IMG/VR virus record: IMGVR_UViG_3300045988_094968 | Span: 1-38,111 of that record | DNA: 38,111 nt | DNA from: a virus | Reading direction: 5' to 3' (one strand) | In this document: positions 1-38,111 of the stretch, piece by piece | Layout of the letters: each line of letters begins with the position of its first letter | Numbering within the stretch: position 1 is the first letter of the stretch | Position numbers and translations under genes: made by a program | Notes under the pieces: model-generated | Seen by the model: only the letters and a program-made list of their open reading frames with translations | The model's database searches: none | Told to the model about the DNA's origin: nothing

Positions 1-55
1 TGGAGCGAACTATGAACGAGAACCCCGACAAGAGGTTTGACGGCACGCTGCTTAA
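1..55. repeat. Terminal overlap copy 1 (identical to 38057-38111)
   Basis: The 55 nt TGGAGCGAACTATGAACGAGAACCCCGACAAGAGGTTTGACGGCACGCTGCTTAA occur at both window ends. They lie inside a coding frame. Confidence 0.95.
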
Positions 56-209
56 AGCACGAGGCGTTTATGCCAAGGACTTCCAGCGCTATTGCAACGA
101 ACTTTGCCTTTCTCCTCAGGCTCGCGCAAAAATTGCCAATATCGGAATGCAGCAGCAGGAGGATAAGAGCTTACTGCTTGAAATACTTGGCGGCGATGAC
201 GATGATTAG
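1..209 (+). CDS. terS: Terminase small subunit (P27-like), 3' portion; continues from 37804 across the circular junction
   Basis: The frame is continuous with the ORF opening at ATG 37804. 37804..38056 plus 1..209 gives 462 nt (153 aa). The order HNH, small ORF, terL and the size fit P27-type small terminases. Assignment is by synteny and recollection. Confidence 0.72.
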   Translation, partial: ERTMNENPDKRFDGTLLKARGVYAKDFQRYCNELCLSPQARAKIANIGMQQQEDKSLLLEILGGDDDD

Positions 210-1881
210 CGAGAGTAGAGCCTACAAATATGCGGTTCGATGTGCTGAGAACCAAGACCGCAAGGTTGGTATATATGTTCAGCGGCAATGTGCGCAATGG
301 CTTGAAATAGTCAATGATAAGAACCCGAAAGCCTATATATCGCACAGTCAGTGGAAGAAGATCACGAAGATACTAAAAATTATCGTCCACCCTGACCTCA
401 ATTGCTGTATGCATGACGGTCTTGAAGATTACGCTATGCTGTTCATATATGCAATATTCTGCACCAAAAATGCCAAGGACAGCTATAGGTACTATCAGAC
501 CGCGCTGTTGGAAATTGCCCGAAAGAACTTCAAGACGTTCACTTCCGCAGTGATTTTCATAATCGGATTGCTGAGTGAGCCAAGGTTCAGCCGCTTCTTT
601 TCAGTTGCTCCCGACCTGAAGTTATCGAGCGAGCTGAAAATGGCGATCCGAAAGATCATTAAGTCAAGCCCATATCTTGAAGATGAGTTCAAGATATTGC
701 GCAGCGAGATCAGGTGCAAGTTGACGGATTCTGAATATACACCGCTTGCATACTCGCAAGACAAAATGGACGGTAAGCTTGCAACTATGTTTCTCGCCGA
801 TGAGGTCGGAGCAATGGACAACTATCCGCTCGAAGCAATGCGCTCCTCGCAGATAACACTTAGAGAAAAGCTCGGTGTAGTTATTTCCACACAGTACCCG
901 AACGATTTCAACGCAATGCTTGATGAGATCGACAAATCGAAAAAAACAATTGACGGTATTCTTAACGAACGCCGTTTTTCTTTACTTTTTGAACCTGATG
1001 ACGAGTTCAAGCAGGGCGACAGTTGGATGACGGAAGATCTTGCAATCTTTCAGGCGAATCCCGTTGCCGTTAATAACGATTACATTTTAGACGATCTCAT
1101 CGAAAAGCGTCAGAATGCGATCCTTTACGAGAACGCACGAGAGAATTTCCTCTGTAAGCACCTTAACATACTCTACAAGGGGCTTGGCGTTGAGGGGTAT
1201 ATAGACATTAACAATGTCAGACTGTGCCGTACAAATGAAGATTTGGAGTTCTGGAGAGGGAAAAGAGTGTATCTTGGACTTGACCTCTCGCAGACCGATG
1301 ATAATACATCGTTGGCTATGGTGACAAAAGAGGGCGATACCGTATATGCAAAAGTCTGGGGATTCATTCCTGAGAATAAAATCGACATCAAAAGCCACAA
1401 GGAAGGCGTTGATTATGCAAAACTTATCCGTGAAAAGAATTGCTTTGCCTGCGGCGATGATGTCATTGATTACGGTTTTGTTGAAAGGTTCATACAATCA
1501 CTTTCGGAGTTGTACGGTGTTGAGATAGTTCAGTTAGGTTTCGACCGATACAATGCAATTTCCACGATCCAGAAGCTTGAAGGAAGTGAGCACCCTGTTG
1601 AATGTGTTGAAATAACACAGCACTCGCGTTTCCTGCACCGACCCACAAAACTTCTCCGCGAACTTATTCTGAGCCGAAAATTTTCATATGACTGTAATCT
1701 TATGTTGGAAATCAACTTTGAAAATGCTCGATGCACCAAAGACACCAATCTGAACCAGTATGTCAATAAAAAGAAGTCGGCAGGCAAGGTAGATATGGTC
1801 GTATCATTGATCAATGCAATGTATCTGCTTCAAATTGCGGAATTTGACAACAGCGGCGGATTTGTATGTCAGGTCATCTGA
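196..1881 (+). CDS. terL: Terminase large subunit (Terminase_1-like)
   Basis: Part of the 614-aa ORF. In-frame ATG 196 (or 202) overlaps the terS stop, and 37-195 lies inside terS. It has a Walker-A-like 'EIARKNFKT' and a nuclease-domain 'YLGLDLSQTDDNTSLAMV'. The portal gene follows directly. Confidence 0.9.
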   Translation: MTMISESRAYKYAVRCAENQDRKVGIYVQRQCAQWLEIVNDKNPKAYISHSQWKKITKILKIIVHPDLNCCMHDGLEDYAMLFIYAIFCTKNAKDSYRYYQTALLEIARKNFKTFTSAVIFIIGLLSEPRFSRFFSVAPDLKLSSELKMAIRKIIKSSPYLEDEFKILRSEIRCKLTDSEYTPLAYSQDKMDGKLATMFLADEVGAMDNYPLEAMRSSQITLREKLGVVISTQYPNDFNAMLDEIDKSKKTIDGILNERRFSLLFEPDDEFKQGDSWMTEDLAIFQANPVAVNNDYILDDLIEKRQNAILYENARENFLCKHLNILYKGLGVEGYIDINNVRLCRTNEDLEFWRGKRVYLGLDLSQTDDNTSLAMVTKEGDTVYAKVWGFIPENKIDIKSHKEGVDYAKLIREKNCFACGDDVIDYGFVERFIQSLSELYGVEIVQLGFDRYNAISTIQKLEGSEHPVECVEITQHSRFLHRPTKLLRELILSRKFSYDCNLMLEINFENARCTKDTNLNQYVNKKKSAGKVDMVVSLINAMYLLQIAEFDNSGGFVCQVI

Positions 1882-3617
1882 AAGGAGTGATAAATATAGG
1901 CATTTTTAAGCGAAAGAAGAAAATTGAAAAGCGTGCCGAATCTCCGAGTGTTCTGACGCTTGAGGGGCTTGTTGCATACGGAACGAAAATCACGAGGGAG
2001 CAGGCGCTTGAGATTCCTACTGTTGCTGCCTGTGTGGGCAAGCTTGCCGATACCGTTGCAAGGCTGCCGATACATCTTCACCAGAAAGTCGATGATAAAG
2101 TCGTTGAGGTCAAGGGAGATCCGCGATTGAAACAGCTCAACGGCGAAACAGGTGACGCTATGAACGCGGTTGAAATGTGGACAGCGGCGCTTTCGGACTA
2201 TTTTCTTGGGCGCGGAGCATGGATATACATAGAACCGCGGTTCGAGGGGCTGCATTATGTTGACAGCCGCAGCGTGGGGACCATCAGTAATGCCGACCCG
2301 ATTTTCAAGCAGTTCTGTGTGAATATCAACGGTCAGAATTATTATGACTGGCAGTTCATCAAACTGCTGCGCAAGACCCGAAACGGCTGGGACAACGTGC
2401 CGATACAGGAAGAATCGGCGACAATTTTCTCCGCGGCATACAATTCGATAAAACTTGAAAATCAGATGAATGTAAACGGCGGCTGCAAGCCCGGTTTTCT
2501 GAAATCAAGTCACACGCTGACTAAAGAAGCTGCCGATATGATACGCGAAAATTACAATTCGATGTACTCAAATGACGGCGGCAGCCAGAAAGGAAAAGTA
2601 GTCGTATTAAACGAGGGCATTGACTTCCAAGCAGTTACAAATACCGCGGTTGAGCTGCAAATGAACGAGAACAAAAAGGTCAATTCAATCGAGATCTGCA
2701 AGCTTTTCGGATTTCCGCACACGATCATAGACGGCGGTGCTTCGGAGGAAGATAAGAAACAGTTCATATCCGTTGTTGTATCTATTGTCAATCGGATAGA
2801 GACGGCTCTTGATACTGTCATGCTTTACGAAGATGAGAAAGAGAAAGGCTATTACTGGTCTTTCGACACGCGAGAGCTGACGCGAGGCAACATGAAAGAA
2901 CGCTATGAAGCGTATGCGATCGCACTGGAAAATCACTTCCTGCAAATTGATGAGGTACGCCGCGAGGAAGATTACGAACCTGTCGGATTCAATTTCGTAA
3001 CTATGGGGCTTGGCGATATTCTCCTCAATCCCGAGACAATGGAAGTGTTCACTCCGAATACCGGTCAGACAAGCAATCTGCTGACGGGCGAAAGCCGAGC
3101 CGAGGGCATCGAGCTGCGCTACAACCATAATCACGATTCCAAGGGGAGATTTGCAAGTGGTTCAGGTGGCGGAGGTTCTTTAAAACCTGTTGACAAATCA
3201 AATAAAAATTTGTCGAAACCATTGACACCAGAAGAAAAAAAGCGTATACTAAAAGAAAAGATAGACTCGGGCGAAATGAAAACAAATGTTGATGTAACGC
3301 AACAGCCTAAACATCAGTATTCAAAATCTTGGAAGAATCAAGTAAAGCAATCATTAATGCCTGGCAGTAAACAAAAACCGAGGTCGGTTCTTGCTAAAGG
3401 TGCTGTTCCTGAAGAGTTGGTGAAAAAGTATTCGCTAACAGGCAGAGTTGAGTTAAGTAGAGACGGTAGCCGAATTGATGAATTTGTTAACACTCCTGAT
3501 TTTATAGGACGTACTTATGACAGTGAATTAAAACGGTATGTCAAAACTAAAACTCTTCAAATTAGATACACTAAAAAAGGCATTCATGTATTCCCGACTA
3601 TTAAAAAGGAGGCGTAG
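1866..3617 (+). CDS. Portal protein (HK97-type, about 430 aa) fused to a roughly 146-aa basic C-terminal extension
   Basis: 583-aa ORF immediately after terL and upstream of the prohead protease. The body ends near 'RYNHNHDSKGRFASG', followed by a 'GSGGGGS' linker (about 3157-3179). A Lys-rich, visibly AT-rich tail follows. The start is uncertain: ATG 1866 overlaps terL, and RBS AAAGGAG at 1881-1887 would favour a downstream non-ATG start. Confidence 0.85.
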   Translation: MSGHLKGVINIGIFKRKKKIEKRAESPSVLTLEGLVAYGTKITREQALEIPTVAACVGKLADTVARLPIHLHQKVDDKVVEVKGDPRLKQLNGETGDAMNAVEMWTAALSDYFLGRGAWIYIEPRFEGLHYVDSRSVGTISNADPIFKQFCVNINGQNYYDWQFIKLLRKTRNGWDNVPIQEESATIFSAAYNSIKLENQMNVNGGCKPGFLKSSHTLTKEAADMIRENYNSMYSNDGGSQKGKVVVLNEGIDFQAVTNTAVELQMNENKKVNSIEICKLFGFPHTIIDGGASEEDKKQFISVVVSIVNRIETALDTVMLYEDEKEKGYYWSFDTRELTRGNMKERYEAYAIALENHFLQIDEVRREEDYEPVGFNFVTMGLGDILLNPETMEVFTPNTGQTSNLLTGESRAEGIELRYNHNHDSKGRFASGSGGGGSLKPVDKSNKNLSKPLTPEEKKRILKEKIDSGEMKTNVDVTQQPKHQYSKSWKNQVKQSLMPGSKQKPRSVLAKGAVPEELVKKYSLTGRVELSRDGSRIDEFVNTPDFIGRTYDSELKRYVKTKTLQIRYTKKGIHVFPTIKKEA

Positions 3618-3619
3618 CA

Positions 3620-3829
3620 ATGTTAGATTACAAAGAATGGAACGAAACTGTTCCTAAATTGTTAGGTAAAAAAATTCGTATAACCTGCACAGATGATGAA
3701 GTCTATAACACCACCTGTGATTATATCTCAGAAGCAGAAGATGACGAAGGATATAATCTGCCTGTCATTGTAACGCCTTTTTTTGAATTTGACAGAACTG
3801 ATGTTAAAAAAATTGAATTTTTAGATTAA
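3620..3829 (+). CDS. Small acidic protein (69 aa), candidate partner/immunity protein of the portal C-terminal domain
   Basis: The ATG lies 2 nt after the portal stop, and RBS AAAGGAGG sits in the portal 3' end. It shares the AT-rich composition of the portal tail. An acidic patch 'SEAEDDEG' is present, and a hairpin terminator follows. Confidence 0.5.
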   Translation: MLDYKEWNETVPKLLGKKIRITCTDDEVYNTTCDYISEAEDDEGYNLPVIVTPFFEFDRTDVKKIEFLD

Positions 3830-3857
3830 ACCGCCCAGCAATGAGCGGTTTTCTTAT
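3828..3857 (+). terminator. Hairpin plus T-tract after the 69-aa ORF
   Basis: AAACCGC-(10 nt)-GCGGTTT followed by TCTT. The stem is weak to moderate (7 bp). Confidence 0.4.
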
Positions 3858-3881
3858 ACCCATTTGAAGGAGGTGAGGAGA

Positions 3882-4127
3882 ATGGACGAGAAAGCACTGA
3901 AAATAGTCAGAGATTATATATTTGCACATCTCGACAAGACGGATACTGTTCCGCCATTTGATGTCTATATGGTCTGGAAGTGCAAAGCCTTGCAGAACTG
4001 GAAGTATCTTATCTCCAGTACGCTGTGTGACGGTATGTACTATGAGATGACATACAACGGCGACAAGAAGGAATGGTATCTCGACGCTTACAAGAAGTTC
4101 GAGAACAAAGTTATCACGGAGGAATAA
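3882..4127 (+). CDS. Small conserved phage protein (81 aa; resembles the DUF6275-type 'VWxCKxLQNxK...DGMYYExTYNGDK' family)
   Basis: ATG 3882 is preceded by GGAGGTGAGG. The track start at 3864 is a TTG upstream of that RBS. The motif 'VWKCKALQNWKYLISSTLCDGMYYEMTYNGDKKEWYLDAYKK' is recalled from Firmicute prophages. Confidence 0.6.
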   Translation: MDEKALKIVRDYIFAHLDKTDTVPPFDVYMVWKCKALQNWKYLISSTLCDGMYYEMTYNGDKKEWYLDAYKKFENKVITEE

Positions 4128-4130
4128 AAA

Positions 4131-4364
4131 ATGGACGACTGGAAAGGCAGGCTGAAAGCTGAGTACTCTCAGACAAAGGAACGATACGAAAAGCTGAAGG
4201 CTTATAATAACAAGCAGGAAGTTGAAGCCTACTTACTCAAAGACATTGCAGAAGAACCGGAAGATATGTACAGCAGAGTGCTGCTGAAAAAACAGCAGGC
4301 TGCTATGGGCGAGTACCTTCACATACTGGAGCTCCGTGCAGAGCTGGCTCACATCGAACTTTAA
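4131..4364 (+). CDS. Small helical protein (77 aa)
   Basis: The ATG lies 3 nt after the preceding stop. The pattern 'WKGRLKAEYSQTKERYEKL...QQAAMGEYLHILELRAEL' resembles a recurrent small phage helical family. Function is unknown. Confidence 0.55.
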   Translation: MDDWKGRLKAEYSQTKERYEKLKAYNNKQEVEAYLLKDIAEEPEDMYSRVLLKKQQAAMGEYLHILELRAELAHIEL

Positions 4365-4447
4365 TACCGCTTACAAGCATTTGCCAAGGACACAAATGTC
4401 CCTCGCAAGTGCTATTTTTATACCCCAAATCAGAAAGGACTGATAAA

Positions 4448-5020
4448 ATGATAAAAATCGAAGAACGCGCAGACGGTGTGCACATCAGCGGATATGTCAA
4501 CACAACCGGCAAGCCGTCACGTCCGATAATCACGCCGCGCGGCAAGGTCATCGAGGTAATTGAAGAAAGAGCGTTTGAGCAGGCGCTCAGATCCAACGGC
4601 GAGGTTACTATGAGCGTAGACCACGACCAGTCGCATATCTATGCTTCTACGCGCGACAATACGCTGTCGGTCTACGAGGACGCTATCGGACTTCATGCAG
4701 ACGTACTCGTGCGCGACAAAGACCTCATTGACATTGCCAAAAAGGGCAAGATAAGAGGCTGGAGTTTCGGTATGTACAACGTTGTGGACGACATGGAACA
4801 GCGTGCCGATGATATACCGATACGGCACATAAAATCGCTTGAACTCGACCATATCACGCTCGTTGTTCACAAGCAGCCGTGCTATGCTGCAACATCTGTT
4901 GAAGTGAGAGCAGACAGCGATATGGTTATGGAAACAAGAACGTTTGAGGACGAATCACAGGTGACTATTCCGAAGCCTGATTATTCAGACTTTGAAAAAC
5001 GCATTGCAGAATTAGGATAA
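4448..5020 (+). CDS. Prohead protease (HK97 / S78-like)
   Basis: In-frame ATG 4448 follows GAAAGGA. The product starts 'MIKIEERADGVHISGYVN' and contains 'SVDHD' and 'GWSFGM'. The gene lies directly upstream of the major capsid gene. Confidence 0.85.
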   Translation: MIKIEERADGVHISGYVNTTGKPSRPIITPRGKVIEVIEERAFEQALRSNGEVTMSVDHDQSHIYASTRDNTLSVYEDAIGLHADVLVRDKDLIDIAKKGKIRGWSFGMYNVVDDMEQRADDIPIRHIKSLELDHITLVVHKQPCYAATSVEVRADSDMVMETRTFEDESQVTIPKPDYSDFEKRIAELG

Positions 5021-5023
5021 AAC

Positions 5024-5046
5024 AGAACCGCGAGGTTCTTTTTTTA
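5024..5046 (+). terminator. Short hairpin plus T7 between protease and capsid genes
   Basis: AGAACC-GCGA-GGTTCT followed by TTTTTTT. Confidence 0.5.
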
Positions 5047-5072
5047 TATCAATTTTTTAACGGAGGTAAAGT

Positions 5073-6239
5073 ATGATCAAGAAACTCATCGAAAAAAGAG
5101 CGGCTTACAAGAAGCAGCTCGATGATCTCCTCGGCAAGGCTAAGACCGAAGAGAGAGCTATGACGCCCGAGGAAACAGCGGAATTTGACCGTATCGAGGG
5201 CGAGATCAAGAACATCGACAAAACTATCGATGCCGAAAAGCGCGCTATGTCGCTTGACGATTTCCACCCGCCTATGGCAAACGCTGTTCCTGACGCAGAC
5301 GAAGCCAAGAAAATGGAAGAACGCGCCTTTGAAAATTACATTCTGGGTGTGACCGAAAACCGTGCAGGCGAGCAGAATCTCACAATGGGCAACAACGGTG
5401 CGATCATTCCTCAGAGTATCGCAAACAGGATCATTGACAAGATCAGAGACATCTGCCCTATTCTTTCAGGTGCAGAGATGTATCATGTCAAGGGCACACT
5501 TAAAATTCCTAAGTGGACGGTTGCAAACAGCACACATGATGTAACTGTGGGCTACGCTACAGAATTTCAGGAAGTCACCGCTGACAGCGGCAAGTTCACA
5601 TCAATCGACCTCGGCGGCTACCTTGCGGCGGCACTCGTACTCATCGGTAAGAGCGTTGAAAACAACAGTGAAATCAACGTTGTTGATTTTGTTATCAGCA
5701 AGATCGCCGAAAAGGTTTCCGCGTTCATTGAAGAACAGCTTCTCTCGGGCACAGGCTCATCTCAGGCACAGGGCATTCTTAACTGCGCCAACACTGTGAC
5801 CGCTGCCAATAATGACAAGATCACTGTTGACGACCTCATCGAGCTTCAGGGCGCTGTCAAGCAGGCGTATCAGCAGGGGGCGTGCTGGACAATGAACAAC
5901 GACACATTTACAGCTATTAAAAAGATCAAGGACACAACGGGCAGAATGATGATTCAGACCGACGCAAGCAAGGCGTTCCCTTATACGCTTCTCGGTAAGC
6001 CTGTTTATCTGTCTGACGCAATGCCTAAAATCGCGGCAAATGCAAAGACCGTGCTTTACGGCAATTACAACGCCCTTGCAGTGAACTTCCGCGAGAACAT
6101 CAATGTCCAGATACTCCGCGAAAAGTACGCTACACAGCACGCTCTTGGCGTTATCTGCTGGTTCGAGTTTGATTCCAAGGTTATCGATGAGCAGAAGTGT
6201 GCCGTCCTCGTTCAGGCTGCTGCTTCAAGCACGGGCTGA
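5073..6239 (+). CDS. Major capsid protein (HK97 fold) with N-terminal coiled-coil delta/scaffold domain
   Basis: RBS GGAGGT precedes the start. The 388-aa product has a Lys/Glu-rich first ~100 aa, then a capsid-like body. The gene follows the protease. Confidence 0.9.
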   Translation: MIKKLIEKRAAYKKQLDDLLGKAKTEERAMTPEETAEFDRIEGEIKNIDKTIDAEKRAMSLDDFHPPMANAVPDADEAKKMEERAFENYILGVTENRAGEQNLTMGNNGAIIPQSIANRIIDKIRDICPILSGAEMYHVKGTLKIPKWTVANSTHDVTVGYATEFQEVTADSGKFTSIDLGGYLAAALVLIGKSVENNSEINVVDFVISKIAEKVSAFIEEQLLSGTGSSQAQGILNCANTVTAANNDKITVDDLIELQGAVKQAYQQGACWTMNNDTFTAIKKIKDTTGRMMIQTDASKAFPYTLLGKPVYLSDAMPKIAANAKTVLYGNYNALAVNFRENINVQILREKYATQHALGVICWFEFDSKVIDEQKCAVLVQAAASSTG

Positions 6240-6256
6240 TAAGGCGGTGAACCGCG

Positions 6257-6544
6257 ATGAAGATTGCCGATGTAACAGATGAAGCAATCATGGAGTTCTG
6301 CGGTATATATGACGACGATGGCAGCAAGCTTATTCCAATAGCGAAAGATGCTGCCATTGCTCATATAAAGGCTATCACAGGGCTTACACAGGAGGAAATC
6401 GACAGCCACGAGGATATAACAATGGCGTATCTCGTGCTTATCAATGACGGATTCTACAACCGCGACTATACTTTAAGCTGGCAGAAGCAGGTCAACCCGT
6501 ATGTAGATAGAATTCTGAACGCACACCGCAAAAATTATGTCTGA
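6257..6544 (+). CDS. Head-tail connector (gp6-like)
   Basis: 95 aa, first gene after the capsid gene. The N-terminus 'ADVTDEAIMEFCGI' is typical of gp6-like connectors. Confidence 0.65.
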   Translation: MKIADVTDEAIMEFCGIYDDDGSKLIPIAKDAAIAHIKAITGLTQEEIDSHEDITMAYLVLINDGFYNRDYTLSWQKQVNPYVDRILNAHRKNYV

Positions 6545-6555
6545 GGAGGGGAATC

Positions 6556-6888
6556 ATGGCTACTTTCAGCAAAAGAATAGAGATCCAGCAGCTTGCCACG
6601 GAGACGGACAATATAGGAAATCAACCGAAAGAATGGAAAACGGTAGTAAAGCCGTGGTGTTCTGCCGTAATTACAACGGGAAAAGAATACTACGAGGCGG
6701 CGCAGATAAACGCCGAGAACGATATTACGTTCAAAATGCTGTACTCCCGAAAAATCCACGAAATGAAGCCCTCGGAAATCAGAATTATTTACAACGGCAA
6801 GGCTTACGATATCAAGCGTATCACAGACTACCGTGAACAGCGGCGAACTCTTGAAATAAAGGCGGTCGAGATAAATGGCAGAGATTGA
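6556..6888 (+). CDS. Head closure / head-tail adaptor protein
   Basis: RBS GAGGAGGGG. 110 aa, with 'FSKRIEIQ...TDNIGNQPKEW...WCSAV...ITFKM' resembling SPP1 gp16/H_T_join proteins. Confidence 0.65.
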   Translation: MATFSKRIEIQQLATETDNIGNQPKEWKTVVKPWCSAVITTGKEYYEAAQINAENDITFKMLYSRKIHEMKPSEIRIIYNGKAYDIKRITDYREQRRTLEIKAVEINGRD

Positions 6889-7222
6889 CATAGGCAAGAT
6901 TTTCTCCGATTTCAGCGAGGAGATAAAATCGCAGATCGACAAGGAGCTTAAAACTATCGCAAGGGAGACTGTTTCCGAGCTTAACGCAACTTCGCCGAAA
7001 AAGTCGGGAGATTTTGCGAGGGGCTGGCGATATTTGAAAGAGCGTGGCAGTTCAGAGATAAGAATAACTATCTCAAACCGCAAGAAATGGCAGCTCACAC
7101 ACCTGCTTGAAAGCGGTCACAAAAATCGTGACGAAAAAACAAATAGCAGAGCGTTTCCTCACGTTGCACCTGCTAATGAAAGGGCGCAGAAGAAGTTCCG
7201 GGAATTTATGGGAGATAAATAA
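6875..7222 (+). CDS. HK97 gp10-like neck/tail-attachment protein
   Basis: 115 aa, overlapping the upstream gene by 14 nt. Assigned by position and the 'SPKKSGDFARGW' pattern. Confidence 0.6.
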   Translation: MAEIDIGKIFSDFSEEIKSQIDKELKTIARETVSELNATSPKKSGDFARGWRYLKERGSSEIRITISNRKKWQLTHLLESGHKNRDEKTNSRAFPHVAPANERAQKKFREFMGDK

Positions 7223-7545
7223 TGACACTTGAAGAAATTTATACCCGCCTTAAAAAAGTGGGTATACCTGTTGCATATCTGTTCTTTAAAACTCCTCAGA
7301 AGCCGCCGTTTATCGCCTACTATGAAAGCGGAACAAGCATTGACGGAGCTGACGTTCTGAATCTGTACCGCAGCAAGGATATAACGATCGAACTGTATGC
7401 TGACAGTAAAATGCCCGAAATCGAGCGGAAAATCGAGGAACTGTTTAACGATGTTCCACTTGACAAAGCCACAGACATCTATATCGAAAATGAGAAACTT
7501 CTGAAAGTAGAATATACTTTCACCACTATCGAAACAGGAGGATAA
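7222..7545 (+). CDS. Tail completion/terminator-like protein
   Basis: 107 aa. The ATG overlaps the upstream stop. Assigned by position before the major tail gene only. Confidence 0.45.
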   Translation: MTLEEIYTRLKKVGIPVAYLFFKTPQKPPFIAYYESGTSIDGADVLNLYRSKDITIELYADSKMPEIERKIEELFNDVPLDKATDIYIENEKLLKVEYTFTTIETGG

Positions 7546-7548
7546 TGT

Positions 7549-8142
7549 ATGTCAAATACAATGAAAGACGAATTAAATAAAATCGTTCTTGGCAGCATGG
7601 ATTTCTATGTCGTTGCGTTTACGGGAACAGTTCCCGCGGACACGGAAATTGAAAAGGACGAGAACATGATCGGCAGAACCAAAAACGGCGGTACTCTTAA
7701 CTACTCGTCAACATGGACAACGGCTGAATCCGATGACGGTAAAGCAAAGCGCAAGAAGATCGTCAGCGAATCGGCTACGATAAGCTACGGCGTGATCACA
7801 TGGAATGCCAAAACGATCGCAAAGCTTGTGGCTACTGCCCGTGTGTCAGAAGCAAGCGGCAAGAGAAAGGCTAAAATAGGCGGCGTAGAAAACGATAACG
7901 GCACACGTTATCTTATCCGCGGTGTCCACAAGGACAAGGTCGCAGGTGATATAAGGATCACGGGAGTAGGCGTAAATACAGGCGGCTGGGAATCAGCGTT
8001 TCAGCCTGAGAACCCGACCACTCCTCAGGCACAGTTCGAGCTTGAACCGCTTCTCGATGATGAGGGTACGCTCTGCATTTACGAGGAGGAAATGGTCACA
8101 GAAACTCAGAGTGATCCCTCGACTAATCCGGAGGGTACATAA
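7549..8142 (+). CDS. Major tail protein
   Basis: RBS GGAGGA. 197 aa, immediately upstream of the chaperone pair and the tape measure gene. Confidence 0.7.
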   Translation: MSNTMKDELNKIVLGSMDFYVVAFTGTVPADTEIEKDENMIGRTKNGGTLNYSSTWTTAESDDGKAKRKKIVSESATISYGVITWNAKTIAKLVATARVSEASGKRKAKIGGVENDNGTRYLIRGVHKDKVAGDIRITGVGVNTGGWESAFQPENPTTPQAQFELEPLLDDEGTLCIYEEEMVTETQSDPSTNPEGT

Positions 8143-8411
8143 TGACGAGAAAGCTTATAGTTTCACTTGACAGCGGTCTGACTATCACGGTCAGACCGCC
8201 TACTGTTCGACAGTTCTATGAACAGCGTCCTGCCATTAAAAAGAACTCGGAGACATACGCATTTATTGCGGAAGTTTACAGCAGAAACGATGAGGGCATT
8301 AAGTTCACTGCCGAGCAGGTTCTCAACGAGTTCACTACCGATGATTTCCGTTTCTTCATGGACGACTATATCGGCTGGGTGGTTCATGAACATGAAAACG
8401 ACCCAAACTGA
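8142..8411 (+). CDS. Tail assembly chaperone (G-like)
   Basis: 89 aa, located between the major tail and tape measure genes. It ends 3 nt after a slippery heptamer. Confidence 0.7.
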   Translation: MTRKLIVSLDSGLTITVRPPTVRQFYEQRPAIKKNSETYAFIAEVYSRNDEGIKFTAEQVLNEFTTDDFRFFMDDYIGWVVHEHENDPN

Positions 8412-8668
8412 TCATACCTTGCTGTCAGGGAAGTAGCGACAGCAAGGTGTATTTTGATATTAAAACTCAAGATTGCAAGATCGTTGCGGACTATATACGC
8501 GATTCGTTTGAAACAGTCTCAAATCTTGACGTTTTTGAGTACTGGGGCTATCTGCATGATGCAGTAGTGTGGAATTGTTCAAAATCCGAAGCAGGCAGGC
8601 AATACCTTGAGGATGCGTACTACCAAATGCAGACAGAACCTGACCGTGCGGCGCTGAGAAAATTATAG
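8142..8668 (+). CDS. Tail assembly chaperone G-T fusion made by a -1 frameshift at 8402-8408 (about 175 aa)
   Basis: The -1 frame is open from 8396 to the stop at 8666-8668. The track ORF 8447..8668 starts at a GTG with no RBS, inside a hairpin arm. Confidence 0.6.
8402..8448 (+). promoter_or_regulatory. Programmed -1 ribosomal frameshift signal (C CCA AAC, 7-nt spacer, 11-bp hairpin)
   Basis: Heptamer CCCAAAC (X XXY YYZ in the G frame) at 8402-8408. Perfect stem ACCTTGCTGTC (8416-8426) / GACAGCAAGGT (8438-8448). Confidence 0.65.
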
Positions 8669-8681
8669 AAAGGCGGTAAAA

Positions 8682-11600
8682 ATGTCTAATAAATTAATCC
8701 GAGGACTTACAATTCAGCTTGGGGCTGAAACGACCAAGCTGGACAAAGCACTGAAAGATGCGGAATCAAGGACACGTTCCGCCTGCGGTGAACTGCGGCA
8801 GATAAACAGCATTCTAAAATCAGGCGGCGATTCTGCCGAAATGTGGAAGCAGAAGCAGGAAGTTCTTACAACTGCGATAGAATCAAGCCGCGAAAAGCTG
8901 AAAGCAATGCAGACGGCGCAAAAGAGCATTTCCGACCAGCTCCGAGACGGCAATATCGATAAGGGCGCATATGACAAGTTCAAGCAGGACGTTGAAAAGG
9001 CACAGAACAAGCTTGCCAAGCTGAAAGCCGAGCAGACCGAGATCGAAAAGAAATTCGATAATAAGGAAATCGATCAGGAAGCATATGACAAATTCCGCCG
9101 CAAGGTTGAAAACGCTGAGAAAAAAGTCAAAGATCTGAGAATCGCCGAAAAAGGGCTTGAAGAAAGTGTCCGTATCGGCGATGTCAGTGAAGATGCCTAC
9201 AGAGAATTCCGCCGCGAGTTAGAGCGAACCGAAGCAAATGTGCGCAATTTCAGCAATCAGTTGGGCGAGGCTAAAAGTCACCTCAAAGGTACGGGAGATG
9301 AAGCACAGGACACCGCAGATGATGTCAAGGAGCTTGGTGATAACGCCGAAAAAGTAAGCAGCGGCGGTATTTCTTCAATGACTGTTGCACTTGGCAATCT
9401 CGCGGCTGACGGTATCAGAAAAGCCGCCACTGAACTTAAAAATTTCACGACAGACGTTATAGAAACTGGCACGGAATTCGATGCAGGAATTTCCAAGGTC
9501 GGAGCTATCTCGGGCGCGAGCGCCGAGGACATGGAAAAGCTGAGAGAAAAAGCCAAGGAAATGGGCGCGTCAACCAAGTTCACCGCCGCCGAATCTGCCG
9601 AAGCACTTGAATATATGGCAATGGCAGGCTGGAAAACCGAGGATATGCTTTCAGGCATAAGCGGAATTATGGACTTGGCTGCCGCTTCCGGCGAAGATCT
9701 CGGAACTACGTCTGATATTGTAACAGACGCGCTTACAGCATTCGGTTTAACAGCCGCAGACAGCGGTCACTTTGCCGATGTTCTGGCGGCGGCATCTTCC
9801 AATGCGAATACCAATGTCAGCATGATGGGCGAAACGTTCAAATACGTTGCGCCTGTTGCCGGAACGCTGAATTACAGCATTGAAGATATGGCGGAAGCCA
9901 TAGGATTAATGGCGAACAGCGGTATTAAATCCTCGCAGGCAGGTACAGCACTGAGAACTATTATAACACGTCTGTCAACTGATGCAGGTTCTTCCTCAAA
10001 GTCTCTCGGAGCACTCGGCACGCTTGTTGAAAAGCTCGGAGTAGAGTTCTATGACACGAACGGTAAGGCACGCGATTTCGGAGATGTTATCGCGGAAACG
10101 CGCGAGGCATGGCAGGGATTGACCGATGAGGAGCAGACTACATACGGCAAAAAGATAGCAGGCGAAGAAGCAATAGCAAGCTGGCTTTCGCTTATGAATG
10201 CCGCTCCTGCGGACGTAGAAAAGCTTTCGGCAGCTATAAAGAAATGTGACGGCGCTGCTTCTGACATGAGCAGCACAATGCAGGACAATTTGCAGGGTGA
10301 TTTTATTCTTTTGGACAGTGCTGTTGACGGAATGAAAATATCCCTCGCAGATGAGCTTGAGCCTGAAATTCGGGATATCGTGCAGTACATCACAAAGAAA
10401 ATGCCCGACATTGAGGACGATTTGAGCAAGGTATTCAAAGTAGGCAGTAAGCTTGTTGGCGGGGCAGTCAAGACGCTGCCTGTTGTGGTTGATACCTTAG
10501 AACCGATAGCCCCGCTCATCACAGCGGTAGGCGTAGGAATAGGCACGCTGAAAGTCGCTCAGACTGCCGCAGACTGGATGAAAGGTCTTAATGCGGTAAT
10601 GTCAGCGAATCCTGCTGTTGCCGTTGCTACAGGCATTTTAGGCGTTTCTACGGTGCTGTTTGAGCTGTACAAGCGATATGACAGTATTCCCTCCTACACC
10701 GAAAGCATAAGCAAGATGTATGAGGGCGCATATGAGAACATCGACAATCTTGCCAAGTCAATGAAAGACATGAAAGACGGTTTCAACGAACGAGCCGGAG
10801 ACGTTCTGAACGAGACTGAGCGTACAAGGGATCTATGGGAAGAACTTGAAAACCTCGCTGATTCTACGGGACGCGTCAAGGATTCCGATAAGGTGCGGGC
10901 TGAGTACATACTCGGCGAGCTGAATGACGCGCTGGGCACAGAATATACAATGACCGACAACATGATCGATAAGTACAAAGAAATGGAATCGGAAATTGAT
11001 GACCTTATTGAAAAGAAAAAAGCCTCGTTGCTCCTTGACGAATATTCTGAGAATATCCCTGAATATCAGAAGATTCAGAAGGAAGCACAAGATAACTTCA
11101 CGTTTTATGACCAGCAGGCAAATGCATATGACAACGAATTGGCAGGGATCAATGATCAGTGGAACAATTACTACAATGCCAAGTACAAAAATACAACAGG
11201 GTATAAAGCCGGAATGTCAATTTCAGAATTTGCCGACAAATATATGCAGGGCATTAAAAACAGTGACGGAAAATACGATGAATCGCAGTCCAAATTCTCG
11301 CAAGAAGCTAAGCTATACAATCAATATATTACAGCACAAACAAACGTAAATGATAGCCGTAACGCGGCGGCAGGATATAAGCGCGACTGGCAGGAAGCAA
11401 CAGCCGCTATTGAAAAATACGACACGGCGTTTAAAGCCTTCTCCAATGGGGATTTCGATGCGGTAGTAACTGACTTGTACGGCACTCAGAATGAAGTATA
11501 CGCGATTCTTGATGACGCTGAATCAGACCTTGAAAAGCGAAAGGAAGCTGTCAAAAAAGGCATGGCAGACCTTAGCTCGGAGCTGAAACTTGCACTTTCA

Positions 11601-12443
11601 TCGGACAGTCAGGCGGCTATGGACGATGTGTTCGAGTCGATTGGAGAACTTTACGAAAAATCGCAAATCGCAGGAGTTGACGCAACTGAACTCATGACAG
11701 ACGAAATGCGTGACAGCATTCAGAAAATGCTTGACGCAGGTTTTGACGTTACAAAACTCGGCGAGTGGTTCGCAAATTCGGGCATAAAGACAAGCGATGT
11801 TTTCAACGGAAATTACGTTGATATTGTTCAAAAACAGCTTGACAAGGGCTATGATGTCACGAAGCTGCTCGAATGGGGCATGAACTCAGGCAGCCTTACG
11901 GGAGATGACTTCTGGCGATTTTACGACCAGAACTGTCAGAACGGTTTTTCCACCACTTTCGGCGATGGTGAAAACAGTCTTTCCAAGGGTATACTTGAAT
12001 GGGCACGAAGAAATGGTATAGACGCAGGAGAACTTTTCGGAGAAAATTACTCTCACACCGTAAGCGAATGGACACGCTGGCTGTATGATAACAACAACCT
12101 TATCCAGAAAAGTATCAACAGTGCGTCAGACGCACGGCTTTACAAGAACGGCGCATACAGTATGAACGCTGTAGGCGGTATCATATCAAACGCAGGATTC
12201 GGACGCGGTATTGTTGCTGAATCGGGTCCGGAGCTGCTGGAGATCATCAACGGCGGCGTTAAGGTCACACCTCTTAGCCGAACTTCCAAGCTTACACCTG
12301 TTCAGGACGGCAATACACAAAAGGTGTTTTACTTCAACAACACGATAAACGCAACAGTTTCGGGGCGGTATGATGTGCGCAGAATCGCCGAAGATCTCGC
12401 GGCTGAGCAGAGAGCAATCGAAACAGGAAGGGGCATGGTATGA
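8682..12443 (+). CDS. Tail tape measure protein (TP901-type core)
   Basis: 1253 aa with an N-terminal coiled coil, a core 'GASTKFTAAESAEALEYMAMAGWKTEDMLSGISGIMDLAAASGEDLG', and hydrophobic Gly/Ala segments. Confidence 0.92.
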   Translation: MSNKLIRGLTIQLGAETTKLDKALKDAESRTRSACGELRQINSILKSGGDSAEMWKQKQEVLTTAIESSREKLKAMQTAQKSISDQLRDGNIDKGAYDKFKQDVEKAQNKLAKLKAEQTEIEKKFDNKEIDQEAYDKFRRKVENAEKKVKDLRIAEKGLEESVRIGDVSEDAYREFRRELERTEANVRNFSNQLGEAKSHLKGTGDEAQDTADDVKELGDNAEKVSSGGISSMTVALGNLAADGIRKAATELKNFTTDVIETGTEFDAGISKVGAISGASAEDMEKLREKAKEMGASTKFTAAESAEALEYMAMAGWKTEDMLSGISGIMDLAAASGEDLGTTSDIVTDALTAFGLTAADSGHFADVLAAASSNANTNVSMMGETFKYVAPVAGTLNYSIEDMAEAIGLMANSGIKSSQAGTALRTIITRLSTDAGSSSKSLGALGTLVEKLGVEFYDTNGKARDFGDVIAETREAWQGLTDEEQTTYGKKIAGEEAIASWLSLMNAAPADVEKLSAAIKKCDGAASDMSSTMQDNLQGDFILLDSAVDGMKISLADELEPEIRDIVQYITKKMPDIEDDLSKVFKVGSKLVGGAVKTLPVVVDTLEPIAPLITAVGVGIGTLKVAQTAADWMKGLNAVMSANPAVAVATGILGVSTVLFELYKRYDSIPSYTESISKMYEGAYENIDNLAKSMKDMKDGFNERAGDVLNETERTRDLWEELENLADSTGRVKDSDKVRAEYILGELNDALGTEYTMTDNMIDKYKEMESEIDDLIEKKKASLLLDEYSENIPEYQKIQKEAQDNFTFYDQQANAYDNELAGINDQWNNYYNAKYKNTTGYKAGMSISEFADKYMQGIKNSDGKYDESQSKFSQEAKLYNQYITAQTNVNDSRNAAAGYKRDWQEATAAIEKYDTAFKAFSNGDFDAVVTDLYGTQNEVYAILDDAESDLEKRKEAVKKGMADLSSELKLALSSDSQAAMDDVFESIGELYEKSQIAGVDATELMTDEMRDSIQKMLDAGFDVTKLGEWFANSGIKTSDVFNGNYVDIVQKQLDKGYDVTKLLEWGMNSGSLTGDDFWRFYDQNCQNGFSTTFGDGENSLSKGILEWARRNGIDAGELFGENYSHTVSEWTRWLYDNNNLIQKSINSASDARLYKNGAYSMNAVGGIISNAGFGRGIVAESGPELLEIINGGVKVTPLSRTSKLTPVQDGNTQKVFYFNNTINATVSGRYDVRRIAEDLAAEQRAIETGRGMV

Positions 12444-13153
12444 GTTATTTTATTTTCAACGGCAAAAGCAGTGAAGATCTCGGGCTTATTGTGAAAAAGC
12501 CTATAATCCGCCCCACATGGAGCGAGAATTACGCTGAAAAGGCTCTCACGGGTGCGCTGCGCAAGATCATGCAGAAAAGCGAATATTACGAAAATTCAAG
12601 CATGACAATAGAGAGTTATGTCCACGAAGCTTCGCCCGAGAAAATGAGGGAGATATACAGTGTTCTCAAAGGAACGGGCCAACTGTGGATATCTACTGCT
12701 CCTGACGAAGTGCTCGATGTTATAATTAATCCTCTCGTTCCGCAGGCAGTCGCAATTCTTGCGGCTGATGTTCCGATAAATGTAGTGTGCAGACCGTTTG
12801 CGTATGCACTGAATCCGACAACTGCCGACCTGTCAGGCGCAACGGATTACACCGAACTTGAAAACAAGGGTACACTGTTTTCAGCACCCGAGATCAAGTT
12901 TACGCCGACCGAATCGGAGATAACTATCGATACCAACGGCAGCGAGTTTACAATCAGCGGACTTACGGCAGGAACCGAGTACATAATCGACAGCGAGCTG
13001 CAAGTCGTTTACTACGTCAAAAACGGCAGTAATATGGATATAACGGCGAAGAGCAAGTACGGATTTCCGCTGCTTCATGTCGGAAAGAATTACATCAAAC
13101 ACGGCGGCAAGGCATCTGCTATGACCGTCAATGTTCGCGAACGCTGGCTATAA
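12440..13153 (+). CDS. Distal tail protein (Dit-like)
   Basis: 237 aa. ATGA overlap with the tape measure stop. Canonical position. Confidence 0.65.
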   Translation: MSYFIFNGKSSEDLGLIVKKPIIRPTWSENYAEKALTGALRKIMQKSEYYENSSMTIESYVHEASPEKMREIYSVLKGTGQLWISTAPDEVLDVIINPLVPQAVAILAADVPINVVCRPFAYALNPTTADLSGATDYTELENKGTLFSAPEIKFTPTESEITIDTNGSEFTISGLTAGTEYIIDSELQVVYYVKNGSNMDITAKSKYGFPLLHVGKNYIKHGGKASAMTVNVRERWL

Positions 13154-13165
13154 AGGAGAGATTCT

Positions 13166-14065
13166 ATGACAGGAACAGGAACGCAGACAGACCCGTATAT
13201 CGTTGACACATGGGCAGATTTTGTGACGGCGGTTGGAAAGTCGGGAGTATACGTTGAATGCCTTGAGGGGACAGACTGGGATATGAACGATATTGCGCCT
13301 AACGGCGTAGGGCAGGTATCTGTGCTGGCAAAATCAGTCAACGGAAACGGGACGGCGATTAAAAACATATTTAAAAACGGTGGCGTTGTATTTGCAATAA
13401 CTTCAAGCTGTACCGTAAGTGGTTTTAATATCACAAGCTTTCTTGTCGAAAACGGGGCAGCGTTATTTCGGATAAGCTGTGGTTCGCGCGTTGATTGCTA
13501 TTTGCGGAATATGCGATTCAGCGGCATGGTGACAGATTCATATTTTGTGATATCAGGCGGTGAGTATGATAATTCGTATTCGCGCCCGATAGTGTATAAT
13601 TCATCGTTTAATATTATATTTCAGGGAAATTCAGCATTTTCACGACTGAAAGCAAACAGTTTTCCTAACGCGATAGACTTGTACTACTGCAACGTTAAAT
13701 TCTCAGGTGCGTCTACTCATACAGGGGCAACAGGTACGTCTATCGGATATAACGCAATAGCGTTCCACAATTGCATTGTTACAGGCAACAATCCGTTTTT
13801 GAATATATGTATTGACGGGACACCGTCAAGCAGCTATTGGTGGGCATGGCATTCGGAGTACAGTGTTTTTGATTTTGTATGTGAATCAACACAAAAGATT
13901 AACGTGCTATACTCTTCGCGAAATCAAAGTTCAGTGTGCCTGATAAATTCTGATAAATTGAACGGTGCAACTGTGTCAGCGCAAAATATAAAACAGGTGA
14001 CAGAAGAACAGCTTGGCAGCGCGTCGTATTTGCAGTCAATCGGATTCCCGATAGGAGTTGAGTGA
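13166..14065 (+). CDS. Tail-associated protein with beta-helix-like repeats (possible receptor-binding/depolymerase-like)
   Basis: RBS AAAGGAGAG. The N-terminus 'GTQTDPYIVDTWADF' is followed by short repeats rich in N/S/G/F. The gene sits between the Dit and Tal genes. Confidence 0.45.
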   Translation: MTGTGTQTDPYIVDTWADFVTAVGKSGVYVECLEGTDWDMNDIAPNGVGQVSVLAKSVNGNGTAIKNIFKNGGVVFAITSSCTVSGFNITSFLVENGAALFRISCGSRVDCYLRNMRFSGMVTDSYFVISGGEYDNSYSRPIVYNSSFNIIFQGNSAFSRLKANSFPNAIDLYYCNVKFSGASTHTGATGTSIGYNAIAFHNCIVTGNNPFLNICIDGTPSSSYWWAWHSEYSVFDFVCESTQKINVLYSSRNQSSVCLINSDKLNGATVSAQNIKQVTEEQLGSASYLQSIGFPIGVE

Positions 14066-14066
14066 T

Positions 14067-15458
14067 ATGGCATGGTACATGACTGATAGCGGTTTATACA
14101 ATGATGAATTTATATCATTGCCTGCAAAACCGATAGAAAAACCGTTTCCGTATGCCATTTGGCGCATATCGTCGTCTGTGAACAGCGGCGTGCCTTACAA
14201 TGAACTTCTTCCCGACATACGGGGCATTGACCTATGGGCACTGGAACGGAAACGAACGATTCACGTTTATGATCTTCACGAACCGCAGACAGGTTTTGAC
14301 GGGAACGGACTTGCCATTCTCGACCCTATCGAATGCACATCTGTGCATAACGATGAACGTTGGGAAATAACTCTCCGTCACCCGTTGGACGAATGGGGCA
14401 AGTGGAAGAACTTGCTCGTGAATAACATTTTGAAAGTTGATGGTCAGCTATTCCGCATTGATACCAGTCAGCCCGAAATCAGTGAAAGCGGTCGCGAGAT
14501 AAAAGTTCATGCAAAGCATATTTCGTATGATCTGAATGATTTGCTGATACACTTTGCGACTTTCGACGGCGGCAATGCAGAACGGTTTATTCAGTTTGCA
14601 CAGTCGTCCGTTGAGGGACAATGGGAAAAGGAATGGGCACACACTGAGCAGTATGAGTTTGAGGGGCATTCCGACATTGAGACAGTTCTCGGCGCGGAAG
14701 AGTATGTAAATGTCACGTTCTGGGGTGCTATGGTAGGTGCTGACAACAGCTTGATGAATCGCTATGGCGGTGAACTTTATCGCGACAATTTCTATTTCAG
14801 TATCAACAACAGAATGCAGTATGCCCGCGATAATGCGTTTTACCTGCGCTATTCGCTGGACATGGTGAAGATACTGCAAAAGGTAGACTACAGTGACTTC
14901 TGCACGGCGTTGTACTGTTATGACAACTACGGGCAGATGTGGGGTATTACAAACGTTGCTATCAACGACAGAATGCACCACGCGATCAGCCGCATGGTGC
15001 AGTTCAATTATTCTGAGTGTGATATGGACAGACTTATCGCAGACGGAAACGCGTACTGGAAAACAGTCTGCTATCCTAAAATCACCTATGAAATTGAAAT
15101 TGCGGCACTGAAAGACGATGAGCGGTATGCCGATTTTGTTGACCTACAGAATTACAATTATGGCGATTCAGGCACGATATACTGTCCCGAGCTTGACATC
15201 AACGAAGTTCAGAAAATCACCGAGGTGGAAAAAGACGAGCTGACAGGAAATATTACGCGAATGGTTCTCGGAAATCTCGCGTCATCGTTCGTTCGTCCGC
15301 GATACATGGGCAGTACGATCACGAGCGGCAATTCAGCGGCAGACAAGCAGAACCGCGCTGTTCAGGAATCCGTTATCACAACCGACATAAATGGAATGGA
15401 ACAGTTCCCGATATGCAGAGCGGAAATAATGAAGATCAGTAAACTGGAGGGGAAATAA
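14067..15458 (+). CDS. Tail tip protein (Tal / prophage tail endopeptidase N-terminal-like)
   Basis: ATG 14067 lies 9 nt after TAGGAG (the track TTG at 14058 is less likely). 'NGLAILDPIECTSVHNDERWEITLRHPLDEWGKW...DGQLFRI' resembles Tal N-terminal domains. Confidence 0.65.
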   Translation: MAWYMTDSGLYNDEFISLPAKPIEKPFPYAIWRISSSVNSGVPYNELLPDIRGIDLWALERKRTIHVYDLHEPQTGFDGNGLAILDPIECTSVHNDERWEITLRHPLDEWGKWKNLLVNNILKVDGQLFRIDTSQPEISESGREIKVHAKHISYDLNDLLIHFATFDGGNAERFIQFAQSSVEGQWEKEWAHTEQYEFEGHSDIETVLGAEEYVNVTFWGAMVGADNSLMNRYGGELYRDNFYFSINNRMQYARDNAFYLRYSLDMVKILQKVDYSDFCTALYCYDNYGQMWGITNVAINDRMHHAISRMVQFNYSECDMDRLIADGNAYWKTVCYPKITYEIEIAALKDDERYADFVDLQNYNYGDSGTIYCPELDINEVQKITEVEKDELTGNITRMVLGNLASSFVRPRYMGSTITSGNSAADKQNRAVQESVITTDINGMEQFPICRAEIMKISKLEGK

Positions 15459-16075
15459 TGAGCACGACATACACGGAAAATTATCAGTTAGGAATGCAGG
15501 AAAACCACAACGACAAATTCAGTATGGCGGTCATAACCGAAAACATGAAAGCTATTGACAAGCTGCTCAAAGCGCACGAAAAGCATATTGTTGGATTCAT
15601 TGACGGAGATTCGAGAAAGAACCTTCTTCCCGTTAATGATGTGAGTTTTACTGCCACAAGTTCGACAAAGTGGTACGAAATTCAGCTCCAGCAGCCCATT
15701 CCGAAGGGGAAGTATATGCTGAGTTTTGGCAGCATTTCATCTACCGACACAGACAGTACAACGTGCAGGATCATGTTCTTTTCAGCGAACTGGACGGACA
15801 CTCTGACAGACATTCAGGCAGAGCGTGGGGAGAACCTGACGCAGGAAATCACGCTCGTAAAAGACTGCGCTATTATTCGATTTTGTGCAGCGTCAACGGC
15901 GACTGGTGGTGTTGACGATACCCTGACGTTCACGGACGCTATGATATGCGAAAAGAGCATTTATGACATTACCGCTAAATACGTTCCGTATTCGCCGACA
16001 TATCAGGAACTTGTCGCGCGGGTGGCTGCGCTTGAGGCAAGTACAACAACAGCATCAGAGGAGGCAACAGTATGA
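15458..16075 (+). CDS. Tail fibre / receptor-binding candidate
   Basis: 205 aa. The N-terminus 'TENYQLGMQENHNDKFSMAVITENMKAIDKLL' resembles the conserved fibre N-terminal motif. It is the last structural gene before the holin. Confidence 0.5.
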   Translation: MSTTYTENYQLGMQENHNDKFSMAVITENMKAIDKLLKAHEKHIVGFIDGDSRKNLLPVNDVSFTATSSTKWYEIQLQQPIPKGKYMLSFGSISSTDTDSTTCRIMFFSANWTDTLTDIQAERGENLTQEITLVKDCAIIRFCAASTATGGVDDTLTFTDAMICEKSIYDITAKYVPYSPTYQELVARVAALEASTTTASEEATV

Positions 16076-16452
16076 AATACATAATCATGATATTAATAAT
16101 CATCGGTCTTGCGCTTGCAGACTATGTCACAGGATTCATCAAGGCGTACTGCAATGACGACATATGCAGCGCCAAGATGAGAAAGGGCGGATTGAATAAG
16201 ATTGGCGAGATCGTTGTAATGGTGACAGCCTGCGGACTGGATATCGGCATACACGAGCTGGGCAAGTACTATCAGGCTGTGGAGCTGTCCGACATCGCAG
16301 GCATTGTGACGGCGGTTTTAGTTTTCACCTACATCACCGTTATGGAGATAGTCAGCATTTTCGAGAACTACGCCGAGATCAATCCCGATGCGCAGTGGGC
16401 ACTGAAAATAATTAAAAAGCTGAAGAACTTCAACAAGGAGGACAAGTCATGA
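16072..16452 (+). CDS. Holin (phage_holin_4-like)
   Basis: 126 aa with about 3 TM segments and 'LADYVTGFIKAY...SAKMRKGGLNKIGE'. It lies directly upstream of the endolysin. Confidence 0.8.
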   Translation: MKYIIMILIIIGLALADYVTGFIKAYCNDDICSAKMRKGGLNKIGEIVVMVTACGLDIGIHELGKYYQAVELSDIAGIVTAVLVFTYITVMEIVSIFENYAEINPDAQWALKIIKKLKNFNKEDKS

Positions 16453-17216
16453 AATACGATTACAACGATGAAACGCAGCTTTCGGAGCATTTCAATGCAA
16501 GGGAGTTCCGCTGCAAGTGTGGTAAAACGCATGATACGGAACTCAACCCCAAGCTTGTGGCAGATCTCGAAAAAATCTACAGGGCACTTAGTTGCTCTAA
16601 GATCATCGTGACAAGCGGCTACCGCTGCCCTACACACGACAAGAATGTAGGTGGCAACGGAACAGGTCAGCACACCAAGGGCAACGCTGCGGACATCATA
16701 TGCTACGGTCAGGACGGCAATATCATAAGCACCAAGAAAGTTGCCTGTAAAGCGCAGGATATCGGTTTCAGAGGCATTGGCAACATCGACAGTACATACA
16801 CTGCAATTCACGTTGACGTGCGTACAGGAGCTAAGTGGTACGGCGATGAAGCCGTGCGTGGCGGCACTTCGGGAAGCGTGACGGATGACTTTTACAGGTA
16901 CTACGCAGTCACAACAGAAACAAATCCGATATCTGAATTGCAGCAGATCTTAAATGCCAAAGGCGCATCACTGGCTGTGGACGGTATCGCAGGCACAAAG
17001 ACACTCGCGGAGTGCCACAAGTACACTATCAACGATGGCGACAGCGGTGAGCTGACGCGCTGGGTTCAGGCAAGGCTGAATGCTATCGGGTTTAACTGCG
17101 GAGCGGCAGACGGTATCGCAGGCGAGCGAACCATGACCGCTATCTACAACTTCCAGCAGGCTAATCGGCTCGGGATTGGATATCTCGGCGGTAGTGACTG
17201 GGACGCTCTCATATGA
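16449..17216 (+). CDS. Endolysin: M15-type zinc peptidase plus two PG_binding_1-like repeats
   Basis: 'FRCKCG...SGYRCPTHDKNVGGNGTGQHTKGNAADI...AIHVDV' carries the H/D/H metal ligands. The C-terminal repeats are 'LAVDGIAGTKT' and 'AADGIAGERT'. Confidence 0.85.
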   Translation: MKYDYNDETQLSEHFNAREFRCKCGKTHDTELNPKLVADLEKIYRALSCSKIIVTSGYRCPTHDKNVGGNGTGQHTKGNAADIICYGQDGNIISTKKVACKAQDIGFRGIGNIDSTYTAIHVDVRTGAKWYGDEAVRGGTSGSVTDDFYRYYAVTTETNPISELQQILNAKGASLAVDGIAGTKTLAECHKYTINDGDSGELTRWVQARLNAIGFNCGAADGIAGERTMTAIYNFQQANRLGIGYLGGSDWDALI

Positions 17217-17221
17217 CAGAA

Positions 17222-17254
17222 AAACGGCAGGGGATAGTTTCCTCTGCCGTTTTT
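17222..17254 (+). terminator. Rho-independent terminator after the lysis genes
   Basis: AAACGGCAGGGG-ATAGTTT-CCTCTGCCGTTT (9-bp GC core with one G.U) followed by a T-run. It is flanked by an A-run, so it may act in both directions. Confidence 0.6.
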
Positions 17255-17421
17255 GACCATTAAGAGATAACGCATGAAAGTATGTGGGAAAAGATAATAA
17301 ATTAAAATTTACGTTACCTCTATATTCTATTATACCTATAACTCGCGGTAAGTCAAGACCGCACCGAAAAATAATTGTCGAATTTTGGCGAATAAGTAGT
17401 AACAAGAAGATACAATGCCTA

Positions 17422-17473
17422 AAATCATATCTTTGTTCAATTTAGACCGCCTAACTGCTCGAAGATATGATTT
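17422..17473. repeat. 52-bp element with perfect 12-bp terminal inverted repeats; candidate attP
   Basis: AAATCATATCTT (17422-17433) and AAGATATGATTT (17462-17473) are separated by 28 nt and abut the integrase stop codon. Confidence 0.35.
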
Positions 17474-18908
17474 ACATTTTATAAAGAATTTCGATTATTC
17501 CTTTTGGTTTAATATAAGTGATTCTGTCAACCAATCCTCTGAGGGTGTAGTTCTTCAGGGCTTCGCTTGTCTCGTCACTTTCAAGAATTTTCAGCGATGC
17601 CATTATTTTCCTTGAAATAATTTCCTTTATATCTTTGTCAGACTTGGGAAGAACCTTGGAGGCTTTGGCTTCGAGTTCAGCTATATGGTCTTGAATTTTC
17701 TGCTTAGCAGTCTTATATTCGGCAAGTGTATCAACTCCTGCTTCGTAAGCCTCTCGCACTCGCGCGAGCTTTTTCTTTTCACGCGCGATCAGGCTTGAAA
17801 AGTCGGGAGCGGATGAGCTTGAAGCTCCTGTTGGCTCGACAGCTACTTCAAAATTCTGAGATTTGGCATCGGATCTAAGTTTTTCCAGAACTGCTGCATT
17901 TATTTTTTTAACTGTGATACTATGTGATGTTTTGCATACACCTCTTGCATAGTTGTGGCATTGCAAGGATTTAGCCGCAGACTGATTGACGAGAGTAGCT
18001 CCACACGCGCTGCAACGTACTATGCCTTTCAGCATAAACTCGGACGGGGTTTGTCTTGCGTGCTTAGGATATCGCTGTTTCAACTCAGAACGTTTTCTTT
18101 GGGCTTGTTCAAATGTTTCCGTGTCAATTATAGGCACATGATTTCCGTTGACTATAAGAGTGTTTTCAGCATCTTGGTGATAATGGTCGCTGATGTTTTT
18201 TTCTTTACTACGGCGGAGTTTTCCTATGTAGACAGGATTTGTAATAATGTATTCGATTGCGCGGTTTTCAAAAAAATTGCCTTTTGCAGTTCTCAGCCCC
18301 AAATCATTAAGTTCCCGTGCAATTTCCCGTGTGCCTTTACCTGCAATAAAATCAGCAAAAATTTTTTGAACTATGGGCGCTGTTTCAGGGTCGGGAGCAA
18401 AAATTCCATCTTTCATCATATAACCGTAGGGCGGCTGAGAAACAACACCGCCGCGGGAGAATTTTTCAGTCATGCCGCGCTTGACTTCTTCTGCAAGATT
18501 CAGGCTGTAATATTCGTCCATAGCTTCGATAAGAGCCTCGATGAGAATGGACGTGTTATCATCTCCGAGCTGTTCCGAGATAGATACAACATCTATGCCG
18601 CATTGCTTGCGGAGCATGGACTTATAAACAATACTGTCCTGCCGATTTCGGGCAAAGCGTGAAAATTTCCACAACAGTATCACGTCAAATGGTTTGGGCT
18701 TGATCTTGGCTGTACCGATCATGCGCTGGAATGACGGACGTTTATCTGCTTTTCTGCCGCTGATTCCCTCATCGACAAAAATAAATTCTTCCGGCAGTAT
18801 CATGTCATGGTCCTTGGCATACTTACGGATAGCTTTTATCTGAGAATCGGGGGAGTACTCGATCTGATCATCGGTTGATACTCTTATATATGCCGCTGCG
18901 GTTTGCAT
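17472..18908 (-). CDS. int: Large serine recombinase (integrase)
   Basis: 478 aa. It has the N-terminal resolvase motif 'AAYIRVSTDDQ...SPDSQ', a recombinase domain, a zinc ribbon 'CSACGATL...CHNYARGVC', and a C-terminal coiled coil. Confidence 0.92.
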   Translation of the reverse strand: MQTAAAYIRVSTDDQIEYSPDSQIKAIRKYAKDHDMILPEEFIFVDEGISGRKADKRPSFQRMIGTAKIKPKPFDVILLWKFSRFARNRQDSIVYKSMLRKQCGIDVVSISEQLGDDNTSILIEALIEAMDEYYSLNLAEEVKRGMTEKFSRGGVVSQPPYGYMMKDGIFAPDPETAPIVQKIFADFIAGKGTREIARELNDLGLRTAKGNFFENRAIEYIITNPVYIGKLRRSKEKNISDHYHQDAENTLIVNGNHVPIIDTETFEQAQRKRSELKQRYPKHARQTPSEFMLKGIVRCSACGATLVNQSAAKSLQCHNYARGVCKTSHSITVKKINAAVLEKLRSDAKSQNFEVAVEPTGASSSSAPDFSSLIAREKKKLARVREAYEAGVDTLAEYKTAKQKIQDHIAELEAKASKVLPKSDKDIKEIISRKIMASLKILESDETSEALKNYTLRGLVDRITYIKPKGIIEILYKM

Positions 18909-18923
18909 GGTTATACCCCCTTT

Positions 18924-19325
18924 TTAATAATTATCGCTGCTCAACACATCGAAATGCCGTCTGTAGCGCTTCGGGATATTGATGCCTACAATATATCCTA
19001 TCGAGTGCAGAAAATCGGAAATAACGGCAAATCCGTCCTTGTAAAAGGCTTCTATGCGCTTATCCTTGAAAGGAATGTTCTTATAATCGGGCGGGCATAC
19101 AAACGTCCAGTCCGCTCCGCTCTTGTCAAGGACGATACGGAAGAACTTATCAATATCAGTATCTTTGTATCCTGCTTTCATGAGGAGAATATGGTGCTCC
19201 ACGGCCTCGTCTATTTGGCTCATAATCGCTGTTTTGCCGTCAAATGATATAAGTACGAGCAGCGGCTCATCAGCTCTCACAGCCGCATTTACGCTCTCCT
19301 CTGAGGGGTATCTGATTATATCCAT
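18924..19325 (-). CDS. Hypothetical protein (133 aa), probably co-transcribed with the integrase
   Basis: RBS GAAAGGAG lies 7-8 nt before the ATG. The gene ends 15 nt upstream of the int start. No motif was recognised. Confidence 0.6.
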   Translation of the reverse strand: MDIIRYPSEESVNAAVRADEPLLVLISFDGKTAIMSQIDEAVEHHILLMKAGYKDTDIDKFFRIVLDKSGADWTFVCPPDYKNIPFKDKRIEAFYKDGFAVISDFLHSIGYIVGINIPKRYRRHFDVLSSDNY

Positions 19326-19367
19326 TCATTTGCTCCTTTCTGATTGTTTGTTTCGATTATTTCATTT

Positions 19368-19473
19368 ATTTCAACTCACACGCCTCATGCGAGGCGTGAC
19401 CCTGACAGCTATGCAAATAATCAACATATGTCAAAATCATTTCAACTCACACGCGCCTCGTGGGAGGTGGGAC
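19368..19473 (-). CRISPR. Two CRISPR-repeat-like units (type I-C-like) flanking a 38-nt spacer-like segment; no cas genes in the genome
   Basis: Minus-strand reading: GTCACGCCTCGCATGAGGCGTGTGAGTTGAAAT (19400..19368; perfect 8-bp stem, 4-nt loop) and GTCCCACCTCCCACGAGGCGCGTGTGAGTTGAAAT (19473..19439; degenerate). Both share the 15-nt tail CGTGTGAGTTGAAAT. The layout GTC, stem-loop, then G(T)GA(G/T)TTGAAAT matches recalled I-C repeats (e.g. GTCTCACCCTTCATGGGTGAGTGGATTGAAAT). Confidence 0.55.
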
Positions 19474-19548
19474 ATTGTCAGCCTATGATGCGTGGATTAA
19501 ATACGCACTTTATTTGTTTTCGCGATTTTCAGAGAAAATTCTAAATTA

Positions 19549-20586
19549 TCAACAGGATATTGTATCTTCGCTTTCGCCGTTGACAATTTCTAACAGTTCA
19601 TTTACCGATATTTCTTTTTTAGTCGCTATAATGTAAATGAACAACTTACCCGCTGCGAAACTATCATAAACAGCATTATGGGCATCAGATATAAAAACTT
19701 GTGCAGATTCACATATGTCCGCCAATTTATAACTGCTTTTGCCCTTCAAAAATTTTCGTGACAGTTGAAGCGTATCATAAATGGCTTTGTCTTTAATTGA
19801 ATCCAAACCGTTTACATATAGATGTTTTACATCAAACGGAGCATTATGGGCAACAAGCGGGAGGTCTTCTATGAAGTCATTAAAGCTATCTATAACTTGG
19901 TAAAACTTCGGGGCATTTTCCACCATTTCATCTGTTATCCCGTTAATATCGGTTATTTCTTCTGGGATAGGTTTTCTCGGTTTAATATAAGTGTTGAATT
20001 TTTCTACAGGCAGGAAATTTTTAAATTTAATTGCAGAAAGCTGAATAACATCATTGCCGCCTGTTTTTAACCCTGTTGTCTCAGTATCAAATGCAATAAA
20101 ATCTTTAATGGATTTGAGCGAAGTAGATTTAATTATACTTTTATACTCTTTATCTTCAATATCCAACTGCTTGTTGCGATTTTTCCTTTCACCGCTCAGG
20201 GTAATTTTATATTCAGGAATAGAATCAACAGTTTCTTTAAACTTAATGCGATCTTCGGCTATAGATTCTTCGCGTTGCCGTTTAAGACGTTCGTACCGTT
20301 CTTCTCTCTCTTGTTTTTCCAATTGCTCTTGCAATATCCTTTTCCTGCGTGCCTCGTTTATTTCACCTTGCTTTTTTAGGTATTCTGCTCTCTCTTCGGC
20401 TTCACGTCTTTCACGTTCGACCTTTCTTTTATACTCTTTGAACTCAATTTCTTCTTGCTTTTTAGACTTTTTGGGAGTTCTTTTAAATAATGTAATGTCA
20501 TTTAGTGTGATATTCTTATGATTTGTTAGTTCGGCAATCAGTGCTATGATGAATGTAATAATAATTATGTATACATAAATCCTCAT
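19549..20586 (-). CDS. Membrane-anchored coiled-coil protein with a C-terminal DEDDh (DnaQ-like) 3'-5' exonuclease domain
   Basis: Start ATG 20586 lies 6 nt after GGAGGA; the track start at 20676 overlaps the repressor gene. The TM segment is 'IYVYIIIITFIIALIAEL', followed by about 100 aa of E/R/K-rich coil. The exonuclease motifs are ExoI 'FDTETTGL', ExoII 'VAHNAPFDVKHL' and ExoIII 'HNAVYDSFA'. Confidence 0.8.
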   Translation of the reverse strand: MRIYVYIIIITFIIALIAELTNHKNITLNDITLFKRTPKKSKKQEEIEFKEYKRKVERERREAEERAEYLKKQGEINEARRKRILQEQLEKQEREERYERLKRQREESIAEDRIKFKETVDSIPEYKITLSGERKNRNKQLDIEDKEYKSIIKSTSLKSIKDFIAFDTETTGLKTGGNDVIQLSAIKFKNFLPVEKFNTYIKPRKPIPEEITDINGITDEMVENAPKFYQVIDSFNDFIEDLPLVAHNAPFDVKHLYVNGLDSIKDKAIYDTLQLSRKFLKGKSSYKLADICESAQVFISDAHNAVYDSFAAGKLFIYIIATKKEISVNELLEIVNGESEDTISC

Positions 20587-20633
20587 AATAAATCCTCCAA
20601 TATCCCTATTCATTGTTGTAGTGAGTACTGACG

Positions 20634-21371
20634 TTACTGCGGCAGTTCTGCCGTGCCTATTACGCGACCGACACAAATGATTTCTCCGTCCTCGGGGTAT
20701 ATATCAGGGTATTCATCGTTGTGTGAAATCAAACGATCATTGCCTTTTTCTTTTATATATCCCTTATTGTTTTGGATAAACAATCCAATTTTTCCAACAG
20801 GGACATCTGTATCAGATACCACATATACAATATCGCCGTTCTGGTATGTTGGTTCCATACTGCGACCGTCAATCTCGACGGCGAAATCCGCCTTTTGTGC
20901 TTCGGGCGTGTCAACGACCTCTAAATCTTCCCAATTATCGGCGTCCTCTAAGTCGTATCCGCAACCTGCCGATACCTTGTGTACGCTGAAACGCTTGAAA
21001 ACAATGATTTTCGGCTCACCTGCCATACCTCGCTTGGCAGCTTCGCCCAACTGTATCATTGTGTCCATAATGATCTGTCGTATATTTTCGGGCAGCTTGC
21101 AGTACAGATCTAAGGCTTCTTTCTCGCCGATAGCCAGATTCAACATGGCTATCGGATTTTTTTCGGATTCACGTCCGAGCAGATAGTCAACAGTTACGTT
21201 AAAATGATTTGCAAGTACTATTAAACCGTCTGCATTAGGTTCAGATGTACCATTTTCATATCGCTGATACGCCTGCTGTGTTACTCCGACTATTTTGGCG
21301 ATTTCAGATTGGCGTTCATTTTTGGATTCGCGTAACTTTTTTAATATAGCGCCACGTTCTGATCTATCCAT
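20634..21371 (-). CDS. CI/LexA-like repressor (XRE HTH plus S24 peptidase)
   Basis: ATG 21371 lies 8 nt after AAAGGAG. The HTH is 'QSEIAKIVGVTQQAYQRYENG'. A possible Ala-Gly cleavage site is 'VSAGCGY'. The catalytic 'DGRSMEP' serine and a downstream lysine are present. Confidence 0.9.
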   Translation of the reverse strand: MDRSERGAILKKLRESKNERQSEIAKIVGVTQQAYQRYENGTSEPNADGLIVLANHFNVTVDYLLGRESEKNPIAMLNLAIGEKEALDLYCKLPENIRQIIMDTMIQLGEAAKRGMAGEPKIIVFKRFSVHKVSAGCGYDLEDADNWEDLEVVDTPEAQKADFAVEIDGRSMEPTYQNGDIVYVVSDTDVPVGKIGLFIQNNKGYIKEKGNDRLISHNDEYPDIYPEDGEIICVGRVIGTAELPQ

Positions 21372-21393
21372 AAAATCATCTCCTTTCAATAAG

Positions 21394-21423
21394 ATTATAC
21401 AACAAAACTGTGTACAAAGTCAA
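21394..21423 (-). promoter_or_regulatory. Repressor promoter (TTGACT-N18-TATAAT) with embedded palindrome
   Basis: Minus strand reads TTGACTTTGTACACAGTTTTGTTGTATAAT. The spacer contains ACTTTGTACACAGT (12/14 symmetric). Confidence 0.6.
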
Positions 21424-21525
21424 GAGTTAGAGTGTAATACGATTCAAATTACATCAAATATTTGTAATATAGTACTAAAGAAACACAGTATTTTTGTAAA
21501 TTACAACAAAAATGTGTTTTGTTCA

Positions 21526-21554
21526 TTGACTTTTACACAGAAATGTTGTATACT
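21526..21554 (+). promoter_or_regulatory. Divergent rightward promoter (TTGACT-N17-TATACT)
   Basis: Plus strand reads TTGACTTTTACACAGAAATGTTGTATACT. It is nearly the inverted copy of the repressor promoter. Confidence 0.6.
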
Positions 21555-21581
21555 ATGATTACGGAAGGAGGGAAGAGGCGA

Positions 21582-21616
21582 GAAAAAAGCCGCCCGTACT
21601 GGTAATACGGACGGCT
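21582..21616 (-). terminator. Minus-strand hairpin plus T6
   Basis: AGCCGCCCGTA / TACGGACGGCT (11 bp, 1 mismatch). The A6 on the plus strand gives a T6 tail on the minus strand. Confidence 0.45.
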
Positions 21617-21713
21617 GGTGAGAATTAGCAGTTTACTGCTCTCTCGGATTCTTTAATCTTGATGTTGCTTATGTAGTATACGAATAGGGTACAAGAAAAA
21701 GGAGGTGAGGAAA

Positions 21714-21878
21714 ATGAGACTAAAGCTTGAAGGTGCTGATGAGGTTCTTGCAAAAATTGCAAGAGCCAAAGAAATCACAAGAGAACTCAATGACATAGCG
21801 TATTCGCTTATGCCGCTCTTGCAGATCGAGTATGTTCCTAAAGAGGAAAGCGAGGAAAACAAGGAAAAGACCGAATAA
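21714..21878 (+). CDS. Small protein (54 aa), not in the ORF track
   Basis: AAAAAGGAGGTGAGG lies 4 nt before ATG 21714. The product is MRLKLEGADEVLAKIARAKEITRELNDIAYSLMPLLQIEYVPKEESEENKEKTE. The track only lists the antisense 21653..21916 ORF. Confidence 0.55.
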   Translation: MRLKLEGADEVLAKIARAKEITRELNDIAYSLMPLLQIEYVPKEESEENKEKTE

Positions 21879-21911
21879 AAAAGTAACCGTCCGTATTTGC
21901 GGTACGGACGG
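21877..21911 (-). terminator. Minus-strand terminator of the 64-aa gene
   Basis: CCGTCCGTA-(7 nt)-TACGGACGG, perfect 9 bp. The minus-strand tail is TTACTTTTTT. Confidence 0.5.
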
Positions 21912-21923
21912 CTCACTCGTAGG

Positions 21924-22118
21924 TTATTCAGACTGCTTTAAGTACTTTACAATTTCGGTTTTGTAAGAGTTGAGAGCATAGAATACCTGCTTTGCCAGAA
22001 TAGCGATATCTTCTTCTGCAACAGGCTTTTTTGAGCCTTCGGGATATTCTGGGCGAATCTGAGCAGAAAAATCGTCAGCTATTTCGGTAAGCTTTTTTTC
22101 GAGGTCGGAAACAGTCAT
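21924..22118 (-). CDS. Small protein (64 aa)
   Basis: ATG 22118 lies 6 nt after GAGGAGGTG. The product begins MTVSDLEKKLTEIADDF. The gene has its own promoter and terminator. Confidence 0.55.
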   Translation of the reverse strand: MTVSDLEKKLTEIADDFSAQIRPEYPEGSKKPVAEEDIAILAKQVFYALNSYKTEIVKYLKQSE

Positions 22119-22130
22119 ATTAATCACCTC

Positions 22131-22172
22131 CTCTCTGCTCAAATTATAGCAGAGAGGAAAGGAAAAAGTCAA
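22131..22172 (-). promoter_or_regulatory. Promoter TTGACT-N18-(TGc)TATAAT with an 8-bp inverted repeat bracketing the -10
   Basis: The -35 lies at 22167-22172 and the -10 at 22143-22148. The repeat arms CTCTCTGC (22131-22138) / GCAGAGAG (22149-22156) flank the -10. Confidence 0.55.
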
Positions 22173-22263
22173 GAAAGGTCGTGATTGCCGCTGATGCAGG
22201 AATCAGTCTGCAAGCTGTTACAGTTTCTTCATTGGCGGCAGTTAAACCATAGCAGGAGGAAAA

Positions 22264-22476
22264 ATGAAAGACAAAATCAAAATACTTTGCACACTTCTGA
22301 CCACAGTCGTGTTCATATCGATGTTTGTTGCCGAAGCAGTGTTTTTAATCATCGGCAACACAGAGGCGTTTCAGACTGTGGTACTCGGCTACATTGCGCT
22401 TAGAGATCTGCTGTTTTTAGGACTAATGACGCGCGACGCTGTGATTGAAGTAAAAAAAGAAAAGAGTACAGATTGA
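22264..22476 (+). CDS. Small membrane protein (70 aa, 2 TM)
   Basis: RBS AGGAGGA lies 5 nt before the ATG. The hydrophobic segments are 'ILCTLLTTVVFISMFVAEAVFLII' and 'VVLGYIALRDLLFLGLM'. Confidence 0.6.
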   Translation: MKDKIKILCTLLTTVVFISMFVAEAVFLIIGNTEAFQTVVLGYIALRDLLFLGLMTRDAVIEVKKEKSTD

Positions 22477-22502
22477 CTGCACTCTTTCTTTCCAAGGTTG
22501 CT

Positions 22503-22823
22503 TTAATGTTTGCTAAAGAAAGCAATTAAATCTAAAATTTGAGGTTTGATAAGCTTAAAAATATCAATTGAATTTTTGGCAATTGTCAAAAGTTGAGATA
22601 TCACCTGCAAAGCCTCCTTGAATTTATAACTTTTTTTAGGTTTAATATTGGCTTGATGTACATCATCGCAAAGTTTTGTAAGCTTATCATAAACAGAAAT
22701 CGGAATTATTCTATTATCGTTGCGGAATTGTTCCAGCAATTCATTTACTTGCAAACTTAAATCATCGATAGTTAAGTTTTCAAGTTCAGCGATAGTGAAA
22801 TTTTCCATTTCTTCAATCGTCAT
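22503..22823 (-). CDS. Hypothetical helical protein (106 aa)
   Basis: ATG 22823 follows GAAAGGGGGTG. AT-rich. It has its own consensus promoter. Confidence 0.55.
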   Translation of the reverse strand: MTIEEMENFTIAELENLTIDDLSLQVNELLEQFRNDNRIIPISVYDKLTKLCDDVHQANIKPKKSYKFKEALQVISQLLTIAKNSIDIFKLIKPQILDLIAFFSKH

Positions 22824-22848
22824 TATAATCACCCCCTTTCCTGATTCT

Positions 22849-22877
22849 ATTATATCAATGGCAGAGGGTGAAATCAA
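22849..22877 (-). promoter_or_regulatory. Near-consensus extended promoter TTGATT-N17-(TGa)TATAAT
   Basis: Minus strand reads TTGATTTCACCCTCTGCCATTGATATAAT. Confidence 0.6.
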
Positions 22878-22934
22878 GGAGGTAAACAATGAACGACTTA
22901 ATCAAAGTCAACGGCGTAGAAAGGAGATGATTTC

Positions 22935-23093
22935 ATGCCCGAATCAAGAGCAAGCACAGCTCCCGAAAACTTTCAGCGAAGTTACGCTGAGCTCTCTGAA
23001 TCGAACAAGGCACTTATAAGTGCGATGCTAAATATGAGTTTCGCATTGCTTCAAAGCGTCCAGCAGGTTCAAAATTCACAGGACAAACATTAA
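22935..23093 (+). CDS. Small protein (52 aa), not in the ORF track
   Basis: AAAGGAG lies 8 nt before ATG 22935. The product begins MPESRASTAPENFQRSYAELSESNKALISAMLNMSFALLQ. A 13-codon mini-ORF precedes it (22889-22930; GGAGGT RBS). Confidence 0.4.
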   Translation: MPESRASTAPENFQRSYAELSESNKALISAMLNMSFALLQSVQQVQNSQDKH

Positions 23094-23130
23094 ATAAGCC
23101 GTGTCGAATAATATATAATGAGGTGATATT

Positions 23131-23346
23131 ATGGCAAAAGAGTTAAAGGTTGTAAGCTATGTAAAGGGCAAGGACGGCGAGCGTATACCGCTTGACAGTT
23201 TAAGCGACGAGCAGCGTTCGGAATACGCGGCAAAGATCAGAGAGTCGGTAGCTAATTCCATTAGCCAGTATCTTTCAGAACATCCGGAAGAAATACCGAG
23301 TTTCATACGAGCTGCTGAGAGCAGCAGAGAGGAGATTCAGGAATGA
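23131..23346 (+). CDS. Hypothetical early protein (71 aa)
   Basis: RBS GAGGTGA. Stop/start overlap with the next ORF. Confidence 0.55.
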   Translation: MAKELKVVSYVKGKDGERIPLDSLSDEQRSEYAAKIRESVANSISQYLSEHPEEIPSFIRAAESSREEIQE

Positions 23347-23555
23347 ACACATTAACCACAATAGCGATCGTAGCCGCCGCCGCTCTGATAGCCTACGCGG
23401 CGCAGGAGACGTGCGAGCTGGTACATAAGTACAACGTATGGGCGACCGAGAAAAGCCGCTCAGAACACCGTGCAAGAGCCTACAAAGAGGTCAGGGAGCG
23501 CAGAGCAATCGAAAAGAACCGCGAGGAAATCTATAGAGTGTGGGGGCAGATATGA
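23343..23555 (+). CDS. Hypothetical protein with an N-terminal TM segment (70 aa)
   Basis: ATGA overlap with the upstream gene. The hydrophobic stretch is 'LTTIAIVAAAALIAYAA'. Confidence 0.55.
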   Translation: MNTLTTIAIVAAAALIAYAAQETCELVHKYNVWATEKSRSEHRARAYKEVRERRAIEKNREEIYRVWGQI

Positions 23556-23713
23556 AACCGACACTCTACGAAATGGCTGCGGCTGTGGCTATCAAGATAC
23601 AGCAGATAGATTGCAGGCTTGAAATTACGCCGGAGCAGGTTCTAAGGAGAGGTACGCCTGACTTTGTGCGGTTTATGTATGGGAAGATTTGCAAATGCGC
23701 AGAGAGGAGGTGA
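23552..23713 (+). CDS. Small protein (53 aa), not in the ORF track
   Basis: ATGA overlap with the upstream stop. The product begins MKPTLYEMAAAVAIKIQQIDCRLEITPEQVLRRGTPDF. Confidence 0.4.
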   Translation: MKPTLYEMAAAVAIKIQQIDCRLEITPEQVLRRGTPDFVRFMYGKICKCAERR

Positions 23714-23717
23714 TTCC

Positions 23718-23834
23718 ATGAGATACTGCAAATCATGCCGGAAGCTGATAATTGGCGAATGCCGCAGGGGCATCGGTTTTGCCTATCATATTTCTTGCTA
23801 CATAAAGATTTTTGGCAAGGACTGGTTCACATAA
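23718..23834 (+). CDS. Cys-rich mini-protein (38 aa), not in the ORF track
   Basis: GAGAGGAGGTGA lies 5 nt before the ATG. The product is MRYCKSCRKLIIGECRRGIGFAYHISCYIKIFGKDWFT. Confidence 0.3.
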   Translation: MRYCKSCRKLIIGECRRGIGFAYHISCYIKIFGKDWFT

Positions 23835-23923
23835 GACAAAAAAATAGCTGTACAAGCGTACAGCACAACAAACAAACAATATAAACCCACTGCTATTATA
23901 GCAGAACTGAAAGGAAAAGTCAA

Positions 23924-24283
23924 ATGGATATAGAGAAATATTTTGACAGAACAAAAATCAAGGGTGAGTATCAGCAGGCTGTTGCCGCTGAAACAGCAAA
24001 GGCGCTCACGCTGTTCTGTGAACAGGAAGCCGAATTTGAGCAGGCGATCGATCAGTCAGGCAAGAGCTTTCAGGAGTGTCTTGACAGCGCAGTCCAAGGG
24101 ATAAAGGCAAGCTGCTCAGACTTTGAAGTGTTCAGCAGAGCCGTGAAGTTTTACTTCTCCACAGCAGAGGTCCACTTCAATATGAAAATCGACCTCGTTG
24201 GCAGTGCCAGTCAGGAAGATCCGCCGATCACTATGGTCAAAAACAGCCTCGACCTGTCGCTTGACAGCCTTCTCGATTTCTGA
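23924..24283 (+). CDS. PcfK-like protein (family recalled as also annotated 'Cas9 inhibitor AcrIIA9 family')
   Basis: 119 aa with the pattern 'KSFQECLDSAV...CSDFEVFSRAVKFYF'. It lies immediately upstream of a PcfJ-like gene, which is the usual pairing. Confidence 0.6.
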   Translation: MDIEKYFDRTKIKGEYQQAVAAETAKALTLFCEQEAEFEQAIDQSGKSFQECLDSAVQGIKASCSDFEVFSRAVKFYFSTAEVHFNMKIDLVGSASQEDPPITMVKNSLDLSLDSLLDF

Positions 24284-24291
24284 GGTGCGGT

Positions 24292-25575
24292 ATGAAAAAA
24301 GAGAGAAAAGAAGCACTGCTGAGCAGTTTCCCACCTGTCCCTGATGATATAGCGGAACAGATGTGTGCCGGAAAGAATGCGGCTAATTATATCGTGTTTC
24401 TCACTCGTGGAGACGAGCTGTATGTGCGAGGCTATCATAAATATTCAAAGGGTCACGGCATTGTAGAGCGTCAGCGTTATGTATTCGCCAAGGACGGATT
24501 TGTACGATACGGCACCGATTTCAGGGGCAAGTGGAGTGTTCGCTCGGAGTTTCGTGAACCTGTGTTTTGCAGCACTGCATACGGATATTCTTTCGACAAT
24601 TCATACACAGCGCTGAATCTTCAGGCAATAAAACGATCATGTATGAAGTATTCGATGATAGATAATAAAGGCTCTCATCGTTTGATTATCGAATATCTCA
24701 GATTGTACTGCAAGCATCCGAATATCGAGTATCTGCTGAAATCAGGATACTATCCGATCGAAGAGAGAGTATCAGGATATTGGGGTGGGCGGACAAGCTT
24801 GTATGCATCGCAGAAAATCAATTGGAAAAGCAATAACCTGCTGAAAATGCTGAACCTGAACCGCACAGAATTTGCGGTATTGAAAGGCAGTGAGGGGTAT
24901 TACGAAAGATATATCTTCTGGCGCGAAAAGTTCCCGAAGATGAAGCCGGAAGATATCTTGCTCGTTGCAAAAGTGTTCAACTATGAAACCGGGACGCTAC
25001 AGCGATTATGTGAATCCACAGGGATAAAAACGCCGAGGCTTGCACGGTATCTCAGCGAAAGTGAAATAGGTACAAGGGATTACAGTGACTATATATCCCA
25101 GTGCAGGGAACTCGGGTATGATATGCATGATACAGCAATATCAATGCCGCATGACTTTCAGGCGATACATGAACGTTTGTCCGAACTGATAAAAATAAAG
25201 GTCAGTGATGAAGCAAGAGCTGCATTCGGAGAGAATTATCCTTTGCGAAAGAAGCTGGAGTACCGTTTCGGAGGTTTGTTTATCCGACAGCCCGAAAGCA
25301 TGAATGAGATCGTAGAGGAAGGTTCATTTCTGCATCATTGTGTGGGAGGATATGCTGAACGCCATGCACATGGGAAACTCCACATACTTTTCATCAGGGC
25401 AGCGGACAAGCCAGACGTTCCGTATTACACAATGGAGCTGAGCGTTTCAGGCGATATCGTTCAGGTCAGAGGGCTGAGAAACCGTGACATGACTCGCAAA
25501 GTCAAAGATTTTGTGGAGCAGTATAAAAAGTACATTGCAGAAATTTTTATTAAAAAGGAGAAGATATCGGCATGA
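24292..25575 (+). CDS. PcfJ-like protein
   Basis: 427 aa. The C-terminal signature is 'FLHHCVGGYAERHAHGKLHILFIRAADKPDVPYYTMEL...IVQVRGLRN'. Confidence 0.78.
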   Translation: MKKERKEALLSSFPPVPDDIAEQMCAGKNAANYIVFLTRGDELYVRGYHKYSKGHGIVERQRYVFAKDGFVRYGTDFRGKWSVRSEFREPVFCSTAYGYSFDNSYTALNLQAIKRSCMKYSMIDNKGSHRLIIEYLRLYCKHPNIEYLLKSGYYPIEERVSGYWGGRTSLYASQKINWKSNNLLKMLNLNRTEFAVLKGSEGYYERYIFWREKFPKMKPEDILLVAKVFNYETGTLQRLCESTGIKTPRLARYLSESEIGTRDYSDYISQCRELGYDMHDTAISMPHDFQAIHERLSELIKIKVSDEARAAFGENYPLRKKLEYRFGGLFIRQPESMNEIVEEGSFLHHCVGGYAERHAHGKLHILFIRAADKPDVPYYTMELSVSGDIVQVRGLRNRDMTRKVKDFVEQYKKYIAEIFIKKEKISA

Positions 25576-25784
25576 ATGAAAAACCTACACGCTGTATAGA
25601 TCCGGTTATCAAGTATTGTCAGGAATGCCCGCTTGGCTGGGTAAAATATCCTGACTGGGTCGAAACCCTTGAAGATCTGCGCGGCTGCACATTTGAAAGC
25701 GGATGCTGCTATGGATTTGAAAACGATGAACCCACCGAGGAAGAACTCAGGGAGTTCAATGAATGGTGTGAAAACGCACATTAA
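25572..25784 (+). CDS. Cys-rich small protein (70 aa)
   Basis: ATGA overlap with the upstream gene. 'CQECPLGW...CTFESGCCYG'. Confidence 0.55.
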   Translation: MNEKPTRCIDPVIKYCQECPLGWVKYPDWVETLEDLRGCTFESGCCYGFENDEPTEEELREFNEWCENAH

Positions 25785-25797
25785 AAGGAGAACAGGT

Positions 25798-26016
25798 ATG
25801 AATGAATTAAAGAAATACTCTACTCCTCAGCTTGTGGATGAGCTGAGAAGCAGAGCAGAAACAGGCGTATACAATTGTGACTTGTATCGTGACGATAATT
25901 ACAGGGTCACTATTAAAAAAACATATGGTGACAACATCACAATTTCACCGCCGACTTTCTGTGACGTTATCATTGTCAATCGTAAGGGTTTTCATCAGGA
26001 TATCTCCGAGAAATAA
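25798..26016 (+). CDS. Hypothetical protein (72 aa)
   Basis: AAAAGGAGA lies 7 nt before ATG 25798. The longer track ORF from 25669 overlaps the previous gene. Confidence 0.55.
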   Translation: MNELKKYSTPQLVDELRSRAETGVYNCDLYRDDNYRVTIKKTYGDNITISPPTFCDVIIVNRKGFHQDISEK

Positions 26017-26215
26017 ATCGGATATACTCGTCATAGAGCCTGTCAAAAATTTCATGCTGTTCTTTCCCGAGAGTTGATATGTACATGAACATTACATATT
26101 TTTCACAGGCAAGCGGAAAATTTTCATCTGCCAGAACATCTTTTACAAATCTTCCGACATTGTCATTGAACGCATGATAACAAGTTGTTTTCAGCCATTC
26201 TTTAAAACTAAGCAT
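25976..26215 (-). CDS. YozE-like (SAM-like fold) small protein, antisense to the early operon
   Basis: ATG 26215 follows AAAGGAGG. The product contains 'SFKEWLKTTCYHAFNDNVGRFVKDVLADENFP', resembling YozE/DUF1250. The gene overlaps the convergent gene by 41 nt. Confidence 0.6.
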   Translation of the reverse strand: MLSFKEWLKTTCYHAFNDNVGRFVKDVLADENFPLACEKYVMFMYISTLGKEQHEIFDRLYDEYIRFISRRYPDENPYD

Positions 26216-26237
26216 AACAAAACCTCCTTTCAGAAAA

Positions 26238-26266
26238 ATTATACTGCATTTTTCGGAAGGAATCAA
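26238..26266 (-). promoter_or_regulatory. Consensus-like promoter TTGATT-N17-TATAAT for the YozE-like gene
   Basis: Minus strand reads TTGATTCCTTCCGAAAAATGCAGTATAAT. Confidence 0.55.
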
Positions 26267-26278
26267 TAGGAGGAAAAT

Positions 26279-27250
26279 ATGAATGAATTATCAGTTGAAT
26301 ACGCAAAAGCGGTAGACCTTGACCGCAGAATCAAGGTGTCGGCACAGCTTGCACAGCAGAGCCTTTACGATATGTGCATGGGCTTCAAGGAAATGAGGGA
26401 CAGCAAGCTTTACAAGGAGCTGGGGTATCAGAATTTTGAGGATTACTGTGAGCAGGAAACAGAAATAAAAAAAAGGAATGTGTATAATTATATTTCTATC
26501 GTAGAAAGACTTCCTAAGAATTTTGTGCAATCGATTGCACAAATCGGAATGACAAAGTTAACGTTGCTTACAACAATTCCAGAAGAAACCCGCACCGAAA
26601 TCATAGAAACCACCGACCTCGAAACCACTTCCGTCAGAGAACTGAAAGAGAAGATAGGCTCCCTCAAAAAGACTAACGACAGACTTATGAGCAAGGTCGA
26701 TGAAGCTGAGAAGAATGCCGAGAAGTCAAGAAAAAGCGAAGAAGCTGCCTGTGGAAAACTGAGTATTCTTCAGACTGATACTGAATTTCAGAAGCAGAAG
26801 ATAGCGCAGCTTGAATCAGAGATCAGCAAGAAAGAAGAAAACATTACCGCGCTTGAGGAACAGGTCGAACAGCTTGAAAACCGTCCTATCGAGGTAGCGG
26901 TCGAGAGCAATTCCCACGAAGTAGAAAATCTCATGGACGCGATGAAGCGTGTAGACCTTGACTGGTCGCTGAAATACAGTGAGCTTCAGGAGGAGACCAT
27001 GAAAGAGACTATCAGGAACAATCAGGAGCACACTGCCGAGATCGAAAGACTCAAAGCCGAGTATGAGGAAAAGCTTGCCAATGCCGAGCCTGTTTCTGAC
27101 AGCAAGGCGGTTTTCAAGGCGTATCTTTCCAATGCTGTGGACGCAGTCAAGCGCCTTGCGGCATTTGTGCAGGAGCACCCTGATGAAGTATTTTTCAGGA
27201 ATAAGACAAGAGAGTTCTTTGAAAATATCAATAAAAGCATGGAGGTATAA
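26279..27250 (+). CDS. Early protein with a DUF3102/ParB-HTH-like N-terminus and a long coiled coil
   Basis: 323 aa. RBS AGGAGGA. The N-terminus contains 'GFKEMRDSKLYKELGYQNFEDYCEQE', followed by E/K-rich heptads. Confidence 0.6.
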   Translation: MNELSVEYAKAVDLDRRIKVSAQLAQQSLYDMCMGFKEMRDSKLYKELGYQNFEDYCEQETEIKKRNVYNYISIVERLPKNFVQSIAQIGMTKLTLLTTIPEETRTEIIETTDLETTSVRELKEKIGSLKKTNDRLMSKVDEAEKNAEKSRKSEEAACGKLSILQTDTEFQKQKIAQLESEISKKEENITALEEQVEQLENRPIEVAVESNSHEVENLMDAMKRVDLDWSLKYSELQEETMKETIRNNQEHTAEIERLKAEYEEKLANAEPVSDSKAVFKAYLSNAVDAVKRLAAFVQEHPDEVFFRNKTREFFENINKSMEV

Positions 27251-27252
27251 AA

Positions 27253-27846
27253 ATGGAGAGATTATTTGACATTTCGTCAGACTTTGCCGAGCTTTTTGAC
27301 AGGTTTGACGAAATACAGGAAATGGAGTTCGATAAGGACGAAAGCGGTCAGTACGTTGACGGCGAGGGCAATGTTGTCAATCCTGACACTTACCGCGCCG
27401 ATATGCTTCAGGCATGGTTCGATACGCTTGAAGGCATCGAGGAGGAATTTAATTTCAAAGCTGAGAACACAGCGCAGTACATAAAGTCTCTCAAAGCTGA
27501 GGAAGCTGCTATCAAAACCGAGGAGGACAATCTCAAAAAGCGCCGCCAGCAGTACGGCAGAAAAATTGAATGCATGACTACATATCTCAGAAATTGCATG
27601 GAGCAAATGGGCGTGAAAAAAATCGAAATGCCGAGGGCGCGCATTACGATCCGCAGCAATGCTCCGTCTCTTAAAATCGCCGATGAAGTTGCATTTATAA
27701 ATATGCTTCAGGACAGAAACAGGGATGATCTGCTCAAATATGAGCTTCCTGAAATACGGAAGTCTGAAATAAAAAAACTCATCAAAGCAGGCGAGGATTT
27801 TCCGGGAGCGGTTCTGGAAAGTTCAAAGTCGCTCATTATAGGATAG
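27253..27846 (+). CDS. Siphovirus Gp157-like protein
   Basis: 197 aa with the pattern 'FAELFDRFDEIQEM...AIKTEEDNLKKRRQ...IEMPRARITIR'. It precedes the AAA/helicase genes, as is typical. Confidence 0.65.
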   Translation: MERLFDISSDFAELFDRFDEIQEMEFDKDESGQYVDGEGNVVNPDTYRADMLQAWFDTLEGIEEEFNFKAENTAQYIKSLKAEEAAIKTEEDNLKKRRQQYGRKIECMTTYLRNCMEQMGVKKIEMPRARITIRSNAPSLKIADEVAFINMLQDRNRDDLLKYELPEIRKSEIKKLIKAGEDFPGAVLESSKSLIIG

Positions 27847-27858
27847 GAGGCAGATATT

Positions 27859-28638
27859 ATGGGATTACCCGTGCTTATTTTAGGATACTCGGGAAGCGGA
27901 AAGTCCGCTTCGATGCGCAACTTTGGCGCTGAGGAAGTTTCACTTGTGAACGTAAACGGAAAGCCGCTGCCGTTCAGAACAAAGTTTAAGAACGTTCTGA
28001 ATTCGGATAATTATCAGCAGATATCCGAGTTTATCAAGTCGCAGAATACCAAGGTCATAGTCATTGACGATACACAGTATCTTATGGCTAATGAATTTAT
28101 GAGACGCGCAAAGGAAACGGGATATCAGAAGTTCACGGATATAGGCAAGAACTTCTGGGAGCTTGTCAAGTTGACCGAAACCCTGCCGCCCGATGTTGTG
28201 ATATACTTCATGAACCACCTTGAAACGGGAGAGGACGGCAGAGAGAAATCAAAGACGATCGGCAAGCTTCTGGACGAGAAAATAACTGTAGAGGGGCTGT
28301 TCACTACGGTGCTCAAAACAGTCGTTGACGACGGCAAATATATGTTTGCGACCCAGACTGACGGGAACGACACCTGCAAGTCGCCTATGGGACTGTTCCC
28401 GTCAAAGTACATAGAGAACGACCTGAAATATGTTGATGATGCGATACGTGCGTATTATGGGATAGTGCCGTGCGAGGAGTGTACGGACTGCGGCAATCCT
28501 ATCCTTGCGGTCAACGGCAGGACTCCTCAGCAGATCGCAGAGGGCACTCTCAAGAATTATGGCAGAAAGCTTTGCTGGAAGTGCATGGCAAAGGAAATAA
28601 ACAAGCGCAAGGAGGCTAAGAGCAATGCCGCTTCGTGA
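27859..28638 (+). CDS. P-loop ATPase (AAA_24/Sak4-like) with a C-terminal zinc ribbon
   Basis: Walker A 'GYSGSGKS', Walker B 'VIVIDD', and 'CEECTDCGNP...CWKC'. Confidence 0.78.
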   Translation: MGLPVLILGYSGSGKSASMRNFGAEEVSLVNVNGKPLPFRTKFKNVLNSDNYQQISEFIKSQNTKVIVIDDTQYLMANEFMRRAKETGYQKFTDIGKNFWELVKLTETLPPDVVIYFMNHLETGEDGREKSKTIGKLLDEKITVEGLFTTVLKTVVDDGKYMFATQTDGNDTCKSPMGLFPSKYIENDLKYVDDAIRAYYGIVPCEECTDCGNPILAVNGRTPQQIAEGTLKNYGRKLCWKCMAKEINKRKEAKSNAAS

Positions 28639-29965
28639 TTATCAGGAGGATCTTGTGAGCCGTGTCCGCAGTGCATGGCTGCACGGTAAGCACGCTCCGT
28701 GCATAGTTCTCCCATGCGGCGGCGGTAAAAGCTGTATCGTTGCTGAAATGGCGCGCAGAGCTACAGCTAACAAGAAAAGCGTTCTCTTCCTCGTGCACCG
28801 TAAGGAGCTTTGCGAGCAGATAGAAAACACGTTCCGAAGGTGGGGAGTTGATATGCTGCGCTGCCGGGTCATGATGGTGCAGACAGCGGCGCGGAGACTG
28901 AGTAAGATACCACCGCCGTCGCTCATCATCACAGATGAAAATCACCACAGTACAGCCAACACATACAAGAAGGTGTATGAAGCGTTCCCAAACGCTCACA
29001 GGGTGGGAGTTACCGCAACTCCCATTCGGCTGGACGGTTCAGGGCTGGCAGACGTGAATGACGAACTGATCGTGGGTGTTTCGGCAAAATGGCTCATAGA
29101 ACATAACTGCCTTTCTCCGTATGAATACTATGCACCGAGCCTTGTTGACCTCACTGGGATAAAGATAAAAAAAGGCGATTATGACGTGAGTTCGGTCGAA
29201 AATCTCATGCTTAGAAAAGCCGTTTTCGGAGACGTGATAAAGTATTACAGGGAACTTGCGAACGGCAGGCAAGCGGTGTGCTACTGTGCGTCTGTACGCC
29301 ATTCAATGGAAACAGCAATGCAGTTCAATCTTGCAGGGATCGAGGCGGCACACATAGACGGCAGCACTCCCAAGTCAGAGCGCGAGCGTATTATAAATGA
29401 TTTCCGCAGGGGCGCACTTGATATACTCTGCAACGTTGACCTCATATCCGAAGGCTTTGACGTTCCCGATTGTGAGTGCGCAATTCTGCTCCGTCCTACG
29501 CAATCGCTGACGTTGTACATTCAGCAGTCTATGAGGTGCATGAGATACCGCAAGGGCAAACGCGCGGTAATAATTGACCATGTGGGAAACTATGCACGAT
29601 TCGGAATGCCCGACGCAGACCGCAGATGGTCGCTTGAAGGAAAGAAAAAGAGCCAAAAATATGAGGCTGCCGATCCTGTGAATGTAAGGCAGTGCCCTGT
29701 ATGCTTTTCAGTATTCCCGCCCAAGGACAGCGAGGGGAACAAGGTTCGGGTGTGCCCCGAGTGCGGATACGAATTTCCTGCAAAAGAGCGTTCCGAGATC
29801 GAACAGGAGCAGGCAGAGCTGACTAAAATCGAGGGATTCGTCCTTGATTTCAAAACGCCTGAGGAATGTCAGACATACGGAGAACTTCTTGACTACGCCG
29901 CGAGTCATGGGTATAAAAAAGGCTGGGCATGGTATCAGGCTAAGAAAAGGGGGCTGATAGCTTGA
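28625..29965 (+). CDS. SF2 (DEAD/DEAH-type) helicase
   Basis: Motif I 'LPCGGGKS', motif II 'DENHH', motif III 'TATP', and a C-terminal 'CPVCFSVF...CPECG'. Confidence 0.88.
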   Translation: MPLRDYQEDLVSRVRSAWLHGKHAPCIVLPCGGGKSCIVAEMARRATANKKSVLFLVHRKELCEQIENTFRRWGVDMLRCRVMMVQTAARRLSKIPPPSLIITDENHHSTANTYKKVYEAFPNAHRVGVTATPIRLDGSGLADVNDELIVGVSAKWLIEHNCLSPYEYYAPSLVDLTGIKIKKGDYDVSSVENLMLRKAVFGDVIKYYRELANGRQAVCYCASVRHSMETAMQFNLAGIEAAHIDGSTPKSERERIINDFRRGALDILCNVDLISEGFDVPDCECAILLRPTQSLTLYIQQSMRCMRYRKGKRAVIIDHVGNYARFGMPDADRRWSLEGKKKSQKYEAADPVNVRQCPVCFSVFPPKDSEGNKVRVCPECGYEFPAKERSEIEQEQAELTKIEGFVLDFKTPEECQTYGELLDYAASHGYKKGWAWYQAKKRGLIA

Positions 29966-30276
29966 CGGAAGAACACAGGATACAGAACGAGATACGGCTT
30001 GCGCTGTCGGATTCATGCGTTATTTTTCGTGTAAATGTCGGAAAGGTCAGAACCCCTGACGGGCGATACTTTGATACCGGTGTTCCCCAAGGATTTTCCG
30101 ATCTGTTCGGATTCAGAAAATCAGACGGCACGGCAGTATTCATTGAAGTAAAAACGCCGAAAGGCAGACCAACAGACCAACAAAAACTATTCCTCGCCGC
30201 TATGCAGAAATACGGTGCAATTGCAGGTATATGCAGAAGCGCAGAGGATGCACTCAAATTGATCGGAGGTAAATAA
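29962..30276 (+). CDS. VRR-NUC nuclease
   Basis: TTG start 9 nt after AAAAGGGGG. 'GFSDLFGF...FIEVKTPKGRPTDQQKLF' carries the D...E-x-K motif. Confidence 0.8.
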   Translation: MTEEHRIQNEIRLALSDSCVIFRVNVGKVRTPDGRYFDTGVPQGFSDLFGFRKSDGTAVFIEVKTPKGRPTDQQKLFLAAMQKYGAIAGICRSAEDALKLIGGK

Positions 30277-30277
30277 T

Positions 30278-30835
30278 ATGGGATTTTCAACAAACTACGA
30301 AGATGTGAACGACGATTTTGGTATTATTCCGGAGGGCGACTATGAAGTAGTCATCAGGAATATCGAAGAACGTACCACTATGAGCGGAGCGACAGGGCTG
30401 AACCTTTCGCTCATCATCAGAAATGATGTTGACCAGAAGTTCAAGGACCGTTATCTTTTCCATACGCTGTGGAAACGGAAAGAGCCGACACAGGCAGATA
30501 TGCAGGTTCAGGGCTACAGCTTCAAGCAGATCATGAGGCTTGCAAAATCGGCAAAGCTCCCGAACGGCAAGGCGTATGAAACTGTCAGGGATATGTGCAT
30601 GGATCTTATGCACCGCCCGCTGAAAGTTACAGTCGAGCACAGAGAGTGGAACGGTAAGCAGCAGGAAAACATAAAGTACATAAACGAAAGCAGATTCCCC
30701 GAATGCAAACACGTTTTCAAGGAAAAGAAAACCACAGCACATCAGGAAACGCCTGCCGCTGTTCAGCCGACTGTTTCAGTTAGTGATCTGGGCGATTTCG
30801 AGGAGATACTCACAGACGCAGAAGTCCCGTTTTAA
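30278..30835 (+). CDS. DUF669-like protein (replication module)
   Basis: 185 aa with 'IIPEGDYEVVIRNIEE' at the N-terminus. It sits in the usual position between the VRR-NUC and primase genes. Confidence 0.55.
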   Translation: MGFSTNYEDVNDDFGIIPEGDYEVVIRNIEERTTMSGATGLNLSLIIRNDVDQKFKDRYLFHTLWKRKEPTQADMQVQGYSFKQIMRLAKSAKLPNGKAYETVRDMCMDLMHRPLKVTVEHREWNGKQQENIKYINESRFPECKHVFKEKKTTAHQETPAAVQPTVSVSDLGDFEEILTDAEVPF

Positions 30836-30844
30836 GGAGGCAGA

Positions 30845-33091
30845 ATGTACGAATTTATACCTAATGAGCTGAAGAAGCTCAGAAACTGGGTATGCTGGAA
30901 AGCCGAGCCGGACCCGAGGTCGCACAGCGGGATCAGCAAGAAACCTATAAACCCGAAAACCGGAGGACAGGCTATGTCCAACAACCCCGATACATGGAGT
31001 GATTTTGAAACGGCAGCAGAGGTCTCTTCTGATTTCGCAGGAATAGGATTTATGTTCAGTAACTCAGGTTATTTCGGTGTTGACCTCGATAATATCGACG
31101 TAAAAGGCAGCCTTGCGTCTGAATTCGTAAACGCACTGCAAAGCTACACCGAATTGTCGCAGTCGGGAAACGGTATCCATATCATTTGCAAGGGAAAGCT
31201 TCCCGAGGGTGGCAGACGCAGGGGCAACATCGAGATGTATGACAGCGGACGATTTTTTGTAATGACAGGAAATTACTGCTCGGAATTCATTGATATTTCA
31301 GATTGCACTGAAAAAATAAAACCTCTGCACGAGAAGTATCTCGGCACTCCGAAACAGGCGGCAGGAAAGACACTGCCTGCCGCTGCGGATGTGCAGTCTT
31401 TGATAAGCAGGGCAATATCATCTGCAAACGGTGACAAGTTCAGCCGACTCTACGGTGGCGACTGGTCTGACTATGCATCACAATCGGAAGCTGACATGGC
31501 GTTTTGCAATATGCTTGCATTCTGGTGTGCGGGAGACGCTGAAAAAATGGACAGCATTTACCGCAGTTCGGGTCTTATGCGCGAAAAATGGGATCGCAGG
31601 CAATCAGGCAGTACATACGGCAAGCTTACAATTTCAAAGGCTGTAAGTCAATGTGATACGTTCTACGGGCAGAAAGAAAGCTATGAAGGAATAAGCATAA
31701 AGGGCAGAGATCTGCCTGAGCCGTCATCGACTGTAAAAAAGCACTATTCTCTTGACGATACGGGAAATGCCCAGCGGCTTACAGACGCTTTTGGCGATAT
31801 ACTCAAATGGTCATATATAGACAAGAATTGGCTTTATTATAAGGACGGCAAGTGGAACTATGACAATATCGGCTATCACAGAACTGTCGCGGACAGTGCG
31901 GTCGAGCTTATTGAAAAGGAGCGGTCTTATTATTCCGATGACGGCGACAAGGAAAAAGCTTTCGAGAAACATATCAAGCGCTCGCGGAGCTTTACGGGCA
32001 AAACCAATATGCTGAGAGAGGCGGAGCATTATTCTCCGCTCCTCCCATCGATGATGGATAAGAAAAAGAACTATCTGAACTGCCGAAACGGTATCTTTGA
32101 CCTGAAAACAGGTCAGCTCATGCCGCACAGGAAAGAAGCATATATAACGAAGATCACCCGATGCCCTTACGTTGAAGATCCTGTTGATATCCCACAATGG
32201 ACAAAGTTCCTGAACGATATTTTTGGCGGCGACAGAGACCTTATACGCTACATCCAGAAAGCTGTCGGCTACAGTCTCAGCGGTTCAACGGCAGAGCAGT
32301 GCGCGTTCTTCCTGTTCGGCACGGGACGAAACGGCAAGTCTACGTTCCTTGAAATAATCCGTTGTATTTTCGGCGATTATGCTACGAACATACAGCCGCA
32401 GACGATAATGGTCAAGCCGTCATCTGGCAACACTGCAAACAGCGATATCGCACGTCTGAAAGGTTCGCGTCTGGTTACGAGCGTTGAGCCTAATGAGGGT
32501 ATGCGCATTGATGAGGGGCTTCTGAAACAGCTCACAGGTGATGATGTGGTGACTGCCCGCAAGCTGTTTGCGGAAGAATTCGAGTTCAAGCCTGAGTTCA
32601 AGCTGTGGATGGCGACAAACCATAAGCCGATAATACGCGGCACGGATACGGGTATATGGCGAAGGATCCACCTGATACCGTTTGAAGTTCAGATACCGTC
32701 CGACAAGGTGGACAGGCATTTGAAATACAAGCTTGCACAGGAACTTGATGGGATATTCCGCTGGGCTATAGACGGCTGTATGCTTTGGCAGAAAGAGGGT
32801 CTGCGTATGCCGAAAGCTGTTCTTGACGCAGTAAAGGAGTATCAGCATGAAATGGACGTTATATCTGCGTTCATCGACAGTTGCTGTATTACGGGAGGGG
32901 GAGAAGTGAAAGCGTCCCAGTTGTATTCCGTGTACGCAAGGTGGGCAGATGAAAACAACGAGTACAAGATGAGCAACACGAAATTCGGAGTTGAAATGCA
33001 GAAAAAGTTTGAACGTGTAAAGAGGCGTGATGGCTGGTTCTACTCAGGAATTGCTTTAGGAAGTGAAAATTATTCGGTTTCTATCGGTTAA
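30845..33091 (+). CDS. Bifunctional primase-polymerase / D5-P4-type replicative helicase
   Basis: 748 aa. The N-terminus has 'LRNWVCWK...GIGFMF...GVDLD', followed by Walker A 'GTGRNGKST' and Walker B 'LVTSVEPNEG'. Confidence 0.9.
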   Translation: MYEFIPNELKKLRNWVCWKAEPDPRSHSGISKKPINPKTGGQAMSNNPDTWSDFETAAEVSSDFAGIGFMFSNSGYFGVDLDNIDVKGSLASEFVNALQSYTELSQSGNGIHIICKGKLPEGGRRRGNIEMYDSGRFFVMTGNYCSEFIDISDCTEKIKPLHEKYLGTPKQAAGKTLPAAADVQSLISRAISSANGDKFSRLYGGDWSDYASQSEADMAFCNMLAFWCAGDAEKMDSIYRSSGLMREKWDRRQSGSTYGKLTISKAVSQCDTFYGQKESYEGISIKGRDLPEPSSTVKKHYSLDDTGNAQRLTDAFGDILKWSYIDKNWLYYKDGKWNYDNIGYHRTVADSAVELIEKERSYYSDDGDKEKAFEKHIKRSRSFTGKTNMLREAEHYSPLLPSMMDKKKNYLNCRNGIFDLKTGQLMPHRKEAYITKITRCPYVEDPVDIPQWTKFLNDIFGGDRDLIRYIQKAVGYSLSGSTAEQCAFFLFGTGRNGKSTFLEIIRCIFGDYATNIQPQTIMVKPSSGNTANSDIARLKGSRLVTSVEPNEGMRIDEGLLKQLTGDDVVTARKLFAEEFEFKPEFKLWMATNHKPIIRGTDTGIWRRIHLIPFEVQIPSDKVDRHLKYKLAQELDGIFRWAIDGCMLWQKEGLRMPKAVLDAVKEYQHEMDVISAFIDSCCITGGGEVKASQLYSVYARWADENNEYKMSNTKFGVEMQKKFERVKRRDGWFYSGIALGSENYSVSIG

Positions 33092-33204
33092 GTGTGACGG
33101 GTGTGACGGGTTGACGGGTTTTTACTATTCTTCATGTAAAAAAATAGAAATGAATTTATATATAAGGAATAGGAAAAGGGTGCAAACCCGTCACACCCGT
33201 CACA
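33092..33204. repeat. Iteron cluster and AT-rich spacer; putative replication origin
   Basis: TGTGACGGG x2 plus TTGACGGG (33093-33118), a 68-nt AT-rich segment, then CCCGTCACA x2 (33187-33204). The outer 18 nt are perfectly inverted. Confidence 0.5.
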
Positions 33205-33289
33205 GGGAGGTGATTTTATAATATACGATTTCAGTGATCCGAAACAATTCAAGGCACTTGAGCGTCAGGCTTATGACGGAACGGTCGAT

Positions 33290-33619
33290 GTGAGCAGATT
33301 TCCTCCTGCCGCATACAGATACTTCGACAGCCTCAGGCTGCTGTACGCACGGTACAAGTATGACAATCTCAGCAAAGAAGATGCGGCGGCGGAAAAGCAG
33401 AAGCTGCTTGCGCAGTATAACGAGGCTACAGCCGCTGTTATGGGAATGAAAAGCGCTTATCAGTATTATCAGGACAACATACGCAAGGCAGGCTCGCTGC
33501 TGTCACAAATTGAGAAATCACATGATATTGCAGAAATAGCAATGCTCGCCTGCGAGTGCATAGGAATGATGACGAACGACACAGGTTTCTTGAAAAGGCA
33601 GAAAAGTAAATTTGAATAG
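33290..33619 (+). CDS. Hypothetical protein; the true start is probably upstream (frame open from 33215)
   Basis: The track start is GTG 33290 with no RBS. GGGAGGTGA at 33205-33213 precedes in-frame ATA codons at 33218 and 33221. Confidence 0.55.
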   Translation: MSRFPPAAYRYFDSLRLLYARYKYDNLSKEDAAAEKQKLLAQYNEATAAVMGMKSAYQYYQDNIRKAGSLLSQIEKSHDIAEIAMLACECIGMMTNDTGFLKRQKSKFE

Positions 33620-33722
33620 GCAAAGGAGCAGGAAGATGAAAGGATGAAATAATCAAAAGGCATTATGATATTGTATTCGGTTCAGAACGGAATGCAATAA
33701 ATTAAAAGAAAGCGAGAGTATT

Positions 33723-33929
33723 ATGGAAAAGTTTAAAATAGGTGATAAAGTAAAATTAAAAGACGATTTAATAGTTGGAAATTGTTACGGGGGTGTTCGT
33801 CTTTATCCAGGTATGAAACAGTGGTTTGACGAACGTAAAACTGCTGTCGTGGCAGAGACCAAAATGCGTGTAGCACGGTTTTCAGACGACGGATATTATT
33901 ATTCGCTTGAAATGTTAGAAAAAATTTAA
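33723..33929 (+). CDS. Hypothetical small protein (68 aa)
   Basis: ORF with a weak RBS. 'KIGDKVKLKDDL' looks SH3-like. Confidence 0.5.
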   Translation: MEKFKIGDKVKLKDDLIVGNCYGGVRLYPGMKQWFDERKTAVVAETKMRVARFSDDGYYYSLEMLEKI

Positions 33930-33953
33930 TACAGCATTAGGGAGGTTTAAAAA

Positions 33954-34280
33954 ATGGCAAGTATCAAGGATTTAAAGAGAATGTGCGAAATGCAGGAGCA
34001 TTGCACTACTGATTGTCCGTTATGCAGGGAGAATGTTTCGTGTCTGCCAGAGTCACTACCCGACAACGCTGACGAAATAGTTGACGAGTGGGTGGCTGAA
34101 CACCCTGTAAAGACGTATGCTACGGATTTTTTCAGTAAATTTCCAGACGCACAACGCAAGGCAACAACAGGAATTCCGATTCCATGTATTAGGGTGATTT
34201 ATTCTGAATTTTATGATAGAGAGTGCCCAAAGGGGGGCTGTTACGAATGTTGGAACAGGAGGATGAAGGAAGATGAATAA
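33954..34280 (+). CDS. Cys-rich hypothetical protein (108 aa)
   Basis: RBS AGGGAGGT. 'CTTDCPLC...CYECW'. Confidence 0.55.
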   Translation: MASIKDLKRMCEMQEHCTTDCPLCRENVSCLPESLPDNADEIVDEWVAEHPVKTYATDFFSKFPDAQRKATTGIPIPCIRVIYSEFYDRECPKGGCYECWNRRMKEDE

Positions 34281-34869
34281 TCAAGAAATCAAAGAATACT
34301 GCAATCACATTTTTGCTACACATAAAGCAACATTGATTCAGGACACCGATCGTTACTGCATAATTGACTGGCGCAGAGCAGACGGAAGTAGCAACTGCTA
34401 CGTCAACTACATAGTTGACAAAAAACGCGGTAGTCTGATTGTAAGCGGAGATCTGGGAGATTCTATAGCAACATGGTTCAATGCAGTCACGCCAGCAAAG
34501 CTAAAAGGATATATCCATAATGATGTAGAATATTACATTGGCAAATTCCAGTGCACTTCGGACAAATATGCACAGGATGCAGATGATGTAGTTGAAGACA
34601 TAAAAGAGTATGTTGATGACGATGAACTGAGAGCCGCATTTCTGGAGAGTGAAAATGAGGTATTTGATACACCTGAAGAAATGTGGGAAGAAGTAGAAAA
34701 CGAAGTATATTCGTGTATATACGGTGATGATTTTATTCCGTCAGACCGCTTGAATGAACTTTTCCCTGAAAGTTGGGAATGGCTTCCACATTGTGGGCAA
34801 AGAATAAAACTTCGCTGCTATATGTGGGCAGAGGGATTCTATATGGCGTGCGAGCGGCTTGGGATATAA
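34273..34869 (+). CDS. Hypothetical protein (198 aa)
   Basis: RBS GAAGGAAG. Overlaps the upstream stop. Confidence 0.6.
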   Translation: MNNQEIKEYCNHIFATHKATLIQDTDRYCIIDWRRADGSSNCYVNYIVDKKRGSLIVSGDLGDSIATWFNAVTPAKLKGYIHNDVEYYIGKFQCTSDKYAQDADDVVEDIKEYVDDDELRAAFLESENEVFDTPEEMWEEVENEVYSCIYGDDFIPSDRLNELFPESWEWLPHCGQRIKLRCYMWAEGFYMACERLGI

Positions 34870-34878
34870 GGAGGACAA

Positions 34879-35049
34879 ATGAAAACACGAATATTTGTGA
34901 TCCGCAACGGCGATTATGGTACATATGTACATACATCAATGACCAAAATCAAAGCGTTCACGTCATATTATGGTGCGCTACAGTATATGCGGTTCCACGG
35001 ATTAAACGAAAACATCTACAAGGTCGAGGTGTGGATATGGGAGAGATGA
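34879..35049 (+). CDS. Small protein (56 aa), not in the ORF track
   Basis: AAGGAGGA lies 3-4 nt before ATG 34879. The product begins MKTRIFVIRNGDYGTYVHTSMTKIKAF. Confidence 0.45.
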   Translation: MKTRIFVIRNGDYGTYVHTSMTKIKAFTSYYGALQYMRFHGLNENIYKVEVWIWER

Positions 35050-35453
35050 AAATCAAAGACTTACGCCAATATCGGACTATATGTGCTGAAATTGATTATA
35101 TAGACAGCAAGCTGAAAGGTAGCAAGATCCATGTAAGTGATTCGGTTCAGTCTGCGGCTAAACATCCATACAGCCTTCACAACGTGCGGATCGAAGGGGA
35201 TATATATGAATGCTCATCACCGTCGCTTCTTGCAAAACGGCAAGACCTTATTGCACAGAAGGAAAGCATTGAGCAATTTATAAACAGCATTCCAATTTTC
35301 AAGATACGGAGAGCACTCGAACTATACTGTATTGAACCTTTGGGTGAGAATCTTGTATCACCAACTTGGGAAGATGTTGCAGACGCTATGGCAGACGGCA
35401 GTACAGCAGCGGCTTTAAAAATGGCAGCGAAAAGATTTTTAGAAAAATCCTGA
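35037..35453 (+). CDS. Late-gene transcriptional regulator candidate (sigma-70 region-4-like / DUF1492-ArpU-RinA class)
   Basis: ATG 35037 follows GAGGTG; the track ORF from 34773 overlaps two upstream genes. The C-terminal HTH-like segment is 'WEDVADAMADGSTAAALKMAAKRFLEK'. It is the last early gene before the packaging module. Confidence 0.6.
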   Translation: MGEMKIKDLRQYRTICAEIDYIDSKLKGSKIHVSDSVQSAAKHPYSLHNVRIEGDIYECSSPSLLAKRQDLIAQKESIEQFINSIPIFKIRRALELYCIEPLGENLVSPTWEDVADAMADGSTAAALKMAAKRFLEKS

Positions 35454-35456
35454 TTT

Positions 35457-35499
35457 TGTTACTAATGTTACACATGTTACGAATAAGGTGTGGTATAAT
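35457..35499 (+). promoter_or_regulatory. Three phased TGTTAC repeats plus an extended -10 promoter (TGgTATAAT)
   Basis: TGTTAC at 35457, 35466 and 35475 (9-nt period). TG at 35491-35492 and TATAAT at 35494-35499. Confidence 0.45.
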
Positions 35500-35544
35500 T
35501 ACAATGGGATTAAAGTAAATTCCGAACCCCAACTCCTTTTTTTG

Positions 35545-35585
35545 TCAGACCGCTCAATTATTGCGCGGTCTGATTATTTATTTTG
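35545..35585 (+). terminator. Rho-independent terminator
   Basis: TCAGACCGC-(11 nt)-GCGGTCTGA followed by TTATTTATTTT. Confidence 0.6.
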
Positions 35586-35605
35586 CCAAAAAATCACGGT
35601 TTGTA

Positions 35606-35634
35606 TTGAAATATGTGTTGCCTTATGGTAGAAT
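35606..35634 (+). promoter_or_regulatory. Near-consensus promoter TTGAAA-N17-(TGg)TAGAAT for the two-gene cassette
   Basis: Hexamers at 35606-35611 and 35629-35634, with TG at 35626-35627. Confidence 0.6.
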
Positions 35635-35662
35635 GTAGAAAAGGATATTGGGGGTAATACAA

Positions 35663-36727
35663 ATGAAAAATATATCATTATGCTTTTATCAGTTTTCAGT
35701 TTTTAAAACTGTTAAAAAAAACGGGAAAGAAACTGAAGTTAGCGTCTGCCTTGATGATATTAATGGTGAAAGCATTGCAAATTGTGTTTACACATTTTTG
35801 AGAAGAAATGTTGATAAATATGAAGATGACAAGGAGAAGGAAAAGGTTTATAAACCTGATAGTGCAGAAGTTAAGACTGCGAGTATAAATAACCATTTTT
35901 ATTTCGGAGCTCTTCATGCAATAATAAAATCAGGAGATTATGGAATTGAAGTGGAAATCGTTGATCCTGAAACAGGAGAGAAAACACATACTCAAGCTAA
36001 AAAAGAAGCAGGAGTAATGCCATTTGGTTTTTCAATATATTATTCTAAAATTAGTAGAGAAGGAATATTGATTTCGCAGACATTCGGCAATAGAGGAATG
36101 TTCAGTCATTTGAAGGGCATACTTGAAGATTCGGTTAGATTATTTATGCCTAATGCCAGCGTTATAGTGAAATGTGTAGTTCCTGATATCTATTTTCAGA
36201 ATCTCATGAACTCAAAAGAGATGCAGTCTATTGTAGTAGAAACAAAGAAAAAAACTACTAAAGATTTAGATGAGCAGTGTCCATTGGTTGATTATGAATC
36301 TCGAGAGCATGTGTATAAAAAGCCAATATTTAAAATAGGATATAAGGAAAAATTGATAAACTTATTTACAAAAAGAGAGCCACTCGCTATAATAAACGGG
36401 CTTGTGGATCCAGATGAAGCAGTCGAAAATGTTAAAATCAACTTTAAATCTAACTCGCGATATAAGACAGTAAACTATTTAACGTATTTTTCTTTAAAAG
36501 TTGCTGAAGATATAACAGGAAGTGTGAAGACCAACATTGAAACAGGTCACCCACAAAAAGAGAGTTTATTTGAACAAATGGATAAAAAGGCAATTTTTTA
36601 TATGGAAGATTTAAATATCATTATGCCCAAAAGCTCACATGAATCAATTGACTACATTGGAGATTCGTTTTTTTATTTGAAATCAGATGAGGTGGTCGAA
36701 AAAAATGTATCTGCTGTCAAAAGCTAG
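35663..36727 (+). CDS. Unknown soluble protein (354 aa), first gene of the AT-rich cassette
   Basis: ATG 35663 (the track TTG at 35648 is less likely). No P-loop or HTH was seen. The only motif-like feature is 'VVPD-x18-VVETK' (PD-(D/E)xK-like, weak). Confidence 0.7.
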   Translation: MKNISLCFYQFSVFKTVKKNGKETEVSVCLDDINGESIANCVYTFLRRNVDKYEDDKEKEKVYKPDSAEVKTASINNHFYFGALHAIIKSGDYGIEVEIVDPETGEKTHTQAKKEAGVMPFGFSIYYSKISREGILISQTFGNRGMFSHLKGILEDSVRLFMPNASVIVKCVVPDIYFQNLMNSKEMQSIVVETKKKTTKDLDEQCPLVDYESREHVYKKPIFKIGYKEKLINLFTKREPLAIINGLVDPDEAVENVKINFKSNSRYKTVNYLTYFSLKVAEDITGSVKTNIETGHPQKESLFEQMDKKAIFYMEDLNIIMPKSSHESIDYIGDSFFYLKSDEVVEKNVSAVKS

Positions 36728-37259
36728 TCAATTACTTACAAATGCGCATTTTTACATTATATTGGCTATTTTATGTTTTGTTATTAGCTCAGGTAAAAAA
36801 TATGTTAATATTTCAAGAATTGTAAAAGCATACTATGAAGAATTTATTTATAAAAATAGATCAACGATATTAATTATCATTGTTATACCAGTTTGTTTGG
36901 CAAATGCGCTAAATTTAGAGATAGTACTTGATGAAAAAACAACGGAAACGATTTGCGTAATAATTTCAATACTAATGTCATTGTTTTTTACTTATTTGTC
37001 ATATTTTCAAGATAGTGAAAAAAAGGAATATAAAGATTATAATTTTAAAAGAATACATGATCAATATTTGAAAGAGACCAAGGCCGTAGCTTCTTACGAG
37101 ATCTTAATTAGTGTATTATTGCTTGTTATATGCTTTGTATATCCAATGATTAGAAATGGACTAATAAAAGAATTTATCAGCGGCATAGTTTATTTCTTAT
37201 TATTTCATATGTTAATGAATTTGTTGATTTTGTTAAAAAGACATAATAATAATTTATAA
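36705..37259 (+). CDS. Polytopic membrane protein (184 aa, about 5 TM), second gene of the cassette
   Basis: ATG 36705 lies 9 nt after GAGGTGG and overlaps the upstream gene by 23 nt. There are five hydrophobic stretches (e.g. 'STILIIIVIPVCLANALNL', 'FISGIVYFLLFHMLMNLLILL'). Confidence 0.7.
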   Translation: MYLLSKASQLLTNAHFYIILAILCFVISSGKKYVNISRIVKAYYEEFIYKNRSTILIIIVIPVCLANALNLEIVLDEKTTETICVIISILMSLFFTYLSYFQDSEKKEYKDYNFKRIHDQYLKETKAVASYEILISVLLLVICFVYPMIRNGLIKEFISGIVYFLLFHMLMNLLILLKRHNNNL

Positions 37260-37268
37260 GCATAATTT

Positions 37269-37299
37269 AACCGCTCTCCTATAGGAGAGTGGTTTTCTT
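37269..37299 (+). terminator. Hairpin terminator closing the cassette
   Basis: AACCGCTCTCC-TATA-GGAGAGTGGTT (11 bp with one G.U) followed by TTCTT. Confidence 0.55.
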
Positions 37300-37322
37300 A
37301 TTACAGAAAGTGCGGTGATAGT

Positions 37323-37766
37323 TTGAAAAAAGCCTGTCGATACTGCGGAAAATATCACGACCGTGGTGAGACGTGCCCGAAAAAGCCTAAGTATTTCTGT
37401 GACGCTTCAAGCGCGGAGTACAAATTCAGGAGTAGCTTTAAGTGGAGAGTAAAGCGCGAGGAGATAAAGAAACGGGATAATTACCAGTGCCTTGCCTGTC
37501 GTGCAAATCTTTCCGGAACGATTCGCAGGTTCAACCCGTATGAATTATCTGTGCATCACATCACACCACTGCGGGAAGACATTTCAATGGGACTTAATGA
37601 CGGTAATTTAATTACTCTGTGCAGATATCACCACGAGCAGGCAGAAAGAGGAAAAATTCCGCGAAAAATTCTTTTTGATCTTGTTAAAAATTTACAGTGT
37701 ATCCCCCCCTACCCCTTAGATGTTGAATTTTCAAAACGCGCCGACACCAAGGAATGGGGTCTGTAA
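37323..37766 (+). CDS. HNH endonuclease (packaging-associated)
   Basis: TTG start. 'CRYCGK...YQCLAC...SVHHITPL...NLITLCRYHHEQAE'. It lies directly upstream of terS, as in HK97-like cos phages. Confidence 0.88.
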   Translation: MKKACRYCGKYHDRGETCPKKPKYFCDASSAEYKFRSSFKWRVKREEIKKRDNYQCLACRANLSGTIRRFNPYELSVHHITPLREDISMGLNDGNLITLCRYHHEQAERGKIPRKILFDLVKNLQCIPPYPLDVEFSKRADTKEWGL

Positions 37767-37803
37767 ATAATAAATTCCCTAAATGAATGAAAGGAGGAGA
37801 AAA

Positions 37804-38111
37804 ATGGCAAGACCTGCAATGTCAGCGAAGATAACATCCAAACATCTGACCAGTGCGGAGAAGAATGCAAAGCTCGAAGCTGAAGAAAGAATTCGCGGAA
37901 ACGCCGACAGGCTGAGACCGCTGCCACATCTGAACAAGGAACAAAAAAAGATATTCCGTTTCATTGTTACTGAACTTAAAAACAGCGGAATCCTCAGCAA
38001 TCTTGATACAGTCGTTCTTTCGGACTGCGCTGTTTGTATTGAGCGGCTGTCAGAGGTGGAGCGAACTATGAACGAGAACCCCGACAAGAGGTTTGACGGC
38101 ACGCTGCTTAA
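37804..38111 (+). CDS. terS: Terminase small subunit, 5' portion (open at the window end; continues at position 56 after removing the overlap)
   Basis: AAAGGAGGAG lies 5 nt before ATG 37804. The frame stays open to the window end, and its last 55 nt equal positions 1-55. Confidence 0.75.
   Translation, partial: MARPAMSAKITSKHLTSAEKNAKLEAEERIRGNADRLRPLPHLNKEQKKIFRFIVTELKNSGILSNLDTVVLSDCAVCIERLSEVERTMNENPDKRFDGTLL
38057..38111. repeat. Terminal overlap copy 2 (identical to 1-55)
   Basis: Exact 55-nt identity with the window start. Confidence 0.95.

Follow-up and report, generated by a model that had tools for sequence, protein, structure and literature searches.

A probable toxin and immunity cassette carried on the portal protein of a temperate HK97-like phage

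Introduction

Polymorphic toxins of phage heads have so far been known only as fusions to the MuF proteins of temperate phages (Jamet et al. 2017, PMC5576092; Zhang et al. 2012, PMC3482391), and both their delivery and their role are unsettled. Examples include phiC2 gp04, phiOH2 gp26 and Javan210_0029, and the toxins Apk2 and Bxa have been characterised (PMC10083569, PMC11699363). For phage toxins of the Ntox50 family, Zhang et al. list no immunity (PMC3482391). The phiC2 example of that study (gi 134287339) was considered as a possible portal–Ntox50 fusion and rejected, as it is a MuF–Ntox50 protein. Iyer et al. (2017/2022; PMC5512222, PMC9503650) describe PBECR, 2H, Nudix, InPase and ART domains fused to portal domains, predict that such effectors are packaged and injected, and view them as anti-host.

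The Ntox50 family, which has a BECR fold, also includes YxiD of B. subtilis 6633, an LXG/T7SS toxin in which K446-H447, K524 and H528 are essential and the H521A substitution removes activity (PDB 9v8i; PMC12700104). Its partner YxxD is a proven, Sm-like Ntox50 immunity protein with YaeO, Hfq and Lsm8 as structural neighbours (PMC12700104). A further member is MafB2-CT of the N. meningitidis Maf system (PDB 8hhj), whose partner MafI2 differs in fold from YxxD (PMC12700104).

Results and discussion

The portal–toxin fusion

The window, which is the whole 38,111-nt stretch of DNA analysed here (IMG/VR record IMGVR_UViG_3300045988_094968), derives from a temperate HK97-like siphophage whose host is probably a gut Ruminococcus. 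A single uninterrupted frame on the plus strand (1866–3617) encodes a 583-aa protein in which Pfam matches only two domains, Phage_portal and Ntox50, with no MuF domain; according to the ORF map of the window, the interval from terL to the capsid gene is too small for a MuF gene. The portal body (aa 1–415; 1866–3110, plus strand) is the conserved carrier and matches PF04860 at aa 51–369 (4e-43, 148 bits versus 39.1, profile positions 1–321 of 321). The NCBIfam equivalog TIGR01537 (portal_HK97) scores 132.5 bits with a cutoff of 112.05, which identifies the protein as an HK97-type portal. Extension-free portals that are 38–55% identical to it end at approximately 412–445 aa and are directly followed by the protease gene, in agreement with an earlier note, made from the letters alone, in which this ORF was longer than HK97-type portals usually are. 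BLASTN analysis showed the portal DNA to be 95–98% identical to at least 15 related contigs up to nt 3175, and returned no match to 1866–3900 among GenBank phages. An assembly chimera is ruled out by an independent contig (L054) with the same portal, toxin and 69-aa order at 98% identity.

The Ntox50 domain

The extension comprises roughly the last 145 aa and ends in ...LQIRYTKKGIHVFPTIKKEA. It is basic (pI 10.0) with 17% Lys, in keeping with its earlier description as a Lys-rich domain. Pfam places Ntox50 (PF15542) at aa 480–577 (3303–3596, plus strand), at 2.5e-12 and 47.8 bits in the fusion ORF (gathering score 22.2; profile positions 5–92 of 92); the isolated tail alone reaches 52.4 bits with the same gathering score. 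The AlphaFold model of the toxin is of medium confidence (pLDDT 69.8, core 80–88, alignment of 3 sequences). The top homolog provided by Foldseek was YxiD-CT (9v8i_B; E 9e-5, probability 1.0, TM-score by target 0.66), followed by MafB2-CT (8hhj_B). A profile search of the PDB with the toxin domain identified the same two proteins (3.4e-16 and 7e-7, respectively), and a single-sequence search of the PDB with the tail gave only noise. The Pfam score and the model matches bear out the earlier suggestion of a BECR-type RNase, which was drawn from a His-containing strand near the C-terminus.

The equivalents of YxiD K446-H447, K524 and H528 are all kept, the first two residues within PKH at aa 482–484 and the others as the K and H of YTKKGIHVFP. 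The C-terminal HxVP motif of Ntox50 reads HVFP here, that is, H-x-F-P. Unlike in YxiD, the position of the third catalytic histidine, His521, which is the second H in the signature of Zhang et al., is occupied by Arg (QIRY). This position is Lys in the leader cassettes of contigs L001 and L002 and in the L068 MuF protein, and His in phiC2, phiOH2 and the L001 portal. Because H521A inactivates YxiD, the sub-clade with Arg or Lys may have an altered chemistry or a weaker activity. This sub-clade still retains the immunity gene.

The 69-aa Sm-like ORF

The portal stop codon (TAG, 3615–3617) is followed after a gap of 2 nt by a 69-aa gene (3620–3829, plus strand), with a Shine-Dalgarno sequence (AAGGAGG, 3606–3612, plus strand) in the last codons of the portal gene, 7 nt ahead of the ATG at 3620. 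The product is acidic (pI 4.26; 17 Asp and Glu versus 8 Lys and Arg), as had been read from the DNA. Its structural model (pLDDT 87) matches Sm, LSm, Hfq, Gemin6/7 and YaeO proteins at probabilities of about 0.99 but with E-values of 0.01–0.1, which is the fold class of YxxD. A profile of the family yields weak LSm8- and Hfq-like matches, and some members hit Pfam LSM and SM-ATX. Neither the ORF nor the family profile matched YxxD (9v8i chain A) in the PDB at E <= 10. The connection to a proven immunity protein is therefore at the level of fold, as the two share no detectable sequence similarity. Searches with the single sequence returned only noise from the PDB, no NCBIfam family, no tblastn match among GenBank phages and, in a word-indexed homologue search, only a 99% twin.

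With a seven-member profile, the family expands to 551 proteins, many of which are titled 'LSM domain protein'. Homologues lie directly after Ntox50 in 12 of the 15 contexts examined. The spacing is 0–15 nt behind the portals of L001 and L036, the leader cassettes of L001 and L002, and the MuF proteins of phiOH2, Javan210, phiC2, L061, L063, L064 and L068. Three of seven independently sampled members adjoin no Ntox50, and members also occur alone in chromosomes and in one PICI-like element. The distance matrices of toxin and small protein correlate (Mantel r 0.71, p 2e-4), a result that joint inheritance, and not physical co-evolution, could account for. The recurrence of the Sm-like family behind Ntox50 on portals, MuF proteins and leaders supports the earlier idea of an immunity gene, and on this sequence context the 551 'LSM domain proteins' are proposed as a candidate immunity family for phage Ntox50 toxins.

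Junction peptide and linker

The portal body passes into the extension through the peptide ELR-YNHNHDSKGRF (3111–3152, plus strand), a candidate processing or targeting site and candidate left recombination boundary. The stretch RYNHNHDSKGRF lies at nt 3117–3152 with Tyr419 at 3120–3122. It is followed by the Gly/Ser linker ASGSGGGGS (3153–3179, plus strand), which contains the GSGGGGS noted before. A degenerate-DNA scan identified the junction in 8 stretches of viral and 31 of metagenome DNA, amounting to 35 unique DNA contexts. Across these the peptide is conserved and synonymous positions vary freely, which is why a purely DNA-level recombination site was rejected. The residue before the junction Tyr is Arg or Lys in 34 of the 35, the exception being a Gly in L051. 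The junction is carried by portals, one S78 protease (L023) and short leaders between terS and terL. Of 61 portal representatives with an extension, 23 contain a looser version of the motif, N-[PH]-[NY]-H-D-x(1-4)-G-[RKQ]-F, whereas none of 75 short ones does, which bears out the HD-x-x-GRF junction of the earlier note. The window contains a single copy, and the 35-aa junction peptide has no tblastn match among GenBank phages.

Variability among sibling phages

Homology to sibling phages stops inside the linker at 3175 (L003, L004, L019, L024, L025, L028, L038 and L039). By BLASTN the siblings are 95–98% identical over 1–3175 and again from 4409–4415 onwards, and the DNA between is unalignable, delimiting a hypervariable replacement region (3176–4412) bounded by the junction and the protease gene. 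Portals of at least 95% DNA identity bear nine unrelated C-termini, every one of them paired with a small ORF of its own, and portals at 38–55% identity have no extension. Those assigned by Pfam are ADPrib_exo_Tox (1e-31) and DUF4258. An EndoU_bacteria domain (1e-15) is found on the more distant portal of L037 (approximately 67% DNA identity), a Gln_amidase domain (2e-13) on a leader cassette, and a CPCC-type small ORF after one type of C-terminus. The small ORF follows the toxin type, not the portal. Related portals thus either end near 412–445 aa or bear alternative C-termini, the opposite of the conserved, invariable extension that the earlier note had named as refuting its reading.

Two passenger genes and the protease follow on the plus strand. 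A DUF6275 ORF (3882–4127; PF19791, 2e-28) is shared with L007 and L021, which have a different toxin, and is absent from L054, which has the same one. A crAss001_48-like ORF (4131–4364; PF21825, 3e-14) is flanked by two copies of the T-rich TATACC boundary. The last is the S78 prohead serine protease (4448–5020; PF04586, 1.2e-26), the hypothetical junction-cutting enzyme; comparison with L032 and L001 puts its probable start at ATG 4448 (MIKIEERADG).

Sibling phages also have stand-alone junction cassettes, located between terS and terL or downstream of the protease gene. Those in the terS/terL gap carry their own start codon and leader, and are probably expressed rather than silent. Among the 150 closest portal clusters, 61 representatives (41%) are at least 500 aa long. 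Their tails include DUF4258, Ntox50, EndoU, ART, Gln_amidase, PBECR1 and NUDIX domains, and most are unannotated. An effector on a portal, thought unusual in the earlier note, is on these counts not very unusual, and portal fusions had already been noted by Iyer et al. (PMC5512222, PMC9503650).

Embedded promoter, base composition and 3' boundary

A predicted sigma-70/sigma-A-like promoter, TTGACA-17-TATACT (3222–3250, plus strand; 11 of 12 consensus positions), lies in the linker-coding DNA and faces the toxin-coding part and then the 69-aa gene. Six sites with at least 11 of 12 positions are present in the 38-kb window, versus 0.83 ± 0.73 in shuffles. An embedded sigma-70-type site occurs in 29 of 32 distinct cassettes, mostly 17–98 nt past the junction. 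Many of these are perfect (12 of 12), and the -35 hexamer falls in differing reading frames; the cassette linker peptide VDKSGESGII is encoded by DNA that contains TTGACA-16-TATAAT. The embedded promoter would transcribe the toxin-coding part too.

The AT-rich stretch reported over the extension and small ORF is real but not extreme. The GC content is 0.35 over 3176–3860, versus 0.48 in the portal body and 0.49 in the protease/capsid region, and 5% of same-size windows across the 38-kb sequence are lower.

After the 69-aa gene, an intrinsic-terminator-like hairpin with U-tract (3823–3860, plus strand) includes the conserved 3' boundary GGTTTTCTTATACC. Its arms, AAACCGCCCA and TGAGCGGTTT, occupy 3828–3851 and are followed by TTTTCTTAT; the U-tract side reads UUUUCUUAU. 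The predicted dG is -11.2 kcal/mol (z = -3.8), and 1 of 200 shuffles was equally stable. Of the hairpin terminator predicted before, the hairpin itself stands; a scan for consensus terminators gave no call at 3828–3851. An Rfam scan of 3000–4600 gave no match. The hairpin is modest as a terminator and sits within the late operon. In most cassettes the small ORF is likewise followed by a hairpin, with different compensating stems, and by TTTTCTTATACC as the 3' end. The exact 14-mer of the boundary occurs once in the window, and a second copy of the boundary, GCTATTTTTATACCCC, lies at 4411–4426 (plus strand), where backbone homology restarts. The linker-embedded promoter and the conserved hairpin with its TTTTCTTATACC 3' end are new relative to the literature searched.

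Proposed function and alternatives

On sequence and models, a locus of this architecture is likely to be a polymorphic toxin/immunity cassette borne on the portal. The Ntox50 match, the Sm-like neighbouring gene and the variable C-termini support the toxin and immunity interpretation already put forward in the earlier note. Related phages have unrelated toxins at the same spot, and the locus therefore looks like a portal-based version of the phage-head toxins.

During late lytic growth, the fusion would be made and assembled as a portal dodecamer, placing up to 12 toxin domains on flexible linkers inside the capsid. Like YxxD on YxiD, the 69-aa protein would bind the basic face that holds the active site and keep the RNase inert in the producer. 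With the embedded promoter and the terminator, a prophage could make a separate immunity transcript, and lysogens would therefore resist the same toxin from sibling virions. The junction, with Arg or Lys before Tyr, would be cut, probably by the S78 prohead protease, and the toxin so released would exit together with the DNA, to cleave tRNA or other RNA in a recipient without the immunity gene. Delivery through junction cleavage and injection is possible, if not quite probable. A toxin still covalently joined to the portal would not be injected. With junction and 3' boundary as homology arms, cassettes would be swapped between the terS/terL gap and the 3' ends of the portal and protease genes.

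A reading in which the extension decorates the portal or helps its assembly, and the small ORF is an unrelated head-assembly chaperone, would agree with the location in the head-morphogenesis module, and some portals, such as that of P22, have long C-terminal barrels. This reading is refuted by the polymorphism of the C-terminus, with nine unrelated types on 95–98% identical portals and more distant portals without any; the recognisable toxin family with conserved catalytic residues and a small ORF that tracks the toxin rather than the portal leave it hardly credible. It is also improbable that the cassette is an undelivered lysogen module, acting in toxin-antitoxin, addiction, abortive-infection or superinfection-exclusion fashion, in which the embedded promoter drives a free toxin fragment and its antidote. 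The promoter-cassette-terminator layout is moron-like, and Sm-like members do stand alone in chromosomes and a PICI-like element. BECR RNases are known from toxin-antitoxin systems (PMC3482391), and an in-frame ATG at 3276 (Met471) would give a 113-aa product with the whole Ntox50 domain. However, Met471 lacks a good Shine-Dalgarno sequence, and an early in-frame Met past the promoter is not general, as the ART cassette of L003 has none nearby. In every case the frame is joined, by a junction conserved as a peptide, to a leader or to a protein of the head interior, which would be pointless for a purely intracellular product.

The third alternative, an injected host-takeover or anti-defence effector, is unlikely but deserves more weight. 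Such an effector would aid the incoming phage, for instance through cleavage of tRNAs or mRNAs of the host or of RNAs involved in defence, and the 69-aa protein would only keep it silent while late proteins are made in the producing cell. Iyer et al. read PBECR, 2H, Nudix and ART fusions to portal and MuF proteins in this way (PMC5512222, PMC9503650), NUDIX and PBECR1 tails occur on related long portals, and a host-defence arms race equally predicts diversity at one site. Classical polymorphic toxins (Ntox50, EndoU_bacteria, Gln_amidase, ADPrib_exo_Tox and DUF4258), each with a small downstream ORF, speak against it, and a promoter for the small ORF that is independent of late genes is hard to explain if protection is required only at assembly. 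An indiscriminate tRNase would, in addition, harm the infecting phage's own translation.

Comparison with described systems

The portal cassette works like a MuF toxin but is no member of the MuF family. In both, temperate Firmicutes phages have a structural protein of the head interior that ends in a variable toxin, and a small immunity ORF comes next. Ntox50 and small ORFs of one Sm-like family accompany both carriers, and delivery is hypothetical in each. The carrier here is an HK97-type portal without a Pfam MuF match, and the MuF–Ntox50 protein of phiOH2 has no YNHNHD-type junction on inspection. The fixed junction, linker promoter, conserved terminator/3' boundary and terS/terL cassettes were not found described for MuF toxins. 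YxiD–YxxD and MafB2-CT/MafI2 share the Ntox50 family and BECR fold of the toxin, and YxxD is small and Sm-like as is the 69-aa model, whereas the delivery modules of those systems are LXG/T7SS and Maf rather than a phage portal.

Pre-toxin motifs (VENN, DPxGL) are likewise conserved in CDI (CdiA-CT/CdiI) and Rhs loci, which have orphan cassettes too. As in those loci, a short conserved peptide marks the switch from carrier to toxin, an immunity gene follows, and extra motif-bearing cassettes lie elsewhere in the element, but the carrier here is a virion protein and the terS/terL cassettes have their own start and leader. In phage T4, Alt and the internal proteins have capsid-targeting sequences that are cut off by the prohead protease gp21. 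The likeness is one of concept, in which targeted cargo enters the prohead, is freed by the head protease and is injected with the DNA; there is no sequence relationship, and cleavage at the junction described here is a hypothesis. Alt is mentioned in PMC5512222. In contrast to the present locus, immunity genes, polymorphism among near-identical phages, the junction and the promoter/terminator are not described in the consulted parts of the Iyer et al. accounts (PMC5512222, PMC9503650).

Conclusions

The principle of head-borne polymorphic toxins now reaches the portal, in HK97-type phages that lack MuF and yet have extensions on 41% of the closest portal representatives. The junction peptide as a candidate cleavage site, the coding-embedded promoter and the conserved 3' boundary for exchange offer handles on the system. 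If injection takes place, near-identical gut phages would differ mainly by the weapon that they deliver, which would matter for competition between strains and for the dynamics of lysogeny in the microbiome. A broader generalisation is offered only tentatively, namely a modular cargo-loading system in HK97-like phages of gut Firmicutes. In it, the junction [R/K]-YN[HP][NY]HDxxG[RK]F and a Gly linker on any head-interior anchor (portal, prohead protease or leader peptide) would be cut by the head protease, interchangeable toxins would be packed and injected, and self-contained cassettes with a linker promoter and terminator would keep lysogens immune. Temperate virions would then be strain-specific toxin-delivery vehicles in the gut.

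Head module and portal fusion

The head module is composed of terS (12–209), terL (approximately 197–1881), the portal gene (1866–3617), three small ORFs, an S78 prohead protease and the major capsid protein, in that order. The remainder of the window encodes a tape-measure-size ORF, an M15 endolysin, a serine recombinase, an S24/HTH repressor, a primase-polymerase and an HNH endonuclease, and this gene content outside the head module shows the window to be a complete temperate siphophage. Related MAGs carry the label Ruminococcus, and a Ca. Ruminococcus hominiciens MAG exhibits 95–97% DNA identity to window positions 1–963 by BLASTN.

The N-terminal part of the 583-aa portal ORF is an HK97-type portal (PF04860 at residues 51–369, 4e-43; TIGR01537 above cutoff). 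It is followed by a junction peptide, IELR-YNHNHDSKGRF (3111–3152), directly by an ASGSGGGGS linker (3153–3179) and then by a basic tail (pI 10.0). The portal stop codon (TAG, 3615–3617) is separated by 2 nt from the ATG at 3620 of a 69-aa ORF, which is preceded 7 nt upstream by AAGGAGG and encodes an acidic product (pI 4.26). A hairpin at 3828–3851 followed by TTTTCTTAT folds at -11.2 kcal/mol (z = -3.8); a simple terminator scan of the window made no call at this hairpin. The GC content is 0.35 over 3176–3860 versus 0.48–0.49 in the flanks, and approximately 5% of equal-sized windows in the same genome are lower. The portal, linker, basic tail, acidic 69-aa ORF, AT-rich dip and hairpin described in the earlier note are therefore all found in the window.

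The toxin domain

The portal tail matches the Pfam family Ntox50 (PF15542) at 2.5e-12, well over the gathering score. Zhang et al. introduced Ntox50 as a polymorphic-toxin domain predicted to be a BECR-fold RNase, with a listed MuF association and no immunity protein known (PMC3482391). The AlphaFold model of the tail (mean pLDDT 69.8, core 80–88) has as its best PDB matches two crystallised Ntox50 toxins, YxiD-CT of B. subtilis 6633 (9v8i_B, E 9e-5, prob 1.0) and MafB2-CT (8hhj_B), and a profile built from seven Ntox50 tails of phages identifies the same two entries (3.4e-16 and 7e-7, respectively). These matches agree with the earlier suggestion of a BECR-type RNase. YxiD-CT is a metal-dependent tRNase that requires K446, H447, H521, K524 and H528 for activity (PMC12700104). 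The window tail retains the K-H pair (PKHQY) and the equivalents of K524 and H528 (YTKKGIHVFP); the sole defining Ntox50 feature absent from it is the H521 equivalent, where an Arg is present. This position is a Lys in three sister cassettes, one of which is on a MuF protein.

The candidate immunity protein

The model of the 69-aa protein (pLDDT 87) features an N-terminal helix and a bent five-stranded sheet, and its structural matches are Sm, LSm, Hfq, Gemin6/7 and YaeO. An Sm-like fold with the same structural neighbours, AF-Sm1, YaeO (6JIE), Hfq and Lsm8, has also been reported for YxxD, which is validated as the immunity protein against YxiD (PMC12700104). Profile searches found no sequence similarity between the 69-aa family and YxxD. 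Homologues of the 69-aa protein directly follow Ntox50 in the portal gene of L001, a more distant relative, in the leader cassettes of L001 and L002 and in the portal gene of L036, and directly follow MuF-Ntox50 in phiOH2, Javan210 and phiC2. A seven-member profile of the family retrieves 551 proteins, many titled 'LSM domain protein'; in seven sampled members, four lie immediately after MuF-Ntox50 and three stand alone, including one in an S. pyogenes PICI-like element. The distances among toxins and among small ORFs are correlated over 12 pairs (Mantel r 0.71, p 2e-4), the signature expected of a cognate immunity gene, to which co-inheritance alone could contribute. The Sm-like fold, the adjacency to Ntox50 and this correlation lend computational support to the proposed immunity gene.

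The S. pyogenes homologue, P0109 (L057/L058, 3501–3698; listed in 474 collection blocks), has no Ntox50 nearby and adjoins D5-type primase and DUF1492 genes in its PICI-like element, which makes it a possible orphan immunity gene on a phage satellite.

Exchange of portal tails among sibling phages

A scan with a degenerate-DNA pattern of the junction identified 8 viral and 31 metagenome stretches, the metagenomes being from human gut, rumen and other animals. Near-identical sibling phages are 95–98% identical to the window over 1–3175 and again from 4409–4415, and are unalignable between (BLASTN). Nine unrelated tails follow the junction on sibling portals, each with its own small ORF next. 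The window Ntox50 type with the 69-aa ORF is shared with L054, and a second Ntox50 type with a 61-aa ORF is found in L036. The remaining types are an ADP-ribosyltransferase (1e-31; L003, L019, L049), a helical tail with an 87-aa ORF (L004 and others), a DUF4258 tail with a 79-aa ORF (L007), a 217-aa tail (L025), a 153-aa tail with a Cys-rich ORF (L028), and two small-domain tails with acidic ORFs (L040 and L042; L043); the helical, 217-aa and 153-aa tails have no family assigned. More distant portals, at approximately 67% DNA identity, carry an EndoU_bacteria tail (1e-15; L037) or an NNHWxNGRTH-type tail with a CPCC ORF (L002). Portals at 38–55% identity stop at 412–445 aa with the protease gene directly next. 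Because sibling tails vary and these portals have none, the extension is not the conserved, invariant portal decoration that the earlier note had set against its own reading.

Junction peptide and its other anchors

The junction varies freely at third codon positions across 35 unique DNA contexts, and the residue before the junction Tyr is Arg or Lys in all except L051, where it is Gly (34/35). This suggests selection on the junction at the peptide level, with the caveat that the amino acids had been preset by the pattern used for the scan. The junction is also fused to the C-terminus of an S78 prohead protease (L023:113–1132, minus strand, and L035; Pfam 5.7e-33) and joins cargo to leader peptides of 26–102 aa. 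In the siblings L014 (3880–4860), L029, L040 and L047, a cassette of approximately 1 kb comprising leader, junction, toxin, small ORF and putative terminator sits precisely where terL begins (window ~203–218), an insertion site that is empty in the window. This cassette takes over the old start codon overlapping the terS end and provides a new RBS and ATG for terL.

In L001 (1892–3403) and L002 (1726–3237), terL spans only 503 aa, beginning with MHPDL, and the N-terminal ~100 aa of the window TerL appears displaced or lost. A 153-aa Cys-rich ORF (L001:1218–1679) and a 65-aa ORF lie between the leader cassette and terL in L001 and L002, respectively. In L032 and L055, the protease ORF finishes with a degenerate junction (LELRYNPYHDPGNGR, then G and the stop), and in frame after this stop is an NEELRYNHNHD junction with cargo and no start codon. 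This arrangement resembles a cassette that has been stacked or displaced; alternatively, it could be stop-codon readthrough.

Embedded promoter-like sites

Sigma-70-like promoter sites, defined by at least 10 of 12 matches to TTGACA-16/18-TATAAT, are held by 29 of 32 distinct cassettes, mostly 17–98 nt past the junction and many of them perfect. Translation of gTTGACAaatcaggagaatcaggTATAATc yields the common linker peptide VDKSGESGII. Other cassettes use a different frame through the -35 hexamer, giving L-T, and it is therefore the DNA that is constrained. The window site, TTGACA-17-TATACT, is located at 3222–3250. Six sites of this quality are present in the whole window versus 0.83 +/- 0.73 in shuffles. 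The five others (at least 11/12) are at 17356(-), 21423(-), 22172(-), 23923(-) and 36365(+), and three of these are grouped in intergenic DNA around the S24/HTH repressor gene (20634–21389), as expected of a lysogeny switch region.

Among the 150 closest portal cluster representatives, many long portals feature a second junction type (IQDPxTG(R/K/Q)MxGSxPxGG or IKGxHGYFxGS). VDKSGxSGII-like peptides recur in this protein set at 35–45% portal identity, and variants such as GIME and DYNN would also back-translate to TATAAT.

The 3' boundary and passenger genes

Most cassettes finish with a hairpin, AAACCGnnn...nnnCGGTTT, followed by TTTTCTTATACC, and the stems differ in sequence with compensating changes. 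The exact GGTTTTCTTATACC is found once in the window, and a second, degenerate boundary copy, GCTATTTTTATACCCC, is located at 4411–4426, where backbone homology resumes. Between these two T-rich TATACC copies are a DUF6275 ORF (3882–4127) and a crAss001_48-like ORF (4131–4364). DUF6275 is common to the window and L007, which has a different toxin, and is missing from L054, which has the same toxin; the two genes behave as separate passengers, coming and going independently of toxin type. Another stretch resembling the boundary, GGTTTTCTTATTAC (37291–37304), lies shortly before the HNH endonuclease gene (37323–37766); across the window ends, this gene is the close upstream neighbour of terS.

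Proposed mechanism and alternatives

The C-terminal crown of HK97-type portals faces inward. The fusion would join the portal dodecamer with its tails within the capsid interior, and the Sm-like protein, acting as YxxD does, would block the basic active site. Prophage expression of the immunity gene may come from the embedded promoter, and lysogens would in that way be protected. Cleavage of the junction after its Arg/Lys, for which the S78 protease is a plausible enzyme, could let the toxin be ejected with the DNA, a step proposed mainly because the junction recurs on three different head-interior anchors.

Three other readings were weighed against this one. A structural decoration of the portal is contradicted by the unrelated tails on siblings that are otherwise 95–98% identical, and is scarcely credible. 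That the cassette is an intracellular TA-like module is improbable, and that the tail is an anti-host effector is possible, if rather doubtful. Returning to a portal-borne toxin with its immunity gene, the domain identities, the toxin/small-ORF linkage, the polymorphism and the conserved layout of junction, promoter-like site and terminator-like hairpin are computational observations; the finding is real, and the overall interpretation of the earlier note holds as far as computation allows.

Relation to known systems and distribution

Of the families described, MuF toxins come closest (PMC5576092); the portal fusion works like one, but contains no MuF domain by Pfam. Passages of Iyer et al. 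(PMC5512222, PMC9503650) already record effector-portal fusions with predicted injection, so the portal fusion as such is not new. In the literature searched, no description was found of toxin/immunity polymorphism carried on the portals of near-identical phages, of the junction peptide, of a promoter inside linker codons, of the conserved 3' boundary or of Sm-like proteins as an immunity family for Ntox50 toxins of phages, an absence that is not proof. An injected effector on a portal had been called unusual; portal-fused effectors are not very unusual, given these recorded fusions and the 61 of 150 closest representatives that are at least 500 aa. Approximately 45 of the long-portal tails have no Pfam match; the matches among the others are DUF4258 (5), Ntox50 (3), NUDIX, ART, EndoU, Gln_amidase and PBECR1. 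A generalised junction is present in 23/61 long portals versus 0/75 short ones. Tail extension of portals is a broad phenomenon.

Follow-up and report, generated by a model that had tools for sequence, protein, structure and literature searches.

Results

Gene order of the lysogeny block

The window, by which we mean the whole 38,111-nucleotide stretch of DNA that was analysed, is the genome of a temperate phage of about 38 kb and is the human-gut metagenome contig ERR636388 k127_47592. ORFs, Pfam matches and gene calls define a lysogeny block on the minus strand, which runs from the repressor through an exonuclease, a mini-array and a 133-aa gene to a serine recombinase:

20634..21371, minus strand: CI/LexA-like repressor with HTH_3 and Peptidase_S24 domains (Pfam), first gene of the lysogeny block; gene call in contig L065
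19549..20586, minus strand: TM plus DEDDh (RNase T-type) exonuclease gene, directly upstream of the mini-array (Pfam, PHROGs, gene call)
19326-19548: intergenic region of 223 bp with the repeats
18924..19325, minus strand: gene for a 133-aa protein, 42 nt downstream of the second repeat, R2 (ORFs, Pfam, sibling contexts)
17472-18908, minus strand: large serine recombinase gene, following the 133-aa gene (ORFs, Pfam)

The called start of the exonuclease is the ATG at 20586; a version with a TTG start had no record in the exact-protein look-up. Close homologues of the 133-aa protein are annotated as Ruminococcus sp. The window contains no cas genes, as the sequence-only reading had held: a tblastn search with the I-C Cas proteins of the host locus L040 gave noise only. 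Among the neighbour genes of the mini-array, neither Pfam nor PHROG gave an anti-CRISPR annotation, and a BLAST search of the locus against INPHARED yielded only a distant integrase match. Fragments of sibling phages were retrieved by exact-protein look-ups with the window's own proteins, and in siblings the slot of the exonuclease is taken by an Ltp gene. Pattern scans with the leader of the mini-array found two loci each in IMG/VR and in metagenomes and contributed one additional record, L053, which carries the allele of contig L005.

R2 is a type I-C repeat of the host lineage

The intergenic region holds the parts of an array, namely a leader-like segment, a decayed repeat that keeps its handle part only (R1), one spacer and one perfect repeat (R2):

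19474..19530, minus strand: leader-like segment of 57 nt, conserved in an alignment of the window, L005 and L015
19439..19473, minus strand: R1, the upstream repeat, with a decayed stem (−8.6 kcal/mol, z = −1.5)
19401..19438, minus strand: spacer, 38 nt between R1 and R2
19368..19400, minus strand: R2, a perfect 33-nt type I-C repeat, which reads GTCACGCCTCGCATGAGGCGTGTGAGTTGAAAT from 19400 to 19368

R2 folds as 2 nt, an 8-bp stem, a 4-nt loop and the 11-nt tail TGAGTTGAAAT (−14.5 kcal/mol, z = −3.5); this stable stem-loop with its 11-nt single-stranded tail is absent from R1. The 16-nt tail GCGTGTGAGTTGAAAT, which contains the 11-nt 5′ handle, is exact in both R1 (19454..19439) and R2. The gap from R1 to R2 is 38 nt and the tail-to-tail period is 71 nt. 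The coordinates and sequences of the two repeats, the 8-bp stem with its 4-nt loop and the 38-nt spacing had already been given by the sequence-only reading, and a check of the sequence and the fold bore them out. A 14-mer from the tail occurs twice in the window, against 0.31 occurrences expected, and the exact presence of the entire 33-mer in CRISPR arrays elsewhere, with as many as ~197 copies, excludes chance.

These arrays were found by a scan of 185,579 species genomes, in which the exact 33-mer is present in 48 copies in Ca. Ruminococcus hominiciens and in ~197 and 21 copies in Clostridia MAGs. In L040, the array lies downstream of, and is co-oriented with, cas3-cas5c-cas8c-cas7/Csd2-cas4-cas1c-cas2, and in L049 it follows cas4-cas1c-cas2. 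The L040 and L049 ORFs for Cas5c, Cas8c/Csd1, Cas7/Csd2 and Cas1c scored above the curated NCBIfam type I-C cut-offs. Because arrays with a repeat identical to R2 stand directly behind an I-C cas operon, R2 is a genuine type I-C repeat of the host lineage. The type had been proposed earlier from repeat architecture; it now follows from identity with the repeat of bona fide I-C loci, the genome scan with the 33-mer having returned exact matches in Ruminococcus and Clostridia arrays behind such an operon. As read from these genomes, the identical repeat and the I-C system are seen at the level of the host lineage rather than of the individual host strain.

The repeat resembles that of type I-C (Dvulg) in its length of ~32-33 nt, its GTC... 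start, its GC-rich stem of 7-8 bp with a 4-nt loop, its 11-nt 3′ tail ending in TTGAAAT, and its position behind a complete I-C cas operon in host genomes. It differs in the tail itself, which is TGAGTTGAAAT here, whereas the type I-C tail is commonly quoted as TGGATTGAAAT/C, and in that no Rfam CRISPR-DR family matches it. The Rfam search, run on the whole window at the gathering threshold and on the locus at E <= 10, turned up neither a CRISPR-DR family nor any other credible match. An Rfam CRISPR-DR match is not a defining feature of type I-C. When IMG/VR was scanned for the 16-nt tail, 38 loci were obtained, among them long arrays, mini-arrays with two repeats and a large number of solitary units; the stems of these repeats vary, and the tail TGAGTTGAAAT is constant.

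The spacer of the window matches the Ltp gene of sibling phages

Nucleotides 19438..19402 of the spacer are found in the Ltp gene of sibling phages at 37 of 37 positions, in inverted orientation:

L056, 1225-1261; L089/L090, 6902-6938; L091, 2215-2251: protospacers of the window spacer, with the 5′ flank acaatCTT in all

The target is a lipoprotein gene of 390-403 aa that belongs to the Ltp family of superinfection exclusion proteins (Pfam PF07553; PHROG superinfection exclusion, 1e-67). Inside the window, the sole match of the spacer is the array itself. The search of phage databases with the 38-nt segment thus had two outcomes, since BLAST against INPHARED gave chance-level partial matches only and the sibling prophages gave the 37/37 match. 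Judged by this match, the 38-nt segment is a real spacer.

The sequence-only reading had raised another explanation, that the similarity of the first nucleotides beyond each repeat reflects a duplicated unit of 71 nt. This similarity of the spacer end to the leader end proved to be at chance level, being equalled in 592 of 2000 shuffles and by 43% of unrelated host spacers. Together with the 37/37 protospacer match, this led us to reject the duplication.

Reciprocal targeting and a third spacer pair

L089 derives from the NCBI MAG GCA_052301415.1; in another sample, the same phage is represented by L090. They share 98.9% identity with the window at 22913-26117 and 97.6% at 19400-17445, and they use the same integration site. 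Their immunity region is unrelated to that of the window (the repressors are 32% identical over 63 aa), and they carry Ltp in place of the exonuclease. The spacer of their mini-array, TTTTAATATAGCGCCACGTTCTGATCTATCCAT, matches the window at 33 of 33 nucleotides:

21339..21371, plus strand: protospacer in the window for the L089/L090 spacer, the reverse complement of the first 11 codons of the repressor (MDRSERGAILK)

A CTT lies on the 5′ side of this protospacer at 21336-21338, and the protospacer and its flank are common to all contigs that carry the repressor of the window. Since the spacer of the window matches the Ltp gene of L089/L090 and the spacer of L089/L090 matches the repressor of the window, the targeting is reciprocal.

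A third pair involves the spacer of L059 (allele F), which matches a small ORF of L005, L015, L052 and L053 at 33 of 33 positions with the flank ctaatCTT and has no match in the window. In L005, L015 and L053, this target, a 49-aa TM ORF (MAPEIIIL...), lies just upstream of the leader of the mini-array. The window lacks it:

19530..19531: deletion junction, at which the window is without the 139-bp small ORF of the siblings; GAAAA stands on both sides of the gap (alignment with L005/L015)

The protospacer flank and the strand of the crRNA

All three of the perfect protospacers have CTT at the 5′ side, in the flanks acaatCTT, ctaatCTT and cgtaaCTT, and their 3′ flanks show no common motif. The shared CTT supports PAM-selected acquisition of these spacers and fixes their orientation. 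In studied I-C systems a 5′-TTC PAM is strongly preferred (10.1101/2022.06.15.496202), whereas the flank here is CTT. A search for the PAM of the host clade, in which ~400 array spacers were compared with all loci and four whole arrays with INPHARED, found no protospacers.

The direction of repeat transcription, GTCAC...GAAAT, corresponds to the minus strand of the window and is co-directional with the lysogeny genes. We assign the crRNA to the minus strand because of the orientation of the repeat relative to the host cas operons and because a consistent PAM-like flank occurs solely 5′ of the protospacers. The sequence-only reading had left the strand undecided; both lines of evidence favour the minus strand, which it had named as the one implied by the I-C convention.

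Spacer turnover and the alleles of the mini-array

Eight unrelated spacers occur at this one locus, between homologous R1 and R2 and in near-identical genetic backgrounds:

Allele A: window, L064
Allele B: L005, L053, L095
Allele C: L015
Allele D1: L056
Allele D2: L089, L090
Allele E: L057
Allele F: L059
Allele G: L092, L094

Spacers A, B and G stand behind repressors that have one and the same protein sequence. Spacer exchange at the locus is frequent. The leaders of the host loci L040 and L049 differ from the leader of the phages, so the exchange probably takes place by recombination through the repeat tails and not by canonical leader-dependent adaptation. Leaders unlike those of the host have also been described for phage mini-arrays, where they suggest that spacers are exchanged by recombination (PMC7099407).

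The two repeats vary in different ways. R2 is perfect in nearly every allele, the loop being GCAC instead of GCAT in allele F and in L094. R1 is homologous among alleles A, B, C, E and G and is degenerate, and its handle-encoding tail is intact in alleles A, B, D, E and G. In allele D, R1 consists of the last 14 nt only and the hairpin is absent (−2 kcal/mol), and in allele C (L015) the handle has decayed as well. L091 is a collapsed form, in which the handle is fused directly to the sequence that is normally 3′ of R2. We conclude that selection keeps the handle-encoding tail of R1 while the stem decays.

The sequence-only reading had left the choice between a mini-array and an RNA anti-CRISPR (Racr) open. 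According to the latter explanation, R2, with or without the handle, would be expressed from the prophage as a decoy that sequesters Cas5c/Cas7 in aberrant complexes and protects the prophage, and the spacer would be incidental. That R2 is kept nearly always perfect across the alleles, including allele C (L015) with its decayed handle, is what one would expect of such an RNA; solitary units belonging to this family of repeats are common among unrelated phages in IMG/VR, and a type I-C Racr has been validated experimentally (PMC10651486). However, a decoy has no need of three spacers with perfect, PAM-consistent protospacers in siblings, one pair of them reciprocal, and retention of the R1 handle during decay of the stem is a requirement of a guide RNA rather than of a decoy. 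Because the spacer varies, there is no conserved promoter directly upstream of R2; by Pfam and PHROG, no recognised acr gene is adjacent; and a strong Racr would disable the effector on which the guide itself depends. The SRUFinder rule for a solitary repeat is that no second repeat-like unit lies within ~100 bp (PMC10651486), whereas R1 lies 38 nt upstream of R2. We therefore regard a Racr as an unlikely explanation of the locus. The mini-array half of the earlier proposal is borne out by the perfect sibling protospacer and the reciprocal targeting, and the RNA anti-CRISPR half is not needed. A Racr may still be an additional or fallback role, an idea kept alive by the conservation of R2 and by the solitary units elsewhere.

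In the sequences sampled, a target is lacking for five of the eight spacers. When IMG/VR was scanned with 20-23-mers taken from spacers A, B, C, E and G, only the arrays themselves were recovered, apart from a 20-nt partial match in L054 that we treated as chance, the remaining part of the spacer not matching. One possible hypothesis for spacers of this kind is that the RNA is regulatory and crRNA-like (Cracr/crlRNA), guiding host Cascade by partial complementarity to a cas or toxin promoter and thereby silencing immunity. Viral Cracr arrays, type I-C included, have been reported (10.1101/2024.10.29.618823), and the five spacers without a known target would leave room for such a role. On the other hand, the spacer of the window has complete complementarity to a phage gene along 37 nt, which predicts cleavage and not binding alone, and no similarity was seen between the mini-array spacers and the cas-proximal sequences of L040 and L049. 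We consider a regulatory RNA of this type very unlikely.

Alternatively, the locus might be a neutral by-product, in which fragments of host arrays have repeatedly been picked up by recombination at a mosaic junction and no function has been selected. It does lie where modules meet and the cargo on either side varies, an array can be reduced to no more than its handle, as in L091, and host arrays naturally contain spacers against the phages of the host. For the last reason, the matches to siblings do not by themselves prove selection: passive capture from a host array would likewise tend to yield a spacer that matches the phages of that host. Three observations argue against passive capture: the architecture is constant in the eight alleles (one spacer, R2 nearly always perfect, and the handle, decayed in C); the reciprocal targeting falls exactly on the modules that differ between the siblings; and none of the mini-array spacers is present among ~400 spacers from host and IMG/VR arrays. 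A by-product without function thus seems quite unlikely to us.

The leader, its hairpin and promoter-like sites

In the siblings, the leader consists of the last ~20 nt of the small TM ORF and a hairpin (19489-19507). The hairpin accounts for a third fragment that the sequence-only reading had listed as a match to the end of the I-C repeat, GCGTGGATTAAAT at 19490-19502 on the plus strand. The fragment is present, but it occurs in no host array and is not a member of the repeat family; it forms part of the leader hairpin conserved in sibling phages. Similarly, the plus-strand hairpin and T-tract that had been suggested to terminate a plus-strand RNA do exist, and the hairpin with its T-run scores as a terminator-like site on that strand, but they lie in the conserved leader and the transcribed strand is resolved as minus. 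L015 has a single change in the stem, which keeps a U-G pair on the minus-strand RNA and gives an A-C mismatch on the plus strand. This change hints, if only weakly, at a role of the hairpin on the minus strand.

The best promoter-like site of the block (11/12) is at 21423..21394, just upstream of the repressor, and weaker sites are at 19586..19559 and 19552..19525. No minus-strand terminator-like site was found between the promoter-like site of the repressor and the recombinase. A further promoter-like site, which combines the TTGAAA of the handle with spacer sequence, was discounted because the spacer varies among alleles.

The attachment site lies outside the repeats

In several unrelated phages, units of this repeat family precede an integrase gene by 17-39 nt, and the insertion of prophages into CRISPR arrays appears in the literature cited in PMC7099407. 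One could, therefore, envision that the repeat is an attP or a homology patch for integration into a host CRISPR array, which would be neutralised by the insertion. The sibling contigs place the crossover elsewhere:

17440..17450 (about 17445): attP crossover region, a homology break in siblings

In four independent contigs (L056, L059, L060 and L089), homology to the window stops at 17445, just past the stop codon of the recombinase, and all four continue beyond this point into one and the same cotJC-like Mn-catalase gene. L092 likewise has a Mn_catalase gene directly after the recombinase gene. The integrated copies retain an intact mini-array, which is situated ~1.9 kb within the prophage. 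With the junction at ~17445 beside the cotJC-like Mn-catalase gene and not in CRISPR repeats, we rejected an attP role for the repeat; an attachment-site mimic is the most improbable of the explanations that we considered.

Discussion

We propose that the locus is a phage-borne, Cas-less type I-C mini-CRISPR array that serves superinfection exclusion of sibling phages by means of the Cas proteins of the host. We consider this reading probable, at a level of roughly three chances in four (0.77). In a lysogen of a Ruminococcus host that has a I-C system with the identical repeat, the array would be transcribed with, or next to, the lysogeny genes, starting at the promoter-like site of the repressor (21423..21394) or at one of the weaker sites (19586..19559 or 19552..19525). 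Type I-C crRNA is processed by Cas5c (D. vulgaris / B. halodurans type). Cas5c of the host would cut at R2, which would provide the 3′ hairpin of the crRNA. A cut at R1 is uncertain, and so is Cas5c cleavage on the 5′ side of the crRNA, because the R1 hairpin is weak and, in allele D, absent. Host Cas5c and Cascade would then load a single crRNA and, if CTT is a competent PAM, Cascade-Cas3 would destroy incoming sibling phages that bear Ltp. The outcome would be a CRISPR-based heterotypic superinfection exclusion among phages that have different repressors and share a host and an attB.

A related question is whether the array functions in the canonical manner. To our knowledge, neither a handle-only upstream repeat nor a CTT flank has been described for type I-C. 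[quoted passage not shown] If the CTT found at all perfect protospacers is a true PAM, the Ruminococcus I-C systems would form a clade with a different PAM. In addition, a repeat situated at the mosaic junction between cargo and integrase could drive the shuffling of modules among phages that fight for one attB. That the array works non-canonically, through the handle-only R1, the CTT flank or both, with possible repeat-driven shuffling, is a tentative idea that we think possible and well short of probable.

If the mini-array reading is correct, the locus would represent a sequence-resolved case of CRISPR warfare between temperate sibling phages whose host genus is abundant in the human gut. 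Each of two phages that are 98-99% identical where they share sequence aims one spacer at the module that distinguishes the other. The evidence for virus-versus-virus arrays in the work cited below comes from bioinformatics in the case of phages and from experiments in the case of archaeal viruses; with both partners identified and eight alleles available, a bacterial I-C system would open the hypothesis to direct tests. Questions about I-C biology are raised by the CTT flank and by the reduction of the upstream repeat to its handle. The finding also bears on virome annotation, as CRISPR repeats in phage contigs break assemblies and can pass for host arrays.

Comparison with known systems

Mini-CRISPR arrays of phages and prophages are known from the bioinformatic survey of Faure et al. 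2019, as it is described in PMC7099407 and PMC11656645, and the mini-arrays of the Saccharolobus viruses SPV1 and SPV2 are an archaeal counterpart (PMC6858448). By analogy, the pattern at our locus is that of the published virus mini-arrays (PMC6858448, PMC7099407, PMC11656645). Like them, it has no cas genes, one spacer, a repeat identical to that of the host and a leader unlike that of the host. The spacers match genes that lie beside the mini-array in close relatives but have no match in the carrier, whose orthologous target site is deleted or different; the targeting is reciprocal, and spacers turn over at a fixed locus.

Two other kinds of phage-encoded repeats share fewer of these properties. 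RacrIC1 and the solitary repeat units (PMC10651486) are likewise phage-encoded copies of a host I-C repeat without cas genes, but in our locus a partial repeat with an intact handle stands one spacer length upstream, the targets are perfect, and no acr neighbour was recognised. The viral Cracr or crRNA-like mini-arrays (10.1101/2024.10.29.618823; 10.1101/2023.03.03.530964) are also carried by phages and have one degenerate repeat. They differ from the array described here in that their RNAs are partially complementary to host cas or toxin promoters, whereas the match here is full-length and to a gene of a rival phage.

Virus-borne mini-CRISPR arrays are, then, a known kind of element, and several features set the present one apart from those published. 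It is of type I-C, it belongs to temperate phages of human-gut Ruminococcus, and it is known from sequence alone; only the handle is left of its upstream repeat, which in some alleles has shrunk to 14 nt without a hairpin; its protospacers are flanked by CTT and not by the canonical I-C TTC; and its targets are the start of the repressor and the Ltp gene of siblings with the same attB. What is particular here is that a reciprocal pair has been resolved among I-C gut Ruminococcus phages that compete for one attB.

Spacer loss and a deletion at the mini-array locus

The array has collapsed in one sibling phage (L091:2497-2520), in which the handle remnant of the decayed repeat R1 stands alone and is joined to the sequence that normally lies 3' of the perfect repeat R2. 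This arrangement is direct evidence for spacer loss through recombination between the repeat tails. The metagenome contigs L055, L059, L060, L063 and L088 start exactly within the repeat (ACGCCTCGCATGAGG...). Such contig starts are places where the assemblies break at a multi-copy sequence, which suggests that arrays with this repeat are present together in the samples concerned.

An ORF of 49-51 aa with a single TM segment (MAPEIIILILLAIISIILILSVVHISAKVDEIASRMRRLVEIAEKSENK) and a strong RBS separates the exonuclease gene from the leader, the conserved segment upstream of R1, in the siblings L005, L015, L092, L094 and L095. The window lacks this ORF owing to a clean 139-bp deletion at 19530/19531, flanked by GAAAA. 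Because the deleted piece contains the protospacer of allele F, the spacer variant found in sibling L059, the deletion may represent CRISPR escape.

Neighbouring genes and the integration site

The following features of the window belong to the surroundings of the mini-array.

18924-19325, minus strand: gene for a 133-aa protein
19549-20586, minus strand: gene for a membrane-anchored DEDDh (RNase T-type) exonuclease
~17445: attP crossover, immediately beyond the serine recombinase stop

The 133-aa protein, which had no match in Pfam or PHROG, has 1792 homologues; they include copies of about 85% identity that lie, in Ruminococcus, at one fixed position of the chromosome with feoB and tyrS on either side, and other mobile elements also contain homologues. 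The gene resembles an accessory gene of host origin, and an anti-CRISPR role for its product is unlikely. The DEDDh exonuclease gene is a candidate for a role in exclusion or defence; the same slot of the lysogeny module in siblings is occupied by the Ltp superinfection-exclusion lipoprotein. Sibling phages with differing repressors have one integration site in common, and a cotJC-like Mn-catalase gene adjoins their integrated prophages.

The same repeat family in other phages and contigs

Solitary repeats or mini-arrays of this family are also found 17-39 nt upstream of integrase genes in unrelated phage contigs, and the integrases located 3' of the repeat units are of the serine as well as the tyrosine type.

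Repeat units near integrase genes (IMG/VR): L014, L019, L021, L022, L024, L031, L032, L015, L028, L037

Co-transcription might explain this recurrent placement; so might an accessory-gene (moron) hot spot or a recombination junction.

The IMG/VR contig L023 (12436-14754) encodes an endolysin 77% identical to that of the window, and an array of at least five exact repeats starts about 1.2 kb further on and runs off the contig end; L023 is either a phage carrying a longer array or a prophage adjoining a host array. Long arrays also lie at the ends of the IMG/VR contigs L001 and L034; the stretch downstream of the last repeat there is similar to a tRNA 3' end (GGGTTCAAGTCCCGTCAC...) and may be what remains of an attachment site. 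One copy of the repeat family is present in a human-faecal phage (GenBank MT836150.1:3735-3780), the sole INPHARED match of the host arrays. A 102-kb phage contig (L008:33-66) has a mini-array with a different repeat variant, GTCACGCTCCACGTGAGCGTGTGAGTTGAAAT, and the spacer of this array matches an 88-kb phage contig (L035:5660-5687), albeit imperfectly (28 nt at 96%, with one indel), and the latter contig itself has a solitary repeat.

Sequence flanking the protospacers

All three perfect protospacers of the sibling mini-arrays are directly preceded by 5'-CTT, which in two of them is part of AATCTT.

window 21336-21338: CTT flank
L056:1262-1264: CTT flank
L005:2834-2836 region: CTT flank

The canonical type I-C PAM is 5'-TTC, whereas these three protospacers carry 5'-CTT instead.

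Follow-up and report, generated by a model that had tools for sequence, protein, structure and literature searches.

The lysogeny block and its exonuclease gene

The whole stretch of DNA analysed, here called the window, is a complete virus record of 38,111 bp from a temperate gut phage of the siphovirus type. A 55-nt repeat is common to both ends, indicating that the genome was assembled as a circle. Genes for the terminase large subunit, structural proteins, a holin and an endolysin lie on the + strand, and the - strand carries a lysogeny block consisting, in order, of a repressor gene, an exonuclease gene, two short repeats, an ORF for 133 aa and a serine integrase gene (Table 1). A reading made earlier from the sequence alone (the sequence-only reading) had described the exonuclease gene as co-oriented with the repressor and integrase genes and as AT-rich, and both statements were confirmed. 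Its GC content is 34.6%, compared with 44.3% for the genome and 43-45% for the flanking genes, and this low GC is a moron signature that marks the gene as putative cargo.

The repressor gene lies 47 nt upstream of the exonuclease gene, and a promoter and terminator scan of the window found no terminator-like site between the repressor promoter or the repressor and the exonuclease gene. The promoter-like site before the repressor gene is likely to be the promoter of a repressor-exonuclease transcript. The 345-aa start of the exonuclease is favoured over upstream TTG or ATG starts, as a GGAGG sequence precedes its ATG with a 7-nt spacer.

Elsewhere in the genome, an HNH endonuclease gene (window positions 37323-37766) precedes the terminase genes (37-1881) across the circular junction. 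An HNH gene before the terminase genes is typical of HK97-like phages that use cos packaging, and the arrangement hints that the window phage has cohesive ends.

Table 1. Features of the lysogeny block and of the exonuclease gene product (window coordinates)
Feature	Position	Strand	Basis
Large serine integrase gene, downstream end of lysogeny operon	17472..18908	-	Pfam Resolvase + Recombinase + Zn_ribbon_recom
Exonuclease gene (P0001), 345 aa, predicted membrane-tethered DEDDh	19549..20586	-	ORF and translation; Pfam RNase_T E 1.3e-31; phrog_192 E 4.6e-44
DEDDh 3'-5' exonuclease domain, residues 161-341	19564..20106	-	Pfam, PDB profile match, Foldseek, AlphaFold2
Exo III, H303 and D308 (AHNAVYD, H-x4-D)	within 19663-19680	-	Codon positions read from sequence
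Exo II, D252 (HNAPFD)	19831-19833	-	Codon positions read from sequence
Exo I, D167/E169 (DTETTG)	20080-20088	-	Codon positions read from sequence
Conserved linker, residues 123-160	20107..20220	-	Alignment A1; AlphaFold2 pLDDT 90-97, well packed
Stalk, residues 42-122, 81-residue E/K/R-rich single helix	20221..20463	-	AlphaFold2, pLDDT 95-98; composition and heptad analysis
Basic cluster KRTPKKSKK, residues 35-43, predicted cytoplasmic side; also recombination junction with siblings	20458..20484	-	Sequence; L185/L186 identity starts at window 20485
Hydrophobic membrane anchor, residues 3-21, predicted N-out/C-in	20524..20580	-	Kyte-Doolittle 19-residue window >1.6; AlphaFold2 helix 2-28
Shine-Dalgarno GGAGG, 7-nt spacer to ATG at 20586	20594..20598	-	Sequence reading
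CI-type repressor gene (HTH_3 + Peptidase_S24)	20634..21389	-	Pfam; phrog_4
Promoter-like site TTGACT-18-TATAAT before repressor gene	21394..21423	-	Consensus scan, 11/12 matches

Architecture of the predicted protein

The 345-aa protein was found to have four parts, an N-terminal anchor, a helix rich in E, K and R, a conserved linker and a DEDDh exonuclease. An AlphaFold2 model built on 32 homologues had a mean pLDDT of 91.6. The single N-terminal transmembrane (TM) helix of the sequence-only reading was recovered both as a hydrophobic segment and as a helix in the model, and residues 29-40, between this helix and the stalk, were modelled as disordered.

The region after the anchor had been described as about 100 aa of highly charged coiled coil. 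A highly charged helix is indeed predicted, but it is shorter, at 81 residues or ~12 nm if fully helical, and the coiled-coil reading was downgraded. The stalk is 59% E/K/R with 24 opposite-charge pairs at i/i+4 spacing, and hydrophobic residues fill only 0.30 of the a and d positions in the best heptad register. Given this composition, the charge pairs and the low heptad occupancy, a rigid spacer formed by an ER/K single alpha-helix is a more probable reading of the stalk than a coiled coil.

The linker (~40 aa) has the consensus ..I.LS.EKHNRN.. with a nearly invariant R137 (alignment A1), and the distance from I128 to D167 of the exonuclease stays within 36-41 aa in almost every TM-anchored member of the family. 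No homologue of the linker was found in Pfam or the PDB, where profile matches start only at profile position ~148-154, which is the start of the exonuclease.

The exonuclease domain

The description of a complete DnaQ-like domain with DTETTG, HNAPFD and H-x4-D motifs was upheld. The Pfam RNase_T match spans residues 164-316, and all five DEDDh catalytic residues, D167, E169, D252, H303 and D308, are intact; across alignment A1 E169 never varies and conservation of D167 reaches at least 90%. Among solved structures, the best sequence match was to the PolC exonuclease domain (2p1j, E 1.1e-33), and full-length PolC, the DinG exonuclease of Staphylococcus aureus, Pol III epsilon and Cas2-DEDDh came next. 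The structural comparison agreed with this set, as Foldseek matched the domain (pLDDT 94-99) to 8h18, 2p1j, 2ido and 8zef with probability 1.00, and RNase T, ExoX and a TREX1 homologue (Plex9.1, rank 23) came lower. By fold and motifs the domain is a member of the DEDDh (DnaQ-like) superfamily, with a predicted exonuclease activity. As the closest relatives are DNA exonucleases and RNase T ranks lower, the comparison favours DNA 3' ends, rather than RNA, as the substrate.

Family members and related phage exonucleases carry public labels such as 'DNA polymerase III subunit alpha', '...epsilon' or 'DNA polymerase' (e.g. BFVD A0A8S5NXT7). These names, and the similarity to the exonuclease domains of PolC and epsilon, would make the protein an ordinary replicative proofreading subunit, a reading that is effectively refuted by the other evidence. 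For replication the phage encodes a primase-polymerase/D5-type helicase, an SNF2 helicase and further proteins, but the window has no DNA polymerase gene to which a proofreader could belong. The exonuclease gene itself lies on the lysogeny strand and apart from the replication module, and its product has a membrane anchor and a stalk. The NCBIfam equivalog cut-offs were missed widely (143 vs 873 for PolC and 94 vs 223 for dnaQ_proteo). Thus, the DNA polymerase III subunit annotation is almost certainly wrong for these small, exonuclease-only proteins.

Family members and membrane topology

An exhaustive search identified 296 clusters (50% identity) at E ≤ 1e-30, and a word-indexed search found ~80 close relatives named as Ruminococcus or Oscillospiraceae MAG proteins. 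The distribution of the family in reference genomes is sporadic. A near-identity DNA search against cultured phages gave no match, and a protein search of cultured phage records returned matches to the exonuclease domain only (residues 163-316) and no characterised relative. The two of these that were inspected, phiCDHM11 gp33 and phiCT9441A gp78, have no anchor.

The DEDHD residues are kept in 219 of 227 aligned members. The remaining eight lack them at the catalytic columns, and five of these are full-length (P0045, P0053-P0055 and P0227). In four full-length members, P0045, P0053, P0054 and P0055, four of the five catalytic residues are replaced (S/E/H or Q/deletion/K), and the P0055-type gene, found at loci L091 and L092, occupies the usual position between the repressor and integrase genes. 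These four look like pseudo-enzymes rather than products of pseudogenes, and such apparently dead variants indicate that catalysis is not required in every member of the family.

One or two N-terminal TM helices are present in ~70% of the family. Most of the ~30% without a TM helix begin with either an MGxFD-type amphipathic helix or a CxxC...CxxC zinc ribbon. The stalk varies from 27 to 177 aa (median 75). In single-TM members the median count of K and R residues rises from 0 ahead of the TM helix to 4 behind it, whereas in two-TM members both flanks are basic. Many N-termini are acidic, and mostly there is no basic n-region, the basic cluster following the TM helix; a reading of the N-terminus as the signal peptide of a secreted nuclease was rejected on these grounds. 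The charge bias of the family, together with the two-TM, amphipathic-helix and zinc-ribbon variants, predicts that the nuclease sits in the cytoplasm with a short N-terminus outside. The side of the membrane had been raised in the sequence-only reading as a point on which its proposal could fail, and the predicted cytoplasmic placement is in its favour.

Genomic context in related loci

The genetic context was surveyed at 17 distinct loci outside the window (including L002-L004, L100 and L101). At 16 of these the gene came directly behind one for a CI-type HTH repressor, or behind genes for a repressor and an ImmA peptidase, with a gap ranging from a 4-nt overlap (L091) to ~110 nt, and every contig that extends further has an integrase gene of the serine or tyrosine family downstream. 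The sole exception, L100, encodes a protein without a TM helix in a chromosomal setting. The window gene, between the repressor and integrase genes and in the same orientation as the repressor, fits the same class. The architecture, which the sequence-only reading had connected with prophage immunity, was thus found to be conserved in prophage immunity regions and not in housekeeping contexts, so that a finding which would have counted against that reading, homologues mainly in non-mobile, housekeeping settings, was not obtained. Given the tight coupling to the repressor gene in related loci, it is probable that the exonuclease gene is co-transcribed with the repressor and that the protein is made in lysogens.

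The constant linkage to repressor and integrase genes could also mean that the protein serves the prophage's own biology, whether by processing DNA or RNA ends and so influencing how lysogeny is maintained or induced, by assisting integration or excision, or by turning over the lysogeny transcript at the membrane with a layout like that of RNase Y. RNase Y, an HD/KH endoribonuclease, has the same layout of TM helix, helical region and nuclease, and RNase T is a structural relative of the domain. However, the repressors at the surveyed loci are of S24-type, HTH-only and ImmR/ImmA-type, the phage backbones differ and both integrase families occur, which points to no single chemistry of induction or recombination. 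The closest relatives of the domain are DNA proofreading domains, and the low-GC moron signature argues for an accessory rather than a core role. A role in the prophage's own biology is therefore considered unlikely, though it is the least unlikely of the alternatives to defence.

Replacement of the immunity region and anchor in sibling phages

Two sibling sequences, L185 and L186, match the window at 98-99% identity on either flank of the immunity region. However, the sequence corresponding to window positions 21587-20485 is unrelated in both, so that the operators, the repressor gene and codons 1-34 of the exonuclease gene have been replaced. These 34 codons are exactly the membrane anchor, and the recombination junction falls just after it. 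As the anchor has been swapped together with the immunity block, it appears to be a generic, exchangeable part of the protein. The body of the exonuclease gene shares 98.5% DNA identity between the window and these heteroimmune siblings, and there is a hint that the exonuclease does not exclude close kin.

Two 16-nt repeats at 19368-19383 and 19439-19454 lie ~95 nt downstream of the exonuclease stop codon, in agreement with the sequence-only reading, in which CRISPR-like repeats adjoined the gene. Identity between the window and L185 drops to 79% in the region of the two type I-C-like repeats (window 19366-19527), from ~98% in its flanks, a pattern that fits different spacers between conserved repeats. 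No match to an Rfam CRISPR-DR family was found at the window repeats, and the repeat motif was absent from the 20 other loci checked. A functional link between the exonuclease and the repeats was rejected on account of the motif missing from those loci, the negative Rfam result and a similarity to Cas2-DEDDh that was no better than that to PolC, DinG or epsilon. As the repeats are absent next to the exonuclease gene in other related loci, they are regarded as independent cargo in the same slot.

The 133-aa ORF (18924-19325), between the repeats and the integrase gene, is also present in sibling L186, and its product had no Pfam, PHROG or PADLOC match. A two-gene module made up of the exonuclease gene and this ORF was considered and rejected, because the ORFs between the exonuclease and integrase genes in L181 and L180 are non-homologous. 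In L180 a 94-aa ORF in this position (6806-7090) had weak or marginal matches to ParE/YafQ-type toxins. This match and the window repeats suggest that the slot collects accessory cargo of an anti-competitor or addiction kind.

Comparison with known systems

Superinfection-exclusion genes located between the repressor and integrase genes include Sie2009 of lactococcal P335 phages and ltp of the Streptococcus thermophilus phage TP-J34. They share with the window gene the slot, the co-orientation with the repressor, membrane association and lysogenic expression, the last being predicted here. However, their products are small membrane proteins or lipoproteins that have no enzymatic domain and block entry outside or within the membrane.

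The exonuclease domains of PolC, Pol III epsilon, DinG and Cas2-DEDDh share the fold and all five catalytic residues of the window protein, but are soluble parts of replication, repair or CRISPR-adaptation machines, and lack the anchor, the stalk and this linker. Conversely, only DEDDh profiles matched the window protein, and no Cas2, polymerase or helicase part was found in it. TREX1, a eukaryotic DEDDh exonuclease held in the ER by a C-terminal tail anchor, removes foreign DNA from the cytosol. TREX1 and RNase Y offer an analogy in that a membrane tether restricts the nucleic acids that the nuclease meets, though neither has specific homology to the window protein beyond the general DEDDh fold.

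The sequence-only reading had stated that no described system has this layout. This is now outdated, as SNIPE (PMC13190303) is of the same kind and Mpr (PMC12596739) is a membrane-anchored 3'-5' exonuclease, although both are non-homologous to the window protein. SNIPE (PD-lambda-1) of Escherichia coli crosses the membrane once with its N-terminus outside, and an elongated region in the cytoplasm leads to a GIY-YIG nuclease that cleaves lambda DNA while it is being injected (Saxton et al., Nature 2026, PMC13190303). Its DUF4041 domain binds DNA and the tape measure protein, and the anchors of its homologues are highly variable, with one TM helix in 59%, two in 7% and other membrane-targeting modules in the rest (PMC13190303). 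SNIPE without its TM helix is toxic via its nuclease, and SNIPE does not block plasmid transformation (PMC13190303).

The window protein resembles SNIPE in being a single polypeptide with an N-terminal anchor, an elongated part and the nuclease last, in a predicted topology, and in having exchangeable anchors; for both, discrimination of self from non-self is proposed to come from location at the site of DNA entry. It differs in having a predicted end-dependent DEDDh exonuclease, a probable ER/K helix and its own 40-aa linker, and in being encoded in the lysogeny operon of a Gram-positive prophage. Pfam gave no GIY-YIG (E ≤ 0.1) or DUF4041 match in the window protein, which by sequence comparison is a non-homologous analogue of SNIPE and not a member.

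In Mycobacterium smegmatis, Mpr (multicopy phage resistance), a 3'-5' exonuclease anchored in the membrane, depends on its nuclease activity for defence against phage D29 and against phages that inject linear DNA (PMC12596739). Its nuclease region resembles no known nuclease and is joined to DUF4352 (PMC12596739). The likeness to Mpr lies in a membrane-anchored 3'-5' exonuclease, the activity being predicted in the window protein. However, Mpr is chromosomal rather than prophage cargo and has no sequence relation to the DEDDh protein. DNA-end sensing and membrane localisation are treated in a 2026 review as separate principles by which nucleases achieve specificity for non-self, and the window protein would combine the two. 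No TM-anchored DEDDh defence protein was described in the literature searched.

Proposed function

The sequence-only reading had suggested superinfection exclusion, and this idea is still the best explanation available for the locus, though it is put forward tentatively. The protein would be an exonuclease stationed at the entry site that is expressed in lysogens and protects them from incoming DNA ends, a proposal that we regard as the leading one while giving it slightly less than an even chance. The gene would be co-transcribed with the repressor, so that the protein is made in lysogens. With a very short N-terminus outside, the rigid stalk of ~12 nm would carry the linker and the exonuclease into the cytoplasm. 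As the enzyme would need a free 3' end and would be confined to a shell beneath the membrane, its natural substrates would be the ends of linear DNA entering the cell, with the genomes of superinfecting phages as the main target. Trimming of 3' strands or of 3' cohesive ends would leave an incoming genome unable to circularise, and the circular chromosome with its integrated prophage would be spared without a sensor or autoinhibition.

The intact DEDDh residues and their retention in most of the family, the predicted cytoplasmic placement, the repressor-linked context, the low GC and sporadic distribution expected of cargo, the putative anti-competitor or addiction cargo in the same slot and the precedents of SNIPE and Mpr together argue for defence. 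Counting against it are the dead variants, the ~30% of members without a TM helix, a PADLOC match that is to a generic DEDDh domain profile only (PDLC01247), and the hint that kin escape. DnaQ-type enzymes are usually distributive and attack one of the two strands, and trimming alone may for this reason not destroy a genome.

The same architecture and presumed lysogenic expression would suit a gatekeeper against other incoming DNA as much as phage exclusion. The protein would then degrade transforming strands, and so guard the prophage from recombinational deletion or limit rival mobile elements. In naturally transformable Firmicutes the transforming single strands enter 3'-end first, and single-stranded 3' ends are preferred by DnaQ-type enzymes. 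SNIPE leaves plasmid transformation unblocked, so that phage and transformation phenotypes are separable. However, no competence genes were seen in the neighbourhoods examined, and genes in this slot of Gram-positive prophages classically serve phage exclusion; a role chiefly against such DNA is improbable.

A broader form of the proposal, which we consider only slightly less doubtful, is that geometry alone would make the protein a sensor-free gatekeeper, acting at any free 3' end within ~15 nm of the membrane and hence on anything entering end-first. It would trim the 3' cohesive ends or 3' strands of injected phage genomes, preventing circularisation, and degrade transforming single strands, shielding the prophage from curing by recombination, and the full-length dead variants found in the same slot would cap ends instead of digesting them.

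Abortive infection was also considered. The protein would be a toxin that stays harmless at the membrane until infection frees or activates it, perhaps through cutting of the K/R-rich stalk, whereupon it degrades the DNA of both host and phage. The toxicity of SNIPE without its TM helix is in line with this, and both the disordered residues 29-40 and the K/R-rich stalk could be targets of a protease. Nevertheless, an intact circular chromosome offers few substrates to an exonuclease, and there is no conserved protease or sensor partner adjoining the gene, the cargo between the exonuclease and integrase genes being variable and non-homologous between loci. We judge this explanation to have as small a chance as the restriction of transforming DNA, and exclusion of superinfecting phages remains the preferred reading.

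If confirmed, exclusion by this protein would be a third, unrelated way, after SNIPE and Mpr, of destroying DNA at entry, and hundreds of 'DNA polymerase III subunit' database entries would be corrected. Its specificity would come from end-dependence and tethering, and not from binding of the phage injection machinery. Prophages of gut and rumen Clostridia (Ruminococcus, Oscillospiraceae), which are abundant but hard to work with, would thereby have a system of this kind assigned to them for the first time. The variable length of the predicted ER/K stalk and the exchangeable anchor would provide a simple, engineerable test of the reach of the nuclease against harm to the chromosome.

Prophage insertion near a spore-coat gene

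A gene of the Mn-catalase/CotJC type was found next to or around several of these prophages (L082, 8506-8904; L085, 8559-9273; L088, 8562-8960; L101, 7103-7672; L185, 6946-7416), and in L085 the fragment of this gene lies directly beside cotJB and cotJA. As the prophages adjoin or interrupt this gene, the serine integrase seems to target a gene of the spore-coat operon. Insertion there is reminiscent of the intervening elements skin and SPbeta, which are found in sporulation genes.

Follow-up and report, generated by a model that had tools for sequence, protein, structure and literature searches.

Some 70 years after the work of Benzer, the mechanism of the Rex system of phage lambda has still to be settled. 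Lambda RexA and gp30 of phage Sbash have the Pfam family DUF4747 in common, and RdgC is a recombination-associated, ring-forming DNA-binding protein. RexAB-type pairs, as known from lambda, Sbash, CarolAnn and Pseudomonas putida P1, associate a DNA-binding RexA-like protein with an effector containing four transmembrane (TM) helices, and the toxicity of RexA overexpression in P. putida needs RexB (PMC12894663; PMC6426596). [quoted passage not shown] RexA has a two-domain fold of the RdgC/IML3/CHL4 class (PMC11077077), and the paper reporting this fold was the only one on RdgC-like defence systems retrieved in our literature search. In the Kiwa system, KwaB, which is composed of a Rossmann-like domain and DUF4868, forms a DNA-binding dimer, which the 4-TM protein KwaA tethers to the membrane and which blocks both replication and late transcription (bioRxiv 10.1101/2023.02.26.530102).

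The window analysed here, i.e., the whole stretch of 38,111 nucleotides of the IMG/VR record IMGVR_UViG_3300045988_094968, contains an unannotated two-gene cassette (35606-37299) with the appearance of a distant relative of lambda RexA/RexB. The gene set of the phage includes a serine integrase and a CI/LexA-like repressor; the phage is a temperate siphophage of gut Clostridia, and its host is probably an Oscillospiraceae or Ruminococcus-like bacterium. An initial annotation, made from the sequence alone, had singled out the cassette as a candidate defence or abortive-infection system. By analogy with the described pairs, we propose that it may be a horizontally acquired accessory operon (moron) of the RexAB type, acting in exclusion or abortive infection, and we give this interpretation a probability of about 0.5.

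The cassette has a GC content of 29.6%, versus 45.0% for the rest of the window. It is indeed, as first annotated, the most AT-rich part of the genome: the 1700-nt window with the lowest GC content of the whole stretch starts at position 35571 (29.2% GC), and the next one that does not overlap it reaches 36.9%. All the features of the cassette, and the regulator gene upstream of it, lie on the plus strand. The open reading frame of gene 1 (35663..36727) encodes a soluble protein of 354 aa devoid of hydrophobic segments (Kyte-Doolittle), and that of gene 2 (36705..37259) encodes a membrane protein of 184 aa. The two genes overlap by 23 nt, and a ribosome-binding site read from the sequence, GAGGTGG (36689..36695), is located within the 3′ end of gene 1, 9 nt ahead of the gene 2 ATG, in agreement with the initial annotation. 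The terminators that had been proposed on both sides correspond to two stable hairpins with U-rich tails, each with a folding energy of −18.8 kcal/mol. One is a terminator-like hairpin located 3′ of a regulator gene (35544..35585, with the hairpin itself at 35544-35574; z −5.0), and the other resembles an intrinsic terminator downstream of gene 2 (37270..37303, with the hairpin at 37270-37293 and the tail UUUUCUUAUU; z −5.2). A simple terminator scan flagged the downstream hairpin alone and missed the upstream one. The promoter scan also recovered the promoter that had been proposed, in the form of a sigma-70/sigma-A type site (35606..35634; TTGAAA-N17-TGgTAGAAT) with 10 of 12 consensus positions and an extended −10 element. 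The consensus match alone is weak evidence, since promoter-like matches are frequent in this AT-rich DNA (25 found, versus 11.6 expected); the main argument for this putative promoter is its intergenic position, 29 nt 5′ of the gene 1 ATG. Rfam and tRNA scans gave no match in the cassette region or in the same slot of related phages.

Neither of the two window proteins produced anything above noise against Pfam, PADLOC, PHROGs or NCBIfam. Gene 1 and a profile of 100 sequences had no match in a sequence search of the PDB, nor did the region and gene 1 match INPHARED phages or PLSDB plasmids (megablast and tblastn). A word-indexed protein search yielded only three close clusters per gene (nine with the family profile), and the extent of the family was thus revealed only by an exhaustive HMMER search, in which a profile made of gene 1 and two close homologues retrieved 263 representatives. 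A second HMM, built from the relatives of gene 1, picks up further members, and a scan of GTDB genomes with a narrow alignment returned only two loci. Annotated records were reached only when a centroid member of the family served as query. Among 100 relatives of gene 1, 53 match phrog_15676 and 23 match phrog_36224 (76 jointly), and their partner proteins match phrog_15250; all three families are annotated as of 'unknown function'. The two proteins of the window are themselves below the HMMER threshold for these three families, to which they are linked via profile search and hhalign only. On these profile comparisons, the families to which the cassette really belongs are phrog_15676/phrog_36224 for the soluble protein and phrog_15250 for the membrane protein: both proteins are homologous to them at the profile level, and the genes are adjacent there too. 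The initial statement that neither protein could be assigned to a family is therefore superseded.

Column conservation identifies three motifs in the gene 1 family, G91-x-Y93-G94, A116-x3-P120-F121 and G295-H-P297. A weak PD-(D/E)xK nuclease motif that had been pointed out in gene 1 is not a property of the family, its residues D175, E193 and K195 being kept in 10%, 8% and 5% of the 100 relatives, respectively. The AF2 model of gene 1 has a pLDDT of 93.1. A structural search of the PDB gave a single significant match, RdgC (2owl), with an alignment that covers about the full length (Foldseek E-value 1e-4, probability 0.99); the second match is CENP-N (CCAN chain N; E-value 2.4e-3), and the model also matches a phage-annotated RdgC in BFVD. 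The TM-scores against RdgC are low (0.29-0.33, rmsd 12 Å), so that the assignment relies on the Foldseek 3Di E-value and probability; read in this way, the predicted fold is consistent with the RdgC/RexA class. The RexA structure 8TWQ is absent from the best 50 Foldseek matches of the model, and no nuclease or Kiwa structure was seen among its matches. At the sequence level, Pfam searches detected neither DUF4747 (RexA), nor the RdgC family, nor DUF4868 (KwaB) in gene 1 and its 100 relatives, and these relatives have no consistent PADLOC match. Comparison of the gene 1 family profile by hhalign gave a probability of 0.2% with lambda RexA, with a single sequence and a four-sequence profile alike, and of 0.1% with Escherichia coli RdgC, versus 99.7% for a true distant family member used as positive control.

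The prediction of about five TM helices in gene 2 agrees with the five hydrophobic segments visible in its Kyte-Doolittle profile. Four of them form the core common to the phrog_15250 partners and the fifth is an N-terminal extra; in line with this, most partner proteins have four segments and those of the window subfamily have five. Gene 2 also exhibits a charged central loop (approximately residues 101-127) and a basic C-terminus, LLKRHNNNL. Its relationship with the other partners is supported by hhalign (probability 96.2%, E-value 2.6e-9), and matches to the partner HMM range from 1e-26 to 1e-57. The partner profile aligned to RexB with a probability of 0.1%.

The association of the two proteins is well conserved. 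Almost every locus examined starts with the soluble gene, behind which lies an overlapping or adjacent gene for a protein of 171-194 aa with four to five hydrophobic segments. This order was found in about 17 loci (the window, L011, L017, L020, L021, L031, L032, L035-L038, L124-L127, L129 and L133), with an exception, L023, in which the partner is replaced by a protein with a putAbiC domain. The pair is carried by temperate gut siphophages with three different packaging modules, by a Pseudomonas Pf inovirus, where it adjoins the repressor and the excisionase, and by Acinetobacter plasmids, where it sits beside BrnTA; it is also present on a Clostridium plasmid, on small Rep_1 contigs and in non-phage chromosomal settings. 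The replicons concerned (Rep_1 contigs, RepM plasmids, inoviruses and siphoviruses) differ in their replication and maintenance. The GC content of the pair is lower than that of its locus in nine of ten loci. This distribution, together with the rarity of the pair among related phages (see below), supports a two-gene unit that is accessory and moves horizontally, and disfavours a core or lytic function.

The cassette of the window is part of a mosaic block (34870..37301) that comprises a 56-aa ORF, a regulator, the cassette and its terminator. This block is 98-99% identical in phages that differ on both flanks (blastn against L001-L010 and L028), and its right edge falls exactly past the cassette terminator. 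The regulator (35037..35453) is a 138-aa transcriptional regulator of phrog_36 (PHROGs E-value 2.1e-6), which may act as a late activator, judging only from its position ahead of the packaging genes. The cassette lies 3′ of this exact regulator protein in every contig listed, and a phrog_36 protein also precedes the pair in L017 (E-value 9e-20). On the other side, the cassette is followed by an HNH endonuclease (phrog_144, 1e-20), a Terminase_4 TerS and TerL. The HNH gene starts 22 nt after the end of the downstream terminator, and the distance from cassette terminator to packaging genes is 22-29 nt. With the terminator so close to the packaging genes, late transcripts have to pass through it, and the cassette may for this reason also be transcribed late. 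The description of the cassette as self-contained was overstated, given that the regulator always travels with it and that its 3′ terminator abuts the packaging genes.

The initial annotation had raised the possibility of a cargo hotspot at this position, which comparison with related phages bears out. We compared 80 IMG/VR phages that encode a related TerS. In 59 of them, a homologue of the regulator is present 747-2448 bp upstream of terS, and only three of the 80 carry the pair, which is hence not a core feature of all relatives. The remaining 56 phages with a regulator homologue contain about a dozen kinds of unrelated AT-rich cargo in the same slot, e.g., YfbU, DUF4417, a TIR-like effector (PADLOC, 5e-6), a DUF6731 protein accompanied by a TM protein, and further pairs made of a soluble and a TM protein. 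The HMMs of gene 1 and of its partner, run against all slot cargo, matched only the three carriers, and hhalign comparisons of the gene 1 family with other soluble cargo (the DUF6731-type c23, and c28) were negative. The slot has a GC content of 0.345, versus 0.447 for the loci. Accessory morons typically have a low GC content and lie in hotspots. The interval that separates the phrog_36 regulator from the packaging genes is thus a variable cargo slot.

The cassette resembles the RexAB-type systems with which we compared it (lambda RexA/RexB, Sbash gp30/gp31, CarolAnn gp44/gp43, Butters gp30/gp31 and P. putida P1 RexABpp) in being formed by two adjacent, co-oriented genes of a temperate phage, the first for a soluble protein and the second for a small inner-membrane protein. 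Gene 1 is similar in size to the RexA-like proteins of actinophages (337-372 aa) and P. putida, and its predicted fold is consistent with the RdgC/IML3/CHL4 class to which RexA has been assigned. According to hydropathy, gene 2 and its relatives share a 4-TM core with RexB, and the charged central loop of gene 2 recalls the loop of Sbash gp31 that is needed for defence. In contrast, Pfam, PADLOC and hhalign detect no sequence similarity to RexA/DUF4747 or RexB, and gene 2 differs from RexB by its extra N-terminal TM segment and its length (184 versus 144 aa). Whereas rexAB lies beside the immunity repressor, the cassette lies between a regulator, to which it is linked, and terS, about 14 kb away from the CI-like repressor (20634-21389). 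Its family, unlike RexAB, is also found in inoviruses, plasmids and chromosomes. Patterns derived from the primers for P. putida PP_5643/PP_5644 match nothing in IMG/VR or JGI metagenomes, and the termini of RexApp/RexBpp deduced from these primers (MHRTATFV..., ...VYNKQSRLMV; MLIGQLANP..., ...LYYLGYKLQE) are unlike those of the gene 1/2 family, which is weak evidence. RdgC is of similar size (about 300 aa) and is the best structural match of gene 1; however, RdgC (PF04381) has no sequence or profile similarity to gene 1 (Pfam, hhalign), it is encoded by a stand-alone chromosomal gene and not paired with a membrane protein, and the motifs GxYG, Ax3PF and GHP are, as far as tested, not those of RdgC. 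Kiwa, a defence system that operates at the membrane, likewise has two components, of which one is a small polytopic membrane protein and the other is soluble, binds DNA and measures about 310 aa, but KwaA is upstream of KwaB, whereas here the soluble gene comes first. No KwaA, KwaB or DUF4868 match was found in the window proteins or in the 100 relatives (Pfam, PADLOC), and membership in Kiwa was rejected. The analogy with Rex-like and Kiwa-like logic that had been drawn is therefore retained for Rex, in predicted fold class and gene order, whereas no relationship with Kiwa was found.

Assuming a RexAB-type function, gene 1 would be a cytoplasmic protein of the RdgC/RexA class, possibly dimeric, that would clamp or bind DNA irrespective of its sequence, and gene 2 a small protein of the inner membrane, built on a core of four helices, that would form oligomers. 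In the lysogen, its own sigma-A promoter would drive transcription of the pair. Gene 1 could then sense a product of superinfection, for example DNA of foreign origin, an intermediate of replication or a phage protein, and would next engage the cytoplasmic loop of oligomeric gene 2. The latter would in turn perturb the membrane (ion leak, depolarisation, loss of ATP), with the result that infection would be aborted or arrested. We infer the role in defence or abortive infection from the predicted fold class of gene 1 and from three direct observations, namely the anatomy of the cassette, the constancy with which its two families stay together on different mobile elements, and its place in a hotspot. 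Our sequence comparisons link the cassette to no validated system, which counts against the RexAB-type interpretation, as do the low TM-scores, the position away from the repressor and beside the regulator and packaging genes, and the replacement of the partner in L023.

The roles of the two proteins could also be reversed, with gene 2 acting as the sensor or anchor for membrane stress or DNA entry and gene 1 as the effector of a non-abortive immunity. In this case, the RdgC-fold protein would clamp incoming or replicating foreign DNA and block its replication or late transcription, much as KwaB, a DNA-binding protein held at the membrane by KwaA, does in Kiwa (bioRxiv 10.1101/2023.02.26.530102). 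For phage Butters, the effector is described as the cytosolic RexA-like protein and not its membrane partner (PMC12894663), and gene 1 is better conserved than its partner and has a predicted fold of the DNA-ring type. We nevertheless regard this polarity as unlikely, considering the opposite gene order, the lack of Kiwa signatures in the two proteins and the 100 relatives, and the description of KwaB as a Rossmann-like domain plus DUF4868 rather than an RdgC fold, with no Kiwa structure among the Foldseek matches. It seems doubtful, too, that the pair serves the mobile element itself rather than immunity, gene 1 modulating recombination (RecA), replication or the lysis-lysogeny switch and gene 2 tethering or regulating it at the membrane. 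RdgC inhibits RecA activities, and RexA biases the lambda switch to lysis without need of RexB (PMC11077077). Moreover, the cassette and the transcriptional regulator are inherited as one block, the Pf copy adjoins a repressor and an excisionase, and the carriers, such as plasmids and inoviruses, all need maintenance functions. However, these carriers have entirely different replication and maintenance systems, the pair also occurs in non-phage chromosomal settings, and phages with a related TerS mostly have unrelated cargo in its place (only 3 of 80 carry the pair); its low GC content and hotspot placement are those of accessory morons.

Finally, the two genes could be the first of the late operon and encode packaging or lysis accessories, e.g., a membrane protein that works together with the holin and a factor that handles DNA for the terminase. 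The cassette is directly upstream of the HNH, TerS and TerL genes, late transcripts must traverse its terminator given the gap of 22-29 nt, and other phages have a pair with 34% identity at this position. This explanation is very improbable, because 77 of the 80 phages with a related TerS lack the pair, which in addition occurs on plasmids, an inovirus and chromosomes without packaging genes; furthermore, neither PHROG, Pfam nor structural comparisons reveal any likeness to lysis or morphogenesis proteins, and the endolysin gene lies elsewhere (16449-17216).

Beyond the window, the cassette could belong to a large undescribed two-gene family spanning phyla, in which an RdgC-fold DNA clamp is paired with a phrog_15250 4-TM protein, and which would represent an independent or deeply diverged branch of a 'Rex superfamily'; we put this forward tentatively. 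It is conceivable, in the same reading, that this family, with its members on siphophages, filamentous phages, plasmids and chromosomes, escapes current defence catalogues. The regulator-terS interval defines a cargo hotspot in a common group of human-gut phages, with many more unannotated candidates inside. If the pair works like Rex, the Rex architecture would be far commoner and more diverse than sequence searches suggest. It would then extend to phages of gut Firmicutes, to Pf prophages of Pseudomonas and to resistance plasmids of Acinetobacter; the Pf and Acinetobacter plasmid homologues, among them ORF1-ORF2 of PfAC16 and the pair of pQ186-3-2, would offer genetically tractable test hosts, and the family would supply new HMMs to defence-finding tools. 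If the 'Rex superfamily' exists, it would connect housekeeping RdgC and lambda RexA with a widespread membrane-coupled, DNA-sensing immunity.

The AT-rich cassette consists of two plus-strand genes, gene 1 (35663-36727; 354 aa) and gene 2 (36705-37259; 184 aa), which overlap by 23 nt, with a GAGGTGG motif 9 nt upstream of the gene 2 ATG. Its GC content is 29.6% against 45.0% in the rest of the window, and the GC minimum in 1700-nt windows (29.2%) starts at position 35571, the next lowest value elsewhere being 36.9%. The promoter-like sequence TTGAAA-N17-TGgTAGAAT (35606-35634) matches 10 of 12 positions and has an extended -10; since such matches are frequent in this AT-rich DNA (25 versus 11.6 expected), what mainly speaks for it is its location between genes. 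The cassette is flanked by two hairpins (each -18.8 kcal/mol, z about -5), both followed by a U-rich tail. Five hydrophobic segments are present in gene 2 and none in gene 1. The coordinates and all these features agree with the initial annotation.

The window is the genome of a temperate siphophage of about 38.1 kb, of which identical contigs exist (38,111-38,183 bp). It encodes, among others, TerL, a portal, a tape-measure protein, an M15 endolysin, a serine integrase (17472-18908, minus strand) and a CI/LexA-type repressor (20634-21389, minus strand), with a rightward early region encoding PcfJ, a helicase and a primase. The cassette is preceded by a 138-aa transcriptional regulator of the phrog_36 family (35037-35453, plus strand) and followed by an HNH endonuclease, a Terminase_4 TerS and TerL. 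All contigs originate from human gut metagenomes. A homologue of the pair with 73% identity sits in chromosomal contigs carrying Spo0A and dockerin genes, and the membrane partner of another phage pair (L017 type) has a homologue annotated in Oscillospiraceae MAGs, which makes a Ruminococcus or Oscillospiraceae-like Clostridium the probable host.

Elsewhere in this genome, a 374-aa protein (19549-20676, minus strand) combines a C-terminal RNase_T/DEDDh exonuclease domain (PF00929, 1.6e-31) with an N-terminal half of about 190 aa that has no assigned family. With the serine integrase on one side and the CI-like repressor on the other, its gene occupies the region of second-highest AT content in this genome (GC 0.35-0.37); it could be a further cargo gene that is expressed in lysogeny. 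The small genes following the portal and minor-capsid genes vary within this phage group, and their Pfam matches are anti-defence 'sponge' families: DUF6275 and Sequestin (PF21825) in the window (around 3827-4309, equivalent to L039 9616-10098), and Acb2_Tad1_hairpin, or Tad2-like and Sequestin, at the equivalent site in relatives (L001 16819-17193; L003 16873-17817). A Ntox50 domain is also found on portal or minor-capsid proteins of this group.

Phages that encode an identical gene 1 protein differ in their replication modules (SMC/AAA_24 or PcfJ/Sipho_Gp157) and in their packaging modules (Terminase_2 with an SPP1-type portal, or HNH with Terminase_4); in all of them gene 1 is located after the regulator and before the packaging genes. 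The DNA common to these phages forms a single block (34870-37301; 98-99% identity by blastn) ending exactly after the terminator; since a 56-aa ORF and the regulator also fall within it, what is exchanged is regulator and cassette together. We surveyed this slot in 80 of the 302 IMG/VR phages whose TerS is a related Terminase_2 protein. A regulator homologue is located 747-2448 bp upstream of terS in 59 of them, only three of the 80 carry the pair, and the remaining 56 with the regulator harbour about a dozen unrelated cargo types, including a 205-aa protein (21 loci), YfbU (13 loci), a 170-aa protein (7 loci), DUF4417 with a partner (4 loci), a TIR-like protein (PADLOC, 5e-6) and several other transmembrane proteins. 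The combination of soluble and polytopic membrane proteins recurs in two other occupants, without detectable homology to the cassette: a 268-aa DUF6731 protein with a 102-aa protein and a 157-aa transmembrane protein (clusters c23-c25, loci of the L098/L111 type), and a 322-aa protein with a 217-aa transmembrane protein (c28-c29, locus L113). Mean GC is 0.345 in the slot versus 0.447 across the loci. Two more phage backbones carry a divergent pair (34% identity), again with a phrog_36 regulator on one side and terS on the other. The initial annotation, which proposed a defence or abortive-infection system, is borne out as regards the hotspot, the pair being neither a core component (3/80) nor a lytic function. 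We conclude that the pair is a genuine mobile operon of two genes with clear boundaries, situated in a true hotspot for cargo.

Only 22 nt separate the end of the terminator (37270-37293) from the HNH gene in the window, and in the other backbone (L001 11600-11669) the distance to terS is 29 nt, too short in either case to accommodate a promoter dedicated to the packaging genes. Late packaging transcription must therefore start upstream and pass the terminator, possibly through antitermination by the linked phrog_36 regulator; alternatively, the cassette could be co-transcribed late in infection. In 56 of the 59 IMG/VR relatives (L046-L121), regulator and cargo are separated by a conserved stretch of non-coding DNA (about 260-320 nt; 78-100% identity, 42 distinct variants; e.g., L076 3131-3450) that matches no Rfam family or tRNA; the three cassette-carrying phages lack it. 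Two GC-rich hairpins are part of this element, as is TTGATT-N17-TGATATAAT immediately upstream of the cargo ORF, so that hairpins, a strong predicted promoter and then cargo are a general property of the slot.

Neither cassette protein matches Pfam, PADLOC, PHROGs, NCBIfam or PDB sequences, and a word-indexed protein search retrieved only three clusters for each. An exhaustive HMMER search with three gene 1 sequences as query expanded the gene 1 family to 263 representatives at E<1e-3 (53 at E<1e-10), most of them 300-350 aa long. In an alignment of 100 of these, G91 and G94 are invariant and Y93, A116, P120, F121 and P297 nearly so; 76 of the 100 match phrog_15676 or phrog_36224, both annotated as of unknown function, and no consistent Pfam or PADLOC family emerged among them. 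The weak 'VVPD...VVETK' hint of a PD-(D/E)xK-like nuclease in gene 1 was rejected, D175, E193 and K195 being kept in only 10%, 8% and 5% of these relatives. The AlphaFold2 model based on the 100-sequence alignment reached a pLDDT of 93.1 and a pTM of 0.88 (pLDDT 36 with three sequences). Its only significant Foldseek matches in the PDB were both chains of Escherichia coli RdgC (2owl; E 1e-4 and 2e-4, probability 0.99), followed at 2.4e-3 by chain N of the human CCAN complex, presumably CENP-N, the Chl4 orthologue. The BFVD search retrieved five uncharacterised proteins from phages (down to 2e-20) and, ranking after them, a phage protein bearing the annotation RdgC. TM-scores to RdgC are about 0.3 (rmsd 12 Å), low values that are expected if domain orientations differ. 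RexA was not among the top 50 matches.

Downstream of nearly every gene 1 relative with visible context lies a gene whose 171-194-aa product has 4-5 hydrophobic segments; the spacing ranges from a 41-nt overlap to a 67-nt gap. Such pairs are found in chromosomes (L011-L014; L020, adjoining alaS), in phages (L017, L124 and L125, with a gene 1 homologue 34% identical, and further IMG/VR phages), on small Rep_1 contigs (L021, L133), on a Clostridium plasmid, beside BrnTA on two Acinetobacter plasmids, and in one rumen MAG and one cyanobacterial MAG. There are two exceptions: in L023 the partner is a 283-aa putAbiC-domain protein with two transmembrane segments, and in an IMG/VR phage (L128 5001-5528) a gene 1 copy truncated to 175 aa precedes a 546-aa ORF. 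Some copies of gene 1 have decayed: in the cyanobacterial MAG (L032 7770-8739) it has broken up into two ORFs that overlap, and the partner is complete. The partners are mutually homologous and match phrog_15250 (window subfamily versus the others by hhalign: 96.2%, E 2.6e-9, 149 columns; partner-HMM matches from 1e-26 to 1e-57). They share a core of four transmembrane segments, with an additional N-terminal one in the window subfamily and the Clostridium copy. Pair GC is below locus GC in 9 of 10 loci. The chromosomal copies always lie 213 nt downstream of a gene for a 1233-1276-aa protein without a Pfam family (L011 3065-6895; L012 947-4648), with a SocA_Panacea gene nearby in L011; these surroundings may be a defence island.

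We consider a Rex-like exclusion or abortive-infection system the best-supported interpretation of the cassette, with a probability of roughly one half. RexAB precedents include lambda Rex, Sbash gp30/31, CarolAnn gp44/43 and RexABpp of Pseudomonas putida, whose RexA binds DNA non-specifically and is toxic upon overexpression only when the 4-TM RexB is present (PMC12894663, PMC6426596). By sequence, the cassette proteins lie outside the RexA/RexB families: comparisons with RexA/DUF4747, RexB, RdgC/PF04381 and Kiwa detected no membership. As the hhalign control recognised a true family member of 18-23% identity at 99.7%, any relationship would have to be too remote for profile-to-sequence comparison. 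When a global alignment to RexA is forced, MKxxFYxxY (N-terminal), xxxPxF and xxP line up in order, without statistical support.

The cassette thus appears to be built like Rex, and by analogy we propose that it works like Rex, through steps that we infer. Gene 1 would be a cytoplasmic protein of RdgC/RexA fold that binds DNA or senses an infection product, and gene 2 an oligomeric membrane effector whose activation would collapse membrane energetics. The charged loop of gene 2 between hydrophobic segments three and four (about residues 101-127) recalls the central loop of Sbash gp31 and, by this analogy, is a candidate interface with gene 1. Of the two main rival readings, the reverse polarity, in which gene 1 as the DNA-binding protein would be the effector as in Kiwa or Butters, seems unlikely to us, and we regard as slightly less probable still that the cassette serves the mobile element itself in DNA transactions.

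The Pf filamentous prophage PfAC16 of Pseudomonas aeruginosa carries a pair (ORF1-ORF2; L035 412-1883) at its left end, beside the repressor and excisionase, and both proteins belong to the gene 1 and partner families (hhalign 99.7%; phrog_15250 at 4.5e-18). This pair offers a tractable system for tests of function.
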